IMG/VR virus record: IMGVR_UViG_3300006805_000023
DNA length: 64,000 bases
Direction: 5' to 3' (one strand)
Source: a virus
Taxonomy: Duplodnaviria > Caudoviricetes
Of the stretch, positions 1 through 64,000 are shown piece by piece. Below the pieces are notes generated by a model. That model did not search any database, was not told the origin of the DNA, and saw only the letters and a list, made by a program, of their open reading frames with translations. The position numbers and the translations under genes are program-made. Numbering within the stretch: position 1 is the stretch's first letter; the number at the start of each line of letters is the position of its first letter.

Positions 1-297
1 ACCACACCAGTTGTGCTCGTTGCGGTCGGCCTTGTCCACAAAGTCATCATGAGCACGGCGCATGGCCTTAACGGGGTCGCGCATCAACACCTCAACTCGC
101 ACGCAGTCGGCACGTTGCTCTGGCGTTACCAGTTCCTCTTTGAAGAGCTTGAAGTCGATGTGACTGCCGTTCTTCATGAACAACCTGACATCGGGCTGCT
201 TGATGACCGCAACGTTGGCGACGACGGCGTCTAGTTCGCCGGACCCCCAGTTGACGTCGCTAAACTTCAGTGATAGAGTCTCGTAGGTCTTCTTCAT
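1..297 (-). CDS. hypothetical protein, runs off the window edge
   Basis: Manually read open frame from ATG 297 (MKKTYETLSLKFSDVNWG...) to position 1; sigma70-like promoter upstream. Confidence 0.6.
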   Translation of the reverse strand, partial: MKKTYETLSLKFSDVNWGSGELDAVVANVAVIKQPDVRLFMKNGSHIDFKLFKEELVTPEQRADCVRVEVLMRDPVKAMRRAHDDFVDKADRNEHNWCG

Positions 298-319
298 AGA
301 TTGGATGAGCTGAGTTAGA

Positions 320-347
320 AATCTACGTATTTGACCAGTATGGTCAA
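320..347 (-). promoter_or_regulatory. sigma70-like promoter TTGACC-N16-TAGATT, overlapping the inverted repeat TTGACC-agtat-GGTCAA (331-347)
   Basis: Read directly; points at the ORF starting at 297. Confidence 0.5.
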
Positions 348-819
348 GATCACCCCCACCCTCCTCGAATCCAGGCTCCTGATTGAAGCGATCACCGGAG
401 AAAAGCTGTTCGACAGTCTTGCCTTTTCTTACGAGACCAGCCGTGGCGGCGGTGCCTTTGCACAGGAACTTAACGGCTTGAGTCCAAACGACACCCGAAT
501 GATCCTCGATTTCATGAAAGAGGCTGGGTATGACGTGAGGCTCCCAGAAACGGGTGCTACTCCGCACGCGATCAAACGCGCTATCACAACCGCTGTGGCG
601 TCCTCTTCTTCGTCCTCGTCCAGCTCAGCGAGCCGGTCCGAAGGTTTCGGCACTCACGAAGAGGACGAGGACGAGGAGGATGAGACCGGCGTCATCAAGG
701 ATGACGAGTCCGGCATCAGTGTCAGGCGCGAGCGCCCGATGAAAGACGACCCCGCTGCGAGCGAGCTGGCCCTTGCCAGAACTCTTGGACATCGCAGCGA
801 GACCGGCGAAGAGGACTAA
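340..819 (+). CDS. acidic Ser-rich hypothetical protein, candidate internal head protein
   Basis: ORF 331..819 with ATG at 340; TACGTAT at 324-330; LLES and LIEA motifs; poly-Ser and D/E tracts. Confidence 0.6.
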   Translation: MVKITPTLLESRLLIEAITGEKLFDSLAFSYETSRGGGAFAQELNGLSPNDTRMILDFMKEAGYDVRLPETGATPHAIKRAITTAVASSSSSSSSSASRSEGFGTHEEDEDEEDETGVIKDDESGISVRRERPMKDDPAASELALARTLGHRSETGEED

Positions 820-1262
820 GCTCCCGGCTTCTTGTCAGCACGATCCTTGGCGGCAGCATCAGAGTACTTGCCCTTGTAGCGCTTCTCCAACTTGGCTTTG
901 TTGTGCGCCTGGACGCTCGCATGAGTGTAACCGAAGTGGTTCATGAGACCCTGCAGGAAGAAGCTGATGTCGCCCAGCTCCTCCAGGATCGTCTCACCGA
1001 TCGTCGCGCCAGTCTGCTCACACATCACGGTGTCCAGTGGCTGGTTGTAGATGGTGTGCTTCTTGATGGCGTCGAGGAGTTCACCAGAGGCTTCTCCGGC
1101 GATGCCGAAGACCATGCGGATGAGGTTCACCTTGTCAGCCGTGAGGGTAGCCAAGATGGCCTCAGGCGGCTTGATCAGGTCGCCCACGAACTTGGCGTAG
1201 GGGATTGCATTGACGTCCAGTTCGGGAACTGGGGTTGCGGGTGCGGATGTGTTTTGGTCCAT
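816..1262 (-). CDS. MazG-like NTP pyrophosphohydrolase
   Basis: GIAGEASGELLDAIKKH...LEELGDI..F...N.AKLEKRY pattern typical of phage MazG-like proteins. Confidence 0.8.
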   Translation of the reverse strand: MDQNTSAPATPVPELDVNAIPYAKFVGDLIKPPEAILATLTADKVNLIRMVFGIAGEASGELLDAIKKHTIYNQPLDTVMCEQTGATIGETILEELGDISFFLQGLMNHFGYTHASVQAHNKAKLEKRYKGKYSDAAAKDRADKKPGA

Positions 1263-1274
1263 CCGCTCCAGAAA

Positions 1275-1631
1275 TCACGCGATCTTGATCACCAGACGGG
1301 CTTCGATGATGGTGATCCTGACTCCCTCTGGCTCCTCGTTCGTGCGAGCAATTCCGGTCATCAGGAATACACCTTCGTCAGTGCTGATAACAAGGTTGTG
1401 CTCCGGGCCAAACTCGATCCGATCGAAAAAGCGATCGGTCTCGTGCGTGCGACGCACAAAATACTTCGCCCCGAGAGCACGCTGGGTGACAGCTGGTTCA
1501 TCCTGGCCGTCGATCGGGATCGTATGGGGTGCGAATTCGGCCTCAATGTTGCCCATAGCTGTGCAGGAACCATTGTCCGCGACGAAGCCAAGGCGTTGAT
1601 AAGGAAGGGCCGGTTTGGTTGTGTTCTCCAT
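1275..1631 (-). CDS. hypothetical protein
   Basis: ORF tightly packed between neighbours; ATG at 1631. Confidence 0.6.
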   Translation of the reverse strand: MENTTKPALPYQRLGFVADNGSCTAMGNIEAEFAPHTIPIDGQDEPAVTQRALGAKYFVRRTHETDRFFDRIEFGPEHNLVISTDEGVFLMTGIARTNEEPEGVRITIIEARLVIKIA

Positions 1632-1643
1632 AACCACTAGAAA

Positions 1644-1859
1644 TCAGACAACGGCTGTGAGGCGTGCAACTGAAAACACTAGCTTGCCTTTGCTGCCTCC
1701 AAGGAGAGCGATCGGGTCACCAGCGTTGCAGCCAATGGAGGCTATGTTGTCGTGGGAGGGAACAGCAGGACGGGCCACCAAGACTTTGCGTCGCGGACCT
1801 TTGCCATCGACTTTGACGAGGGTTCCAACGAGGGACTTGAGAGGGGAGGGAGCGGTCAT
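1644..1859 (-). CDS. small hypothetical protein (71 aa)
   Basis: ATG at 1859, 5 nt downstream of a -10 box. Confidence 0.55.
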   Translation of the reverse strand: MTAPSPLKSLVGTLVKVDGKGPRRKVLVARPAVPSHDNIASIGCNAGDPIALLGGSKGKLVFSVARLTAVV

Positions 1860-1864
1860 TCCAA

Positions 1865-1893
1865 AAGCTAACACAGGAGCTGGTGCTTGTCAA
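1865..1893 (-). promoter_or_regulatory. sigma70-like promoter TTGACA-N17-TAGCTT
   Basis: Consensus -35, 17-nt spacer, near-consensus -10. Confidence 0.7.
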
Positions 1894-1916
1894 GCCCTCC
1901 CCGAGTTGGGGAGGGC
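1894..1916 (-). terminator. hairpin downstream of the sheath gene
   Basis: GCCCTCCCC / GGGGAGGGC 9-bp stem with 5-nt loop, about 20 nt after the sheath stop. Confidence 0.6.
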
Positions 1917-1934
1917 GGCCAGCCCTGATAAGCT

Positions 1935-4316
1935 CTAAGCCTGGACGGTGGAGCCCTGAACGTCGCGAGCGATGAACTGCTCGACGTCGGCACCGCTTGG
2001 CAGGAGCGTGAAGTCGATCTCGAACGCCTCGGCGGACTTGGTCGGAATCACGTACACCTTGGCTTTGGCAAGGTTCTGATTGCGGACGTCCGGTGTGTTG
2101 GTGTCGGCGTCGCACTTGAGCTGGAACCACTCGATAGCTTCCTGCTGCTTGCGCGTCCGGAAGGCAGGTTCCACGATGTTGAGCCAGTCTTCCCACATCG
2201 TCGGGCCGTTCTGTTCGAAGTTCAGACGGCGGGAAGCCTGACGGACGACTTTGATGAGGTCGAACATCATGCGGCGAACGTTGATGCGGTCCAGCGAGGA
2301 CGCGAAGCGCTGCAGAGTGCGCTGGCCGTAAACCACGACGCCGGTGTCGTTGAACGACGCGATGGCGTTGAGGGCGTTGCCGTTGCCGGGGCCGTACATC
2401 GCGTTGCGATCCTCTTCGGTGGTCGCGTATTCGACAGCCAGGGCGTTTGGCACCTGACCGCGCTGCTCACCAGCTGGGGCGGTCCAGACCTTGCCAACCG
2501 AGTCGTTGTAGGCGAAGACGCCGGGAACGAAGGTGGTAGGCGGCATCCAGAGGTTCTTCTTGGAGTAAGGGTCGTAAACCTTGACCCACGGCCAGTAAAG
2601 GGCGGCCATGTTGGTCGCGAAGGCAGTGTGAAGGCCGGTGTACTCGCCGGTGCCGTTGTGCCAGTCGATGACCTGCTGGAGCGACAGGCCGAATGGCGTG
2701 TCATAGATGCCGAAGCAATCGTAGCGCTTCAGAAGGATCTGAGTGACCTCGTCCAGAACGGCTGCCAGAGTAACTCCAGGAACCGCCAAGATGTTGATGT
2801 CATAGAGATCGACGCGGCGGAAGTGCTGCAGACCAGTGTAGGTGCTGTTCGAGATAGTGCCGATGTACTCGGCGCTCGAAGGATTGGAGCCGTTGTAGCC
2901 CTTGGCGTTGTCGAACACCTGCTGGGACGCCTGAGCGTTGTCGGAGGTGCGGATGGAAGTCTGAGCCCCCATCAAGAAGCGCGGGTTGTTGGGGTGACGA
3001 ACGCGATCGTAGGAGTTTATGGGCTGCTCACCATTGGCACCCAAGTAAGTCGCTGTGACGTATTGGGAGATTGGGTTGGCCTCAGTGCCGACCACTGTGT
3101 CCCAGAAGTTCGGGCTGGCGGGATCGTAGCCGATCACGTTGTCGAACACTTCAACCTGAACACCACGGAACAGGATGCGGACGCGCTTGGTAAGGACTCC
3201 GACTGGGCTCCAGGCGCTGGAGGTGGTCGTCACCGCCGTGCAACGGTAAACAACGCCGAAGCGGTGGCCGGTCGTGGACTCCACGAAGCCGGTTTCGGTT
3301 CCAGGAGTGATCGTGCCAGCGTAGCCGGACACCACAATCGAGGTGCCGTTCGGGATGGCCGTAACTGAGTAGTTGCCGTCGTAAACGGAAGTGCCGGACA
3401 CCTCAATGGTGTCGGCGACCTTGAACTCGGAGCTGTTGGAGACGTTCAGGACCAGACTGCCGGAGCTGTTGGCAACACTGGTGATCGTAGCAGCCGCTGA
3501 GTCGAAGTTAACACCACGAGTCTCGCCAACGCGCACGCCATTGGTGGAGTTGAGAGCGAGCAGATCGAATTTGGTGTCCTTCGAAGGCGCAGCTGGCATG
3601 ACGCCCTGCAGGGGGATACCCTGGCTGGTAATGACGTTGCCCTGAGCATCGAGGTTGGCGAACTGGCCACCGTCTTCGATCAGGACTTCAATGCCCTGGG
3701 AAGATCCGAAGTTGGCGAAGTCGCCAGGATAACGAGCGCGGAACGACAGCAACGGGGTGACCTGACCGTGATGACGGCTCATGACGAACACCTCAGCCGG
3801 AGCTGCGGCGGAGTCATCAGAAGAGTCGATGCGGACGTCGCTGGTGTCCGTGTAGATGTCGAGCAGCTTACTTGCGAAGGTGATGACGAGGCCGGTGATG
3901 TCCGTGATCTGCAGGTTCTGGCTGGTGACCCGGCCAGTCTGGGTGATCTTGACGAAGTCGCCAACGTTGAGGCCATGACCGGTCTGAACGTTGATCGAGA
4001 AGATGTCGCCAGAGGCCTCAGCCTCGCCCATGGAGTCAAACAGAGCGGTTTCCTCGGTGTACACCTTGGCAACGCGGCAGTACCACACCTTCTGACCACG
4101 GCGCAGGAAGTTGATCGCGGCGTGCGGACCGAAGGAGTTGGCAGAGGGCTCGCCAAAGACTCTCAAGAACTGATCAGGAGAGGTGAGCAGGGTGGGCTTG
4201 TTGAGGGGGCCGCGTGCTGCCACGCCGACAAGGGCGAAGATGGTCGTGGCCTGACCGGCGATGTAATCGCTAAAGTCGCGTTCGTTGATGTAAACTCCGG
4301 GGCTAAGGGGCGTCAT
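1935..4316 (-). CDS. contractile tail sheath protein
   Basis: N-terminal LSPGVYINERDFS; C-terminal W.APAG..RG, VVYGQRTL, LDRINVRR and PTKSAEAFEIDF sheath motifs. Confidence 0.95.
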   Translation of the reverse strand: MTPLSPGVYINERDFSDYIAGQATTIFALVGVAARGPLNKPTLLTSPDQFLRVFGEPSANSFGPHAAINFLRRGQKVWYCRVAKVYTEETALFDSMGEAEASGDIFSINVQTGHGLNVGDFVKITQTGRVTSQNLQITDITGLVITFASKLLDIYTDTSDVRIDSSDDSAAAPAEVFVMSRHHGQVTPLLSFRARYPGDFANFGSSQGIEVLIEDGGQFANLDAQGNVITSQGIPLQGVMPAAPSKDTKFDLLALNSTNGVRVGETRGVNFDSAAATITSVANSSGSLVLNVSNSSEFKVADTIEVSGTSVYDGNYSVTAIPNGTSIVVSGYAGTITPGTETGFVESTTGHRFGVVYRCTAVTTTSSAWSPVGVLTKRVRILFRGVQVEVFDNVIGYDPASPNFWDTVVGTEANPISQYVTATYLGANGEQPINSYDRVRHPNNPRFLMGAQTSIRTSDNAQASQQVFDNAKGYNGSNPSSAEYIGTISNSTYTGLQHFRRVDLYDINILAVPGVTLAAVLDEVTQILLKRYDCFGIYDTPFGLSLQQVIDWHNGTGEYTGLHTAFATNMAALYWPWVKVYDPYSKKNLWMPPTTFVPGVFAYNDSVGKVWTAPAGEQRGQVPNALAVEYATTEEDRNAMYGPGNGNALNAIASFNDTGVVVYGQRTLQRFASSLDRINVRRMMFDLIKVVRQASRRLNFEQNGPTMWEDWLNIVEPAFRTRKQQEAIEWFQLKCDADTNTPDVRNQNLAKAKVYVIPTKSAEAFEIDFTLLPSGADVEQFIARDVQGSTVQA

Positions 4317-4350
4317 GATGTGTTAGAAGGGGTCTTGGATAGGTAGGGAG

Positions 4351-4926
4351 CTAGCAGCGGATGGACCAAATGAAACTCAGCGAAAGGTCTGACGTCTTGA
4401 CGATAGGGACCAGAGCCTTGCGGGCAAATAGGCCGCCACCAGCAGTCCACAGCCCCATCTCACGCAAGGTGTAACCGTTGCACTCGTCGGGGCCGAGCAG
4501 ACACTCGAACCGAGTGACGAACGGTACCGGCCAGTCCACTGAAGTGATCGCCTTGCGGCGGTTCGTGCCGTCATACTTGATCTCGTTCTCACCACCGGCG
4601 GTTGCTCCAGGTTGAGGGGACAGGGTAGTGTCAGTGAAACGTGGAGCCTCGTCGTAGGTGCCCCAGCTCACGCTGGTAATCACCATGTTGGAAGTGCCGA
4701 GGTCCTTGCCGCCGATCAGATAAGCCAGAGCCTGCCTGCCGTTGTTGACCACCATGTTGCGCGACAGATCAAGCCTGCCGTCTTCAAAACGGGGAAGCTG
4801 ATGGCGTGCAAAGTCAGGGTCGGCGAAGGCCTGATACGGATCAACTACCGGATTACCGGAGCGGTCCAGGACCAGCAACGAAACGTCGCCGCGCACCTCG
4901 ACAGTGTCTGTCAGGAGGCTGCTCAC
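4351..4926 (-). CDS. tail collar/fibre-attachment-type structural protein
   Basis: NMVVNNGRQALA...ECNGYTLREMGL....LFAR....IVKT pattern of tail-collar fibre-like proteins; directly upstream of the sheath gene. Confidence 0.6.
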   Translation of the reverse strand: MSSLLTDTVEVRGDVSLLVLDRSGNPVVDPYQAFADPDFARHQLPRFEDGRLDLSRNMVVNNGRQALAYLIGGKDLGTSNMVITSVSWGTYDEAPRFTDTTLSPQPGATAGGENEIKYDGTNRRKAITSVDWPVPFVTRFECLLGPDECNGYTLREMGLWTAGGGLFARKALVPIVKTSDLSLSFIWSIRC

Positions 4927-4928
4927 GT

Positions 4929-5174
4929 TTAGAGGATTCCGGATGGGAGGGACATCAGCTGCTGGGAGGAGAGCTTCTTGCGGAGCTTCTTCTTGTCAGC
5001 TGGGCTCAGGATCAGGTTCAGACGCTTGAAGTCGTTGATGCGAAGCCCCTTGATGTCGTGGTCACTGGGAACGCAGCTGGTGGCAATGGTTTCAACCAGA
5101 CGATCAACACCCTCGTGAAAGGCGCGACGGTTGCTGATCCTCTTGGTGGTGGCTTTAGGGCGTGGGCGGCTCAT
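4929..5174 (-). CDS. small basic hypothetical protein
   Basis: First ORF of the sheath operon; TAAGTAT 7 nt upstream. Confidence 0.6.
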   Translation of the reverse strand: MSRPRPKATTKRISNRRAFHEGVDRLVETIATSCVPSDHDIKGLRINDFKRLNLILSPADKKKLRKKLSSQQLMSLPSGIL

Positions 5175-5223
5175 TAGAACTATACTTAGACCCCGACTTC
5201 GAACCGGCCTAGATATTGCCTAC
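5175..5223. promoter_or_regulatory. back-to-back pair of TANNTAT putative late promoters (5182-5188 minus, 5210-5216 plus)
   Basis: Each motif lies exactly 7 nt from the ATG of a divergent gene. Confidence 0.65.
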
Positions 5224-5946
5224 ATGGACCCCTCACAACTCCCTGCTGGGATCGGACAGCACTGGCAGGCCATCCTCAGCTGGATCTTTTTAGTCGCAGC
5301 CGTCATCACAGCCGTAGGCGTCGTTTACGCCAAATTCTTCAAACCAGTGGTCATAAAGAACTTTGTTAAGTATCTGATCACCCCGATCAAGAACCATGTG
5401 GCCGAGGTCAGAGAGAACAACCTCGCTGTCAGGGACATGGTGACGGTCGTTGGCGAGGTTAAGGACATCATTCCGAAACTCAAGCAGGTGTGTAAGATGG
5501 TGATGCCGAACCACGGCTCCTCGCTGCCGGACGGCCTCTCCAGGGTAGAGGCTCAGCTGCTTCAACTGGTGCACCAGATGAGCCAGTCCGAAGCAATTCA
5601 GGAGGCGTTGCTCCTAGATCACCCAAAGGCGGTGTTCATCTCCGACATGGAGAACCGCAACACCTTCGTGAACAAGAAGTACGCAGAGCTGATCCGGTGC
5701 GACCGCGAGGAGCTGTTGGAGCTGGGGTGGAGGACCTACCTGATGCCGAGCGAGCTGCTGGTGTACGACACGATCTGGAAAAGCGCCTTCCGTGAGAGCC
5801 GCGATTCGTTCTTCACTCTCAAGATGCGGACCAAGCGCGGCATGGACGCCGTGACGTTTTCGGTCAAGGTCAGTGTTCTGCGCAGTTCCAACGGGAAGCC
5901 GACAGGTCAGTTCATGGGGATCATGGACGAGGTGGCTGCGGCTTGA
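5224..5946 (+). CDS. membrane-anchored PAS-domain protein
   Basis: N-terminal hydrophobic helix (WQAILSWIFLVAAVITAVGVVYA), coiled coil with PNHGSSLPDGLSRVE, C-terminal PAS-like AVFISD.....FVN..Y......EELL..GW. Confidence 0.75.
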   Translation: MDPSQLPAGIGQHWQAILSWIFLVAAVITAVGVVYAKFFKPVVIKNFVKYLITPIKNHVAEVRENNLAVRDMVTVVGEVKDIIPKLKQVCKMVMPNHGSSLPDGLSRVEAQLLQLVHQMSQSEAIQEALLLDHPKAVFISDMENRNTFVNKKYAELIRCDREELLELGWRTYLMPSELLVYDTIWKSAFRESRDSFFTLKMRTKRGMDAVTFSVKVSVLRSSNGKPTGQFMGIMDEVAAA

Positions 5947-6523
5947 GCGATTCCAATAACTCCGCGAGCGAGCGCACGACCTTGTAGTTGAGCTTACGAT
6001 CTTTGCCGGTGCCGGTGATCCTGAACTTGTCCGGTGTCCAGGCGTTGCTGAAGAAGCTACGAGCGCCCTGACCGATCCGGACTAGCTGGACCAGAATCCC
6101 GTAACGTTGCAGCACCCACTTAAGGTTGATGTTGGCAAGCTGGGTCTTGTTGTGAGCATCAAAGCAGGGCTTGACCTCGATGATGGAGTCGGTGCCGGTG
6201 CGCCAGAAGGTAGGAGGCTCAGACACCTTGTCGGACAGATCAGCCGTCAGCAGCTTGGTAGCCGGTGAGTCCAGGTTCCACACCACTTTGAAGTCTGATG
6301 TGTACACGTGTGCCATGAACATCACCTTGCCAGCGAGCTTGAACTGCGGAGACAACTCCAGGGTAGGGGCGCGCTCGATCCGAGCGATGGCACCGATCCC
6401 AATCAGCTCCTCAAACATCCACCAAGCCCAGCGCTCCTCGTCAGAATCGAAGGTGAGTCCACCCTCTGGAACTGGCTTAGGCTTTGGCTTGGTTACTGGG
6501 AAAACTGGGCTGTCGTCGTTCAC
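5921..6523 (-). CDS. PD-(D/E)xK endonuclease, DUF1064-like
   Basis: FDSDEE...YTSDF...IIEVK motif order. Confidence 0.65.
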   Translation of the reverse strand: MNDDSPVFPVTKPKPKPVPEGGLTFDSDEERWAWWMFEELIGIGAIARIERAPTLELSPQFKLAGKVMFMAHVYTSDFKVVWNLDSPATKLLTADLSDKVSEPPTFWRTGTDSIIEVKPCFDAHNKTQLANINLKWVLQRYGILVQLVRIGQGARSFFSNAWTPDKFRITGTGKDRKLNYKVVRSLAELLESLKPQPPRP

Positions 6524-6827
6524 ACAGAATCAGGTTGAGGAGTGGCAGGGGGCGTGGCTTTCCGTCGTTGCCGGTTAGCGTGACAATATCGGGAGTGACC
6601 TCGGTGATCGTAAGCAGCTCGTTGAACAAAAACACGCGATCTCCCACCTTGTCGGGGAGGTGTAGGTGCCTGATCTTCAGGAGCATGCACATGGTCTTGA
6701 AGGCTAGCACATAGTTGCCGCGCTGAAGATCTGCAGAGGCGGTGCGCTTGGCGAGCTTCCAGGCTTGGTGGACGTCCCTGCATGGCTTCCCAGCTAGGAA
6801 CGCCACAGCGTCTAGGTTTTTGATCAT
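6477..6827 (-). CDS. hypothetical protein
   Basis: Start overlaps the stop of the upstream gene (ATGA coupling). Confidence 0.55.
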   Translation of the reverse strand: MIKNLDAVAFLAGKPCRDVHQAWKLAKRTASADLQRGNYVLAFKTMCMLLKIRHLHLPDKVGDRVFLFNELLTITEVTPDIVTLTGNDGKPRPLPLLNLILCERRQPSFPSNQAKA

Positions 6828-7867
6828 GAGTCGGAAACCAGACGGGCCACACGATCTCTGCCTCCTCCAAGTTTGATGGGGCGGTCTTCCAAGAGGCCGT
6901 CCTCAATGAAGCTGAGCACGTTCTCGACGTCCGATTCAACGATCGCTGGGCTGATCCCTGGAAGCTTCATCCCCACCTCGACCAGAGACTGCGAGTCCTT
7001 GACCAGAGCGTTGATGACGCCACCGGCGGCGGCAGCACGCTTCATCTGCTGGACCGTGGGGAACCTGACCGACATTCCGGCGAACACGTGCATGAGGTGT
7101 CGAGTGTTTTTGACCCCGATGATGTTGATGAGGTCTGGGATGAAAGAGAACTTGGCACCCAGACGCATAACGTCCCCCTCACTGAGCGGCGAAGCAAAAT
7201 GGTCGAGCAGCACGTTACGGACTGCTCCGGTGGTCCAGTCAACCAGAAACTTGGCCTCGTCGAGCCCGATCTCGTATCCGAGACGCAGAGTGTTGAGCAG
7301 GTTACGTCGGTAGTCAACCGAGCGCCCTTCTGAGTCCTTACCACGGGTCTCACCCCTGCGTTCGAGCACCGACACCAGAATCACCCTGATGGCTTCTTGG
7401 ATGTTGGGTTCAGTCCAGCGAGTCTCGATGGCTGAGAGGCATTTCGCGATCGCCTGGCTGTCATCGAGGCGATGGTGCTCAGAAGCGACTGAGCCAAGTA
7501 GGTCGATTGGAGTATCACCAAGATTTTGGAACCTACCACGATAGTTCGACTCGCGAGCCACTAAGCTGATGCAACCATGCTTGGTCGAGGTAGCCGCGTA
7601 GGTGTAGAACTTGCCATCACCGGGACGCCATTTGAGAGCCCAACGGTCGATCTGACTGTACAGATGGGACAGCAGGTCCTCAAACGGGACCGACTGACTG
7701 TAACGGCTTTTCCTGATGATGCTCGACATCAGGTTGGTGAGGTGATCGCAGATCCGGTGAAAGGTCGCAAAGTCGCGGTTGCGCTTAAACAGAAGGCACA
7801 GCTCCTCAACGGTCTCGTTCTCGAAGATCATTTTCTTGCTGGCTGTTGTCGGAACTCTCGGTATCAT
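6824..7867 (-). CDS. sigma-factor region 2-like protein with C-terminal Mor-like segment; candidate late transcription factor
   Basis: FEDLL...KWRPGDGKFYTYA resembles sigma70 region 2.2-2.3; PDLINIIGVKNTRHLMHVFAGMSVRFP resembles the Mor family motif. Confidence 0.55.
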   Translation of the reverse strand: MIPRVPTTASKKMIFENETVEELCLLFKRNRDFATFHRICDHLTNLMSSIIRKSRYSQSVPFEDLLSHLYSQIDRWALKWRPGDGKFYTYAATSTKHGCISLVARESNYRGRFQNLGDTPIDLLGSVASEHHRLDDSQAIAKCLSAIETRWTEPNIQEAIRVILVSVLERRGETRGKDSEGRSVDYRRNLLNTLRLGYEIGLDEAKFLVDWTTGAVRNVLLDHFASPLSEGDVMRLGAKFSFIPDLINIIGVKNTRHLMHVFAGMSVRFPTVQQMKRAAAAGGVINALVKDSQSLVEVGMKLPGISPAIVESDVENVLSFIEDGLLEDRPIKLGGGRDRVARLVSDS

Positions 7868-7958
7868 CGTGTCGTGGGAGAGAAACCCCCTGGCTGAAAG
7901 AAAGCAAGGGTGGCTTAAGAGATCGGTTCAGCCTGTACTGAGCGCTGACCTAGGCACC

Positions 7959-7987
7959 TTGACAAGATCGACGCCGCATGCGAGATT
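7959..7987 (+). promoter_or_regulatory. sigma70-like promoter TTGACA-N17-GAGATT with extended TG
   Basis: Consensus -35, weak -10, 10 nt before ATG 7998. Confidence 0.45.
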
Positions 7988-7997
7988 TGCCGACCAC

Positions 7998-8252
7998 ATG
8001 GAAAAGCTCATAGACGTTGCATTATTGATCCTGGCTGACCTCAACGTCGCCGGGGAAGCTGGACGCATAAAGACGCGGATACTGACACTAGTCAGTGGCA
8101 CCGGGGCGAACCTGGACGAAGTCCTCGATTCGTTGGTCAAACGCGAGTATATGACGATCGTGAAGGTGGCCGGTGCCAGAGCAATCGGCAACAAGCACTT
8201 CATCACGGAACTTGGTCAGAGAGCATTCGTGGAGGCTACCACCAAGCTGTGA
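7998..8252 (+). CDS. small winged-helix-like protein
   Basis: LDEVLDSLVKREY.......HFITELG wHTH wing pattern. Confidence 0.5.
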   Translation: MEKLIDVALLILADLNVAGEAGRIKTRILTLVSGTGANLDEVLDSLVKREYMTIVKVAGARAIGNKHFITELGQRAFVEATTKL

Positions 8253-8458
8253 ACCACGAGTGCCAGTACTGCGGGACGCTCGGAGATCACTCCTTGGCGA
8301 ACTGTCGTAACTGCGGGGCTCCTACCGCTGAAGCGGTCGTGGCAGCACCACCTCCCCAACGCTTCGCGGTAGCGAAAGGACTGCTCCAGGTGGTTCCCGG
8401 AGCAGTCCTCATATTGATCAATGGCTGGAAGCTGATCTCAGTTCTGGTCGGACTCTAA
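8249..8458 (+). CDS. zinc-ribbon protein
   Basis: CQYCG...CRNCGAP; GTGA coupling to the previous gene. Confidence 0.55.
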   Translation: MNHECQYCGTLGDHSLANCRNCGAPTAEAVVAAPPPQRFAVAKGLLQVVPGAVLILINGWKLISVLVGL

Positions 8459-9091
8459 GTCATCATCAGCACTGAGCCTTTTCATCCGCTCAAAGCTGCG
8501 GCGTTCCCCGGAAACGCCTGCGCCAGACTCGCCCGTGCCTCTGGTCACCACCATGGTGGCTCCAGCCTCGACCAGAGTGGTTTCGAGCCTGCTCACGAAC
8601 TCGCCGACGTCACCCACGGTGCGTTCGACCTCCTGCAGGTCGTCTTCTTCGTTGCGGGCCTGCTCCACGCCGGGGATCTCGTTGTCCACCTCCTTGATGA
8701 TGGCTGGCTGCTTGTGACGGATCTTGATCCCGGTACCCTTGAGCCATTTGCGCGGCATCGACTCGATCACTTCGGACAGCTTACCAAAGACGTGCTTCTT
8801 CTTGGAGTTCACGTTGGCCTCCCGCACCGCAGTCAGCAGCTTGTCGAGGACCATTGTGTGCGGGATCTCGCGGTCAAACTCAACGATGAGCGCCACGGAT
8901 TCCTCTGGACACGGCCCTTTAATGAACAGGATCATCGGGTCGAACTTCGGCGGCTTGATGGGCTCAGGCTTGGCGTCGTCCTCCTCCTGCTTGGCCTTCT
9001 TGAGGGCGTTTACGATGGCGAGCACTTTGTCGCGCTCCAGTTTGGCTTCAGTGTGAAGCAGTTCTTCGACTAGTTCAAGGTCAACTTGCAT
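8438..9091 (-). CDS. hypothetical protein
   Basis: 217-aa ORF directly downstream of the helicase. Confidence 0.7.
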   Translation of the reverse strand: MQVDLELVEELLHTEAKLERDKVLAIVNALKKAKQEEDDAKPEPIKPPKFDPMILFIKGPCPEESVALIVEFDREIPHTMVLDKLLTAVREANVNSKKKHVFGKLSEVIESMPRKWLKGTGIKIRHKQPAIIKEVDNEIPGVEQARNEEDDLQEVERTVGDVGEFVSRLETTLVEAGATMVVTRGTGESGAGVSGERRSFERMKRLSADDDLESDQN

Positions 9092-9111
9092 AGGACGGCT
9101 CAGAAAGCACG

Positions 9112-10830
9112 TTATGCTATCACGACTTTGTCAACCCGGCACCCGTTGTCCTTGAGATACTTGACGATGCGGCGTGAGTTTTTAGCCAAAGACATGTTGT
9201 GCAGGTCGATCGGCACGTGGACGGTCCCGTGGGTCTTGCCCTCTGCGATACGTCCCACGCGACCGTCTTGCTGGGTCAGAAGCTGCTCACCGGGCTGGCC
9301 GTCGAGCTTGATCAGGTGGTAGAGACCTGGAATGTCGATCCCCTCGCTGACTGACTGATAGATGGCGAGGAGACCGGACACCTTACCCTCGGCGAACTTC
9401 TTGAGTGCCTCTTGGTTCTCGCCGGAGGTGCGGTCGCCCGATACTACCCCGAACGACATCCCGGATTGCTGCAGCAGCCCAGTCAGACGGTCCACGTGGC
9501 GCAGCTTTGCCACGGTCATCAGCCAGGGTTCCCCTTTGGCTGATAAGGAGGCAGCCAGATCGACAGCCCACTGGTTGCGGGGCTTGTACTCCATGATGCC
9601 GATGTCGTGTGAGGTCTGATACACCAGACTGTTTTTAGTCATCTGCGACGGCTTGACTTGAGCCATCTTACCAGTGGCCTTGTCCTTCGCGTAAACACCG
9701 AACTTGGCCTTGTCCACCTTGGTCTTGCCCTTATCATCCGTCGTCGTGCACATCTGGCTGGCCTTCCCGTTCTCGTCGAGGCCGTGGTAGATCCCGTAGG
9801 TCCAGGAGTCGGCCCCGACCATCTTGAAGGCCGCCTTGACCCCGTCCCTGATGCTCGAGGGTAGGTTGGACGTGATCGCGGGCCAGGACTTCGCGGTGTA
9901 GGAGCAGACCACGACCGGGCAACGGCGCTCGACAGCTTCCGATTCAAGGAGGAGCGGTCCAAACTGGGCTTCGATGGTGTGCTCCTTCTGCTTGTTGCCA
10001 GCCTGAGTATACTGCAGCTTACCGGACAGGCCCCATAGAGAAGCCTCTGGGCATCGCTCGGAGGCCTTGGTCCATAGCCCAGAGGCTTGGTGATGTCCCT
10101 CGTCCACCACCACGTGAGTAACCTGAGCTAGGAACTCGTCACCCTCAAGGCAGTTCATTTCAGAGATCGTGTGCGGGGTCGCAATGACCACGTTGGCGTC
10201 AAGTTGCAGTTGAGAGTCACCTGCGATGCCCATACGGAGCAGTCCATCGGTGCCCTCGTCGAACCTCTTATAGGTCTGGTGCAGCAGATTGCGGTTCGGC
10301 ACTAGGACCAGAAACACGGCGTCGGACTGATGCTGCAGGTGGCAGGCCGATGCGTTGATCATGATCTCGGTCTTGCCGGAGCCGGTCTTGAACTGGATGG
10401 AGGCGAGACGCTGGCGCAGCAGCAGCTCGCATACCTCCTGTTGAGCCGGAGACAGTGTCTTCCCTTTCAGGAGCTGTTGGAAGGGCGAGGGGTCGCTGAC
10501 CTCAAGGTAGGGCCTTACGGCGTCCATGAGACCGGTCAGGAATGGGGCCTCGCTCTCGGCCAGTTTGCCGTAGAGGCCGAGGGGGCAGCCGTATACCCCA
10601 GGCCCGTTCCAGTCGCGGTCGATCGAACGCACGAAGCCGTCCCAGTCGCGATAGAAAGGATTCTTCGGGTGCTTACGCTTAAGAAAAAAGGCCTGCGGAT
10701 GCTTGATCCGGGTGGCGTGATGGATAGCTCGCCAGGCAATGTCGTTGCGGCAGTAAAAACGGATCTCCCGCCCAAATACTGAGATGTCCGGAAGGCCGAG
10801 GGTGCTAATTGACTGGAGGGCAGAACTCAT
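9112..10830 (-). CDS. superfamily 2 DNA helicase, UvsW-like
   Basis: TGSGKT (motif I), VVVDEGHH (II), GLSG (III), SEGIDIP (V), QQDGRVGR (VI). Confidence 0.9.
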   Translation of the reverse strand: MSSALQSISTLGLPDISVFGREIRFYCRNDIAWRAIHHATRIKHPQAFFLKRKHPKNPFYRDWDGFVRSIDRDWNGPGVYGCPLGLYGKLAESEAPFLTGLMDAVRPYLEVSDPSPFQQLLKGKTLSPAQQEVCELLLRQRLASIQFKTGSGKTEIMINASACHLQHQSDAVFLVLVPNRNLLHQTYKRFDEGTDGLLRMGIAGDSQLQLDANVVIATPHTISEMNCLEGDEFLAQVTHVVVDEGHHQASGLWTKASERCPEASLWGLSGKLQYTQAGNKQKEHTIEAQFGPLLLESEAVERRCPVVVCSYTAKSWPAITSNLPSSIRDGVKAAFKMVGADSWTYGIYHGLDENGKASQMCTTTDDKGKTKVDKAKFGVYAKDKATGKMAQVKPSQMTKNSLVYQTSHDIGIMEYKPRNQWAVDLAASLSAKGEPWLMTVAKLRHVDRLTGLLQQSGMSFGVVSGDRTSGENQEALKKFAEGKVSGLLAIYQSVSEGIDIPGLYHLIKLDGQPGEQLLTQQDGRVGRIAEGKTHGTVHVPIDLHNMSLAKNSRRIVKYLKDNGCRVDKVVIA

Positions 10831-10837
10831 TTAACTT
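10809..10837 (+). promoter_or_regulatory. sigma70-like promoter TTGACT-N17-TAACTT
   Basis: 8 nt upstream of ATG 10846. Confidence 0.6.
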
Positions 10838-10845
10838 CTTGTCCT

Positions 10846-11223
10846 ATGCAAGAAAACACGCCTACACCCACCGTCAAGCCAACCTCAACACTTGGATTCC
10901 TCCTGAGCCAGGACAACAACGCCACCCGCGAACGTCGCGTGCGGTCTCTGCTCAAGAACATCGCGACTGAACAGAGCACGCTCATCATCAACCTGGAGCG
11001 CGAAGAAAACGCCCTTCAGGCCAAGCTGGAGAGCCTGTCCGATCAGCTGGCACCGGACGACACCACGTCCCTCAAATTCGGCAAAGATGCCGACGGAAAG
11101 GACCTCGACTGCTCCAAGTGGGTGGCCGACGTTCAAGCCACCAAAGAAGCCATCGAGGAGGTCAAGTTCCGGCTTGAAATCGCTCGCGGAACCCTTCAGG
11201 AGTTCACCCAACAACAGGCATGA
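10846..11223 (+). CDS. coiled-coil hypothetical protein
   Basis: Heptad-rich 125-aa ORF behind a promoter. Confidence 0.7.
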   Translation: MQENTPTPTVKPTSTLGFLLSQDNNATRERRVRSLLKNIATEQSTLIINLEREENALQAKLESLSDQLAPDDTTSLKFGKDADGKDLDCSKWVADVQATKEAIEEVKFRLEIARGTLQEFTQQQA

Positions 11224-11837
11224 AGATCTTCTTGGTCCCGTCCAAACTTGCGTCCAGCAAGTTTCAGAACAAGATCGAGCTGCTTTACGACGTCCTGCGA
11301 ACACATCAGGCAGGAGTGAAGCATGCGGTGACAACCGCCAGCACGGACTCCGACTTCAATGAAGAACACGCGAGCGAGGCAAACCTCGTCGTGTTCGCCA
11401 TTACTAAGAGCACCGTGTGGCGTCATCGGGGGGACCCTGCCAACAGGGTTCGACCGCAGAATAAGCTGATCATCGGGCGTGGTGTTTACGACATCAACAG
11501 GATTGTGTGTGATAACATGAGCGACGACGAACTGGTTACGGAGGCCGTCGTGGTCTTCGTGGACGAGGAGTCTGATTCTCGTGCTCACTTCAACGCCTAT
11601 CGGATGCCACACACCAGAGACTTCAGACAGATGGGAAGCACCCGTCCGTCTGGCTTCACAAAGGACACGGACTGGAACCAGTTCGCTTGGTGCGACTGGG
11701 AACCCAACGAGATCGGCTTCCCAGCGCTCCTGCAATGGCAGTCGCCTGAGTATCGGAAGCGCAAAGGCACGGTACCGCCCAAGAAGACCAGGCTTGCAGT
11801 CGCCTGTCGCTACTTGAGGAAGGCCGGTCGGCGCTAA
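11220..11837 (+). CDS. hypothetical protein
   Basis: ATGA-coupled to the previous gene; followed by a terminator. Confidence 0.65.
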   Translation: MKIFLVPSKLASSKFQNKIELLYDVLRTHQAGVKHAVTTASTDSDFNEEHASEANLVVFAITKSTVWRHRGDPANRVRPQNKLIIGRGVYDINRIVCDNMSDDELVTEAVVVFVDEESDSRAHFNAYRMPHTRDFRQMGSTRPSGFTKDTDWNQFAWCDWEPNEIGFPALLQWQSPEYRKRKGTVPPKKTRLAVACRYLRKAGRR

Positions 11838-11857
11838 ACAACCAACCAGAAAATGCA

Positions 11858-11893
11858 GCAGGCCTGGGAGTGATCCCAGGCCTGCTCTCTTTT
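11858..11893 (+). terminator. intrinsic terminator between convergent genes
   Basis: GCAGGCCTGGGA-gtga-TCCCAGGCCTGC 12-bp stem followed by TCTCTTTT. Confidence 0.8.
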
Positions 11894-11935
11894 GTGGCGA
11901 GACGCCCCCACGGCTCTCATCTCACAAAGCTTGTG

Positions 11936-13003
11936 TCAGACGATCATGTTGCTCAAGTCCCCAAGAGCCACCGATGAGCCGGTCCGGTAGGACTCAACTT
12001 CCGTCTCTTGGGGGGCCACCTGAACCAAATGGCCGTCGAACCACTTGTCGATCCAGCCAATAGGGTTGGTCTTCTGTCCGAAAATAGCTGGCAGGCCGAT
12101 GCTCTGGAGGCGGAGGTCGGTGATGAACTTGTTGAAGCCGATCATGCGTGCTTCATCCAGGTTTGCAATTGGGCCTTCTGAGAAGAGGTACTTGGACCAT
12201 TCGATTTCCTCCTGAGCCGCCACCTCAAACATCTCGATGGCGAGCGGCTTGCACTCCTCCCAGACATCCATGAACCCCTCGCGTGGGTCGGTCCTCATAG
12301 CGTTGAGGATTGTCGAGGTGATCTCGACGTGCACGTTTTCGTCGCGGCAGATCTCACGGACGATTTTGGCGTTGCCTTCCATCTTGGCACGCGGTGGCTC
12401 AGCCAGGGCGAACGCGCAGGCAAAGGAGCCGTAGAAGCGGACGCCTTCGAGGATCTGAGTGCTCAGCAGGGTCAAAAGGATCTGCTTGCGCGGGTCGTCA
12501 CCCTCAAAGGCGATCAGGCGGTCGAACTCGGCTTTGACGGCGGCACCGCGCTTGATGATCTCCGGGTTTGTCAGGGCGTCGTCGAAGATCTTTCCAGCGT
12601 CCGGCGTGGCGTTCTGCAGCAGATAGGTGTAAGAGTAGCTGTGGAGGTTCTCGCAGAAGATCCAGTAGTTGAACGCTGCCTCCATTTCGGTCAGCGACAC
12701 GTAGGGCATCAGGGAACTCACACCACGCGTGATCACGGTGTCCATGGCGGTCTGATACTGCAGGTTCAGAGTGAACACGCGGCGTTCCTGTGGGTTCAGG
12801 CGCTCAAAATCGGGACGGTCCTTGGTGAGATCCATGCGCTCCGGACGCCAGAAGAAGTTCATCTGTTTCTTGAACAGCTCAAGAAACTCCGGGCGTTGGG
12901 GCCGATCATAACGGTGGAGACCCAGCGGGGCTCCCAAGAACATAGGTTGTCCGCTACAGTCGGTGGCTGTGTCATCGAATACGGTGCGTTTGGGAAGGAT
13001 CAT
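11936..13003 (-). CDS. nrdB: ribonucleotide reductase class Ia beta subunit
   Basis: FFWRPE, ENLHSYSY, EGVRFYGSFA and RDENVH di-iron ligand motifs. Confidence 0.95.
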   Translation of the reverse strand: MILPKRTVFDDTATDCSGQPMFLGAPLGLHRYDRPQRPEFLELFKKQMNFFWRPERMDLTKDRPDFERLNPQERRVFTLNLQYQTAMDTVITRGVSSLMPYVSLTEMEAAFNYWIFCENLHSYSYTYLLQNATPDAGKIFDDALTNPEIIKRGAAVKAEFDRLIAFEGDDPRKQILLTLLSTQILEGVRFYGSFACAFALAEPPRAKMEGNAKIVREICRDENVHVEITSTILNAMRTDPREGFMDVWEECKPLAIEMFEVAAQEEIEWSKYLFSEGPIANLDEARMIGFNKFITDLRLQSIGLPAIFGQKTNPIGWIDKWFDGHLVQVAPQETEVESYRTGSSVALGDLSNMIV

Positions 13004-13039
13004 GGATCGTGCGTTATAGTGGGATTGTTACGGGAGAAA

Positions 13040-16000
13040 TTAAAGGGTGCAGGCACCGCCTGCGCAGCCAGATTCTTCCAGGAATGGGGCCTGGGTGTCA
13101 ACGTGCTCGGAGACCGTCTGGCGGTCGTCATCGTCAGACACGATGTAGTAGAGAGACTTGCCGCCGATCCGGAAGAAAAACAGCTGTTCACGCAGAATCA
13201 GCTCCAGTGGGATCTTGCCGTCCGGGTAACGCTTGTATTGGTAGTACAGGTTCGTGGAGATCGACATGCACATGAACTTCTGAATCGCGGCGGCGATGCT
13301 GAGGTATCCAAAGTTGTCCTTCATCCCGAAGGCGTGCTGATAGACTCCGAGCGTCCCTTCTCTGGTCAGAACCTGAGGAACCAACACGCGGACCGGGCCA
13401 GACTTGGACTTTTTGAAGGTCACTTCGGAACGCACCGGGTCGATCCCGTTGGTGCTGTTCTGGACGACCGAAGACGACTCGCACGGCATCTGAGCCGACA
13501 GCGTGCAGTTGCGCAGGCCGTGCTTCTTGATGCGCTCACGCAGGCCTTCCCAATCCATCTTCAGAGGAACCGTCACGATTGTGTCCAGGTCCTTCTTGTA
13601 ATGGTCGATCGGCAGCAGGCCCTGAGCGTATTTAGTATCCCTGAAGCCGGGGGCTGCGCCCAGCTCTTCGGCCAGCTTGCAGGAGGCATCGAGCAGGTGC
13701 CACTGCACCATTTCCATGAGTTCGGCGACGCGGTTCGGGGCGTCCGGGTGGTCGTAAGTGAGGCCTTCGCGAGCCAGCCAGGCGGCGAGGTTGGTGAGGC
13801 CGACTCCGAGGGAGCGCCAGTACTTGCAGAACTGCTCGGCGGCAGGCACTGGGTAGCTCTGGTAGTCGATCAGGGTATCGAGGTGAGACACCGTGGTGTA
13901 GGCGATCCTGGAGATGTTGTCGGCGGTGATTTCGGTGGCGTTGAGAGCACTCAGGATGCACAAGCCAATCCAACCGGGGCCGTCGATGTGCTGAATTGGG
14001 ATCGTCGGGTGGGTGACCTCCATGCACTGTCCAGTTACAATGCCGTTCACAATGATCTGATGATTCTCGGGCTCGGTCAGACAGAAGGTTTCCTCCTCAC
14101 CAGCGTAGGTGATGCTCTCGACTTCCCTGAAGTAGAGGTTGTGGGAGTTGTTGCTGCCAGGGTGCGTCGCCAGCCACTCGCGGAGCGAAGCCATCTTGGA
14201 CTCCTGGCGAACCCCGATAAGGTCCGCAAACAGCACCAGATTATCTCGTGAGGAGATCATCAGACGCCAGGTGGCCTTGCCGTCATACTCGCGCATCCCG
14301 CCCTTGCCGTCTTTCATCAGGCGCTTGCCAGCCTTGACTCCAGGGTGGAGCGATGACATGATACCAAACTGGCTCAGCAAGACTTGCACCTCACGAAGGA
14401 GAGACTTGCTGACCTGAGCAATCGTGACGCTGGCAGAGGCACCATAACAGCCGATTGTAGCATCAGCGGTGTAGAGACCACGCAGGAAAGCCCCAACCGT
14501 GGTTTTCGTCCCACGCCAGATGCTAGCTGGAACGCGATGCTTGCTGCCGGGGGTGACACCATCCGCTAGCAACCTGCGCCCAAAGGGGAGGCTACGCGCA
14601 CTTGCCACCCAGTACCCGAAGGCCTCGTCGAAATGTTTGTTGCTAAACGAGTAATCGGGGACGAGTTCGGATGTTGGGGAACTGTCAGTGAACAGCTGCT
14701 TCAGGAGGCTGGAGAACACCGGCCCCAACTCATCGATTTCATCATCCCACAGCTTGATGATGCCGTGCTGACTGGTAGCGTTGCGGGTTGAAACAGAACC
14801 GTCTCCGATGAGGTGCCCAGCAAGCTCAGCGTAGGTGATGTCATCAAAGTCTCCGAAAAATTCAGTATTGGATACCCTGATGCGGCTGCCAGCTGCTAAC
14901 TCGAACAACCTAGCTCTGCCGCCATCATAAAGCTCGAATTCATGATGAGCTGTTGCCCTCACGGTGAGACCACCAGACAGTTTCAGGTCGAACACCTCAG
15001 ATGACTCAGAGGTCCTCACCACTGGTGTGGAGTTGGCCACCCCGTGCTGGTTGACCACGAAGGAACTGTTGAAGTCAGCACCAGAACCAAGTTCGTGGCA
15101 GCCTTGCTCCAGCCAGAGGTCGCGCATCGGGCGGTACCCGGAAGTGGTGAGCAGTTTGGTGTCACCACTGAGACAGAGGTTGGACATGCGGACCGGCAGC
15201 GAAAAGGAGGAGTGCGTGTTGCAGTTCTCGATGTGCAGGTAGTAGAGGCGGCCAGTCTCAAGGGTGACATCGAGCGAGAGGTTCACCAGCTCCTTGGCTG
15301 AGATCTTCTTGGTGGTCAGTCCGGGGCGACTCTCGCATTCAACGTAGAGGCGGTCGAAGTCCGGAGTCCCCCAAGCCTCATACAGGTCCTTCACCTCGTT
15401 AGGGTTGAACAACGTGATGTCCTGTCCTGCGATGGCGCGGAGGTAAAGCATCCGGTTGACCACGATGCAATAGTCCAGCTTGAACACCTTGCGGTCGTGG
15501 GAGCCACGGGTCGAGGACTTAGCGATCACCAGCGACTCCACCTCAAGGTGCCAGAACTGGAAGAAGACCGTGGCCGACGCCGAGCGCACCCCGTGCTGGC
15601 TGGTGGACTTGATGGTTGACTCGAACATCTTCAGGAACGGAATCACGCCGGTCGAGACGACCTCCCCAGACGCCACCGTGGAGTTCTGAGGGCGAATCCT
15701 GGAGATATTCAGGCCAAGACCAGCACGGGCTGCCCCATACTTCATCATGGCAAGGTTGGTGTGGCCGATGGAATCAAGCGTATCGTCCATTTCAGCCAGA
15801 GTGCAGCTGGCAAACTGCCGCAGCGGGGTCCTGAGACCAGCACGCACTGGAGTGGGCTGGGAGATCACTAGAGTGGACACGCCGTGATAGAGATCGCGGA
15901 CCAGCTGCATCCTGACCTCACGCGGCTTGACGGCGTAGAGGGCGAGGGCTGTGATCATGATAGCGAACTGCGGGGTCTCGTAATGGCACTCCGAAGCCCG

Positions 16001-16321
16001 GTCTTGCACCAGATACTTCTCCATCCACCACACGATAGCAGCATAGGTGTAGCCGAGGTCGCGGGTGTGGTCGATGGCCTGCTCGGCCTCGTCCAGCTCA
16101 GCTTCCGAGTAGAGGGCGAGAGCCTGATCGTAGCGATGGGCGCTCAGACCCTGGTGCAGGAAGTTCTTCAGAGAAGGTGCAATGGTTCCGTCCCCTCCCC
16201 ACACCTCTCGGCGCAGGGCAAGGTTCAGCAACAGGGACGCCTGATACTGGGTGTCTGGGTTTTCCGGCGAGATGGTATCTCCGGCAGATTTTGCGGCAAG
16301 CTTAAGTTCGTCGATGGTCAT
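13040..16321 (-). CDS. nrdA: ribonucleotide reductase class Ia alpha subunit with intein
   Basis: FASC, SNL-[intein]-CMEV, CILSALN, MPCESSS, C-terminal CAGGAC; ATG 16321 preferred over TTG 16354. Confidence 0.95.
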   Translation of the reverse strand: MTIDELKLAAKSAGDTISPENPDTQYQASLLLNLALRREVWGGDGTIAPSLKNFLHQGLSAHRYDQALALYSEAELDEAEQAIDHTRDLGYTYAAIVWWMEKYLVQDRASECHYETPQFAIMITALALYAVKPREVRMQLVRDLYHGVSTLVISQPTPVRAGLRTPLRQFASCTLAEMDDTLDSIGHTNLAMMKYGAARAGLGLNISRIRPQNSTVASGEVVSTGVIPFLKMFESTIKSTSQHGVRSASATVFFQFWHLEVESLVIAKSSTRGSHDRKVFKLDYCIVVNRMLYLRAIAGQDITLFNPNEVKDLYEAWGTPDFDRLYVECESRPGLTTKKISAKELVNLSLDVTLETGRLYYLHIENCNTHSSFSLPVRMSNLCLSGDTKLLTTSGYRPMRDLWLEQGCHELGSGADFNSSFVVNQHGVANSTPVVRTSESSEVFDLKLSGGLTVRATAHHEFELYDGGRARLFELAAGSRIRVSNTEFFGDFDDITYAELAGHLIGDGSVSTRNATSQHGIIKLWDDEIDELGPVFSSLLKQLFTDSSPTSELVPDYSFSNKHFDEAFGYWVASARSLPFGRRLLADGVTPGSKHRVPASIWRGTKTTVGAFLRGLYTADATIGCYGASASVTIAQVSKSLLREVQVLLSQFGIMSSLHPGVKAGKRLMKDGKGGMREYDGKATWRLMISSRDNLVLFADLIGVRQESKMASLREWLATHPGSNNSHNLYFREVESITYAGEEETFCLTEPENHQIIVNGIVTGQCMEVTHPTIPIQHIDGPGWIGLCILSALNATEITADNISRIAYTTVSHLDTLIDYQSYPVPAAEQFCKYWRSLGVGLTNLAAWLAREGLTYDHPDAPNRVAELMEMVQWHLLDASCKLAEELGAAPGFRDTKYAQGLLPIDHYKKDLDTIVTVPLKMDWEGLRERIKKHGLRNCTLSAQMPCESSSVVQNSTNGIDPVRSEVTFKKSKSGPVRVLVPQVLTREGTLGVYQHAFGMKDNFGYLSIAAAIQKFMCMSISTNLYYQYKRYPDGKIPLELILREQLFFFRIGGKSLYYIVSDDDDRQTVSEHVDTQAPFLEESGCAGGACTL
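14027..15175 (-). mobile_element. LAGLIDADG intein in NrdA (383 aa) ending in Gln
   Basis: Starts CLSGDTKLL; block B ATAHH; LAGHLIGDG and FLRGLYTADA; ends NGIVTGQ before the catalytic Cys. Confidence 0.92.
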
Positions 16322-16328
16322 GTGGGGA

Positions 16329-16589
16329 CTAGGCAGAAAGCCAGGAAAGGGCAAACTGAGTTAAAGTTACGTTAGCCCCTTCAATAACGACAAGACCGCA
16401 CTCTTTCAGCCACTCCACAGCGGGGGTGACTTGAGTGCTGCCATTATCTCGAATTGACTGGAGGAGCCGCCAGTCATCACCCGTGATCTCGACCAGATTG
16501 ACGTTGTCAGTGGCGGTCGTGATCATCCCAGTCTCGATCAGACGAGGCTCTTTAGTGCGTTGAGCAAGTTCTTCGCGAAGAGACAGCAT
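16329..16589 (-). CDS. hypothetical protein
   Basis: 86-aa ORF packed between baseplate and nrdA genes. Confidence 0.55.
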   Translation of the reverse strand: MLSLREELAQRTKEPRLIETGMITTATDNVNLVEITGDDWRLLQSIRDNGSTQVTPAVEWLKECGLVVIEGANVTLTQFALSWLSA

Positions 16590-16591
16590 GG

Positions 16592-17353
16592 CTAGTCGGT
16601 GTGGATGATGATGGGTGGGAGACCTTGCCAGGCCGGGTTGGTGTCCGGCAGGATGATGCGGTACCTCGGGTAGTACTGAGTGCCGTTCACCATACCGTCA
16701 GCTGTAGTGATCCTGAAGTACACGGGCTGGGTCGCGTAGGTGGCAAGGTCGATCCCGTTGGCAGGGAACGGAAGGTGAGCTCCCTGACCGTTACCAGACC
16801 ATGGATCGTAGTAGAACCAGCGCTCAATGGAGGCAGCTGTCAGCCTGCTCAAAACGACTGCCGAGTACTGGCTGTCGGTGGCGAGTTGCAGCTCGATGTG
16901 CGCCGTCCCAGTGCCACAATCAGGCAGCTGGATGATGAGGTTGAAAATCGTGGAATCAGCGACCGTGACGGGTGCTGCGACCCGGTTCGGAGTCTGGTAC
17001 TGAGGCGGTGTATAAGGGGCTGGGCTTGGCTGGCGAGCAGGCACCTGAGAGGAGTTGACGATGACACCGGCGGGGCGCACTTCGCCCCATGACCAGTCTG
17101 GAATGCGCAGACGATCTCCGACCCGTAGCGAGAATGGGTCTGTGATTGTGTTATAGTCGAGGACGACCCACCAGCGCTCCGTCGTCCCGTAGTAGCGATA
17201 CGAGATCAGCTCAGGCCGGTCGATGTCGCCCTGAGTGATCACGTGGAGCTTTTCGGCGACCTTGCCGTAGGCAGGCGGGTGCCATTCAGCATACGCCACC
17301 ACACCATCCTGACTGAACGTCGGAGTTTGGAGGAAGCGTGAATCGGGGATCAT
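16592..17353 (-). CDS. baseplate wedge protein with LysM-like fold (T4 gp53-like N-terminus)
   Basis: GDIDRPELISYRYYG....WWVVLDYNTITDPF.L..G..LRIP. Confidence 0.8.
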   Translation of the reverse strand: MIPDSRFLQTPTFSQDGVVAYAEWHPPAYGKVAEKLHVITQGDIDRPELISYRYYGTTERWWVVLDYNTITDPFSLRVGDRLRIPDWSWGEVRPAGVIVNSSQVPARQPSPAPYTPPQYQTPNRVAAPVTVADSTIFNLIIQLPDCGTGTAHIELQLATDSQYSAVVLSRLTAASIERWFYYDPWSGNGQGAHLPFPANGIDLATYATQPVYFRITTADGMVNGTQYYPRYRIILPDTNPAWQGLPPIIIHTD

Positions 17354-18390
17354 TAGGTGTCGGGGCTGTTTGACAGCGAGATTTCGGCTTCGAACACCTG
17401 CTCTGGAGCATTGGCAAGGCTGCTCTTGACTTTTACTTTGCGCCCGTTGGGGCCGGTCGTCACCACAGTAACTGATGAAATAGACACTCGCGGTTCTGGA
17501 GCCACGGCATCACTCGTGTAGGCTGCTGCAATCTGGTCGAGGAGCGGGGTGGCCTGCTCGAAGACTAACTCAGGCAGTCTGCTGCCGATCCAAGGGCGCA
17601 TCAGGCGCTCCCCGATCCTGGTTTCGAGCAACATTGTGATGCTGGATTGCACCAAATCGGTGTCGTAGATGGTCGGGAAGGCCCAGGAAGAGTCCGTGGC
17701 ACCCTCCAGGCTGCTCACTTGGGCGTAGGAGCGGCGACGCATCTCGACGTTGGCCGTGGCGACGTCGTAATCGTCTTGAGCCGGTATCGTCAGGGTGAAC
17801 TTACCCGCCCCCTGATCCTTGACGACACGGCCAAAAGTGACCTTACGGCCAGGCTGCCAGATCGTGACCTCGGTTCCAGGCTCAAGAGAGATACCACCAG
17901 CCAGAATGACGTCGAACGACCCGCTTGCCAGCCTCGACGCCAAGGTCGTGGTGGTTGATGGGTAGAGGGTCTGAGTGGAAGCTGAAGGAGTGGACAGCTT
18001 GAGGATTGGAAGACCCAGACCACCCCAGCGGCGTAACACTATCTGCCTCTCTGCCTGAGGCATGATTCGCAAGGCGGCCACATCGTTCGGGGACGCAGCC
18101 GAGAAGGTGCCAGACGAGTTAACGCACCGAATCCTGATGAAAAATTCACCCGGAGTGTCGTAGGTGTGCTGGTACGCGAAGTCCCTGCCGACCGGCAAAA
18201 AGTCGCCAGTATCGACCGACCCATCGCCCCAGTCCACGATGAACTTCACGTAGGGGTCGTCATCCAGTCCGGAGGATACGGCGGCGACCTGGACCGATGC
18301 GATCATGAGGTGGTCCAGAATCCAGCGACCGCCGGACTCACTGGCGTTGCCGACAAGCAGCCTGCGGTTGACCAGCTTAGGCGCTGCCAT
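17353..18390 (-). CDS. PKD/Ig-domain protein fused to a gp25-like baseplate wedge domain
   Basis: VDWGDG...HTY.TPG.F (PKD); LVQSSITMLLETRIGERLMRPWIGS.L..LVFE (gp25/GPW). Confidence 0.8.
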   Translation of the reverse strand: MAAPKLVNRRLLVGNASESGGRWILDHLMIASVQVAAVSSGLDDDPYVKFIVDWGDGSVDTGDFLPVGRDFAYQHTYDTPGEFFIRIRCVNSSGTFSAASPNDVAALRIMPQAERQIVLRRWGGLGLPILKLSTPSASTQTLYPSTTTTLASRLASGSFDVILAGGISLEPGTEVTIWQPGRKVTFGRVVKDQGAGKFTLTIPAQDDYDVATANVEMRRRSYAQVSSLEGATDSSWAFPTIYDTDLVQSSITMLLETRIGERLMRPWIGSRLPELVFEQATPLLDQIAAAYTSDAVAPEPRVSISSVTVVTTGPNGRKVKVKSSLANAPEQVFEAEISLSNSPDT

Positions 18391-20455
18391 GTCGCAGCCC
18401 CTTTCTCATTTTGACAGCTGGGTGGTTCTCAGCAAGAGACTTGGCCTCCGGCGGGGCTTCACCGGCGGCCTCGACCAGGTTGACTTCCAGTTCCCCACCC
18501 TTGGCGTAGGCCTCGACCAGCTTGGTTCGTGACTCGACCAGCTTGTCTGAGCCCGCAGTCCTGACAAGCGCTTTTGGGAGCGTCTCTGTGATGAGGGGCT
18601 CGCCGGTGTAGCTCTCGATCAGGCTGGTGCGTTTGGAGGTGTGCAGTTCGCTGATCGACTTGACTTCATTGATGATGCTCCTGACGAACTTGGCTCGGAG
18701 GAGCTTCTTGTCCTCGCTCTCCAGTGACTTCATCCTAGTGCTGAGGCCACGAATCAGGCTGTCCACCACCGACTGTTGTTTTGGAGTAGAGCGGCGGCGA
18801 CTTTCAAACAGGTTACCTGACTTCGCCCTAGCCCCAGACATAAGGGGAGCCTTCGGAGGAGCCCCATCAACCGGTTCAGCCTCGGAGCCGGAACCGTCTG
18901 GCATTTCGAGGTCGTCCATACCGTCTCCGGCCTCGTCCCCCATATCACCAAGGTCGTCCATCCCACCCATCCCGCCAAGGCCACCGCCTCCAGCGCCACC
19001 GGCGGAGTCCTGATCTGTGCCGAGAGCGCGGGCCACACTGGTGCCGAGCTTGGCGATGTCGATGAAATAGCGAGGCACCGAGAGGTACTCACGGAAAACA
19101 AGGTCGATGATCTCGCGGTTCGGGATCTCAAGCTGCTGGCACAACGTGGCGATTGTGTTGGCGAGGTTGGCCTGCTTCTCCAAGATAGCAACGTTGACCT
19201 CTTCCTCGATGGTCGAGATCCGGCTCATCTTGACCTTGATGTTGTAACGGGTCGGGTCCTTACCGGAAAGGGCGAGGTGGATCTGGCCCAGCCGGTAGAA
19301 GCCAGCCACTAGGATGCGCCGAATGTTGCGGACCATGCGGGCAAACCGGATGTCCTGACTGACCAACGAAGACGAGGCCAGACTGGAGCCTTCGTCGTCC
19401 TGACCCATATAGGTCTTGGGGATGCGAGCGCCACCGTAGAGCTGCTTGAGGAGCTGCTCAATGTCGGGGACGTCGGGGACGTCCTTGTCGCCGACCATGC
19501 TGGTGATCTCCGTCGTGTCGTCGTTGCCACGCTTTGGCAGGAACAACATCGACTCCAGGGCTGGAGGGTTGTAGCGTGACTCCATGTTCCCAGCCGACAG
19601 CATGACGTGCTGGTTGCGCAGCATGTGGGCGAACAGGTGAATCGACTCCATGGAGTCCGTGATGTCCTGCTCTTTGGTGTCGATGATGACGGCGTGCCGG
19701 GTAGGCATCGTGTGACGGCGGTAGAGCACCATCTGGTCGATGGACTGGTCGATCTTGCGCCACAGCGAGTAGAGCTTGTCCATGATCGCCACCCCATACT
19801 CGGTGTCGGACCGATACAGGCGGCGAAAGTGAATGAAGGACCACGGCGGAAAGATCTCCTTGTGGGAGGGGTAGAGGACATCCTCATCGCGAGGCTTCTG
19901 GCCGTCCCACAAAAACCCAATCAGACGGCGGGTGGTCTTGTCCCACAGACGCCGGACCGGCATCCGGGCTGAGTTGGCTGAGTCAGCACGTGGAATCCCG
20001 ACCAGTTGTTGAACCCCGTTGTCGTTGTACAGGATGCGTCGAAACTCGTTGCCAGTACCGGCGGCCCCCATGACAATGCTAGGCAGGTGCTCCTCGGAGT
20101 TGATCCGATCGAGCATTGCGTTGAGGTCCTTCTCGATCTCACCGTCGTCGCACTCATACCAGAGAGCGCGCCCCTTGTTGATGTCTGGCTGGCAGGTCTC
20201 CTCGGCGTACACCTCAAGCATTGGCCCGACCAGCTCAGAGTCGGACATCGCCAGCATGTCGCCATAGCGGGACTCTGGCGAGGCGTTGGAGTTCTGGCGC
20301 GCTAGGCCCTGGTCCTCATTGCCAGAACCGGCAATCTGGCTACCAACACCAGCCCTGCCCTTGACTTCATCCTTGGTAAGGTTAACGGGGGACGAGCTAT
20401 ACCAGCCAAACAGGCCTTGAAGCCCTGCCAGGATGCCTATCTTGGGAGTTTCCAT
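18377..20455 (-). CDS. portal protein (T4 gp20-like) with long C-terminal extension
   Basis: IHFRR...YG.AI.DK...LWRK......DQMVLYR, GDKDVPD..DIE....QLYGGARIPK, DIRFARMV..IR. Confidence 0.88.
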   Translation of the reverse strand: METPKIGILAGLQGLFGWYSSSPVNLTKDEVKGRAGVGSQIAGSGNEDQGLARQNSNASPESRYGDMLAMSDSELVGPMLEVYAEETCQPDINKGRALWYECDDGEIEKDLNAMLDRINSEEHLPSIVMGAAGTGNEFRRILYNDNGVQQLVGIPRADSANSARMPVRRLWDKTTRRLIGFLWDGQKPRDEDVLYPSHKEIFPPWSFIHFRRLYRSDTEYGVAIMDKLYSLWRKIDQSIDQMVLYRRHTMPTRHAVIIDTKEQDITDSMESIHLFAHMLRNQHVMLSAGNMESRYNPPALESMLFLPKRGNDDTTEITSMVGDKDVPDVPDIEQLLKQLYGGARIPKTYMGQDDEGSSLASSSLVSQDIRFARMVRNIRRILVAGFYRLGQIHLALSGKDPTRYNIKVKMSRISTIEEEVNVAILEKQANLANTIATLCQQLEIPNREIIDLVFREYLSVPRYFIDIAKLGTSVARALGTDQDSAGGAGGGGLGGMGGMDDLGDMGDEAGDGMDDLEMPDGSGSEAEPVDGAPPKAPLMSGARAKSGNLFESRRRSTPKQQSVVDSLIRGLSTRMKSLESEDKKLLRAKFVRSIINEVKSISELHTSKRTSLIESYTGEPLITETLPKALVRTAGSDKLVESRTKLVEAYAKGGELEVNLVEAAGEAPPEAKSLAENHPAVKMRKGLRHGSA

Positions 20456-20480
20456 CAGGAGTCAGTGCTGTAGAGAGGGG

Positions 20481-21086
20481 TTATTTGGCACGACGAGCTG
20501 TCACAGCCTCACGGTGGAGACGCATGAAGCTGCCACGACCGTAGCCAGCGGTGCGACATTCGGCCAGAGGGTTGCGGGCCTTAGGTTTCACGCTGGAAAG
20601 CTGCGGCTGCGGCGGCTCCTGAGGCTTCTCGATGGAACTTTTCCGGATGTCATCGGCCCGTGATTCAAGGTCGGCGTTCGGCAGATCAGCCACGGACTTG
20701 ATTCCAAGGAACTCAGCCAGCGGCTGGTCCCCGATCTCGTCCAGAAACATTGCGAAGGCCAGCTGGTTGGGCTCCCATTTGGCAACACCAAGCTGGCTGG
20801 ACTCGGTACCCTTGAACAGGGACATCAGGTCAGAGGTGAGACCCTGAGCATCCTTAGAATTGAGGTTGCCATCTTCACGGTACAGGTCGTACAACCTGAT
20901 GAAGATCTTGAGGGCCGTCTTGTTGGTCTTCAGGAAGTCCTTGAAACCAGACAGTTCGTCTGGCTCGGAGCTGGTAATGCTCGCCAGATCATCTTCTGGT
21001 TCAGGCGCTGCGGGTGTGTCCAGTTCAGAGCTGCCTGGAGCGTCAGCAGGCTCCAAGTCGTCGGTCAAGGTCTCGATTAGTCTCAT
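20481..21086 (-). CDS. hypothetical protein, candidate head protein
   Basis: TAGGTAT 7 nt upstream; N-terminal RLIET motif; directly upstream of the portal gene. Confidence 0.65.
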   Translation of the reverse strand: MRLIETLTDDLEPADAPGSSELDTPAAPEPEDDLASITSSEPDELSGFKDFLKTNKTALKIFIRLYDLYREDGNLNSKDAQGLTSDLMSLFKGTESSQLGVAKWEPNQLAFAMFLDEIGDQPLAEFLGIKSVADLPNADLESRADDIRKSSIEKPQEPPQPQLSSVKPKARNPLAECRTAGYGRGSFMRLHREAVTARRAK

Positions 21087-21101
21087 CGTGCTGATACCTA
21101 G

Positions 21102-22097
21102 TCAGTCATCCGCTGTCCTGTCGAGGCTCTGGCTGGACGCCACAAAACCGGCCATGAGATCATTCAAGTCAGGACCGTGGCGAGTAGCCGGAGGACGCTT
21201 CGGAGCATCTTCCTCCTCTGACTCTTCTGACTTCCACCAGTAAGCAGGTAGCACCTCAAGGTCTTGCTTGACTGCGTAGTCGCCTACCAGCTTGCGCAGA
21301 CGCCGGTCCCGGTCGGCCAGCGATACCGAGGAGGCCACGATGATGGCTCCGTTGACCTTCTCTGCGAACTCAACGTTGTTACTGACCAGCTGGAAGTGCA
21401 TATCCTCCTTGATGACCGTCCCGATCTTGTGTTGCTGCAGCCAGCCGTAGGTGGCCTCTTCGATCGCAGTAGCAGCGGCCTCAAACAACAGCTCACGCAG
21501 TGGTTTGGAGGAGGCAAGACGAGCCTTTTCGTAAGAAAGGACCTCCATGATCGGTTTGGGGCGCAGCATGGCCGACAGACATGGCGCGGTGCCTTCCGTC
21601 CAGGTCTCGTGAATGCTGGAGTAACCCTTGAAACGGCCTAGGTTAACCGAAGCGATCATCCACCACACTGAGGGCTTCATGGCCGCCGGGTCGGGAGGTC
21701 CGTAGCTCAGAGCACCCTCCAGCCACTGCACCTCACCGGACAAGATGTCCGACCGCATCATCCCAGCGAAGGTCTCGTGCGACGACCCGGCGTTGATGAT
21801 GAACCTGAGCTTGTCGCGCCATGTAGTCAGGTACTCCAGGCTCGACTCGGCGACCAAGTAGGAGTTGGCGAAGAATGGCGCTCGTGGTGGCTTGTTGAGT
21901 CCGCTCCCGGTGCGCAGCAGGTAGGCTGCCACTTGGTCTTCCAGGAACTCCTTGGCCGGTCCGAAGAAGGGCTCCAGTTTCTCGATCTCGATGAGGACCT
22001 CATCAGACGGCATCCACCCTCCATCGGTTGGAGGAACCCCAACTACACGGGTATATTGCTTAGTGAGTATTTCGCGTGCCTGGATGGCGATCATCAT
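21102..22097 (-). CDS. hypothetical protein
   Basis: Long ORF in the portal operon (TTG 22115 or ATG 22097). Confidence 0.65.
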   Translation of the reverse strand: MMIAIQAREILTKQYTRVVGVPPTDGGWMPSDEVLIEIEKLEPFFGPAKEFLEDQVAAYLLRTGSGLNKPPRAPFFANSYLVAESSLEYLTTWRDKLRFIINAGSSHETFAGMMRSDILSGEVQWLEGALSYGPPDPAAMKPSVWWMIASVNLGRFKGYSSIHETWTEGTAPCLSAMLRPKPIMEVLSYEKARLASSKPLRELLFEAAATAIEEATYGWLQQHKIGTVIKEDMHFQLVSNNVEFAEKVNGAIIVASSVSLADRDRRLRKLVGDYAVKQDLEVLPAYWWKSEESEEEDAPKRPPATRHGPDLNDLMAGFVASSQSLDRTADD

Positions 22098-22121
22098 GTC
22101 AGAACTAGAAACCAAGTCTGA

Positions 22122-22343
22122 CTAGTGATCACCGGGCGGAGCCACCATGGTGAGCTTGCCAACCACGGTGACCTTGATAATCTCCCTGAGCGACGGGTGC
22201 CGATCGCGGGCTGCCCTCCTGGCATTGGCCTCAGCAGCCGCTAGGTTTGGAGCAGAGCCCTCCCAGCGCCATAGCGTCTTGAACAGACCCCCTCTGGTGA
22301 GGTTGTCGAACCCTAGTTCAAGATCTGCCAAGTACTCGGCCAT
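22122..22343 (-). CDS. small hypothetical protein
   Basis: TAAGTAT 5 nt upstream of the ATG. Confidence 0.55.
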   Translation of the reverse strand: MAEYLADLELGFDNLTRGGLFKTLWRWEGSAPNLAAAEANARRAARDRHPSLREIIKVTVVGKLTMVAPPGDH

Positions 22344-22759
22344 ATCTCATACTTAGTGTGGCCGTCGAACGTGGAGCCGATACTGGTTCTACGTGTGCGC
22401 GCACGCGCTCGCTGGCCGCGCTGGCTCGCGTGCGCGATTCCCTCTTAAACGTGATTTCTGTTATAGCTTTAGCTTTGAAACGGAGTGAACAAGAAGATGA
22501 TGGTAGAACAGAAGATCACCTCTCTCCCCCTCCACGGCCCACGGAGTGGGGCGGAAACCCAACTTGTTGGGTTGTTAAGAAGGGACATAACCTTAAAAAG
22601 TAAACGCGAGCGCGAGCGGCCCGCTGGCTGGCTCCGGCATGTGACTCGCCTAGCGGCGAGGACGGCCCCCACTCCGTGGGGCCGGGTGGCGGTTGGATGG
22701 AGACGATGCAATGTGGCAGCAGGCTGCACTGTTTGGTTTTCTTGGCTGGTCCCCACACC
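22344..22759. other. largest non-coding gap, with inverted repeats; candidate replication origin or structured RNA
   Basis: Divergence point between the portal operon and DNA polymerase; 14-bp inverted repeat, several hairpins, AT-rich patches. Confidence 0.4.
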
Positions 22760-25627
22760 ATGAGCAAAGTCCTAAAGCAGCCCGTTATGTCCGGGCCTGA
22801 GCATCCACCATCCGAGGAGCATCCGGCCTGCATTAAGTGCGCCTTGTTCAAGACTGCCGAGACCCCGTTCTGGGACTCCTTCTACGAGCAGGACGGCAAG
22901 ATCAAGATGGGGATGCCCGATTACCCGGTGAACGGTGGCTGGGTGATGGTAGTCGGCGACGGGATCTCCAAGGAAATGGACGAGGAGGAGAAGCCGACCG
23001 ACCTTAGCGTGCTGATCAAGCACCTACGGAGCATGGGTCTCAACAACCGCGTTGTCTATGTGCCAGGCACGCTCTGTGTGGCCCCGGACGGTACCGAGGG
23101 ACGCAAACGCAACCTCAAGAAGCCAGAGATCAGCCGCTGCTTCGGTCACCATATCCGGTGGCGGGTGGACTACCTGAAGAACATCGGCCTGTGTGGGCTG
23201 ATTGCCGCCGGTCCCGTGGCGTCCTATAGTCTGCTGGGCCACATGGACTCCAAGCAGTGGGGGCAGCGCAAGCCCTACGTCCACGACCACGACATCCCGG
23301 TGATCGGGACGATTGACGTGGAGGCGACTCTGGTTGCTCCGACCAAGCGCCCCCTGCTGATTACGCAGCTCCAGTTTGCTGTGGACTCCTTGGAAGGGCG
23401 CATCGCAGCTACTGACCGTCACCAGGTCGCCTACACAGTGGCGTGGTCTCCTGAAGAGTTCGATGCTTGGTTTGAAGGTCTGGACCTGCGCAAGCCGCTA
23501 ATGTGGGACGTGGAATCCAGTGGGGTCAAGCCCTTCGCAGCTGGTTACCGTCTGGGCGTGTTTTCCTTCTACCACCCGTCCCGCGACAAGGTTCTGATCG
23601 TGGCGACTCCGGACTACAAGCATGCTCACGACAAGTATTCAGACTGGGTGGATGCTGCCCTGGAACGCTTGGAACAGGGCTCCGAAGAGGATGTGCCGTG
23701 CAACAGTTTCGACCAGCAGTGGCGCAAGATGGAGCCAAAGGTCAAGAAGGTGATCGAGGCTGAGGAGTACAAGAAGCTGGGTCACAATCAGCAGTTCGAT
23801 GATGTGTCGGTGTATGCCAGGTACCGCTGGCAGATGGGCGGCTACTTCAACGACACGATGATCATGAACTACCTGTTGACGCCGGACGAAAAGCGCAACG
23901 GTTTGGAGGCTCTGGTCCAGAAGTGGTATCCGGAGGCCGACGGTTACTGGGACGCTCTGGACGAATATAAGAGCCAGTACAACCCAGAGTCTTACATGGA
24001 GATTCCGTGGGACGTCTTGGTGCCTTACGCGGCCTACGACACCTGGGTGCTGTGGCCGGTGTTCATGGCGATCCTCAACGAGTTCAAGAGGCTGGATGAC
24101 GAAGAGTATGGCGGCCTGTTCGTGAGGCGCACCGAGGGTGGAGTGATCCAGCCCACCTACTCGCTCCTTGAGTATGCGATGTTTGGCCGGAAGATTCACC
24201 AACGGATGTGCACCGAGCTGGAGAAGACCGGAGCACCGATCGACACCGAGCTGCTGCCACGCATTTACGACGAGTACAACAGGCAGCGTGATGCTTTGGC
24301 CGTCAAGCTCAACTCCCATCAGGACGTCGTAGCCTTCTGCTCCGAGGTCCTAGGACCACAGGCCAAGAAGGGAACCCCGAACTTCAAGCTGTGGAAGGCA
24401 GGCGAGATCCCAGAGCTCAACTGGGGCTCGCCGGTCCAGCTCAAGACCTTCTTCCTTGACTACCTCGGAATGAGCACTGACCGCCGGACCAAGACCGGCG
24501 GTGTCAGCCTGGATGAAACGGCCCTGCTGGGTATGATGACGGAGCACGAGATCGTCAAGATCCTGCTGGACTGGCGCGGAGCCGACAAGTTCGTGACCTC
24601 CTTCCTCGATCCGCTCATCGAAAAGCGCGTGCTGTGGCCGGACGGACTCACCCACGCCTCCTTCAGGCCGTCCGGCACCGAGACCAGCCGTCTCGCAGTG
24701 TCCAGCCCGAACGTCCAGGCCATCCCGCGTGACGGCTTGGTCAAGAAGCTCTACTGCCCACGCGACCGTGCCAAGGGCTGGCTGGTGACACGCGATTATT
24801 CAGGCCTCGAAGTCCGCGTGATGGCTTGTATGGCGTCCGATGAATCGCTGATTCACACCTTCATGACGGGTGGTGACCCCCACTTCAACACGCAGCGCCA
24901 CTTCTTCCACGACAAAGCTGACAAGAAGAATAAGACCCAGCGCTCGATTTGCAAGCAGGCCCTGTTCGGGCGAATTTACGGCCAGACCGCCAAGGGTCTG
25001 TATGAACTACTGCTCGGAAACGGTGTGATGAACCCCGACACCGGCCTCCCGATCACTATGGAGGAAGCCGAGGCCTTCAACCAGATGCTGGACGACGCCT
25101 ATCCGGCCATCGCCAGCTGGGTCAACGCCTCTCACCGCTTCTCGATCGCTACCAAATACGTGGCGTCGCCCTTCGGATTCGTCCGCCCTCTGGACGCCCT
25201 GCAGGACCACGCCACCTTCCTGACCCGGAAGCGTGAAAAGGGTTGCTGGGACAATCAGCGCTTCCGCAAGCTCTCCAGCGCTATCTCGAAGGACCTCAGG
25301 CGTGCTCAGAACTGTGTGGATGCTGAGACCGAGTGTCTTACTGCCGAAGGCTGGAAAACCTATGATAAGCTGGCAGCCGGTGAGCTAATCATGACGAAAA
25401 ACCCGGATACCGGAATCCTGGAGTGGCACCCGATCCTGAAGATGAACGTCTTCGAGGAATCGTCCACGCCGGTATGGGAAGTCGAGACCAACGCCTTCTC
25501 GGCCTGCGTTACCCCGAACCACCGCTGGCTGGTGACGACCCGCAAGCGTGGCGGCAAGGGTAAGCCAACCCAGTATGTCGATGAAATCTTGACGATGGAG
25601 CAGATGGTAGCCTCGAAGGGCTTCTAG
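22760..25627 (+). CDS. polA: family A DNA polymerase, N-terminal part (UDG-like domain, 3'-5' exonuclease, motifs A and B, N-terminal intein part)
   Basis: CIKC..., WDVESSG (ExoI), GHNQQFD (ExoII), YAAYD (ExoIII), RDYSGLEVR (motif A), KQALFGRIYG (motif B); ends at TAG 25625-25627. Confidence 0.93.
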   Translation: MSKVLKQPVMSGPEHPPSEEHPACIKCALFKTAETPFWDSFYEQDGKIKMGMPDYPVNGGWVMVVGDGISKEMDEEEKPTDLSVLIKHLRSMGLNNRVVYVPGTLCVAPDGTEGRKRNLKKPEISRCFGHHIRWRVDYLKNIGLCGLIAAGPVASYSLLGHMDSKQWGQRKPYVHDHDIPVIGTIDVEATLVAPTKRPLLITQLQFAVDSLEGRIAATDRHQVAYTVAWSPEEFDAWFEGLDLRKPLMWDVESSGVKPFAAGYRLGVFSFYHPSRDKVLIVATPDYKHAHDKYSDWVDAALERLEQGSEEDVPCNSFDQQWRKMEPKVKKVIEAEEYKKLGHNQQFDDVSVYARYRWQMGGYFNDTMIMNYLLTPDEKRNGLEALVQKWYPEADGYWDALDEYKSQYNPESYMEIPWDVLVPYAAYDTWVLWPVFMAILNEFKRLDDEEYGGLFVRRTEGGVIQPTYSLLEYAMFGRKIHQRMCTELEKTGAPIDTELLPRIYDEYNRQRDALAVKLNSHQDVVAFCSEVLGPQAKKGTPNFKLWKAGEIPELNWGSPVQLKTFFLDYLGMSTDRRTKTGGVSLDETALLGMMTEHEIVKILLDWRGADKFVTSFLDPLIEKRVLWPDGLTHASFRPSGTETSRLAVSSPNVQAIPRDGLVKKLYCPRDRAKGWLVTRDYSGLEVRVMACMASDESLIHTFMTGGDPHFNTQRHFFHDKADKKNKTQRSICKQALFGRIYGQTAKGLYELLLGNGVMNPDTGLPITMEEAEAFNQMLDDAYPAIASWVNASHRFSIATKYVASPFGFVRPLDALQDHATFLTRKREKGCWDNQRFRKLSSAISKDLRRAQNCVDAETECLTAEGWKTYDKLAAGELIMTKNPDTGILEWHPILKMNVFEESSTPVWEVETNAFSACVTPNHRWLVTTRKRGGKGKPTQYVDEILTMEQMVASKGF

Positions 25628-26314
25628 TCTCTGCACCGGACTGGCGAGTGGGAAGGTGCAGACGCCCCTTATTCAGACCGGTTCCTGCAGCTCATCGGGT
25701 GGTATGTGACCGACTCCAGCATCAAGCGTGGAGTGGATGGGAGGTCTTCTACAATTGAAGTCGGTCAGGACTCTTCCAAAAAAGACAACTGCGAGCAGAT
25801 TCGAAGCATCCTTGGCGACTGGGCTATCAGCGAACGCCCGGAAGGGACTTTCTTGCGCTGGCGTGTGAATGTTGCTATCTCAGAGGAGGTCATCAGGCTG
25901 CTACCGCGCCGGAAGCTCACCAACGAGTTCATCAGGTCACTCTCGCAGTTTCAAGCAAGACTCGTGATGAGTGAAATGCTCAAAGGAGATGGCAGCCGTG
26001 GGCGTGTCCTCTATGCTGAGGACCAGGAGGAGGTTGACTTATTTCAGACTCTGGCTTTCATAGCTGGCATCGCCACCAACGCTGGTTGGCGTGACATGTC
26101 GAAGTACCCGCCACGTGCCAGCAAAAAGCTTAAGCGTCCGATCATTTCGAAGAAGGGTGGCTACTGGGAAGTTTCGGTTCTCAGCCGTAAGACAGCGCAG
26201 GTCCTGAAGCCACAGGTCAAGATTATCGACGACAAGCGCTTGGTGTGGTGCCCGACCGTGCAGAACAGCACCTGGGTGGCCCGTCGCAAGGGCTGCGTTT
26301 ACGTGACAGGGAAC
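25313..26314 (+). mobile_element. intein in PolA interrupted by one in-frame TAG
   Basis: RRAQN|CVDAETE (block A), VTPNHRW (B), LIGWYVTDS and MLKGDG (LAGLIDADG-like), VWCPTV...VYVTGN|TAIQS (F/G). Confidence 0.9.
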
Positions 26315-26791
26315 ACCGCGATCCAGTCGGCTGCCGGAGACCTCACGGTGTTCGCTGGTTGGCAGATCCGCAACGTCATGAAGGACGTTGGGCTGGACTC
26401 CGAGATCGTCAACATCGTTCACGATGATATTTGGATCAACGTCAACAGCGATGATCAGGTGCCGATGACCACCGCTGTGATGCGTCAGGTCATGGACAAC
26501 TCACCGGACTGGCTCCCCGACATGCTCCCAGGCTATGACCCGTCTTGGATCACGGTGCCGATCATCGGCGAGTGCGACGTCGGGATCAACGCCAAGGACG
26601 CCTTTGGCGCTAAAGAACCTGATTGGGGCGTGGCCGACTCCCGTCTGAAGCTCAAGGTGCCAGGCGTCGTCATCAACAAGATCAACGGGCGCGACCTTGC
26701 GACGGAATGCGAGCCAGACTACGTCGATTTCTTGGATAACTCAGATCTTCTCAGGTCAGTACTCAACGTACAACGTAGCCAGTTCAATTAA
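25706..26791 (+). CDS. polA: family A DNA polymerase, C-terminal part (C-terminal intein part plus motif C), same frame as the N-part
   Basis: 25706-22760 is divisible by 3; contains TAIQSAAGD and IVHDD; the frame is open from 25628. Confidence 0.9.
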   Translation: MTDSSIKRGVDGRSSTIEVGQDSSKKDNCEQIRSILGDWAISERPEGTFLRWRVNVAISEEVIRLLPRRKLTNEFIRSLSQFQARLVMSEMLKGDGSRGRVLYAEDQEEVDLFQTLAFIAGIATNAGWRDMSKYPPRASKKLKRPIISKKGGYWEVSVLSRKTAQVLKPQVKIIDDKRLVWCPTVQNSTWVARRKGCVYVTGNTAIQSAAGDLTVFAGWQIRNVMKDVGLDSEIVNIVHDDIWINVNSDDQVPMTTAVMRQVMDNSPDWLPDMLPGYDPSWITVPIIGECDVGINAKDAFGAKEPDWGVADSRLKLKVPGVVINKINGRDLATECEPDYVDFLDNSDLLRSVLNVQRSQFN

Positions 26792-26803
26792 ACACCCTCT
26801 CTC

Positions 26804-27019
26804 ATGTACTTTCGCCGCATCAAGGAAGCCCTTCTCCTCACCTACTTCGCCACCAACTCAACCGGTAACTTTGTAGCTGCTCTCAAGAAGCTCGACGAAC
26901 GAAACGAGGCATCCTGGCAGGTCGCCACCGGCACTGATCGCAGCCCAGTCATCCGAGAGGAAGGACTCACCATGGAACAGGCCTTCGAGGCCGCTGAGCG
27001 TATCGAAGTCATGGGATAA
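26804..27019 (+). CDS. small hypothetical protein
   Basis: 71-aa ORF directly after the polymerase. Confidence 0.6.
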   Translation: MYFRRIKEALLLTYFATNSTGNFVAALKKLDERNEASWQVATGTDRSPVIREEGLTMEQAFEAAERIEVMG

Positions 27020-27020
27020 C

Positions 27021-27049
27021 TTGACAGGAGCGCGCTCCTGTTGTATGTT
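27021..27049 (+). promoter_or_regulatory. sigma70-like promoter TTGACA-N17-TATGTT containing an 18-bp perfect palindrome
   Basis: ACAGGAGCGCGCTCCTGT at 27024-27041. Confidence 0.8.
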
Positions 27050-27078
27050 ATCTAGTCGTTTCCCACCACACTCCCCCT

Positions 27079-27750
27079 ATGTCAAAACCAACGCCCGCAT
27101 CCGCCCTGTCAGCCTTCGCCAAGAAGGAACCTGCCAAGAAAGTCACCACCCTCACTCTCGATGAGGTCGAGCTGCACAAGCAGGTCCTCGAATACGCCAA
27201 GGCTAAGAAGGCTATGGACGAAGCCGAAGCCGCCCTCAAGAAGTTCAAGCCGGAACTGCGCGACGCCGCCTTGGCGCTCTACGCTGATCACAACGTCGCT
27301 ACCAGTGTTTTCGCTGGCAATGTGGCCTTGCAGTCGCCGTTCGCCGACCTGCGCGTCAACTTCAACAACGGCTACCGGTCCGCTCTGACCAACGAGGCGA
27401 TCGCAGACGCCGAGGCCGCCATCGGCAAGCCTCTCAAGCAGCTGTTCACGACCGCCACGACCACTCTGGTGGACTTCGACAAGCTCCCCAAGGAGCTGCG
27501 CGCCAAGTTCGAGGAAGAGTTCCTGCACCTGTTTGAGAAGTATGACGCCGTCGGAGCCGTCACTCTCAAGTCGGTCAACACCGTCGTGGAAGACTTCAAT
27601 CAGAAGGTGCTCAAGGTCCTCACCGCTGACGAGATCGTGGTGCTCGACCAGTCCCTGCCGATCCCAGCCACCTTCACGGTGACCCGCCTGGAGTCCCCCG
27701 AATTCATCACCGCAGCTCTCCTGAAGCTGCAACAGGGGGCTCAGGCATGA
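27079..27750 (+). CDS. hypothetical protein
   Basis: 223-aa ORF with strongly biased codon usage; coupled to the ligase gene. Confidence 0.75.
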   Translation: MSKPTPASALSAFAKKEPAKKVTTLTLDEVELHKQVLEYAKAKKAMDEAEAALKKFKPELRDAALALYADHNVATSVFAGNVALQSPFADLRVNFNNGYRSALTNEAIADAEAAIGKPLKQLFTTATTTLVDFDKLPKELRAKFEEEFLHLFEKYDAVGAVTLKSVNTVVEDFNQKVLKVLTADEIVVLDQSLPIPATFTVTRLESPEFITAALLKLQQGAQA

Positions 27751-29771
27751 GCCCATACTCCTCCCCAACACCAGTTGCGAACGTGTCGGCCTTGGTCGAT
27801 GAGATCGAGATCACGAAGCTCACCGAGGAACTCGAAGCGGCAGCCGCAGCCTACTACAAGGATGGCAGCTCCACGATGACCGACGCAGAGTTCGACCTCA
27901 AAGTCGAAGAGCTGCGCGAGCGCGACCCCGAAAGCGACTTCCTGAAGAAGGTCGGCGCTCCTCCGAGCAGCAACCTCCCTAAGATCGCCCACAAACTCCC
28001 AATGCTGAGCCTCAACAAGGCGACCACGCAGAAGGACTTGAAGGACTGGATCGCCCGCCTCCCAGGCCACTGCCCGGATGAAGATGGCGTCGCGGTTCAG
28101 TTCAAGATGGATGGTGCCTCGGTGGAGCTGTTCTATGACAAAGGCATGCTCGTCCATGGCTCTACCCGTGGCGACGGCGTGACCGGCGAAGATGTCACGG
28201 TTGCGGTTCGCAAGGCTGTTGGCGTCCCCGTCAAAGTCTTGTTCACCGGGCCTCTCTGGGTGCGCGGTGAAGTCACCCTGCCAATCTCCAAATGGGCTGA
28301 GGTCGATCCTGAAATGAAGACCAACCCACGTAACGTCGGGACTGGCATCCTCAGTCGTGAGGATGGGTCGGATGCTGAGAAGCTACGTTTCACAGCATTC
28401 TCTTGCAACGGCAAGGAGATCGACACCCTTAACCACCTTCTTGAAAGCGACGTCCTAGCGTTCCTCAACCTGCAGGGATTCCATATTGCTGAGACCGCGT
28501 TCGTGAAGCTCGATCTGGAAGCCATCGAGCGCGCCATCGAACACATCCGTGAGCGTCGCCCGACCCTTGAATACGCGATCGACGGAGCCGTCATCAAGTT
28601 CAACAGTCTGCAGGCGCAGCACGCCCTCGGAGTGTCGAGCGGACGCCCCAAAGGCCAGATCGCCTTCAAATGGCCATCCGACACCATCGAGACCGTTCTG
28701 ACCGGCGTCACCCTTACAGTAGGCCACACCGGCTACATCGCCCCGACGGCCCAGCTTGCTCCGGTGCAGCTTATGGGCGTGACGGTCCAAAACGCCCTGC
28801 TCAACAACTGGGACGAGATCGCCCGCCTCGGAGTTGCCATCGGTGACACCGTGCTGGTCGAACGCTCTGGCGAAATCATCCCGAAGATCATCGGAGTCAT
28901 CAAGCGCCCTGAGAACCGTCATCCCATCCTGGAGCCTACTAGCTGCCCAGAATGTGGCGGCCCATGCGCACGCTCCACCAGCACTACTGGCGAGTCCGGC
29001 GTCCTGACGGTCTGCCTGAGCAACGACTGCCCATCACGCCTCCGTGGTGTGGTCAAGCGTTGGGTCAAGTCCCTCGATATCTTGGGGATTGGCGACGACG
29101 TTCTTGACTCGATGTTCAAGAGCGGACTGGTGCGAGACCGCATCAGCCTCTACACGGTGCGTCTGGATGATCTGTCAGCCATCCGGGTCGGCAACGGCGT
29201 CCTCGGCCTCAAACGTGCTGATTCAATCATGCATGAGATCAAAAAGACTCATGGTGCGCTGAGCATCAGCCAGTTCATCGGCTCGCTCGGCGCTCCTTAT
29301 CTCGGCGTCCGTAAGGCAGCTATCATGCAGGGACTCGCTAAGGGTGAGCTCAACAAGCTCTCTGACTGGGTCGGTGGCAAGCTGCTCGAAATCGGGTCAC
29401 GGGTCCAGGCCGGTGGCACCGCACCAGTGATGCACGCCTTCTTCCAACGCAATCTGGAAGAGATCAACCGCCTCGCCGTGGTCTGCCTGAAGGCTGAGAG
29501 CGACTTCGTGGAACCTGCTCCTGAGCTTGCCTCGCTGCCGGAGGGTAAGAAGCGCCACACGTTCCTGCTCACCGGTAAGTTCGACCAGAAGAAGTCCCAC
29601 TACCACGACCTCATCACCGCTGCCGGTCACCTCTTCGAAGAGGACTTCAAAGCCGGAGTCACCCACCTCGTGCAGGCTGATCCGGAGTCCGCCAGCGCAA
29701 AAACCAAGAAGGCTCAAAAGGCTGGCATCCCAGTGATCGGGATTGACAATCTGATGTCCTTGATTTCGTAA
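27747..29771 (+). CDS. ligA: NAD-dependent DNA ligase
   Basis: AYY..G...MTDAEFD, KMDG adenylation motif, STRGDG..GEDVT, NPRN, DGAVIK, C4 zinc finger, C-terminal BRCT. Confidence 0.95.
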   Translation: MSPYSSPTPVANVSALVDEIEITKLTEELEAAAAAYYKDGSSTMTDAEFDLKVEELRERDPESDFLKKVGAPPSSNLPKIAHKLPMLSLNKATTQKDLKDWIARLPGHCPDEDGVAVQFKMDGASVELFYDKGMLVHGSTRGDGVTGEDVTVAVRKAVGVPVKVLFTGPLWVRGEVTLPISKWAEVDPEMKTNPRNVGTGILSREDGSDAEKLRFTAFSCNGKEIDTLNHLLESDVLAFLNLQGFHIAETAFVKLDLEAIERAIEHIRERRPTLEYAIDGAVIKFNSLQAQHALGVSSGRPKGQIAFKWPSDTIETVLTGVTLTVGHTGYIAPTAQLAPVQLMGVTVQNALLNNWDEIARLGVAIGDTVLVERSGEIIPKIIGVIKRPENRHPILEPTSCPECGGPCARSTSTTGESGVLTVCLSNDCPSRLRGVVKRWVKSLDILGIGDDVLDSMFKSGLVRDRISLYTVRLDDLSAIRVGNGVLGLKRADSIMHEIKKTHGALSISQFIGSLGAPYLGVRKAAIMQGLAKGELNKLSDWVGGKLLEIGSRVQAGGTAPVMHAFFQRNLEEINRLAVVCLKAESDFVEPAPELASLPEGKKRHTFLLTGKFDQKKSHYHDLITAAGHLFEEDFKAGVTHLVQADPESASAKTKKAQKAGIPVIGIDNLMSLIS

Positions 29772-29778
29772 AACCACT

Positions 29779-30690
29779 ATGTCGATCCTAAAAAGCCTCT
29801 TCGGAGGCTCATCCAAGCCGAAGCCAGTAGCCATCAAGCCAGAAGACCGTCTCAAGCGTGAGCTTGAGCGTGTCAACGCCGCACCCCCAGAAGGTGACGC
29901 CGAAATGAACGATCAGGAGCGCGCTCTGATGTGCTTCTCCGCCCAAGAGAAGCGTGAGATGTTCGAGGCCCGTTGCATCCTGCAGCTCCTCCCATCTATG
30001 AGCGTCACCGCGATCACTGAGGTGGTTCAGGTCATGGAGAGGGCTGGCAAGAAGGTCACCAAGCAATACGTCCATCAGGTCATCTACCCGAAAGACCCTG
30101 AGCGTCTGTTCGCTTCCCATAGCCCTGGGTACAAGAAGGTCTGGTGCACCTTCCGTGATGCCATCCACGACAAAATCCGGATGCCGAACGAACAGGAGCT
30201 GGCAGCGATCAGCGCCCTCAAGGAAGCACCAGTCACTCGTCGTGAGATCCTCAAGGAGATCAAGCTCTCGGAGCCTGCTGCCAAGAAGATCAGCGAGGCC
30301 TGCGCGATGCGTGACGCTTACCGGGCGACCGTAACAGCCATTGCTCAGCTGCGCGATGGTCGCGAGGTCCTGCTGCTCGGTGTCAACGCTTCCAGGCTGA
30401 AGTGGATCAAGGTCAAGCTGCGCAAGCTCGGCATCAAGTACTCACTCCGGAAGGATGACTCGGTTTATCCGAACCGCTGCTTGATCACGCCATCGACCAT
30501 CCCGGTCAAGGACGAGGTGTTCTCGGTTGAGAAGTGGCTGGCGGAGAGCATCGGCGTTGGTATCCGGTCAGTCGGTGCCGATCCGCTGATGCGCCCCAAC
30601 CTTGTAGGTCCGAAGGCCGAGGAGACCCTGTTCGGGAAGACCTTCAAGGTCTATCACGTGCTCGGCAACGCGAAGTGCGCGCAGGTATAG
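29779..30690 (+). CDS. hypothetical protein
   Basis: 303-aa ORF following the ligase. Confidence 0.7.
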   Translation: MSILKSLFGGSSKPKPVAIKPEDRLKRELERVNAAPPEGDAEMNDQERALMCFSAQEKREMFEARCILQLLPSMSVTAITEVVQVMERAGKKVTKQYVHQVIYPKDPERLFASHSPGYKKVWCTFRDAIHDKIRMPNEQELAAISALKEAPVTRREILKEIKLSEPAAKKISEACAMRDAYRATVTAIAQLRDGREVLLLGVNASRLKWIKVKLRKLGIKYSLRKDDSVYPNRCLITPSTIPVKDEVFSVEKWLAESIGVGIRSVGADPLMRPNLVGPKAEETLFGKTFKVYHVLGNAKCAQV

Positions 30691-31706
30691 CACCCCTTTT
30701 TGACCTCGTGTACCCTGACGACCGCGATGACATTCGCGGCCTCAGGGTAAAACTTTTGGTCCATGGTGATTCTGACAGGCATCTTCACACCACAGTTGGC
30801 ATCACCGAACAAGTTCACGACCACGTAACTGCGACGCCATGAAGCAAATGAGTTGCTAGTAGAGGCAAAGACCTTCAGAGCCTCTTGCTTTAGGCAAGCA
30901 CGAACCTCACGTGATTTCGACTCTGATAGTGGGGTACGACCGCGCTCTTCCCCTGCAGCGAGGCCACCGGGGGAGGTCAGGAGTTCGAGCTTTTCGGGGT
31001 CAAATCCGAGGGACGTCTCTTCACCGCCTCCCTCCGCAAATGACAGCGTGGCCGACCCTTCTACCGAGTCAACTACCTGATCATAGTCTGGTCGTATGCT
31101 GTCACGCACGGTTCGCGGCGTGCAAAATGACACCTCGTCCCCATTGGACGAGAACAGGCAATAGCCGCCCTCACCGCGTGAATTCACAGCCCTCTTCGTC
31201 AGGTGCCTTCTGATGAACTCGTGAGCAGACCAGCCTGGACAATGCAAGATCCTGAACTCGTCCGGGGTTTGAGTAGTCTCGATGGTACCAGGCGTCATCC
31301 CTGACTCCTGAATGACGCGGGAAGCTGTCTCCGATACCTCGCCTTCGTAGTGTTTCATCAAGGACGACGCCAGCATGACGGCTCGCTTTTCGATCGTCAC
31401 GAACTCAAACCGCATCGTGGTCTTGCGCCTTCTGATCCGCGATCCGATCACGATGTGACGTTGTGTAGGCAGGGTGACGGATAGCGCCGTGTCCTTGATC
31501 GAAAACTCGATCTCCCCACCGGCTTTGATCAGCTGCGAGTAGTTGGCGAGCCAGGCTTCCGACTGCTGCCCCATCGGTTTGCTCACGTGCCACGCCATCG
31601 ACCAGTCCCCATCAGCCCGGTCCACGAACCTGAGAGACTCAAACGAGTCGCTGAGTGCGTCATCCTTGTAACGCACACACCAGGAGGTCTTTTGTTGGAA
31701 TGCCAT
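30654..31706 (-). CDS. putative baseplate hub / tail protein
   Basis: Layout resembles hub proteins (..S.TA..V....G....IE.T..., W.A.EFI..HL.KRA, Y.LF); TAATG-coupled in a structural operon. Confidence 0.45.
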   Translation of the reverse strand: MAFQQKTSWCVRYKDDALSDSFESLRFVDRADGDWSMAWHVSKPMGQQSEAWLANYSQLIKAGGEIEFSIKDTALSVTLPTQRHIVIGSRIRRRKTTMRFEFVTIEKRAVMLASSLMKHYEGEVSETASRVIQESGMTPGTIETTQTPDEFRILHCPGWSAHEFIRRHLTKRAVNSRGEGGYCLFSSNGDEVSFCTPRTVRDSIRPDYDQVVDSVEGSATLSFAEGGGEETSLGFDPEKLELLTSPGGLAAGEERGRTPLSESKSREVRACLKQEALKVFASTSNSFASWRRSYVVVNLFGDANCGVKMPVRITMDQKFYPEAANVIAVVRVHEVKKGCYTCAHFALPST

Positions 31707-32593
31707 TAGGACGAGCTAGACGACGAAGAAGAGCTGTTGACCGACGAAGAGGACGAAGAGGACGAGGAGGAACTGTTGACCGAGCTGCTGGAGCTGGACG
31801 AACTGTTGCGCGACGAGGATGATGAAGAGGAACTGTTGACCGAGCTGCTGGAGCTGGACGAGCTGTTGACCGACGAGGATGAGGACGAGCTGGAGTTGGA
31901 AGAGTTGGACGAACGAGAGGACGCGGAGCTGGCTGAGGACTCCGAGGAATAAAGCTCTGCGATGCTATCGAGGTGTGGCACCGCGATGGCCCAGGCCGAC
32001 ACGATGATCGAATTCGAGTTTGGGTTGATCAACCGGATGTCGTACTCATCCTCAGCGTCCAGAGTGAACGGAGGAAGCGACATGTCCTGGTTCATGAACT
32101 TAGGAGCCTCGGTGAGGTCAACGATGGCGTTGGTGCCGAGGTTGTACAGGACTACCCTGGCTGTGGACACCGTGGCGTCACTCGATGAGGAGGACGAGGA
32201 TGACCCCTCGGGGTCAATGAGGTGCAGGCTTAGGCCGACGCCGACGTAGCCCCAGCGCGAGATCCCAGCAACCGGGTTGATCCGGCCAAGGGAGATCCAG
32301 TCGCCGCCCGGAAGGCGCAACGACGGCATGTTGTAGGTGACTCCCCCACGGTTCCCCAAAAAGGAGATCACGGAGCGCAGGCCGATCTCAAGGACCAAGT
32401 CCCGCCTGAACAGATCTCCTTCAACCCTTTGGCGCGTGTAGGCATTGACCGGGTCTTCACCGGCGGTGACCTGCAGGGCAGCGTTCGGGTTGTTGTAGGG
32501 GTCGCCAACCAAGGGGTTGACGCGTGACCAATAGCTGAGCCACAGGGCTGGTGCGTTGGTGTCGAGACGGTCGATGGGTACGGGAGAGGGCAT
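31706..32593 (-). CDS. putative virion protein with C-terminal poly-serine tail
   Basis: TACTTAT 5 nt upstream; last roughly 78 residues are almost all Ser. Confidence 0.7.
   Translation of the reverse strand: MPSPVPIDRLDTNAPALWLSYWSRVNPLVGDPYNNPNAALQVTAGEDPVNAYTRQRVEGDLFRRDLVLEIGLRSVISFLGNRGGVTYNMPSLRLPGGDWISLGRINPVAGISRWGYVGVGLSLHLIDPEGSSSSSSSSDATVSTARVVLYNLGTNAIVDLTEAPKFMNQDMSLPPFTLDAEDEYDIRLINPNSNSIIVSAWAIAVPHLDSIAELYSSESSASSASSRSSNSSNSSSSSSSSVNSSSSSSSSVNSSSSSSSSRNSSSSSSSSVNSSSSSSSSSSSVNSSSSSSSSS
31709..31950 (-). repeat. imperfect tandem repeat encoding Ser(7-10)-Val/Arg-Asn units
   Basis: 35-nt exact duplicate at 31767-31801 and 31827-31861 (60-nt period). Confidence 0.85.
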
Positions 32594-32636
32594 GCTTTAT
32601 AAGTAGTTATCGGTTCTCTCTAGGAGAACACACCCA

Positions 32637-33038
32637 ATGAAACTGCTATCCCTACTCGCCCTCGCTGTCATGTGCCTGACGTTCAACACGTCTTGCGCTA
32701 CCAAACCCGACTCCGCCAGCCTGATCAGCGCGCTCACCCCCGCTACCATCGTCGTTGTCGCCAAGAAGCCGTCCTTGGTCGCCCCTCTCAAAGAGGTGGT
32801 CGCCACGGTTCAAAAGGTGACTGCCTCCGGTACCGTCACCCCTGCAGACCTCATCGCCAACTTCACCGGAGTTCAGCGCAAGTATCCTGAGCTTCTCGTG
32901 GTGATCGAGCTGGTCGGAGCCGCCTACCAGGTTGCTTACACGCCCGATGCCAACAACCTTGCCACGCTTGCCGCGATTGCCTCAGCCATCCAGAAGGGCC
33001 TGCCGCCTGACCCGGAGCCAGTCATACCGGCTCAGTAA
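32637..33038 (+). CDS. predicted lipoprotein
   Basis: MKLLSLLALAVMCLTFNTS-C signal peptide with lipobox-like Cys; AGGAG upstream. Confidence 0.65.
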   Translation: MKLLSLLALAVMCLTFNTSCATKPDSASLISALTPATIVVVAKKPSLVAPLKEVVATVQKVTASGTVTPADLIANFTGVQRKYPELLVVIELVGAAYQVAYTPDANNLATLAAIASAIQKGLPPDPEPVIPAQ

Positions 33039-33064
33039 GCGATCGTTCCAGTTTGAAGTCTGTC

Positions 33065-33093
33065 AAGGGGGAGTTTCACGACTCCCCCTTTTT
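33065..33093 (+). terminator. intrinsic terminator
   Basis: AAGGGGGAGT-ttcacg-ACTCCCCCTT followed by a T-run. Confidence 0.85.
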
Positions 33094-33129
33094 GTGTCTA
33101 TGTGATTTCTGAGTGGTTGCCACACCTCC

Positions 33130-36100
33130 ATGGTTCAACCCCCAGACAAGCATCACGACCTCCGCACTTACCTCCTAGACCAGGGTATCGAGGAAGCCAA
33201 GTACTGCTCTCCTGAAGAGCTGGAGCTGCTCGACACGATGCTCCACGAGATGGCTGAGGACGGCAACAGTTCCACCTACGACAGAATGATCGAGGAGGAC
33301 TATTCGCGACCTCCTCCAGACATCCAGGAGTTTGTGGAGAGCAACCAGTACCTTGGTGAGGTGTGCCGAGGCACCGACGAGGCTCCCGGCTTGTTTCCGA
33401 AGTGGCGCGAGGTGCTCTACGAGATGTTCGACGGCTCGTCCAAGTATAAGCAGCTGATTCTGGCTGGTGGGATCGGTCTGGGCAAGTCGGAAATAGCTGG
33501 AACTCCTATTCCCGTTGACGGTAAGGGCACGGTCCCGATCGAAAAAGTGCAGGTCGGTGATGTGGTACGTGGCTTGTCTGGGCTGCGCAAGGTCACAGCC
33601 ACCCACGATGAGGGTGAGCTAGAGACCCTCAGGATTAGGACCAGGCTCAACCACCAGATTGAGTGCGGCTACGAGCGCCACAGGCTCCTAGTAATGGATT
33701 GCGCCGCTCTTACCGAAAAGTGGCAGTTTGTAAACTCGTTTGCTGGGGGCGAGGTAGTCTTGCTTTATCCAGGCAACACCTTCGGCCCTAACGAATTATC
33801 TGATCTTGACGCTTTCCTCCTCGGTCTTCAAATAGCTGAAGGTGTGCGCCAGAAGAAGGTCCGTAGGTGCTTTTATTTGTCGGTGCACCGGGATGAAGCT
33901 ATCTTCTTAACCGAGACCTTCCATTTCATACACAAAGTGCCGTCTCATGCGAGACCGAACAGCAATCTGCTAAGGGTTGACAGGTACTCAGACCTACACC
34001 GTGAGGTATCACACCAACTCTGCATCGACAAAGTAGTGCCTGACTTCATCAAAGGAGCCACTCGGCGCACTATCTGCCAGTTCCTGCGTGGTTGTTTCAG
34101 CGGAGACGGGACGGCCTTTGCGCAGAGTGTCGGATACTCGACCGCGAGCAGGCAGCTTGCGGTCGATATTCAGGAGCTACTTCTGCGTCTCGGCATGCTG
34201 ACCCGATTTGAGGAGCGTGACAGCTACAACGCTGCCAGCGGCAGGCAGGGTGCTGGCTCCAATCAGCTCTGGTTACACGGCGAAGTTTCCAAGGCGCGCT
34301 TTGTCGCAGAAATCGGCTTCTTTTACCCAGAGAAGCAAGCTGCGGCTATCCTCGCGCTTAACGGGGACAGCCGCCACAACGAGCACAAGTACGGCTTCAA
34401 GATCCCACGTGCCACCGTCGATGTCCTGATCTCGCAGCAGCCTCCCGGAACAACCGGGAAGAAACACCCTGACTACGAAAAATCGCCGAGGCGTCTGCTC
34501 AAGCGGTTGCGTTCCCAGAAGTGTACTACCAGGCTCCTACGGGAGGTCCTGGCAGCTGGTGGTGTGCTCCCGAAGCTGCTCCAGCAAGTTGCCATGGGCG
34601 AGGTCTTTTTCGACCAAATCGAGTCAGTGGAACGAAACCGGGCTCACTGTTACGACTTATCTGTCGAAACGGTCGAAGACCCGTCGTTCATCTCGGCTGG
34701 CTTTATGAGCCACAACAGCTTCATTGGCTCCATCGTGGTCCTCTACAAGCTGTGCTGTGCCTTGTGCCTGCGTCACCCGCTGTCCTACTACGGGATGTCC
34801 AAGGTGACGTCCATCAACTTCAGCTACTTCTCGATCACGCAGGCCCAGGTCAAGGGTGGTACCTTCGCGGACACCATCAACATGCTAACGGAGTCCCCGT
34901 TCTTCACGGAGAACATCAAGAATCCGAGCAGCTCCCGCAAGTACTCCAGCCGCAGCATCGGGTTTAGCCGAAACCTGCGCATTGAAGCTGGTTCCCGAAT
35001 CTACGAAGCCCTCGGTCGTAACACTCTAGTGGCTCTGGTCGATGAAATCAACTTTCGACTGGAGCGCGACGCAGCCGTGGCGGCAGCCGATTTGTTCAAC
35101 GCCATTGAAAAGCGCTATAAGTCCCGTTTCCGTCACACCAAGGATGGCATGATCATCCTGATCTCATCCGCGAAGGCCGAGAACGACTTCTTGTCCTCCC
35201 ACATCCGCAAGTCCCGCCACGACCCCACGGTCAAGATCTGCGAGTTTCCATGGTGGGAGGTGGTCGGACCGTGCCGCATGAAGTACTCAGGCCAAAAATT
35301 CTGGGTGGACATCGGGGACAACATCAGCCCAGCCGCGATCCTGCAGCCAGGCCAGGAGAAGAACCTCGCAGCCAGCCGCCTCATCCACGTGCCAGAAGAG
35401 CACCGGGAAGACTTCGAGGGAGCTGGCGGGATCGACCGTGCCATCCGCGACGTCGCCGGTGTAGCTACGGGACGTGTTGCCAAGCTGTTCCCGAACATGA
35501 TGCCGCTCATCAACTGCATCCGGGACGGCCTGCACAACCCGTTCAAGGCCGACGTTCTACCATTGTCTCTGACCTCCCTGCACCAGTTGGCCGACTGCCT
35601 CAAAACCGGCGGTCACGGCAACCAGGCAGGGGAGCAGCTGGTGCAGTTCAGGCATGGCAAGCTGCAGCCTCTACGTCACCCGACGATGCCACGCTTCCTG
35701 CACATCGACATCAGCTCGGGCGCTCAGGACAACTGCGGGATTGCAATGGTCCACCCGTTTGCCACTTCTAAGGTCGAGCGCACCTCGATGCACAACCAGA
35801 TGCGCGAAATGCTGGTGCAGCCTCTGATTGAGATCGACTTCGCGATCGGGCTCAAGCGTGAGACTCCGTCGGACCCGCTCGACTTCGGCAAGATCCGAGC
35901 TTTCATCCTGTGGCTGCGCGCCTGCGGCTTCGACATTCGAAGGATCACCTGCGACTTGCGCTCCATGTCTCAGGAAATGCGCAACATCCTCACCAAGATG
36001 GGGTTCAGGGCCGAGTACCTGTCGTGCGACAAGACCAAGGCACCCTATGAGTCGCTCCGGATCGCGGTCTTGGAAGGACGCCTCCACACCGGAGATCTGC

Positions 36101-36411
36101 CCTGCTTCTTGATGGAGATGTCCAATCTGGAGGACACTGAGGACAAGGTTGACCATCCCGCCAACTTCACGGTTGAATGGAAGCCAGCGATACCGTTCGG
36201 GATGGTCCTAGGTGGTCCGGCATCTAAGGACATCGCGGACGCCGTGGCAGGTGCCTGTTACAACTGCGTGACCGACGTCGAGGGCATGGTCGGTCTCAGC
36301 CTCCCGGATTCTCACACCGAGTACATGGAGAAGCTGCTCACAGCCTTCCCCAACCCGCTCAAAGACACCTTCGAGCTTCCGCATGAGTCAGACATCCAGG
36401 TGTTTGACTAG
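33130..36411 (+). CDS. terL: terminase large subunit with intein
   Basis: Walker A GGIGLGK|S, Walker B ALVDE, nuclease HIDIS....D, KDIADAVAG. Confidence 0.9.
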   Translation: MVQPPDKHHDLRTYLLDQGIEEAKYCSPEELELLDTMLHEMAEDGNSSTYDRMIEEDYSRPPPDIQEFVESNQYLGEVCRGTDEAPGLFPKWREVLYEMFDGSSKYKQLILAGGIGLGKSEIAGTPIPVDGKGTVPIEKVQVGDVVRGLSGLRKVTATHDEGELETLRIRTRLNHQIECGYERHRLLVMDCAALTEKWQFVNSFAGGEVVLLYPGNTFGPNELSDLDAFLLGLQIAEGVRQKKVRRCFYLSVHRDEAIFLTETFHFIHKVPSHARPNSNLLRVDRYSDLHREVSHQLCIDKVVPDFIKGATRRTICQFLRGCFSGDGTAFAQSVGYSTASRQLAVDIQELLLRLGMLTRFEERDSYNAASGRQGAGSNQLWLHGEVSKARFVAEIGFFYPEKQAAAILALNGDSRHNEHKYGFKIPRATVDVLISQQPPGTTGKKHPDYEKSPRRLLKRLRSQKCTTRLLREVLAAGGVLPKLLQQVAMGEVFFDQIESVERNRAHCYDLSVETVEDPSFISAGFMSHNSFIGSIVVLYKLCCALCLRHPLSYYGMSKVTSINFSYFSITQAQVKGGTFADTINMLTESPFFTENIKNPSSSRKYSSRSIGFSRNLRIEAGSRIYEALGRNTLVALVDEINFRLERDAAVAAADLFNAIEKRYKSRFRHTKDGMIILISSAKAENDFLSSHIRKSRHDPTVKICEFPWWEVVGPCRMKYSGQKFWVDIGDNISPAAILQPGQEKNLAASRLIHVPEEHREDFEGAGGIDRAIRDVAGVATGRVAKLFPNMMPLINCIRDGLHNPFKADVLPLSLTSLHQLADCLKTGGHGNQAGEQLVQFRHGKLQPLRHPTMPRFLHIDISSGAQDNCGIAMVHPFATSKVERTSMHNQMREMLVQPLIEIDFAIGLKRETPSDPLDFGKIRAFILWLRACGFDIRRITCDLRSMSQEMRNILTKMGFRAEYLSCDKTKAPYESLRIAVLEGRLHTGDLPCFLMEMSNLEDTEDKVDHPANFTVEWKPAIPFGMVLGGPASKDIADAVAGACYNCVTDVEGMVGLSLPDSHTEYMEKLLTAFPNPLKDTFELPHESDIQVFD
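33487..34716 (+). mobile_element. LAGLIDADG intein (410 aa) in the TerL Walker A motif, Ser1
   Basis: GK|SEIAGTPI...FLLGLQIAEG...FLRGCFSGDG...CYDLSV...FMSHN|SF. Confidence 0.88.
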
Positions 36412-36415
36412 GAAG

Positions 36416-36444
36416 TTGACCATCAGCCCGTCCACCAGTAAAGT
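36416..36444 (+). promoter_or_regulatory. sigma70-like promoter TTGACC-N17-TAAAGT
   Basis: 7 nt upstream of ATG 36452 (leaderless geometry). Confidence 0.65.
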
Positions 36445-36451
36445 TCCTGAC

Positions 36452-36745
36452 ATGGAGCCAGACCTAGACCACATCGCTGCGATCACGGAGCCAATCCTAG
36501 TAAAGGTCGTGTCGGTCGTAGCCGAGCAGTACCGCCTTGTCCTAAACGACATCCCGAAGCCACGCGTCAGGGAACTACAGCGCATGATCAGTCGCGCCGT
36601 GGCTGATAAGGACCTACTAGGGGCGGTGAACAACTCCACAACTGCTGCCATGGGCCTGGACGAGAACCTGATCGAGATGAAGCTCTACGGCATTGTGACG
36701 ACCACAATGCGCCGGTTTGTGATGAGGTTCTACATCAGCCAGTGA
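36452..36745 (+). CDS. hypothetical protein
   Basis: ATG directly behind the promoter. Confidence 0.6.
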   Translation: MEPDLDHIAAITEPILVKVVSVVAEQYRLVLNDIPKPRVRELQRMISRAVADKDLLGAVNNSTTAAMGLDENLIEMKLYGIVTTTMRRFVMRFYISQ

Positions 36746-36760
36746 TTTCTTGGCTCGACT

Positions 36761-37531
36761 ATGGATATTCTGCTGCTCGACGGGGACAACGTCTTCAGGC
36801 GTTTTTGGCACGCCAACCCACACACTGCGACAAGTAGCTGGCGCGGCCTGCTCGAAGGCTACCAGCGGCGTCTGTCGGTGCCGAAGTGCCATGTTGTCGT
36901 GGTGTTCGACGGAGAGGATACCAGAGACCACGGCGTTGAGGGCTACAAGGCTCAGCGTAAGGAGCCAGACCCGCAGATGGTGCAGGACATGCTCGAAGCC
37001 GAGCAGATTGCCAGGCCGTTTGCGCGAGTGATCAAGCAGGACGGCACTGAGGGAGACCAGGTTATGGCTGGTGTTGTCAGCTGGGCTCGCAAGAATGGTC
37101 ACAAGGTCTGGCTGGTGTCGTCCGACAAGGACATGTTGCAGCTCGTCACCGATAAGGACCCACCTGTGGTGGTGATCAGGCCGTCGATCGGTGGCTATCA
37201 GCACTATGCGGAAGCCACTGTGAACCGCTTCTTTGGGGTTAGGCCGGACCAAATCGCCTCATTCCTCACTTTGGTTGGCGACTCATCAGACAACCTCAAG
37301 GGAGTCAAGGGGATTGGCAGCAAAGGGGCTGAGTACCTGTTGTCCAAGTTCCGCAATCTGGCAGACATCTACTCCAGGCTTGATCAGGTCGATATCAAGT
37401 ACCGGCTCCTTCTGGAGGCTGCTCAAGATCTAGTGATCCCCACCTACAGGCTGGTGAAGCTGTCCCACCCCGACATCCCAATCGACACCCGGATACCGGT
37501 CGCTAAGAACCGGCTGTTTCGTCACGGTTGA
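36761..37531 (+). CDS. 5'-3' exonuclease / flap endonuclease (T4 RNase H, T5 D15-like)
   Basis: LLLDG, VVFDG, YKAQR, EGDQ, SSDKD..QL, LVGDSSDNLKGVKGIG.K.A. Confidence 0.9.
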   Translation: MDILLLDGDNVFRRFWHANPHTATSSWRGLLEGYQRRLSVPKCHVVVVFDGEDTRDHGVEGYKAQRKEPDPQMVQDMLEAEQIARPFARVIKQDGTEGDQVMAGVVSWARKNGHKVWLVSSDKDMLQLVTDKDPPVVVIRPSIGGYQHYAEATVNRFFGVRPDQIASFLTLVGDSSDNLKGVKGIGSKGAEYLLSKFRNLADIYSRLDQVDIKYRLLLEAAQDLVIPTYRLVKLSHPDIPIDTRIPVAKNRLFRHG

Positions 37532-38679
37532 TAGAACGGGTAGTCACAGGCGCGCTTGATCTTACGCCGACGCTCCGGCTTGCTGACTTGTGCAGCTTCT
37601 TGGTCGTAGGTGGCCTTATCGCTCTGCACTGTTACGTCGCCCTTTTTCTTGTCAAGGTGCAACAGACGCTTGGGGTTCAGCACAATATCCTGCTCGCTCT
37701 CGATCAGGACGTCCTTTTTGGAGGAGATCTCGATGTTCTCCACCGAGAACAGCTTGAGCTTCTTGTTCTTGCGGTCGAGCAGCACCGTCTGGTCGCCGTC
37801 TTTAGTGAACAGGAACACGCGCTGCTGAGTCTCGTTCACCGACACCCCGTAACCGTCCGGGGTTTGCATAGACACCTTGCCGGTCGCGTCATCCAAGACG
37901 ATCCTCTTACCGCCTGGAGTCCAGGCCTCGATGGAACCGGCGTCCACCACTCGAAGGAGGGCTCCCCGTGGCGAGGCAATCTCACACACGTTCCCGATGT
38001 CGTCAACCGTGATTTGCCAGTTACCGAAGGTATAGAGCTGCACTGCCAAATAGTCAGGGTCGGAGCTGAACGTGATGCCGCGTGCCTTGGCGGTTCCCTT
38101 TTTGGTTTGCTCCCCAATGGCAGCCTCCAAGGAGATCACGCCGCGTTCTGTGTTGAGCCAGAAGAAGTTGTCGTGGATGTCAGCCAGCACCAGGCGCTCG
38201 CGGTCCTTGCGGTCGTCCAGCTCCAGGCGTTTCTGCAGGGGCGACACCAGCACGAAGTTGTCCGGGGCGTCCTCGTCGCCACCGTCTGAATCGGACTCGC
38301 TCTTCAGATCGCCGTCCGACCGCTTCTTACCAAACAGGCTGGTCGGCCAGAACCGGTGCTTGTTGGCTCCCTTGCCGTCGATCATCGTGTCGGTGCCGGG
38401 GGCAGCTCCGAAGTACACCGGATACTCGTGATCACCGTCTTGGAACTCCACCCAGACGTCGGTGCCAACGACAGGCACCCACACCATACCGTGCTTCTTG
38501 CCGCACTCCTTACGGGGTTGCGCCCACGGCAGCTTTTTGACCGGCGTATCCTGAGAGTGGATGCCATGGACTCTCACCCTCACACGGTACAAACGTTTAG
38601 GGTCCACCCTGGCTTCGACGCGTGCCCGGTAGAGGCCGTGATAGATGCCAGCCGAGTCTGGCTGTTCGAGAAACTTCAT
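37522..38679 (-). CDS. baseplate central spike, gp5/VgrG-like OB fold plus beta-helix
   Basis: DP...RVRVRV..IH......LPWA...WVP.VG..VWVEF.DGD..YPV..G; C-terminal beta repeats. Confidence 0.85.
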   Translation of the reverse strand: MKFLEQPDSAGIYHGLYRARVEARVDPKRLYRVRVRVHGIHSQDTPVKKLPWAQPRKECGKKHGMVWVPVVGTDVWVEFQDGDHEYPVYFGAAPGTDTMIDGKGANKHRFWPTSLFGKKRSDGDLKSESDSDGGDEDAPDNFVLVSPLQKRLELDDRKDRERLVLADIHDNFFWLNTERGVISLEAAIGEQTKKGTAKARGITFSSDPDYLAVQLYTFGNWQITVDDIGNVCEIASPRGALLRVVDAGSIEAWTPGGKRIVLDDATGKVSMQTPDGYGVSVNETQQRVFLFTKDGDQTVLLDRKNKKLKLFSVENIEISSKKDVLIESEQDIVLNPKRLLHLDKKKGDVTVQSDKATYDQEAAQVSKPERRRKIKRACDYPFYQP

Positions 38680-38744
38680 CCGTGCGATACTTAGGGTTGG
38701 GAGGTGGGGTTGACGACGGCCAAAATCCGTGGAAGGTTACCTGC

Positions 38745-39125
38745 ATGCAAAAAACCCAACTCAAGCAATCTCCTGTTCTCAAGCCTGCGACTCACCTCTC
38801 ACACGTGCTGGCTTGGCGCGGCACTCCGGACCGTTTCAACTTCGGCTACGCTCAAGGTGCCACGATCACATGGTCCGCAGTTAAGGGCGTCTGGGAGTTC
38901 AACTCCTACCTCAACGGTGAGAAGGCTCGTGTCTCCTACATCGAAAAGGGCGACTTCGTGTGGGAGGCCAACACGCCTCCGAACTACTTCAAGGTGGTCA
39001 ATGCGTCCAACACCATTGGCCATATGAGAAGCCTCTACGCTGAGGACGGCAAGGTCTCGAAGTGGGATGGCGAGAAGCTGGTCCCGTCCACCCTTGCGGA
39101 ACTGCTCAAGGGTACTGAGCGTTAG
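38745..39125 (+). CDS. hypothetical protein
   Basis: ATG 38745, weak TTGACG-N17-AAGGTT upstream. Confidence 0.55.
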   Translation: MQKTQLKQSPVLKPATHLSHVLAWRGTPDRFNFGYAQGATITWSAVKGVWEFNSYLNGEKARVSYIEKGDFVWEANTPPNYFKVVNASNTIGHMRSLYAEDGKVSKWDGEKLVPSTLAELLKGTER

Positions 39126-39216
39126 TCTGTTGCGTTGCGTTCTTGTTCTTCCTAGCCAAGTAAAAACCAAGCACAAGACCAAGTAAAACGCAAGCAACAA
39201 GACAAACACCAAGCCC

Positions 39217-40344
39217 ATGAGTTCATTCCTTAAGACTGCTATCAAGACCTCGAAGCCGAAATCCAGCGACCGCTACAAGCTTCCAGACGATAAGAAAGAC
39301 CACATCGTCCGCATCATCCCCTTCGCCGAAGGGTGCTGGTCGTTCAAAATCATCCAGCACTGGGCTCCCGACCCGACCGGCGAAAGCCAGTTCGACAAGA
39401 GCTACATCTGCCCCCGCGACCAGCCCAAGGCTTACCTCCTGAAAGAGGGCCAAGACGAGCTTCCAACTTTCAACAAGGAGTGTCCCTTCGAGCTGCGCAT
39501 CGACGAGGCCGTCGGCGAAATGGAAGGGCTCGGCGGCAAGTCCGACGAAGCCTCCAAGAAGCGCCTCCGTTTCCTGCGCTCCCTGGAATGGGCTCTCAAA
39601 GGTCAGGAGTCCTACTACATGCAGATCCTGGACCGCGAAGACCCGTCTGGTGTCCGCGACTTCTACGCGCAGCCGAAGCTGCATGACGCCATCCTCTCCG
39701 CCTACACGGACTACGCCATTGAGGCGACCGGCGTGACGGACCGCGATGCTCTGATGGAACTCAGCGACGACGAGATCCCTGACCTGTTCGATGTCCTTAA
39801 GGGACATGATATCCTGTTGCGCAAAACCCCCAAATCCACTGGTCAGGGCCACGTGTTCCACGCGCAGATCGTTGTTGCTGAGTCTCCTCTCGCCAAGACC
39901 CCAGCCGAAGTTCGCCTGCTGCAAAAGCAGCTCAAGGACCCGGTTGCCATGGTCAAGGCGCAGATCGAGGAGCAGTCCTCCGACATCGACGCAGCTCTGG
40001 AAGCAGCCGAACAGCGCGTCAAGCTCAAGCAGAACTCCAGCAAGCCCATCAAGGGCGCTGAGGTCTCCGACGATGCCCTGTTCGAAGGCCGTGGCAAGCC
40101 CGGTGGTGCTGGTCCAGCATCCCGTCCGGCCCCACGCCAGAATCGTCGCAACACCGACGACGATCTCCCGCACCTCGACCCGGTTGATAACGGCTCCGAC
40201 GCCCCTGATTTCAACGCTGGCGATGCCGACGACGACGAAGCACAGTTCACTCAGCAGGCTCCGGTCACGCCGAAGTCTACCAGTGCCTCACGCCGTCCTG
40301 GCTCCAGGATCGCCGACCAGCTCGCCGATCTCGACGCCGAGTAA
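39217..40344 (+). CDS. single-stranded DNA-binding protein, gp32-like
   Basis: VRIIP....QHW...YICP...CPF; acidic C-terminus; directly upstream of the recombinase. Confidence 0.7.
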   Translation: MSSFLKTAIKTSKPKSSDRYKLPDDKKDHIVRIIPFAEGCWSFKIIQHWAPDPTGESQFDKSYICPRDQPKAYLLKEGQDELPTFNKECPFELRIDEAVGEMEGLGGKSDEASKKRLRFLRSLEWALKGQESYYMQILDREDPSGVRDFYAQPKLHDAILSAYTDYAIEATGVTDRDALMELSDDEIPDLFDVLKGHDILLRKTPKSTGQGHVFHAQIVVAESPLAKTPAEVRLLQKQLKDPVAMVKAQIEEQSSDIDAALEAAEQRVKLKQNSSKPIKGAEVSDDALFEGRGKPGGAGPASRPAPRQNRRNTDDDLPHLDPVDNGSDAPDFNAGDADDDEAQFTQQAPVTPKSTSASRRPGSRIADQLADLDAE

Positions 40345-40382
40345 TCCAGGACCTCCAACCCACATACTAACAGGAGATCCAT

Positions 40383-41621
40383 ATGGGAGACGAAAATGAT
40401 GGCGCGGTGACAGTTATCCCCCCGAAGGGGCCGCAGCAAAAGCGTGAAATGGTCGTCAAAAAGAAGACGGCACCGGACCTTGACCTCGATAGCCTGCTCA
40501 CCACAGCATGCAAGGGCAAGACCGGCGAGGACGAATCGTTCAGTGCTGTTACGATGATCGACCTGATGGCTACGCCTGAGGTCTTCGGTACCGGCATCGA
40601 ACAGCTGGACCGGATGCTCGGTGGCGGTTTTCATTGGGGTCGCATGGCGGAGTTGTTCGGACCCAACAAGTCCGGCAAGACAGAGCTGGCCCGGTTTATC
40701 TCGGCGTCGATTCTGGAAGCCGACCCCGATGTCGAGGTCTGGTATTTCGATCAGGAGTTTGCCCTCAATCCGGCGATCCTCCACAAGTATCCGTCATTGA
40801 GTCTGCGCAACGCCGCTGGTAAGCTGCGTTTCCGCCCGATCTCAGTGTCGAGTCTTGAGGAGTACTTCAAGCTGATGTACAAGGCCCTGCGCATGCTCGG
40901 CACCATCAACGAGAAGGCCATCAAAGAAGGCACTCCAACCAAGAAGATCGTGTTCGTCCTCGACTCGGTGCCAGCCCTCAAGGCCAACGCATCGGTTGAG
41001 AACGAGGAATTCGAGAAAAGCTCCCTGTTGCCGGAGCCCCGCATCTGGTCGGACCAGACCTCCAAACTGCGGCAGTACCTGGCACACGTCGGAGCCTTCG
41101 CGATCATGGTCAACCAGATCCGTGACAAGCCAGGCACCCCGTCTTACGTCGATCCGGAGAGCCCAGGCGGTCAGGCCCTCAAATTCTACGCCGACTACCG
41201 CCTTTACCTGCGGACGTCGAGCAAGTTCAGTTTCTCCAAGGGACGCTCAGTCCCGACCCGGAAGCGCAGTTCGGGCTTCTTCTCCAAAATCACGGTTCGC
41301 AAGAACAAGACCGGTCTTCCCGACCGCGAAATGGAGATGGTCATCACGTTCACGGACGCTCTCGGCAAGAAGTCGGGGATCTCGCCGGAGTGGACCCTGT
41401 TCTACTCGCTGCTGGATGCCAAGATCATCAAGTCCGCCGGTGGCAAGTTCAGGATCGCTGGTCTTGAGGAGGGCTTCACCCGCCTTGACTGGGTCAACCT
41501 CTGCGACGACCTGCTCAAGGTGGATGGCTCGGCGCTCCGGGTCGCCCTCGACACTTGGGTCGAGCGTCAGCTGTCCAACGACTCTGGAAGCGCCGGTGGC
41601 GGCGAGGAAGAAGACGAGTAA
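40383..41621 (+). CDS. RecA/UvsX-like recombinase
   Basis: TG...LD..LGGG...G...ELFGPNKSGKT, VLDSV, VNQIR, GG.ALKFYA..R. Confidence 0.92.
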   Translation: MGDENDGAVTVIPPKGPQQKREMVVKKKTAPDLDLDSLLTTACKGKTGEDESFSAVTMIDLMATPEVFGTGIEQLDRMLGGGFHWGRMAELFGPNKSGKTELARFISASILEADPDVEVWYFDQEFALNPAILHKYPSLSLRNAAGKLRFRPISVSSLEEYFKLMYKALRMLGTINEKAIKEGTPTKKIVFVLDSVPALKANASVENEEFEKSSLLPEPRIWSDQTSKLRQYLAHVGAFAIMVNQIRDKPGTPSYVDPESPGGQALKFYADYRLYLRTSSKFSFSKGRSVPTRKRSSGFFSKITVRKNKTGLPDREMEMVITFTDALGKKSGISPEWTLFYSLLDAKIIKSAGGKFRIAGLEEGFTRLDWVNLCDDLLKVDGSALRVALDTWVERQLSNDSGSAGGGEEEDE

Positions 41622-41629
41622 CTGTTACC

Positions 41630-44600
41630 ATGAGTGATCCTTGGAACTGGTGCAACCCGCCGTCAGTTCCTTCCCTTGGGGAAGGGTGTCCACCTTGTTC
41701 AGGAACGGACGTCCTTCTAACCGCCAAGTATCAGCGTGACAACGCTAGCGGGTGGGGCTCAGGCCCCTCACGTTGCCTCTACCGGCTGATCTCAGCCCTC
41801 TGGCAACGCTACCACGTCCTAGGGCAAGCCAAGCCCGACTTCATCGAGAACGGGATCAGTTTCAAGGCTGGCTCCGAACTCTTCTTGAAGACCGTGGCAC
41901 TTAGAAACGGCTACGGTGAACAGCTGGCTCAGGTTCACCAGCGCATTTTGGAGGTTGGCCTGAGTTTCGCCAACCTCGATGGCACCCAGGTTACTCGACA
42001 GGACATGCTCGGATGGGGCGTCAAGGAGTCGCCCCCAAGCTACCCGGACGACTGCACGGGAGCCCTACGGGCGCTATGGAACCTGCGCTACCGCAAGGCA
42101 ACCGCCTTGCAGGTCTCTGGCGTCTTCAAATACTGCCCGTTTGATCGGAAGGGCATGGTCTCGCTCCAATGGAAGGTGCCGAGCTACATCAACTGCCGCA
42201 GGCTCGTGAATCCGCGACTGGTGTCGGCGTCGGCCACCCAAGGAACCATCACACTGTCCGGAGACGACAACTCGTTTATCCAGGTGCTGTACCGGCTCGA
42301 CCGGCCCGCCAACGCCTTTGTGCGTCAGATCAATGGAATCACACGCGTCACCCAGACCACGGGTCGCTACCTGCGCGCTTACGCCCCCAACCATTTCGAC
42401 GAGCGCCTGTATGTGGAGCGCTCTGAGCTGTCTTTCGCTACCGATGAATCAGGCAGTCTGGAGCAACAGCTTCTCACAGCCAGGCACTACATCGGGCCAC
42501 AGGCAGCCGTTACAGGGTGGAACGAGTCTCATTCCTCGGATGAGATCTCCTCCGAGGACCTCGTGCTGGCTGGGACCGACCCGGCCTTAGGCGTCCACAT
42601 CTACCCAGGGCTGAACGTCCTGATGGCTCCAGTCGATCAAGCCTATTCTGGGTTTGCGTGGCGGTTGGAGGGGAACGTAATCAAGAGGCTGGGAGAACCA
42701 GCTGACGTTACTCGGAACGTCAAGGAGGTGCCGTGGAACCGGTTGTTGTTCATGACTGACAACTCTGGGAACATGGACTTCTCGGATTTCACAAAGCCTG
42801 AATACAACGGCAAGCCCTGGAACGATCTGGACCTGATGGAGGCGGTGTTCTCCAGCTCGAACGAGCCCTTCATGACCATCGGAGGCCTCACTTACACGAA
42901 CCGAGGATCGGTGCCGTGGATGGTGCCTGGAGTCGATCAGGTGGACTTCGTGGTAGAGGGTGTGACGGTTGAGATCCCGTTTGATCAAGACGATGCCATA
43001 GGTGACGTCCCGGCGTTCGAAACTGGATTCTGGGCTCAACCGCGTCTGGTCATTATCCAGCGCTCCCCCACGGTGCGCGGATCGCTTCGAGCATGCTTTA
43101 CCGCGCCGGTTTACGAGGGCGACTCGCCGGACCCGTTGTCATGGACCGCCCGTGTTATCTGCAAGGACTCTCCGTTCAACCAGCAGGTGCAGCAAGTTGG
43201 CGGTGGAGTGCTGGTCAGCGACCTCACCTGTTTTAGCTTCGCCCTACCAGGGTTCCTGTCGGATGGCTCATTGCGGGCTGGCACCCTCAAGCTGGAGGTG
43301 CTGTTTTCGAACGGGCGCTCGTTGTCCGACTTTGTTCAGGTGTGCTCCCTCATTCCAGGCGGGGCGTTCGACCTGCCAAGCTCCAGCTCCAGCCATTCCT
43401 CGGAGTCATCACAACCGATCCCGCCGTGTCAAGAGGAGTTCGTGCGCCGGATGGTCGGTTACGAGTTTCTGAATTCAGACGCGATCGGACCTTTTGCCGA
43501 CGTTCCCCCGCCAGTCCGTGTCGTGAATGGCTCGATTCACGGGGAGGATGGCGGTGCCTTGGAGGCGTATGGGCTCGTCAACTGCCCCAGCTTCATTTTC
43601 AAGCCGCAGCGGTCTAACTGGGACTCGCGTTGGCAGCTCGCCATCTTTCACTCGTTCATCTTCCTTCGGCCAGACTTTGACGCTAGGACCTTGCCGATCG
43701 TAGGGGAGGTCAATGAGCCAGGGCCAGACCCAGGAAACCCATCCCTAGGATTCTCGTCCGTGCATTGGGACATCGAGTTTTCCAACGAGACAGGCACGTA
43801 TGGGTTCATTGACTGGGAAAAACGTCGCGGTTTCCCTTATCCAGGCGGGAGAGTGTTCTTCCAAGACTGGGAGGGTGCCAGTAACCTTTACACGAACTGG
43901 AGACTGGGAAGGACACCGGTTGTTTATCACACCACCTATTGGCCTCTTAACCTAGTGACTGAGGCTCAGATAGCTCCACTCGCCTTTTACGACGCCATGT
44001 GCGTTGACTTGGAGATCACCGATGCTGTGCCAGCCATGCCAGTGTACAACACTGATCCGTTGCTTGTCGGAGAACTGTACGCAGCCTGGAGAACCTACAA
44101 CGCAAATCCAGGGCCTTACACTGTGTACAGCCCAGTGATAGTTGACGGTCACACCCGGTCCAGGTATGACGGCCTCACTCAGGCCGGTAGAGCAGCGCGC
44201 AACTTTATCCGGGACGTGCTGGGCTTCGACATGGGCAACCTGGACTTCGGAGACGGCTTTCCAAATGGAGTCCTTGGAAACTGGTTTGCATCTGCTGTCA
44301 TCATGTGCTCTGGTAGGACGCATCCGCGCCTAGTGCAGGTTCTGGGTAACGAGGAGTTTTCGTCTGATGAACGCGAGTCATCGGGAGGCCCGGACGAGCG
44401 TTCATCAAGCTCATCGTCCAGTCAGAGCAACGCCAGTTCCTCCTCCAGCTCTCAGAGTGTCGAGTGTACCAACCAGCCGTTGGCCCCGAATCTGAGCATC
44501 TTCAACTGGATGCTCTATGAGATCACCGATCCAGTGAGAGCAAGCTGGGACCCGCGCTGGAGCCTGCATGTGGTGCACCGTCTCACGCTCAGCTCGACCG

Positions 44601-45919
44601 ACCCGACGTTCAACCCGATCGAGTGGGGCGAGAGGATCGTGGACGAAAAGCCGAACATGCACTACCAGTATGACGGACCCGGAAACGGTCTCTATCTGGC
44701 GTGGTATGCTTCGTTCCCGCTTGAGGCTGGCACCGTGCAGACTGCCGCCCTGTCGGCGTCCCGGTCTCTATTTGATCCGCAGGCACCACCGGTCCCACAA
44801 GGCAGCCCTGGACCTAATGGCCTATACGAATCGTACATCATTCAGGATGCCAGCGAGGCAGACTTCAAGTCCTTCTTCCTTGGCCTTGGAGTTGACATCG
44901 ACAACATCGACCTCAGTGGTGGCGTCGCCTCGTTGATGTGGGAGGCCTACAGCGAGGTCACTCTGGCATGTCCTGGCTGGTCTCCCTCGCTGCCGTCCGG
45001 AAGCGTTGCCCTGCAGACCTCGTCGAGTTCTTCCCTCAGCGTCCCAGAGACATCATCGTACAGCTCGGAAAGCTCTGCATCATCTGGCAGCTCTCTATCC
45101 GAGGCAAGCTCGTCATCATCGTCCAGCTCACAATCCGAGCTTAGCTCAAGCTCTTCGTCCTCCAAAAGCTCCCCCACATCAGACAGCTCGATATCCGAGT
45201 TGAGCTCGGCGTCGTCCAGTTCCTCCAGTTCCTCCTCGTCCCACAGCTCCTTGTCGGAAATCAGCTCAGCCAGCTCCCTGTCCTCCCTAAGCTCGTTGTC
45301 TGAGGCAAGCTCATCAAGTTCGTCCTCGAACTCCAGCTCCTCCTCCTCGAACTCCTCTTCGTCAAGCTCCACGGTGTGCGCCAACCAAACCCTGGCAGCG
45401 GTGTCCTCCCCCAACGGACATGCATTCAGGCATGATATCACCAACCCAGCTCTGGTTGACTGGCACCCAAGCTGGAAGTTGTCGCCGGTGTTCCTGTTTA
45501 AGTTCTCTGGGTCCTTCACCAACGCAAGCAGCGTTGTGACCTCCTACAACTGGGCATCGCGCATTCCTGGGTCTCCGCCGACCGGGTGGTCGTTTGTAGT
45601 GGTTGAAGGTGAGTTGTTCGCGACTTGGTCACGCCTGCTGACTCCGGACTTTAGCCAGACCTACCAGACGGCGGCCTTAGCCACCGTGGACGCCATGTTT
45701 GCGGCCTTGATTTCCGGATCTTCTGGATCGGATGGCAACGGCGGCTTCACGAAGTATCAGTGGGCTGCCAGTTCCACCGGAGCAAGCCGACTCGACTTCG
45801 TCACGAACACTATGGGGTTGAGCATGTCTGGTCTGAGTGGGTCAGCTCCAGGGACTTGGTTCAACGACTACAACTTCCCGGTGACGTTGTGGACCTCAAC
45901 CAACCGCTTCACCTGTTAA
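41630..45919 (+). CDS. large modular virion protein with poly-serine linkers
   Basis: 1429 aa; three related C-terminal domains, each preceded by a Ser tract. Confidence 0.7.
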   Translation: MSDPWNWCNPPSVPSLGEGCPPCSGTDVLLTAKYQRDNASGWGSGPSRCLYRLISALWQRYHVLGQAKPDFIENGISFKAGSELFLKTVALRNGYGEQLAQVHQRILEVGLSFANLDGTQVTRQDMLGWGVKESPPSYPDDCTGALRALWNLRYRKATALQVSGVFKYCPFDRKGMVSLQWKVPSYINCRRLVNPRLVSASATQGTITLSGDDNSFIQVLYRLDRPANAFVRQINGITRVTQTTGRYLRAYAPNHFDERLYVERSELSFATDESGSLEQQLLTARHYIGPQAAVTGWNESHSSDEISSEDLVLAGTDPALGVHIYPGLNVLMAPVDQAYSGFAWRLEGNVIKRLGEPADVTRNVKEVPWNRLLFMTDNSGNMDFSDFTKPEYNGKPWNDLDLMEAVFSSSNEPFMTIGGLTYTNRGSVPWMVPGVDQVDFVVEGVTVEIPFDQDDAIGDVPAFETGFWAQPRLVIIQRSPTVRGSLRACFTAPVYEGDSPDPLSWTARVICKDSPFNQQVQQVGGGVLVSDLTCFSFALPGFLSDGSLRAGTLKLEVLFSNGRSLSDFVQVCSLIPGGAFDLPSSSSSHSSESSQPIPPCQEEFVRRMVGYEFLNSDAIGPFADVPPPVRVVNGSIHGEDGGALEAYGLVNCPSFIFKPQRSNWDSRWQLAIFHSFIFLRPDFDARTLPIVGEVNEPGPDPGNPSLGFSSVHWDIEFSNETGTYGFIDWEKRRGFPYPGGRVFFQDWEGASNLYTNWRLGRTPVVYHTTYWPLNLVTEAQIAPLAFYDAMCVDLEITDAVPAMPVYNTDPLLVGELYAAWRTYNANPGPYTVYSPVIVDGHTRSRYDGLTQAGRAARNFIRDVLGFDMGNLDFGDGFPNGVLGNWFASAVIMCSGRTHPRLVQVLGNEEFSSDERESSGGPDERSSSSSSSQSNASSSSSSQSVECTNQPLAPNLSIFNWMLYEITDPVRASWDPRWSLHVVHRLTLSSTDPTFNPIEWGERIVDEKPNMHYQYDGPGNGLYLAWYASFPLEAGTVQTAALSASRSLFDPQAPPVPQGSPGPNGLYESYIIQDASEADFKSFFLGLGVDIDNIDLSGGVASLMWEAYSEVTLACPGWSPSLPSGSVALQTSSSSSLSVPETSSYSSESSASSGSSLSEASSSSSSSSQSELSSSSSSSKSSPTSDSSISELSSASSSSSSSSSSHSSLSEISSASSLSSLSSLSEASSSSSSSNSSSSSSNSSSSSSTVCANQTLAAVSSPNGHAFRHDITNPALVDWHPSWKLSPVFLFKFSGSFTNASSVVTSYNWASRIPGSPPTGWSFVVVEGELFATWSRLLTPDFSQTYQTAALATVDAMFAALISGSSGSDGNGGFTKYQWAASSTGASRLDFVTNTMGLSMSGLSGSAPGTWFNDYNFPVTLWTSTNRFTC

Positions 45920-48003
45920 GTGACGACCGGCCCCAGCTGAGAAGCCGACAGGTACTCCGTCATCAGTGAGTTGGTCTTCTCGATGCCAGAGAGAATGCGC
46001 TCAAGCAGAGTTTCCGACCTAAACTGCGAGGTGTTCGGTGAGCTGGCCTGGCTCTTGTCGTCCTGGCCCTTCCCTGGGTTGATGCCACGCTGCTTGACTT
46101 GCTGCTTGATCGCCATGGAGTCCTTCATGACTTGCTTGACTTCCATCTCCAGGCGCTGAGCCTCAGAAAACCGAGTTTCTGCTTCTCTGAGAGCTGCAGC
46201 ACTGTCTGAGGCCTGCGAAATCGCACGCTCCAGCAGGATCACCTGACCGACAGGGTTCTTTACGCCCTCCCAAACACTGCCGAGCACGCCCCTCCCCTTA
46301 GCACCGGCGATCTCCTGATCCTTCTGCTGGCCGGATTGCAGCGCCGTCGAAATGCCACCGATCGTGTACCCAGCGAGAACGGCCAGAGGGCCAGCGGCCC
46401 GCATCATTCCGCCAGCAGCAGCCGCACCACCAGTCGCGGCTGCCCCTCCAGTAGCGCCTCCAAGACCCATCAGGCTAGGCAACAGACGGCCAAGACCGCC
46501 AGCGCCTACCAGCTTAGACAACAACAGGGTGCCGCCAGCTATGGCTGCCCCTCCACCCAGATTACTTCCTATCCCGCCAACCGTCCTTGCAGTGTCTTGC
46601 AGGTCGGACCGCGAGACGTCCATCCCGATACTGTTACCGAGCTTAACCAGACGCTCCGCCATACCATCCCAGAAGGTGTTGATCTTAGCTCCGTACTGTT
46701 CGACGGCCTCACCCATGGTGCGCGTCGAGTCAAAAAACTCACGCATTTTGACCTCGCTCTTTCCGAGGTACGGATCAACGATCGACTTCCCGTCGCTGCG
46801 ATTCTCACTAAGGGCTCCCACGCGGGACGAGGCGTCCTTCATGGAGGCGTACTTTGAGATGTCCATGTCGAGCAGCTTAAGCCACTGCGAGGCCAGCTCC
46901 TGCGACCCGTAGAACCGATCTGACTGGTTCTGATTGTCGAACTGCAACTTGCCTGACTGGTTCTTACGGTACTCCTCCAGGCTGAATTGTGGGGCTTGCC
47001 TCTTCAGCATGTCCTCGACCAGAGTAGCAAGTTGCTCAGAGGCCTTTAGGTCGTTGTTCTTGGAGCGAGCCTGAAGGTTGTGAGCTGCGACCGGGTCAAT
47101 GCCGAGGACCGCAGCCGTCATAGCGTTGTCCTGCATTCCGTGGGCTCCCTCACGTGCCATCAGGTTGCCTGCATACTTCTTGAAATCGAAGCTGGCCCGT
47201 TCCATCAGGCCAGCCGTCGTGATGAGACGCTGAGCGTAAGAGAAGCGATCTTTCTTATCTTGCCTGTTGATCTCTTCGAGGTTGTTGGTCAGAACCGCAA
47301 ACGCCTTGTCACCATTGAGGCCGAACTCACTGGCTGCTTGGGCTATGGTGTTGAACAGCTTCTCGGTGGTGCCCTCATCGAACTGAAGGTCAGACAGAGC
47401 TGTCTTGAACATGGCCGCAGTCGAGGAGTCACTCATCCCAGACATGCGCTGCGACACCAAGGCAGCGTGTTCGAGGCGAGTGGCTTCCTGAGTCAGCCTG
47501 TTACGCGTGTTTGAGGCGTCGGCCAGCACATCCTCAAAGAAGCCACGTCCCATCTCGCGCACTCGGTCGCTGTGGTCCATCATGTTCCTACCGGCGGCCT
47601 TGTAGGCCGCGTCCATCCCGGCGATGATCTGAGACGCCCCCGACATCGACGTGCCGGTTAGAGCCTTAATAGCCTTTGCCTCGTCCTCAAGGGCCACCGC
47701 CCTCTGCTTGTACATTGTGAGGTTTTGCGTCGCTGCCGACATCCCACCCCTCAGCTGCTTTTGGATCTCATCATTCCAGGACACTGAGGTACGGATTATC
47801 TTGAGCAAGGAGTCAGTCAGCTTCCCAATGGCAGCTCTGGTCTTGCCGGTCCTCTCTTCATTATCCTCCAGTTCGTCGTTCAGCTCCCCCACTCCTCTGG
47901 CAGCATCGCGGCCATGACGAGCCAGAGGCGCGATGTTGTTACGAATGACCGGGGCGAGTGCCGCCAATTCGCGTCCTAGGTCTCCAATTTCAGTTACGAG
48001 CAT
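45916..48003 (-). CDS. tape-measure-like protein
   Basis: Helical Ala-rich N-terminus, Gly/Ala-rich hydrophobic patch; TACCTAT 4 nt upstream. Confidence 0.55.
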   Translation of the reverse strand: MLVTEIGDLGRELAALAPVIRNNIAPLARHGRDAARGVGELNDELEDNEERTGKTRAAIGKLTDSLLKIIRTSVSWNDEIQKQLRGGMSAATQNLTMYKQRAVALEDEAKAIKALTGTSMSGASQIIAGMDAAYKAAGRNMMDHSDRVREMGRGFFEDVLADASNTRNRLTQEATRLEHAALVSQRMSGMSDSSTAAMFKTALSDLQFDEGTTEKLFNTIAQAASEFGLNGDKAFAVLTNNLEEINRQDKKDRFSYAQRLITTAGLMERASFDFKKYAGNLMAREGAHGMQDNAMTAAVLGIDPVAAHNLQARSKNNDLKASEQLATLVEDMLKRQAPQFSLEEYRKNQSGKLQFDNQNQSDRFYGSQELASQWLKLLDMDISKYASMKDASSRVGALSENRSDGKSIVDPYLGKSEVKMREFFDSTRTMGEAVEQYGAKINTFWDGMAERLVKLGNSIGMDVSRSDLQDTARTVGGIGSNLGGGAAIAGGTLLLSKLVGAGGLGRLLPSLMGLGGATGGAAATGGAAAAGGMMRAAGPLAVLAGYTIGGISTALQSGQQKDQEIAGAKGRGVLGSVWEGVKNPVGQVILLERAISQASDSAAALREAETRFSEAQRLEMEVKQVMKDSMAIKQQVKQRGINPGKGQDDKSQASSPNTSQFRSETLLERILSGIEKTNSLMTEYLSASQLGPVVT

Positions 48004-48054
48004 CGTTATAGGTAATGGGTGCTGGATCTCCCCGTGGTGTTTTTATTGGAAGCG

Positions 48055-49542
48055 ATGAGCGATCTTACCAGTTTCACCCTCTTCAACACCCTGCAGCAGG
48101 GACTCGGCATCACCTTCTATATCGACTGGGAGTTGCACACGTTCATGCTCGGCAGTCTGGAAACTTCAACGTTCCAGGCCAGCCTGCTCCACCCAGATAC
48201 TGAAGCCTTGATCGAGAAGGGGTACCTGAGAAACGTCAAACCGATCGCTGACCAGATCGCCCCGCCGCAGCCTAAGCTGTCTCCGCTGGTGTGGGGAGGC
48301 GACTGGAAGCCAGGAGTCTGGAAGCGCGGCACTATGGTGCGTCACAACGGCGTGCTGTGGATTGCCAATCAAGACAACAGCACGGTGCCGTCCGTCATGG
48401 ACCAAACATGGGCACCAAGCGCCGGAGCCGGTGATGCAGCTGCTCACGCGGCAAGAATGGACAACCCACACGCCGTCACGGCTGACCAGACCGGCTCCAT
48501 CCAGACCAAGTCCCGTGGCGTTCCGGGTGGCGTGGCCCCGCTCGATCAGGGCGGGAAGATCGCCGCGTCTTTGCTCCCCGACCTGCTGCAGATCGCAGCC
48601 ATCCTGGAGACCTACCAACTCAGGCACCAACACAACACAGACAAGGGGCTCGATCTCGGCGGTGCCTACGAGGTGCTGGCGTCGGAGATCAAGCAACACC
48701 TTAACGACCGGACCACCAACCCGCACGCCGTCACACTATTGCAGCTCGGAGGCGTGGCAAGCACCCTCCTCGGAACTCCTGGCGGTGTGGCTACCCTCAA
48801 CGGATCTGGAAAGCTCACCGCGTCGCAGTTCCCAACGATGCGTCTGACCGATGTGTTTCTGGTTGATAGCATCGCCCAGCGCGACGCCTTGGCCTCCTCG
48901 CTCGGAGTGGGTGACACCGTGGTTGTTAAGTCCCCATACGGTGTTTACTTGTGGAACGGGGCGTCCTTCTCGACCATGACTGCTGGCATCAACGTGGTGT
49001 CGGTTAATGGTCGCACCGGCGTGATGATTGAGCTCACCTCAGACGACATGCCTGAGGGTGGAGCCAACCTTTATTTCACGAACGACAGGGTCGCGGCCTC
49101 GCCAGTCGTGGCAGCGCTCACCGCCAAAGCTCATGATCGCAACAAGGATTCGTTTCTTGATTATGGAGGCCCTACCCAAGTGTCGTCGTCCTCCCTGTAC
49201 GACCACTTGCGTTCCCAAAGCAACCCGCACCACGTCACCGCTGATCAGGCCGGAGCCCTCCCTAAGGTGATCGGATTTCGCGAGCTGAATGGCGACTATC
49301 AGGTAAACAACACTGACCTAGGCATGTGTTTGCGGTTTGTGGCCGGAGCCACGATCACCTTCGCCGCCGATCTGCAGGTCGGATTCCAGGTTACCGTCGC
49401 GTCAGTTAATGGTGCCACGTTGACCCTGCAGGACGCTGGTCTTGTTTCACGTGGAACACGTTTGAACCAGACCATGGCTGCGGCCTTCGTGTACAAGCCC
49501 GAGGCTGGAATACTGGAGGCTGTTGGGGACTTCTCGGCGTGA
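48055..49542 (+). CDS. tail fibre-like protein
   Basis: Three H...NPH.VT..Q repeats, GVA.L...GK, VVSVNGRTG, CBM5/12-like W....MVRHNGVLW. Confidence 0.75.
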   Translation: MSDLTSFTLFNTLQQGLGITFYIDWELHTFMLGSLETSTFQASLLHPDTEALIEKGYLRNVKPIADQIAPPQPKLSPLVWGGDWKPGVWKRGTMVRHNGVLWIANQDNSTVPSVMDQTWAPSAGAGDAAAHAARMDNPHAVTADQTGSIQTKSRGVPGGVAPLDQGGKIAASLLPDLLQIAAILETYQLRHQHNTDKGLDLGGAYEVLASEIKQHLNDRTTNPHAVTLLQLGGVASTLLGTPGGVATLNGSGKLTASQFPTMRLTDVFLVDSIAQRDALASSLGVGDTVVVKSPYGVYLWNGASFSTMTAGINVVSVNGRTGVMIELTSDDMPEGGANLYFTNDRVAASPVVAALTAKAHDRNKDSFLDYGGPTQVSSSSLYDHLRSQSNPHHVTADQAGALPKVIGFRELNGDYQVNNTDLGMCLRFVAGATITFAADLQVGFQVTVASVNGATLTLQDAGLVSRGTRLNQTMAAAFVYKPEAGILEAVGDFSA

Positions 49543-49558
49543 TTTCTTGGTGGTTCCT

Positions 49559-49960
49559 ATGGAAATCTCCGCCTCAAACCGCCTCATCCAGCCACCCGAC
49601 ATCATCATCCCAGTCGGCAACGGCATCATCGTTAAAGACACTCAGCTGTTCTGCATCGGGAACACCTCAGCTGGTGGTATCGAAATCCCGGACGCCGCTG
49701 GCGACAAGAAATACGGCATCGGCGAAGTCGTCGCGGTCGGTCCTCGTTGCGTCGAAGTCCAGGAAGGTGATTGTGTCGTGTTCCAGATCGCCTCTGGTGC
49801 TGGCATGGACCCAATCCCGAACGGCACCAGCTACCCGACCCGCTTCAAGCTGGTCGAGACCAGCCTCTGCATCGTGTGCCGCATCCCGAAGACCAAGGTC
49901 GATGCTGAAAAGGCCAAGAAGGCCGCTGAAGCCGAAGCAGCTGCAACCGCAGCCAAGTAA
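49559..49960 (+). CDS. GroES-like co-chaperonin 1
   Basis: IIVK...TSAGGIEIPD......GEVVAVGP....VQEGDCVVF. Confidence 0.8.
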   Translation: MEISASNRLIQPPDIIIPVGNGIIVKDTQLFCIGNTSAGGIEIPDAAGDKKYGIGEVVAVGPRCVEVQEGDCVVFQIASGAGMDPIPNGTSYPTRFKLVETSLCIVCRIPKTKVDAEKAKKAAEAEAAATAAK

Positions 49961-49987
49961 GGCACGCAACACGACCACCTCTCCCAC

Positions 49988-50464
49988 ATGAAGAAAATCC
50001 GCCCTCCACGTCGCTACCCAGTCATCACTGAACTTAACGGGGTCGCACCGACTCCCGACACGATTCTGGTGGCCGACACGGACAAGTTTTGCCTTGATCT
50101 GGGGGAGGAGGGTATCATGCTGCCAAACGCCCTGCGCACCGACTACGACCGCACCTTTGACATCGGTGTTGTCACTTCGGTTGGTTCAGGCATCGACGAC
50201 CTCAAACCGGGCGACGTCATCACATACCGAACATACGCAGCTTACCGGCTCCCCAACGGCCTGTTCCCGCCGTTCATGTTCAAGATCGACTACTACGCGG
50301 TGATCTGCAAGCTCGGCGAAGATCCTGATTACCTCGCCGAGGCACTCGCTGTCGAAAAACAAGAACTTGAGGCTCCTCCCGATGCCAAAAAAGAACCAGA
50401 GTCCCTCCTCATCCTCCCAGGTCAGGAAGGGTACCACCGCCCCACCGGCAAGATCGTCATCTGA
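49988..50464 (+). CDS. GroES-like co-chaperonin 2
   Basis: P.PD.ILV...EEGIMLP...GVVTSVG.....LKPGDVI.Y. Confidence 0.7.
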   Translation: MKKIRPPRRYPVITELNGVAPTPDTILVADTDKFCLDLGEEGIMLPNALRTDYDRTFDIGVVTSVGSGIDDLKPGDVITYRTYAAYRLPNGLFPPFMFKIDYYAVICKLGEDPDYLAEALAVEKQELEAPPDAKKEPESLLILPGQEGYHRPTGKIVI

Positions 50465-50762
50465 TCCGGATCTGACCAAACGCTGGTTGCAGCTTGCTTG
50501 GCGCGACGGAGCATTCCTGAGGCTTGAGCTTCAACAGCAGCTTCTCCTGATGCTGGAGATCGACGGCCCGTCACACAACGTGACGGTGCGCAATCAAGCC
50601 CTGCAGCTCGCGTGGGACAATGGCGTGTTCCTGAAACGTGAGTTCGTTCTTCAACGAGGAGTCCTTGAATACCTCGTAAGGGCAGAACTTGACAAACGTC
50701 AGGAACCTGCTATGTTGGACGCGCCTCAAGAGAACACTAAGCACAGGAAACCAAGTAAATAG
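50382..50762 (+). CDS. hypothetical protein with internal duplication, start uncertain
   Basis: LQLAWRDGAFL and LQLAWDNGVFL repeats; the nearest upstream ATG overlaps GroES-2. Confidence 0.35.
   Translation: MPKKNQSPSSSSQVRKGTTAPPARSSSDPDLTKRWLQLAWRDGAFLRLELQQQLLLMLEIDGPSHNVTVRNQALQLAWDNGVFLKREFVLQRGVLEYLVRAELDKRQEPAMLDAPQENTKHRKPSK
50689..50716 (+). promoter_or_regulatory. sigma70-like promoter TTGACA-N16-TATGTT with extended TG
   Basis: Upstream of the AAA ATPase gene. Confidence 0.6.
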
Positions 50763-50779
50763 CTATTTAGCCACCCCGA

Positions 50780-52627
50780 ATGAACATCACAATCGACTCC
50801 AACCTTCTCAAAGAGCTTGAAAAAGCTGGGATCAAGCACCCGCTGGTGCGGCCAGACACTGACCGTTATTCGAGCGCCGCCACATTCTCCCTCTACTCTG
50901 TGTCCCCCACTTTCCGGGAGAAGCTGCAGAAGCATCTGGCGCGCAACGCGGAAAGCTCTCGTGAGCACAACAAGCTGCTCCAGAAGATCTCCCAGTTTGA
51001 GAAGGTCTGCAAGAGCCCTCGCACCTTCAAGGCCAAGCGCCTGGACGCTCTAGAGGCAGCGCTGACCGGAATCATCATGGAATCTGGCAAGAACCGTTTC
51101 TTGTGGGACCGTGACAACGGCCTCCCGTGGCTGGTGACCGGAGTCAACTACAAGCCATGCGAACGTGACTGCCCAGCTACTGTCACCGTCAGCATGGTAG
51201 CGACCCGTTGCGGTGAAAACGCCAGCCGGTCCATCGTTTACCACCAGTCCGACATCACGGACGTGCCTGATGCGATCGTCCCAAACAAGAAGACCGCCTT
51301 GGAAATCCTCGATGAGGACGAGGACGAGGAAGGCGACATCACGCTGGTCGGCGTGCCGATCCCACAGAGCGTCCATGGCATGCTCTACGCCAAGGGTTTC
51401 ATCATGGAGACGCCGGAGCTGGTGGAGGCCTATGAAGAGCGCATGGCGCGCTGGCGTGTGGTTTACAAGGCCTCCTATGAACAGTTCCTGTTCAAGACCG
51501 AGGACTTCAGCAGCGACACCCTGGACGTCGATGACGACCGTTGGGACTGGGACTGGAAGAAGAAACAGAAGGGCATCAGCCAGGGCGTGTTCCGGGTTGT
51601 CAACGACGTACCATTCTTCAAGTCCAGGAACAAGGCCATCGTCGAGTATAAGGCCATCCCATCGCTGGCTCGCACGGTGGATGAAACGTCCACCGAAGAG
51701 TTTGATTTGGACGAGGTCGCCAATTTCCGGATTCCAGTCCACCCCTACGTTTACGTGTTCAATCTGGAGACCCACAAGCACTCGTGGGTGCTGGCCGAGC
51801 AGATGTTCGAGTACAAGTACAACAAGCATCTGGTCGAGAAACTGATCTTACCAGAGCGCTTCAAGAAGTTGGTCAACATCCTCGCTACCAACACCGACAT
51901 TCTGAGCGCTGACATTGTGGCTGGCAAGTCCGCTGGCACGATCATCATGGCGACCGGCGAGCCCGGTCTGGGCAAATCTCTGACCGCTGAGGCCACCGCT
52001 GAGGCCAAGGGCTCCATCCTTTACAAGGTGCAGTCCGATCAGCTCGGCACTGAGCCAGAGAAGATGGAGGAGCACTTCAAAGTGATCTTCGCCCGTGCTG
52101 AGCGCTGGAAGGCAGTGCTGCTGATCGACGAGTGCGACATCTATGTTCATGAGCGTGGCACCGACATTCAGCAGAACGCCATCGTGGGGACCATCCTGCG
52201 CACCTTCGAGTATTTCAACGGCCTGATGTTCCTGACGACCAACCGCGACGTCATCATTGACGACGCCGTGATTTCACGCTGCGCTGCGGTGATCCGCTAC
52301 GAGTACCCGACGGACGAGGACGCCCACAAGCTGTTCAGCATCTTTGCCGATCTGTTCGAAATGGCGCTGCCTGACAACACTCTGGCAGAGTTCCGCAAGC
52401 AGCACCCACGGCTGTCTGGGCGCTCCATCAAAAACGTGCTGCGCCTCACGGCCCGTCGCGGCGTCAAGCTGGCCACCCTGGAGGATCTGCTGCTGTCCAA
52501 GGAGTTCGTGCCATCTGGAGGCCTCGGGCAAACGCAGATCCCGCTGACCAACACGGAACTGCTCGAATTGGTCATGCAGCGTCCAGGCCTGCTGGACCTC
52601 CTGCGCCAGTGCACCAAAACGAAATGA
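50780..52627 (+). CDS. AAA+ ATPase
   Basis: GEPGLGKS, LLIDECD, FLTTNR, D.AVISR. Confidence 0.9.
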   Translation: MNITIDSNLLKELEKAGIKHPLVRPDTDRYSSAATFSLYSVSPTFREKLQKHLARNAESSREHNKLLQKISQFEKVCKSPRTFKAKRLDALEAALTGIIMESGKNRFLWDRDNGLPWLVTGVNYKPCERDCPATVTVSMVATRCGENASRSIVYHQSDITDVPDAIVPNKKTALEILDEDEDEEGDITLVGVPIPQSVHGMLYAKGFIMETPELVEAYEERMARWRVVYKASYEQFLFKTEDFSSDTLDVDDDRWDWDWKKKQKGISQGVFRVVNDVPFFKSRNKAIVEYKAIPSLARTVDETSTEEFDLDEVANFRIPVHPYVYVFNLETHKHSWVLAEQMFEYKYNKHLVEKLILPERFKKLVNILATNTDILSADIVAGKSAGTIIMATGEPGLGKSLTAEATAEAKGSILYKVQSDQLGTEPEKMEEHFKVIFARAERWKAVLLIDECDIYVHERGTDIQQNAIVGTILRTFEYFNGLMFLTTNRDVIIDDAVISRCAAVIRYEYPTDEDAHKLFSIFADLFEMALPDNTLAEFRKQHPRLSGRSIKNVLRLTARRGVKLATLEDLLLSKEFVPSGGLGQTQIPLTNTELLELVMQRPGLLDLLRQCTKTK

Positions 52628-53397
52628 ACCCACACTTCTGCGCCGATACTCATCTGGGTCACGCCAACGTGATCAAGCATGATCCGCGCCCATTCGAGAA
52701 CATCCAGCACCACGACCGCGTGGTGCTGGACTCGTTTCGGGCTCTGCCGACTGGCAATGAGCTGTGGGTGCTCGGTGACGTCGCCTTTACAAAGCAGGCT
52801 ATGGAGGACTTCTTCGCAGCCACGTCGCACCTGCAGGTATTCCTGATCCGTGGCAACCACGACGATGCCCTCGCCTGGAAGCAACGAGCCAAGTTTCACG
52901 CAGCCTACGAGTCCCACTATGTTAAGCGCCAGCTCGGCGAGGAGACGATCAAGTTGTATCTGTCCCATTACTCTCACCGTACATGGCGCAACTCCTGCCA
53001 CGGCTCCTACCACCTGTTTGGGCATTCCCACGGGGCGTTGGAGTCGGTCGGGCGCTCGATGGACGTCGGGATCAACTGCCTCAACTACGCCCCGATCTCG
53101 CTACTCGCGGTGCACGAACGCCTTGCAACGATCGAGCCTGAAAGCCACCACGCCAAGCAGCGCGTCAGCCACCGCTTCGTCTCCCGGATGGAGAAGGAGC
53201 TGCTCGCCAACGAAGAGCGCAAGGGCGACTGGAAGGCCTGGGAACCCAACCCAGGTGAGGCCCTGGGTGAGCTGTCCGACCACGTCGGCAAGCTCAAGGC
53301 GGCGGTCGCCGAGGGCGACAAGGCCCGCGTCTCCGAGTTTACCGCCGACGTTGCCAATCTCTCGATGATGATCGACGCCCAAAGCGGGCTCCCTTGA
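52624..53397 (+). CDS. calcineurin-like metallophosphoesterase with C-terminal MazG-like helical domain
   Basis: DTHLGH, LGD, GNHD, GHSH; C-terminal M...L.AN..KG.W...E....ADVANLSMMI. Confidence 0.8.
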   Translation: MNPHFCADTHLGHANVIKHDPRPFENIQHHDRVVLDSFRALPTGNELWVLGDVAFTKQAMEDFFAATSHLQVFLIRGNHDDALAWKQRAKFHAAYESHYVKRQLGEETIKLYLSHYSHRTWRNSCHGSYHLFGHSHGALESVGRSMDVGINCLNYAPISLLAVHERLATIEPESHHAKQRVSHRFVSRMEKELLANEERKGDWKAWEPNPGEALGELSDHVGKLKAAVAEGDKARVSEFTADVANLSMMIDAQSGLP

Positions 53398-53419
53398 CAC
53401 TCCAAGCACCCACACGCCC

Positions 53420-54100
53420 ATGAGCACCACCACGACTCCAACGCCCCACGGGGCAATCATAGCAATCGAAGGCCTGGAGGGTGTTGGGAAATCCACTCAA
53501 GTCGTCTTGCTGGCTGATGCCTTGATGCGCCTCGGCTACGACGTCAAGACGCCACGGGAGCCAGGCGGGACGGGTTTTGGCGAGGAGGTGCGTCGCATTC
53601 TGAAGAATGGGGAGTACAAGCCGGTGCCGAAGGCCGAGCTGCTCATGTTCGAGGCCAGCCGTGCTCAGTTGATCGAGTCCATGCAGGACCATTTGGAAAA
53701 GGGTGGCATCCTGATCATGGACCGGTTCATCTGGTCCACCCTAGCCTACCAAGGAGCTGGCCGTGGCCTCGATTCTGTGGATATCAGGTTCCTCAATTCC
53801 TTCGCGACGTCCGGCGTGCATCCTGACTTGGTGGTGGTGCTCGACCTCACGGTTGCGGAATCGCGTGGCCGGTTGTTCAAGCGGAACGACATCACGGACA
53901 ACTTCGAGTCCCTTGCAGATCCGTTCTTCGAGCGTGCCAGAAACTGCTTCATCGAACTGTGCGCCGAGCACTCCGGGCGCTCCATCTTGCTCGACGCCAG
54001 GCAAGAGGTGCCGGTCATCCACACGCGTATTCTGGAAAAGACAGTGTCGATGCTATCGGCCAAAGGAGTCGTCCCGTCCTCTTCCTCCTGCCAGGCCTGA
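53420..54100 (+). CDS. tmk: thymidylate kinase
   Basis: IEGLEGVGKSTQ, REPGG, DRF..ST.AYQG.GRG, PDL...LD. Confidence 0.93.
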   Translation: MSTTTTPTPHGAIIAIEGLEGVGKSTQVVLLADALMRLGYDVKTPREPGGTGFGEEVRRILKNGEYKPVPKAELLMFEASRAQLIESMQDHLEKGGILIMDRFIWSTLAYQGAGRGLDSVDIRFLNSFATSGVHPDLVVVLDLTVAESRGRLFKRNDITDNFESLADPFFERARNCFIELCAEHSGRSILLDARQEVPVIHTRILEKTVSMLSAKGVVPSSSSCQA

Positions 54101-55057
54101 TCACCCGACTGGCGTAACTGCCTGCTTGTTGTAGAGGATCATATGCCTCACACCGCTCTGAAGCGGATCTGTCACGTAAGCGTCGTAAAACTTCGCCATG
54201 TTGGCAACGAACGCGTCTGGACTGCTCTTGTAAAAGTCAGCTGATACGCTCTGGACAGCTTCAGCCATCCCCTGCCTGAACACCACGTCGATGAACGCTT
54301 TTAGGCCGCGCTTGACGTTGCCCTCGCCGTCAGCGTCCCAGTCCCACATCGTCTCTCCGACGTCAGGGGCAGCCATGACGAGAGCGCTCGTGATCCGTGC
54401 GCTAAATCTGGTCTTGTCGGAAAGAACTCGGGCACCTGGGTTGAGCCTGAACTGGTTGAGCTTGCCGTAGTAAGAGGCGTCCTCACGGTTGCTCGTCAGA
54501 TACCACCCAGGACCACGTTGATGATAGGCCTGCGACTGCCCGTCTGTGTCGGTGTTGCCAAACACTCCAGGAACATCGGTGCCACGGTACCACGGGATGC
54601 TGCTTGGGTCGAAGGCCTCAGTCAGCAAGGACTCCGCGAGAATGTCGGCCCGTTTGACCGGCGTGATCTGGACGTCGTCGGCCTCGAACACCACGCCTGG
54701 AATCTTGGTCCAGGAATAGCCGCTGCCGCGTTCGTACACGTGCGGAGGGATGTCAACCTCGAAGGCCTCACGATCGTCGTAGGCGTACAGGTAAGCGTGG
54801 TCGTCTCCGTCCTGCCCTCCCTCGGTGGTGTCGATCCCAGCGTGGGCTAGGATGCTGGCGATTTCAGACGCGATCTCGTCGCAGGCCCCGCCACCGCCGA
54901 ACTCCTCGTCCATCCCGTCTTCGTCTTGGTTCCAGGCGTCGTATACCGCTTGGGCCGCCTTCGCCATCGCCGGTGTCAGTTGTCTGATCCGGTCGTGCAA
55001 ACTAGACTGCTGGGCTCCTTGGTGGATTTCGAGCAGGGTGCGGCGAATGCTTGTCAT
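54101..55057 (-). CDS. transglutaminase-like plus ADP-ribosyltransferase-like protein
   Basis: GACDEIA...HAYL...EVD; WYRGT...G.GWYLTS....A..YG; TAGATAT 12 nt upstream of ATG 55057. Confidence 0.6.
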   Translation of the reverse strand: MTSIRRTLLEIHQGAQQSSLHDRIRQLTPAMAKAAQAVYDAWNQDEDGMDEEFGGGGACDEIASEIASILAHAGIDTTEGGQDGDDHAYLYAYDDREAFEVDIPPHVYERGSGYSWTKIPGVVFEADDVQITPVKRADILAESLLTEAFDPSSIPWYRGTDVPGVFGNTDTDGQSQAYHQRGPGWYLTSNREDASYYGKLNQFRLNPGARVLSDKTRFSARITSALVMAAPDVGETMWDWDADGEGNVKRGLKAFIDVVFRQGMAEAVQSVSADFYKSSPDAFVANMAKFYDAYVTDPLQSGVRHMILYNKQAVTPVG

Positions 55058-55079
55058 AAGGGATTTCTGATATCTAGCC

Positions 55080-56396
55080 TTGAAGTGCTCATCCTGCAAC
55101 TCCCCGTCTAAGTCGCACAAGTCTGGCAAGTGCTCCGACTGTCGCCGTGATGGTTTCAAGGAAAGGTCACTGGCGATCTGGGACGACGCGGACGCCAAGG
55201 CTGCATGGGCAAAGTCGTGTACCTTCAAGCCGCGCTCAGCGCTGAACCAGCAGGTCGAGACTCTTCTAACCCGGCTCAATATTCACTACATCACCGAACA
55301 CGTCATCGGGCCATGGTCATTCGACGTGTTTATCCCGCACTGTGGCCTCCTGATCGAGTGCCAGGGCGAGTATTGGCACACGGTGTCCCGCAAGGAGCGC
55401 GCCGACCGGGCCAAGGCCACTTACGTGGAGTCGTACACCAAGCTGCGACTCCTGGAGGTGTGGGAGGTCGAGTTTTACAAGCAGGGGAGGCTGGAGTACC
55501 TGGTCAAGCGCGCCCTCGGACTCCTGGAAGTGCCTCCGCAGAGCAGCGTTGACTTCACGAAGCTCGACTGCCGGGTGGTTGATCGCCGCGACGCCAGCCA
55601 GCTTTACGGATCATCCCATTACCTTGGATCGTGCCGTGGCCGCTGGCACTTTGGTCTTTATCTGGGCGACCTTTTGATTGGCGCTTGTTCGTTCGGTCAG
55701 TTTCAGCGTAACGAGCAGACCCTCAAATACGAAGGAGCGTCGGAGCTTACCCGGTTCTGCATCGATTCGGCTTATCAAGTCAAGAACCTGGGGTCGTGGT
55801 TCCTATCACGCTCCCTCAAGCTCATCGGGGGTACCGTCGTAACCTATGCGGACCGCACCCAGGGGCATGACGGAGCGCTGTACAAAGCCACTAACTTCAC
55901 ATTCAGTCACGAGGTACCAAGCGATTACCACTACGTCGATCCGGGTGGTTGGGTGTTGCATAAAAAGACTGTCTGGAACCGGTCGGTGTCCATGAAGATG
56001 ACCGAGGCCGAGTATGCAGCTAAGCATGAGTTGTCGAAGAAATGGGGAGCTGCCAAGCTGTGCTTCATCTTCACGGGGACGCCTGCCCGGACGCACAAGA
56101 ACAAACCGCCAGTGCTGCAGCCGCGCAAGGTAGTCAGCGAGGTTGTCGGGAAGGTGGCTCAGCCCGTCCTTGATGTTGCCTTGATTCAGCAACTCAAGCT
56201 CGGCGGGACCTCTGCGGGAGCCCTGGCAACTCAGTTTAGCGTGTCCAGGGCTATGATCTTCCACACTGTGAAGCTTAGGCTCGTTGACTGTCACGAACAC
56301 GGTAAGCTCTGGTCCAAGAAGGACTCCTGCCCGAAATGCCGTGCTGTCCAGGGCTCTAAGGCTGGTGGTAAATGGGTCAAGGACGCGATGTCTTGA
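55080..56396 (+). CDS. zinc finger / Vsr-like endonuclease / Mom-like GNAT / HTH fusion
   Basis: CxxC..CxxC; FDVFIP...IECQGEYWH...DRAK; SHYLG...ELTRF...NLGSWFLSRSL...TYAD..QGH.G.LYKATNF; C-terminal HTH and CxxH/CxxC; TTG start. Confidence 0.75.
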   Translation: MKCSSCNSPSKSHKSGKCSDCRRDGFKERSLAIWDDADAKAAWAKSCTFKPRSALNQQVETLLTRLNIHYITEHVIGPWSFDVFIPHCGLLIECQGEYWHTVSRKERADRAKATYVESYTKLRLLEVWEVEFYKQGRLEYLVKRALGLLEVPPQSSVDFTKLDCRVVDRRDASQLYGSSHYLGSCRGRWHFGLYLGDLLIGACSFGQFQRNEQTLKYEGASELTRFCIDSAYQVKNLGSWFLSRSLKLIGGTVVTYADRTQGHDGALYKATNFTFSHEVPSDYHYVDPGGWVLHKKTVWNRSVSMKMTEAEYAAKHELSKKWGAAKLCFIFTGTPARTHKNKPPVLQPRKVVSEVVGKVAQPVLDVALIQQLKLGGTSAGALATQFSVSRAMIFHTVKLRLVDCHEHGKLWSKKDSCPKCRAVQGSKAGGKWVKDAMS

Positions 56397-56403
56397 TACA
56401 GAT

Positions 56404-56437
56404 GAGCCGGAGGTGCTCCCGAATTCACCTCCGGCTC
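56404..56437. terminator. hairpin between convergent capsid and Vsr-Mom genes
   Basis: GAGCCGGAGGTG / CACCTCCGGCTC 12-bp stem. Confidence 0.7.
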
Positions 56438-56504
56438 GCTGCTTATGGCCCTTGGGACCGATCCAACCTAGTTAAGTCGGTCCCATGGGAATGTGTTTCA
56501 CGGC

Positions 56505-57932
56505 TTAGCTGCCGAAGCTGGTCGGCATGTTGCTGATGCGGACCGTCGAGTAGTACTTGTTGTTGATCATCGCCTTGCCGTAGCTGGAGGCGAAACCGCG
56601 ACGGCTCATGAAGTCGTCCAGCTCGACCGTTGGGGTCGTGAAGAGCAACAGCCAAGGAGCGAAGACGTAGCCCGTGCGGACGAATTCGTTGCCCTTGTAG
56701 CCGACGAGGGTTTCGGTGACGGGGTAACGGGTGTCGCCGTAGAGGTCGAGACGACCCAGCTTGCCCATTTCGTGCGCACCTTCGATCTCGGCGTCGTCGT
56801 TCTTCGCTTCGAAACCAGCGAGGGTCTCGACGATGTTGGAAGCCTGCTGGCCGAGCAGAGCCCAGTTCGCACGAGCACGGTTGGTGCCACGGGCGATGAA
56901 GCTGGAAGCACCGACGAGGGCGTCGATGAAGGACAGCTTGTGTTCCTGGAAGCTGATGTAGCTGCCGGTCGGGATGTTCGCGGACCAGTTGAAGGTACCA
57001 GCGCCAGCCTGCTTGCGGACGTCTTCGATCAGCTGACGGTCCACTTCCCAGTGGAGGTGATTGGTCACCGCTGGAGCCAGCATCGACTCAGCGTTCACCT
57101 TGTGGAGAGCGTCGAGAGCCATTGCGGCCTCACGGGTCCAGCGAGCGCGCAGCTTGCGGGTTTCCGCACGGATCGGGCGGCTCTGGAGCTCAAGGTCCAC
57201 CTGCTGGGACTCAGGGTTGAGTTCCTGGTGGTAGTTGTAGCTCACTTCGACCGCCGTGCCATCAACTGGCAGGCCGACGTCAGAGATCGACACTTCACCG
57301 GTCGCGTAATCGACGGAGCCTTTGGCAACCGAAGCCACGTTGTACATGATGCCGTCGCCGCCATCACGATAGACCGCCGTGTCGGCGACCAGCTGCAGGG
57401 TGCCGGGGATCAGAGGGGTGTAGGCCAGGCTGCCGGAGGTGGCAGAGCTGGACACCGCACCGAGCATTTCGGAGGTGACGCGGTCGCCGGAGTCCGTGTA
57501 ACGGTCAGCGTGGCCGGTCAGCGCATCCCAGATCTTGGAGCCGCGAGGGGTGTTGCCCTTGTCCTTGCCGGTCACGAAGTTCGCGAAGAAGATCAGACCG
57601 GTTGGGCCGTCGAGTGGCTGCACCGTGAAGAGCTTCTGGGCGATCAGGTTTTCCGACATGATCGAGATCATCGGCATGGCGTACTTGTCCCAAGTGCCAA
57701 TGTTGGTGCTCGTGGTGTTTTCCACCATGCCGTTGTTGATGGCATTGCGGTAGTTTTCGAGCATGTTGGCAGCGAAAGCCTTGGTGTAGTCGTCAGGAAG
57801 GCCATCGACCATTTCCTTCCAGCCCTTGGCTTCCATGATGTTGCCTTTGGAACCGACGCCCATGGGGGTTTCGGCGAGTTTGATGCCTCGAACGAGAGTC
57901 TCGACGAGTTTGGAGTTGTCAACGTGTGTCAT
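56505..57932 (-). CDS. major capsid protein (T4 gp23-like)
   Basis: VQPLDGPTGLIF, I.AETRKLRARWT.EAA..L.A.H..NAE..L, GY.FAPW, GFASSYG. Confidence 0.95.
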   Translation of the reverse strand: MTHVDNSKLVETLVRGIKLAETPMGVGSKGNIMEAKGWKEMVDGLPDDYTKAFAANMLENYRNAINNGMVENTTSTNIGTWDKYAMPMISIMSENLIAQKLFTVQPLDGPTGLIFFANFVTGKDKGNTPRGSKIWDALTGHADRYTDSGDRVTSEMLGAVSSSATSGSLAYTPLIPGTLQLVADTAVYRDGGDGIMYNVASVAKGSVDYATGEVSISDVGLPVDGTAVEVSYNYHQELNPESQQVDLELQSRPIRAETRKLRARWTREAAMALDALHKVNAESMLAPAVTNHLHWEVDRQLIEDVRKQAGAGTFNWSANIPTGSYISFQEHKLSFIDALVGASSFIARGTNRARANWALLGQQASNIVETLAGFEAKNDDAEIEGAHEMGKLGRLDLYGDTRYPVTETLVGYKGNEFVRTGYVFAPWLLLFTTPTVELDDFMSRRGFASSYGKAMINNKYYSTVRISNMPTSFGS

Positions 57933-57977
57933 TGCAGTGGGTAGCGTTTAGCTTGGGTGGGTGGTGAGTGCTTGGGG

Positions 57978-59888
57978 TTACTTCTTCTTGGGCTGAGCGC
58001 GACGAAGGGAACCGAGGAGACTGACCGACTCATTCAAGTCCTCAGCCGGAGGGGCAGGAGGAGCAGGAGGAGCCGGAGGGGTACCACCGGGTTTCGGGGC
58101 GCTCTCATTGAGCTTGGAAGCGGCGGCTTTGACAATGCGGTCCGAAGCTTCTTCAAGCTTGGTGTAGACCTTGATGCCCTCAAGTTCAGCCTTGTTGGCT
58201 TCGTAGAGTTCGGGCTTGATCTGCTTGAACAGCTGACGGCCCATCTCGGTCATGTCCTTGTTGTACTTCGTCGCGAGCTTCCGAGCGGCCTGTTCGTACA
58301 GGTCACCACCTTCACCGCGTTTGCCACGGTTACTTTCCTTGAGAGTCTTGTGTTCCTGGATCAGCGTTTCCGTGGCGGCGTTGAGGCGCTTGGTGCGGTT
58401 TTCGTTGATCTGCAGACGGCGCTGGAGCTTGGCGATGCCACGCTTGGCCTCGGGGAGGGTCGCAGGCTCGGGGATTTCTTCGAACGGCTCCTCACCGCCA
58501 GCTGCGTCATAATCGACGGGATCGGTGGCGACGCCGTCGGCGTTGGCTTCGAGTTCGTCGGCGAGTGCCAGAGCGGCTTCAGCGTCCACGCCACCTTCAG
58601 CGGAGGTGCGGAGCATGTCGGCGGCCTTGATCAGGAGGTCCGCAGTGGCGGAGCCTTCTTCGTTGCCTTCGTCTTCACCGCCAGGGGCAGGAGGAGCAGG
58701 AGGAGCGCCAGCGCCGGGGGCGGGAGGAGCAGGAGGGGCCGGAGGGGCGTCTTCTTCGTTCTCGTCGAGGCGGGTCGCGAAAGCGGTGAGGCGAGCGTTG
58801 GCGTCTTCGATGATGAGTTTGACATCCGGGTCTTCACGCATCAGGGCAGCAGCCTTGACGCGCATGGTGTCGATGGACTCAAGAAGCGCAGCCTTGTCGG
58901 AGGTCCTGAGTTTGGTGAAGTCCGTCTGGGCAAGACGGATGGCGTTGGTTTTAAGCTCGCGGGCTTCGATGAGTTTGCTCATTTCGGTGGTATTTTGCGT
59001 TGGTGTTGGGGCGGAGATTGGGGCGGGAACTGGTGCAGGAGGCGTCGGAGCGGTCTCGACGATCTTCTCTTTCGGTTTGAGAGCTGCGGCAGCTTCAGTG
59101 ATGCATCCCAGAGCGCTGGAGACTGAATCGAAGGTGCCGAAGTTGAGGGCGTCGTTGCCAGCGAACTTGAGCTTCCCGTCCTGACCTTCGATCAGAGAGA
59201 GTTTGCCGAACGCGCTGGAGACGACCGATACCAGAGTGCGGTTGATCGCGGATTCCTGGATGTCTTCTTCTGGACTTGGAAGGGTTGGAGCACGACCGGC
59301 GGCAACTTCCTGAATGTTCCTTGGGATGGCGCGCTGCACGGATGGCGTGAAGACCACGTCCCACGTTTCGAGCATGAAGTCCTCGTTGACGTCCAGGAAA
59401 CCTTCGGCCTGAGTGGTGGTGCCTGAGCCACGGCTGGAGACACCCCAGCGGACACGGGCTTCGATGAGGGACCGCAAGAGGTTACCCTGCGGCGTCGGCA
59501 GGACCTCAAGGGTGCCAAGGATGTCGCCTTCGCGCAGTTCACCCTTCGATTCGGCAATTTCAGACTCGGTGGCAAGCCAGACCTTGGTTACGACGTGGGA
59601 GGCCTCAGCCATCCTGGTCATACCGTCTTCTGGGTGCTCGATCATCCCAAGGACACCGCGCTCGGCGAGCATCTTGGAGAAGTCACTGCCGGGGGCAAGG
59701 TTCTTCTCCCAGAGCTTCTTGCCGTAGCGGCGACCGTTGAGGTTGGTCTCCACATGGTTTTGAAACACGCCAGTCGCCTGGAAAGTGGTGCGACCGGCTG
59801 CTTCGTGCAGCTGAATCGGGCCGTATTGACGGAAGCCGCTCTTTGAGAGGGACTCCTGTACTGTCTGCCATTCACTGAGTTTAATCAT
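57978..59888 (-). CDS. prohead protease (gp21-like) fused to scaffold/core region
   Basis: GVFQ....N.NGRRY, LG..EHP, ASH, TP.G..L..L....V.WGVSSRGSG, TWDVVFTPS; acidic, Pro-rich C-terminal half; TAGGTAT 7 nt upstream. Confidence 0.88.
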   Translation of the reverse strand: MIKLSEWQTVQESLSKSGFRQYGPIQLHEAAGRTTFQATGVFQNHVETNLNGRRYGKKLWEKNLAPGSDFSKMLAERGVLGMIEHPEDGMTRMAEASHVVTKVWLATESEIAESKGELREGDILGTLEVLPTPQGNLLRSLIEARVRWGVSSRGSGTTTQAEGFLDVNEDFMLETWDVVFTPSVQRAIPRNIQEVAAGRAPTLPSPEEDIQESAINRTLVSVVSSAFGKLSLIEGQDGKLKFAGNDALNFGTFDSVSSALGCITEAAAALKPKEKIVETAPTPPAPVPAPISAPTPTQNTTEMSKLIEARELKTNAIRLAQTDFTKLRTSDKAALLESIDTMRVKAAALMREDPDVKLIIEDANARLTAFATRLDENEEDAPPAPPAPPAPGAGAPPAPPAPGGEDEGNEEGSATADLLIKAADMLRTSAEGGVDAEAALALADELEANADGVATDPVDYDAAGGEEPFEEIPEPATLPEAKRGIAKLQRRLQINENRTKRLNAATETLIQEHKTLKESNRGKRGEGGDLYEQAARKLATKYNKDMTEMGRQLFKQIKPELYEANKAELEGIKVYTKLEEASDRIVKAAASKLNESAPKPGGTPPAPPAPPAPPAEDLNESVSLLGSLRRAQPKKK

Positions 59889-59950
59889 TGCTCGGATACC
59901 TATGACGCCCTGACCGGAGACTCGCTCTGAGTGCAACCTGATGCGCTCCG

Positions 59951-60364
59951 TTAAGCCTCGTCTGTACTGACCGGCAATGGGCGCATCGGAGACGGCGCAA
60001 CGCGTCCGGCTAACACGGACTTAGGCATGACAACTGGAGGGGCGTCTGGGAAGCCCGGTTCCAACTTGACGTAGGCCTGGCTGAAGTTCCAGATGTGTTG
60101 AAGCGACTTCTCGGCACGCTCTTTAGTAACACCGAACCTAGCCAGCTTCTGCAGCACCTGAGGGTCGTCCCCCATGATCGAGACCGTCTGACCACCATTC
60201 CACATCACCCTGAACATGGGCGACATTGGACGGCGTGTCAGTAGCACGTAACCAGGGTTTGGAACCTTCGGCACCCCGAACGGCACCTTGTAGTACTCCC
60301 GCTCTGGCAAGTCCAGAGTGTGACGCATCAGGGCGTCCTGCAGGAGATAATTCTTGAATGGCAT
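59951..60364 (-). CDS. hypothetical protein
   Basis: 137-aa ORF in the head operon. Confidence 0.6.
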   Translation of the reverse strand: MPFKNYLLQDALMRHTLDLPEREYYKVPFGVPKVPNPGYVLLTRRPMSPMFRVMWNGGQTVSIMGDDPQVLQKLARFGVTKERAEKSLQHIWNFSQAYVKLEPGFPDAPPVVMPKSVLAGRVAPSPMRPLPVSTDEA

Positions 60365-60373
60365 AGCCGTAGG

Positions 60374-60997
60374 CTAGTTGAACATTGACGCCAGCAAGTC
60401 CTCAAGAGCTTGCTTGGTCGAGGACTCCGTGACCTGGACTCCCCCAAACAGCCACGTGCCAGCAGCTGCCTTGAAATCGTCCATCATAGCCCCGCTGTAC
60501 ACCGACAGCAGCGGAGTCAGGCTGAACGGCCTCTTGCCAGACACGAAGTCGGCGGTTGACGGGTGCTCAGCCAAGGGGACGCCGTGGGCGTAGCCGCCGG
60601 ACTTCACGAGAGCGTTGGTAATGTGGATGGCGACCAGACGCGAGACGGCGTCGGAAAACTTCTGATAGACAACTCGGAGCGGAACACCAGAGTTGATGTG
60701 GTGCTCGATTTGTTCGATCGTGCGAGCCCGTGGAGTAACGAGCTTGTGCTGCCAAGTCAGACGGCTGCGCGGAGTCATCCGGTCCCAATAGGCCTCAAGG
60801 AATGACTGCGTGACCAAATAATGGGAGTCCTCGCCCTTGTCGAGGCACTCCTGAGCGATGTACACGACGTTCTCGACCTTGTCGTAGTAGCTGAACCTGC
60901 CGTTGATTCCGGGCGAGATCTTGTGCGGCGATGAGAACAGGTCGCTGGCTTTGATGTGGGAACGCAGCATCCCCATATAAGTGTTGAGGTCAGACAT
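60374..60997 (-). CDS. hypothetical protein
   Basis: ATG 60997 overlaps the stop of the upstream gene. Confidence 0.6.
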   Translation of the reverse strand: MSDLNTYMGMLRSHIKASDLFSSPHKISPGINGRFSYYDKVENVVYIAQECLDKGEDSHYLVTQSFLEAYWDRMTPRSRLTWQHKLVTPRARTIEQIEHHINSGVPLRVVYQKFSDAVSRLVAIHITNALVKSGGYAHGVPLAEHPSTADFVSGKRPFSLTPLLSVYSGAMMDDFKAAAGTWLFGGVQVTESSTKQALEDLLASMFN

Positions 60998-61817
60998 AAC
61001 GGGGAGGAGTTGGAGGGGACGGTGGCCTTGGTCCGGTCGAGGTGCTGGGTTGAGTTCCAGGCGGTGCTGGCTTGCCGTCTGGCTGGTCGGACCCGATCTC
61101 CTTGGTCGGGACATCTTCGGTCCCCTGATCTGGATGATCGGGGTCAATGACCGTGGTCCTAGTGGCGTCAGACTTCACGACCTGTCGCCTTCTAGTGTTG
61201 CCGTTCTGGACTGTGATGACCGGCTCCCCCGGCTTCGGCGGTGGGTTGGTTTCGAACAGGGCCGACATCAGCCTTGGCCCAGCCTGAACGGAGTCCCTCA
61301 AGCCCAGCTTCGACGCGAGGCCCTGAACCTCACTAGGAGGCTGCTCTTCTTCCTTGCCTTTGCTTGGGGCTGCATCTTTCGAGGGGCTGGCTGTGTCTTC
61401 ATTGTCGTCGCCTTCTGGTGGAGCATCTGGGACTTCTTCTGAGTCGGGAATTTGGACGCGCAGGCGCTGCAGACCCTCGAGGGTCTGTCGCATGTACTTG
61501 GAAAGCTCCGTGTCAGCGCTTCCCAGGATGTCCTGAATCTTGGCGACCAGTCCTGGGATCTGCTGCGAGGGGTCAGTCTGGGGGTCCGGCTTGAACTGAT
61601 GCATGGCACCCACCAGAGCTTCGATAAGCAGCTTCTCTTCGCTCTCTGCCGGGAGAGCACTGCTTGACAGGGCGCGTTCGTTCAGGAACTGGGTGGCGGT
61701 AAGCCACACGTCGCTGTACGACTTGTAAGCGTCATTTTCAAGCAGGATGGCGTGCAGCCTGCTCGTGCCGCTGCTTGCCCCCTTCGTTTCACTCAACAGG
61801 CACCTAAGGAGTCTCAT
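60990..61817 (-). CDS. hypothetical protein, candidate internal head protein
   Basis: TAGTTAT 5 nt upstream; LLSET, LLEN, LNER and LIEA motifs. Confidence 0.65.
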   Translation of the reverse strand: MRLLRCLLSETKGASSGTSRLHAILLENDAYKSYSDVWLTATQFLNERALSSSALPAESEEKLLIEALVGAMHQFKPDPQTDPSQQIPGLVAKIQDILGSADTELSKYMRQTLEGLQRLRVQIPDSEEVPDAPPEGDDNEDTASPSKDAAPSKGKEEEQPPSEVQGLASKLGLRDSVQAGPRLMSALFETNPPPKPGEPVITVQNGNTRRRQVVKSDATRTTVIDPDHPDQGTEDVPTKEIGSDQPDGKPAPPGTQPSTSTGPRPPSPPTPPRYV

Positions 61818-61834
61818 TGGTGATAACTAGGGGA

Positions 61835-62293
61835 TCACACTGGTGGGTGGCTTGGATAGTCGAACGGCGGGGTTTCGTCGTTGATCGTGCCGACCTTCGG
61901 ATCGGTCGGATGTAGGAACACACTGAATGCAACGGAGGCCGCCCCGCGAACCATCAAAGAGGTGACGCCATCGTTACCGGCCACGCCTGCGGCCAGGAAC
62001 TCGATGTCGGTGAACCAGTCGTCGAAGGAGACCGTGACGGACTGCTGCGGAACGACGGTGTTGATCTGGGAACTGCCGACCTTGACGCCGTCCTTCATGG
62101 AACGCAGAGTGAGTTCCACCGGCTTACGCCCGACGTTGGTCAGGTGAATCTCTGCCTTGATGCGTGGCACAGGCGTTGCTAGGGTAACACCGTTGCGGGT
62201 CAGCCCCTGCAACACGCTGTTGCCGTCTTGGGTCAGTCGAAGGAACACGCCTTCACCGGTCAAAGTCTGTAGCTGAGGAAGTGGGCTGGTCAT
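61835..62293 (-). CDS. putative beta-rich structural protein
   Basis: TAGCTAT 5 nt upstream; alternating hydrophobic beta-strand pattern. Confidence 0.55.
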   Translation of the reverse strand: MTSPLPQLQTLTGEGVFLRLTQDGNSVLQGLTRNGVTLATPVPRIKAEIHLTNVGRKPVELTLRSMKDGVKVGSSQINTVVPQQSVTVSFDDWFTDIEFLAAGVAGNDGVTSLMVRGAASVAFSVFLHPTDPKVGTINDETPPFDYPSHPPV

Positions 62294-62332
62294 CCCGAAT
62301 AGCTACGACGAGGTTGGTTTTGCGGGGGGGAC

Positions 62333-62360
62333 TTGACAGGCGCTCCGGATGTGCTAAGTT
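62333..62360 (+). promoter_or_regulatory. sigma70-like promoter TTGACA-N16-TAAGTT with extended TG
   Basis: Upstream of ATG 62396. Confidence 0.65.
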
Positions 62361-62395
62361 TCACCCGTCCGCTTAAACAGCACTCCCATCACACT

Positions 62396-63103
62396 ATGAT
62401 CACTGCCATCTCAATCGCCCCGACCTCCACCCCAGCCCCGACCCTCCCACCGGCTGACCTCACCATTGAGCTCTACCGGGCCGAACTCTCCAGAGACTTG
62501 GCCCTCATCGCCGAGTTCAACGGCGAGAGCGACAGCAAGCTGCGTCGCGAAATCGCCTCCAGCAACAGCCGTCGCTCCCACCTCATCATGGCACGCACCG
62601 CGATCCGCAAGTGGACTGAGAACGAGGCCCCGGCGATCCTGAAAGGCGACGTTCACATCAAGATGATCGGCGGCAAGGAAGTCGTCGATCCCTACGTCAA
62701 GCTGTCCAAGGACCTCAACCTGGACTCCCGTTTCTTCCAGATTCCGTCGGCCATCAAGGCACCGAAGGTCAAGGGGGTGACGGAGGCGCAGACCGCTGCC
62801 AGCAACATCCAGGCACGCTTCCGCAAGCTGCGCGAGGTCTCTTGCATGGACTGGCACTTCAAGCTGGAATGGATCACCGACATGACCCTGCGCATCCGCA
62901 TCGCCAAGCTGATCTGGTGGGACATGGCGAATACTCTCAAGAACCAGAACTGCGTTCTTACGGAACTGGTGAACGCTCCTATCACAACCGCTCAGGTTAT
63001 GGCCTACACGGAGGAGCAGGTCGCCTTCGAATTGTGGCGTCTGGGCTGGCCTGCAACTATGGCAGCCGACCGCGCCTTCCACGCCCAAAAACCACAGAAA
63101 TGA
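62396..63103 (+). CDS. hypothetical protein
   Basis: Strong codon bias; behind a promoter. Confidence 0.7.
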   Translation: MITAISIAPTSTPAPTLPPADLTIELYRAELSRDLALIAEFNGESDSKLRREIASSNSRRSHLIMARTAIRKWTENEAPAILKGDVHIKMIGGKEVVDPYVKLSKDLNLDSRFFQIPSAIKAPKVKGVTEAQTAASNIQARFRKLREVSCMDWHFKLEWITDMTLRIRIAKLIWWDMANTLKNQNCVLTELVNAPITTAQVMAYTEEQVAFELWRLGWPATMAADRAFHAQKPQK

Positions 63104-63492
63104 GAGCACCTGAAGACTCCTACCCTCTTGAGCCCGTGCCGGACGCAGAGCTTGACGACATCATCGGGCGCTTCTATCTGAAGAGGGAGGAGTTTGCGGC
63201 AGCGTTCGAGCTGTCCAAGCTCGCTGTCGCCCTCGGAGTGAACGACCGTTGTCCGTGCGGCTCTGGTCGTAAGGTCAAGAAGTGTCACGGCGGGCTCCAC
63301 GCCGAGAAGATCGAGACCCGGTTCCGCCGGTCAGAGGCAGCTCTGCGCACTTCTCCCTACGACTGGCTCAGCGCGGTTGACCCTCAGAACTACCCACCAT
63401 CTTGGCAACTCAGTCACAGCGCTACGCGGGGGTTGCTTGCCATGTCAGCCATGGCTGCCTGGAGCATGGGAGGAGGCCGCGCCCGTTGGTAG
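63100..63492 (+). CDS. SEC-C motif protein
   Basis: NDRCPCGSGRKVKKCHG; ATGA coupling. Confidence 0.7.
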   Translation: MRAPEDSYPLEPVPDAELDDIIGRFYLKREEFAAAFELSKLAVALGVNDRCPCGSGRKVKKCHGGLHAEKIETRFRRSEAALRTSPYDWLSAVDPQNYPPSWQLSHSATRGLLAMSAMAAWSMGGGRARW

Positions 63493-63930
63493 TCAGGCCG
63501 CCAGTTTGTGAGCTTGACTGCGTTCCCATCTTGGGTTGAACGGCATCCCCTCAGACTCAGCCCTGCGCTCCATGGCGTCATTGTTCAAGATCCGCTGCAG
63601 CATTTCTTGGCGGCAATGTTCCAGAAACACGCTCTTGACCTTTTCCGGGCTCCCCCTCAAACACCTCACCACTGCTTTGTTGCGCATCCAATGCCAGTCC
63701 ACCAACACTCCCGGCAAACTGTGACGGGTGGCGATCACTGCCTGCTCAGTTCTCCCCTTGTCAATCGGACTGAGGCAAACGAACTCACCTTCGCGCATCA
63801 CCTCTTGATTGCAATGCTGCAGGTCGTCGCCGATCGTCACTGACCAGCCGGTAGTCCGCAAAACCTCAGGGAGTTCTGCAGCAAATAGTTCTTCAACAGG
63901 GTCTTCGTGTGGGGTCGAGTATTCTGACAT
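63493..63930 (-). CDS. hypothetical protein
   Basis: 145-aa ORF abutting its convergent neighbour. Confidence 0.55.
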   Translation of the reverse strand: MSEYSTPHEDPVEELFAAELPEVLRTTGWSVTIGDDLQHCNQEVMREGEFVCLSPIDKGRTEQAVIATRHSLPGVLVDWHWMRNKAVVRCLRGSPEKVKSVFLEHCRQEMLQRILNNDAMERRAESEGMPFNPRWERSQAHKLAA

Positions 63931-64000
63931 GATAATAACTTACCCAGAAATCGGGGAGCCCCCTGATCAGTCGGTGAAACCGCCTTGTCATTCAGCACTT

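What the first reader, a model, noticed from the sequence alone, without database searches (positions are those of the whole stretch)
55080..56396. Vsr-like nuclease fused to a Mom-like DNA-modifying GNAT, inserted beside the capsid gene
Seen: the architecture ZnF - Vsr/EDxHD-like nuclease (E, H and D kept; second acidic residue is Gln) - Mom-like GNAT - HTH - ZnF. It lies antisense within a late region, directly downstream of the capsid gene. Known: Mu Mom hypermodifies adenine to block restriction, and Vsr-like and Hef-like free-standing homing endonucleases occur in phages. Inference: either a one-gene cut-and-protect system (modifying self, cleaving unmodified competitor or host DNA) or a homing element carrying an anti-restriction cargo.
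Basis: partly seen in the sequence, partly recalled or inferred. Interest (0 to 1): 0.75.

Follow-up and report, generated by a model that had tools for sequence, protein, structure and literature searches.

The report
Hef-type homing endonuclease with Mom domain
This is a real gene for a selfish DNA-cutting enzyme of an already described kind (a Hef-type homing endonuclease carrying a domain related to phage Mu's DNA-modifying enzyme Mom), lodged next to the capsid gene of an uncultured giant phage; what the Mom-like domain does has never been tested.

Summary
The best solved-structure matches are Mu Mom (8bv8) and the I-Bth0305I nuclease domain (3r3p).

The Vsr+Mom core is the body of the large "Hef-like homing endonuclease" family (PHROG 559/3339). 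At least 187 phage records hold it, including hef between nrdA and nrdB in a T4-like phage and an intron-borne copy in phage AR9. The nuclease-Mom fusion and the cut-and-protect idea are already in print (Iyer et al. 2021). This scan has noted the family before in at least 55 other genomes.

Evidence from relatives at this locus:
- The slot 3' of the capsid gene holds this gene in either orientation, two tandem family members, or an unrelated ORF.
- Against a 96%-identical strain, synonymous divergence is about 0.02 in the capsid gene, 0.43 in the Mom and C-terminal part, and 0.2 further left. Exchange breakpoints therefore sit at and inside the gene.
- The Mom domain is under very strong purifying selection (pN/pS 0.011) and keeps six of Mu Mom's seven key residues.

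Verdict: a new member of a known kind of mobile gene. The Mom domain's role stays open.

The parts
55080..56396 (+). Whole gene: Hef-type Vsr-Mom homing-endonuclease-like protein, 438 aa, TTG start, TGA stop
   Evidence: ORF list. An identical protein is on record in public metagenomes. PHROG 559 gives E 9e-25 and PHROG 3339 gives E 5.5e-24 across residues 43-331.
55080..55229 (+). N-terminal module (residues 1-50): C4 zinc ribbon (C3, C6, C18, C21) plus one W-x-D-type helical repeat of the kind present in many copies in longer relatives
   Evidence: Sequence. The module is conserved in P0003 and appears in the family consensus. AF2 gives helices at 19-47.
55230..55520 (+). Vsr-like (EDxHD-type) nuclease domain, residues 51-147. 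Candidate active site: N56, D82, E93, Q95, H100, D109, K112
   Evidence: 3r3p matches by sequence and by fold. D82, D109 and K112 are invariant in 65 clade members; E93 is kept in 64 and H100 in 63. Residue mapping follows Taylor et al. 2011.
55557..56078 (+). Mom-like GNAT domain, residues 160-333. H180, Y181, R225, S239, D258 and Y268 correspond to Mu Mom H58, Y59, R111, S124, D149 and Y159
   Evidence: Pfam PF25680 E 1.1e-16. Alignment with Mu Mom. Clade conservation. Fold match to 8bv8. pN/pS 0.011 against strain L010.
56079..56168 (+). Linker, residues 334-363, predicted disordered
   Evidence: pLDDT is below 50 for residues 346-362.
56169..56354 (+). C-terminal DNA-binding module: three-helix HTH (364-398) and CHCC zinc ribbon (C404, H407, C417, C420)
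   Evidence: AF2 secondary structure. The ligand residues are kept in P0003 and in L010 while neighbouring residues vary. The only sequence relative among 1.84 billion representative proteins is P0003.
56404..56489 (.). Two hairpins in the 108-nt convergent spacer between this gene and the capsid gene: a 12-bp perfect stem at 56404-56437 and a 13-bp stem at 56449-56489. They are candidate terminators for the two genes
   Evidence: Inverted repeats I5 and I6; sequence. They lack a T-tail, so the simple terminator scan did not list them.
56505..57932 (-). gp23-type major capsid gene, the conserved neighbour and the probable target region of the element
   Evidence: Pfam Gp23 E 1.2e-41. Family members lie directly 3' of this gene in four relatives: L010, L002, L013 and L014.
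54101..55057 (-). Left neighbour ('gene X', 318 aa), divergent from the element. Its true start is the ATG at 55057, 22 nt from the element's start codon
   Evidence: The homologue in L002 begins at the residue that corresponds to M75 of the long ORF. A database protein of 318 aa is identical.

Best explanation
The gene is a free-standing homing endonuclease gene of the Hef type: a Vsr-like nuclease followed by a Mom-like GNAT domain. It occupies the variable slot just 3' of the major capsid gene of an uncultured T4-like phage of about 218 kb.

Proposed mechanism:
1. Inferred from the family: the zinc ribbons and the HTH hold the protein on a long site in or next to the conserved capsid gene of a co-infecting relative that lacks the element.
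2. The Vsr-like domain (D82, H100, D109) cuts there.
3. Recombinational repair copies the element, and flanking capsid-side DNA, into the cut genome.

Shown here: family membership, both folds, conservation of both sets of key residues, the polymorphism of the slot, exchange breakpoints at the gene, and strong purifying selection.

The Mom-like domain is a constrained, integral part of the enzyme. My preferred reading (about 45%, inferred) is that it is catalytically active and aminoacylates adenine N6 at or near the enzyme's own target. This would make the carrier genome immune to its own nuclease. The alternative (about 35%) is that it serves as a non-catalytic DNA-recognition or base-flipping module.
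For: Family and relatives:
- PHROG 559/3339 'homing endonuclease' profiles cover both core domains.
- tblastn finds the Vsr+Mom core in 410 phage records, 187 of them covering at least 80% of the core. Many are annotated Hef-like homing endonuclease, with up to 11 copies per Campylobacter phage genome.
- The family includes hef between nrdA and nrdB in Tequatrovirus SG1 and an intron-borne copy inside the AR9 RNA polymerase beta' gene.
- Taylor et al. 2011 place Hef-type enzymes in the EDxHD family of the biochemically proven I-Bth0305I.

Folds: 8bv8 and 3r3p are the best matches.

The slot beside the capsid gene, in relatives:
- L010 (96% nucleotide identity): same layout.
- L002 (capsid 87% amino-acid identity): the orthologue is inverted relative to its flanks, with an extra ORF alongside.
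- L011 (capsid 91%): no such gene; an unrelated 204-aa ORF sits in the slot.
- L013: one family member directly 3' of the capsid gene. L014: two family members in tandem there.
- Close homologues elsewhere abut helicase, DnaB and RNR genes.
- A second paralogue (P0010) lies in the same genome next to a helicase gene.

Mosaicism against L010, as synonymous divergence (pS): 0.018 in the capsid gene; 0.43 in the Mom and C-terminal parts; 0.18-0.22 in the Vsr part and the left flank.

Selection (pN/pS): 0.024 for the Vsr domain, 0.011 for the Mom domain, 0.18 for the C-terminal module.

Key residues: the Mom residues H, Y, R, S, D, Y are invariant or nearly so in 65 clade members. They are the residues whose mutation cripples Mu Mom.
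Against: - No cleavage, homing or modification has been measured for this protein or for any close relative.
- The first motif residue (Vsr E25, I-Bth0305I E170) is Asn here, and Gln in most of the clade. Nuclease competence is therefore inferred, not certain.
- Mu Mom's essential R151 is Thr here, and the dimer residue W48 is absent.
- No clean empty site was found. The relative without the gene carries a different ORF in the slot.
- The identity profile along the capsid gene shows no obvious co-conversion tract or target-site signature.
- P0001 and P0003 are sister sequences that share a private C-terminal module. Vertical descent plus an inversion and one loss could explain much of the pattern without recent homing.
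Confidence: 0.72

Rival explanations
1. It is a single-polypeptide restriction-modification-like conflict system rather than a homing element. The Mom domain modifies adenines across the phage genome. The fused nuclease degrades unmodified host DNA or the DNA of superinfecting phages. This is the reading of Iyer et al. 2021.
For: This reading is published for jumbo-phage Mom-REase fusions. Both active sites are conserved and under purifying selection. Mu Mom itself is an anti-restriction enzyme.
Against: - Family members carry long, highly variable sequence-specific DNA-binding modules. They occur in several differently targeted copies per genome: two here and up to 11 in Campylobacter phages. 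That suits site-specific homing better than genome-wide protection.
- Some copies sit inside introns.
- The locus shows the presence/absence and orientation polymorphism and the exchange breakpoints typical of homing genes.
Confidence: 0.15
2. It is a homing endonuclease in which the Mom-like domain is no longer an enzyme. The domain acts as a structural DNA-recognition, base-flipping or dimerisation module.
For: - Classical Hef proteins (SG1, AR9) keep the fold but have lost Y59, and in SG1 also D149. They fall below the Pfam Mom threshold.
- Mu's essential R151 is not kept in this clade.
- Mu Mom's HTH-like insertion is itself a DNA-binding element.
Against: In this clade H180, Y181, R225, D258 and Y268 are invariant, and S239 is kept in 63 of 65 members. 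These are exactly the residues needed for Mu Mom catalysis. pN/pS is 0.011, lower than for the true DNA-binding C-terminal module at 0.18.
Confidence: 0.35
3. It is a domesticated, nuclease-dead derivative that works as a DNA-binding regulator of the neighbouring late genes, in the way CapR derives from homing-endonuclease DNA-binding domains.
For: The first catalytic Glu is replaced by Asn. The gene sits between the capsid gene and a divergent gene whose start codon is 22 nt away. Domestication of such domains is documented.
Against: D82, H100 and D109 are kept, as are E93 and K112, and the Vsr domain has pN/pS 0.024. The closest relative by capsid (L011) does without the gene, so it has no essential regulatory role.
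Confidence: 0.05

Closest known systems
Hef and 'Hef-like' free-standing or intron-encoded homing endonucleases of T4-related and jumbo phages (U5 Hef, Sandegren et al. 2005; PHROG 559/3339; e.g. Salmonella phage SG1 hef, Bacillus phage AR9 g146)
   Same: It has the same two-domain core, a Vsr-like nuclease followed by a Mom-like GNAT fold, with variable zinc-ribbon or repeat DNA-binding modules. It sits beside a highly conserved phage gene, and there are several copies per genome.
   Different: - Identity to isolated-phage members is only 23-29%.
- This clade keeps the full Mom catalytic set and scores well above the Pfam Mom cut-off, which SG1 and AR9 Hef do not.
- The N-terminal repeat array is reduced to about one unit.
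- A private C-terminal HTH plus CHCC zinc ribbon has been added.
I-Bth0305I, prototype of the EDxHD homing endonuclease family (PDB 3r3p; Taylor et al. 2011)
   Same: The nuclease fold is homologous (TM 0.76, rmsd 2.9 A; sequence E 0.0017). The equivalents of D196, H213 and D222 are kept, and the 'x' position is an amide residue in both (N208 there, Q95 here).
   Different: - I-Bth0305I has N-terminal NUMOD/HTH modules, a C-terminal nuclease and no Mom domain.
- It is intron-encoded.
- Its E170 corresponds to N56 here.
Phage Mu Mom (PDB 8bv8; Pfam PF25680), the Gly-tRNA(Gly)-dependent adenine-N6 modifying GNAT
   Same: It is the best structural match (Z 16.0, 155 residues). H58, Y59, R111, S124, D149 and Y159 are kept, and so is the Mom-specific insertion region.
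   Different: - Identity is about 20%.
- R151 corresponds to Thr and the dimer residue W48 is absent.
- Here the domain is fused to a nuclease instead of standing alone under Com control.
- Its activity and acyl donor are unknown.
Jumbo-phage Mom-REase fusions described by Iyer, Anantharaman, Krishnan, Burroughs and Aravind 2021 (PMC7824862)
   Same: This is the same architecture in the same kind of genome. The cut-and-protect idea is already stated there.
   Different: That paper reads the fusion as a restriction-modification-like system and gives no locus-level evidence. The comparative data here point to homing-type mobility.

Membership tests
Hef-like Vsr-Mom homing endonuclease family (PHROG 559/3339) | Significant profile match spanning both the nuclease and the C-terminal domain | tested here: met
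   PHROG 559 gives E 9e-25 over residues 47-309. PHROG 3339 gives E 5.5e-24 over residues 43-331.
Hef-like Vsr-Mom homing endonuclease family (PHROG 559/3339) | Vsr-like nuclease fold directly followed by a Mom-like GNAT fold | tested here: met
   AF2 model with pLDDT 87.5. 3r3p and 8bv8 are the best matches for the two domains.
Hef-like Vsr-Mom homing endonuclease family (PHROG 559/3339) | Free-standing or intron-borne position next to or inside conserved phage genes, with presence/absence polymorphism among relatives | tested here: met
   The gene is present beside the capsid gene in the window, L010, L002, L013 and L014, and absent in L011. It is inverted in L002 relative to the window.
Hef-like Vsr-Mom homing endonuclease family (PHROG 559/3339) | Site-specific double-strand cleavage and homing into alleles that lack the element | not testable with these tools
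   This needs purified protein or co-infection crosses. It is reported for U5 Hef only by citation; the original paper was not held in the library.
EDxHD homing endonucleases in the sense of Taylor et al. 2011 | Equivalents of D196, H213 and D222 (Vsr D51, H69, D97) | tested here: met
   D82, H100 and D109 are present. They are kept in 65, 63 and 65 of the 65 clade members.
EDxHD homing endonucleases in the sense of Taylor et al. 2011 | First motif residue Glu (I-Bth0305I E170, Vsr E25) | tested here: not met
   This protein has N56. Across the clade the position is Q in 39 members, E in 11 and N in 10. Taylor et al. call this residue only a possible participant. I therefore treat the protein as a homologue of this family that lacks one letter of the name-giving motif.
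Mom family (Pfam PF25680) | Profile score above the curated cut-off | tested here: met
   61.5 bits against a cut-off of 27.1, E 1.1e-16, residues 164-316.
Mom family (Pfam PF25680) | Residues shown by mutagenesis to be needed in Mu Mom: H58, Y59, R111, S124, D149, Y159 | tested here: met
   H180, Y181, R225, S239, D258 and Y268 are present and invariant or nearly so in the clade.
Mom family (Pfam PF25680) | Essential R151 and dimer residue W48 of Mu Mom | tested here: not met
   R151 aligns with T260 (Thr in 56 of 65 members). A near-invariant His (H263) lies three residues on. No Trp is found at the W48 position.
Mom family (Pfam PF25680) | Gly-tRNA-dependent N6 modification of adenine in double-stranded DNA | not testable with these tools
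   This requires biochemistry, nucleoside LC-MS or long-read kinetics.

The most novel reading that the evidence does not exclude
The Mom-like domain is an active, locally acting adenine-N6 aminoacyl transferase built into a homing endonuclease. Guided by the same DNA-binding modules as the nuclease, it marks the enzyme's own recognition site in the carrier genome. The element would then carry its own immunity: a homing endonuclease and its 'antidote' in one polypeptide.

In this phage an earlier, unverified note of this scan credits the genome with a PurZ-type 2-aminoadenine pathway. If that holds, the substrate could be the replaced purine rather than adenine.
Probability: 0.3. Interest if true: 0.7.

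Novelty: new member of a known kind. Interest (0 to 1): 0.3.

Why it matters
The gene itself is ordinary for large phages. The useful point is that it belongs to a subclade of Hef-type endonucleases in which the Mom catalytic residues are fully kept and the domain is under extreme purifying selection (pN/pS about 0.01). That makes it a good candidate for finally testing what the Mom domain does in these very common selfish genes: site-specific DNA aminoacylation, self-immunity, or only DNA recognition.

The locus also gives a clean natural example of a nuclease gene sitting exactly at a boundary of genetic exchange next to a major capsid gene.

Tried and rejected
- Homodimer test (residues 51-335, two copies, collected): no verdict, score 0.00. 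I draw nothing from it.
- Scans with the capsid protein: the viral-contig scan found nothing. The metagenome-contig scan found only one short distant locus. The relatives used came from exact-protein look-ups instead.
- The window's whole genome is not held, so other copies could not be searched directly. tblastn finds no second copy inside the 64-kb window.
- Flanking inverted or direct repeats that could explain the inversion or mark element ends: only short chance-level repeats were found, apart from the two intergenic hairpins.
- Sigma-70 promoters: none in 54700-56700. The T4 late motif TATAAATA is absent from the whole window, so expression timing could not be inferred.
- Identity profile along the capsid gene between carriers and non-carriers of the element: it follows protein conservation, with no clear co-conversion tract or target-site signature.
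- Pfam and PHROG scans of the N-terminal (1-55) and C-terminal (320-438 or 330-438) modules: no family matched. The C-terminal module has one relative only, P0003.
- The original Hef paper (PMC1275590) is not held in the library. Its content is cited only through papers that cite it.

Full report
**The object**

The ORF at 55080-56396 on the + strand encodes 438 residues from a TTG start. An identical protein is on record from public metagenomes on contigs of 185,594 and 218,247 bp. The N-terminal CxxC...CxxC is shared with a 60%-identical orthologue, P0003, which begins at the same place, so the long reading frame is the real one.

Neighbours:
- To the right, convergent, lies a gp23-type major capsid gene (56505-57932, minus strand). 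Beyond it is a prohead protease/scaffold gene.
- To the left, divergent, lies a 318-aa gene whose true start is 55057, only 22 nt from the TTG.
- The 108-nt convergent spacer holds two strong hairpins.

The phage is far from any isolate. Its capsid protein is at most about 32% identical to capsids in the phage collection.

**Architecture**

Pfam gives Mom (PF25680) at E 1.1e-16 for residues 164-316, and a weak Vsr-type REase match for residues 57-136. The nuclease part matches the solved nuclease domain of the homing endonuclease I-Bth0305I by sequence (3r3p, E 0.0017).

An AlphaFold2 model built on 65 homologues has mean pLDDT 87.5. It shows:

| Residues | Module |
|---|---|
| 1-50 | zinc ribbon plus helices |
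| 51-147 | alpha/beta nuclease domain |
| 160-333 | GNAT domain |
| 346-362 | disordered linker |
| 364-398 | three-helix bundle (HTH) |
| 399-425 | small beta ribbon with ligands C404, H407, C417, C420 |

Foldseek ranks Mu Mom (8bv8) first at E 5.6e-9. It also finds 3r3p with TM 0.76 and rmsd 2.9 A. The second-look aligner gives Mom Z 16.0 over 155 residues, against 13.5 for the best generic GNAT.

**Active sites**

Taylor et al. define the EDxHD residues of I-Bth0305I as E170, D196, N208, H213 and D222, equal to Vsr E25, D51, H64, H69 and D97. Using the HMMER alignment, these map to N56, D82, Q95, H100 and D109.

In 65 clade members:
- D82, D109 and K112 are invariant.
- E93 is kept in 64 and H100 in 63.
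- Position 95 is Q, N, H or D.
- Position 56 is Q in 39, E in 11 and N in 10.

The residue that is actually missing is the first Glu.

For the Mom domain, structure-guided mutagenesis of Mu Mom identifies H58, Y59, R111, S124, D149, R151 and Y159 as important (an earlier study agrees, with numbering offset by ten). Here they correspond to H180, Y181, R225, S239, D258, T260 and Y268. All but the R151 position are invariant or nearly so in the clade.

**What family it is**

The PHROG 'homing endonuclease' profiles 559 and 3339 cover both core domains at E about 1e-24. tblastn with the Vsr+Mom core finds 410 phage records, 187 of them covering at least 80% of it. They are widely annotated 'Hef-like homing endonuclease', with up to 11 copies per Campylobacter phage genome.

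Members include:
- the gene between nrdA and nrdB of the Tequatrovirus SG1, which is the classical hef position;
- a copy inside an intron of the AR9 RNA polymerase beta' gene;
- intron-borne copies in Bastillevirinae terminase genes.

Taylor et al. already assigned Hef-type enzymes to the EDxHD family. Iyer et al. [quoted passage not shown] Earlier notes of this scan record the same family in at least 55 genomes. The kind of gene is therefore known.

**Behaviour at this locus**

I compared relatives found through exact-protein look-ups.

| Relative | Similarity to the window | Content of the slot 3' of the capsid gene |
|---|---|---|
| L010 | 96% nucleotide identity | same layout |
| L002 | capsid 87% amino-acid identity | orthologue P0003 between capsid and gene X, inverted relative to its flanks, plus an extra 94-aa ORF |
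| L011 | capsid 91% | no such gene; an unrelated 204-aa ORF |
| L013 | capsid 64% | one family member directly 3' of the capsid gene |
| L014 | capsid 55% | two family members in tandem |

Close homologues elsewhere abut helicase, DnaB and ribonucleotide reductase genes. A second paralogue (P0010, 56% identical in the core) lies in the same genome, next to a helicase gene.

In a tree of the core, P0001 and P0003 are sisters (100/100). They sit inside a 13-member subclade that also holds the other capsid-adjacent copies and the helicase-adjacent ones.

**Mosaicism and selection**

Against L010, nucleotide identity is about 100% from 56,558 rightwards. It falls to 82-87% in the 3' third of the element and to 93-97% further left.

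| Segment | Synonymous divergence (pS) | pN/pS |
|---|---|---|
| Capsid gene | 0.018 | 0.0 |
| Mom domain | 0.435 | 0.011 |
| C-terminal module | 0.43 | 0.18 |
| Vsr domain | 0.18 | 0.024 |
| Element residues 1-50 | 0.22 | 0.038 |
| Four left-flank genes | 0.18-0.21 | 0.056-0.22 |

Exchange breakpoints therefore lie at the element/capsid junction and near the Vsr/Mom boundary. This matches what has been described for phage nuclease genes at boundaries of genetic exchange (PMC10055350).

Fourteen of the 17 amino-acid differences fall in residues 339-409. The module expected to read DNA sequence is thus the fastest-changing part.

**Interpretation**

The best-supported reading is a free-standing Hef-type homing endonuclease gene targeting the capsid-gene neighbourhood. 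Cleavage and homing are inferred from the family, not shown.

The Mom-like domain is clearly functional in some sense. Whether it catalyses adenine modification is open. I lean slightly to catalysis, because exactly the catalytic residues are invariant and the constraint exceeds that on the DNA-binding module. The main counter-arguments are the loss of Mu's R151 and the partial decay of these residues in classical Hef proteins.

A genome-wide restriction-modification role fits less well with multiple, differently targeted copies per genome and with intron-borne members.

An earlier, unverified note of this scan says the genome carries a PurZ-type 2-aminoadenine pathway. If that is true, it bears on what base the domain would meet in the phage's own DNA. 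I could not check it.

**Verdict**

This is a new member of a known kind, of modest interest.

Noticed in passing
window 54101-55279 (minus strand): The mechanical ORF of 392 aa overlaps the start of the Vsr-Mom gene by 200 nt. Comparison with the L002 homologue and with an identical 318-aa database protein shows that the real start is the ATG at 55057. Homologues of its N-terminal third occur fused to many different C-terminal domains (GNAT, PARP-like and others), which suggests a shared adaptor or packaging domain.
   Followed up: partly
window 50358-62613 versus L010: There is a sharp mosaic. The capsid-to-tail side (56558-62557) is 98-100% identical between two strains apart from scaffold low-complexity dips, while everything left of the capsid gene is 80-98% identical. 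The breakpoint falls in the 108-nt spacer between the element and the capsid gene.
   Followed up: yes
L014:1865-5212: A relative carries two Hef-family genes in tandem directly 3' of its capsid gene. One is of the classical type, whose Mom-like domain escapes the Pfam model. The other is of the Mom-positive type, with a CapR-like/DUF723 module.
   Followed up: partly
L011:2339-2953: In the closest relative by capsid (91%), an unrelated 204-aa ORF with no family match occupies the slot held here by the element. The slot is a general plasticity site, not only a homing site.
   Followed up: partly
phage record KT624200.1 (Bacillus phage SP-15), 25590-27984: The best isolated-phage match to this capsid is split in two pieces with a 'putative endonuclease' annotated between them. 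This gp23-type capsid gene appears to be interrupted by a mobile endonuclease element.
   Followed up: no
same genome, outside the window (about 42.7 kb before its start; 7-10 kb beyond its end): Earlier notes of this scan place several features in the same 218-kb genome: a second Vsr-Mom paralogue (P0010) next to a helicase gene, an HNH insert in thyA, a lone TnpB, and a PurZ-type 2-aminoadenine pathway. The genome is rich in mobile nucleases and may have non-canonical purines. I confirmed only the paralogue, by sequence index and cluster data.
   Followed up: partly
window 57978-59936 (minus strand): The prohead protease (Peptidase_S77) is fused to a long scaffold-like region with proline/alanine-rich low-complexity tracts. 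These tracts differ in length between the window and L002.
   Followed up: no
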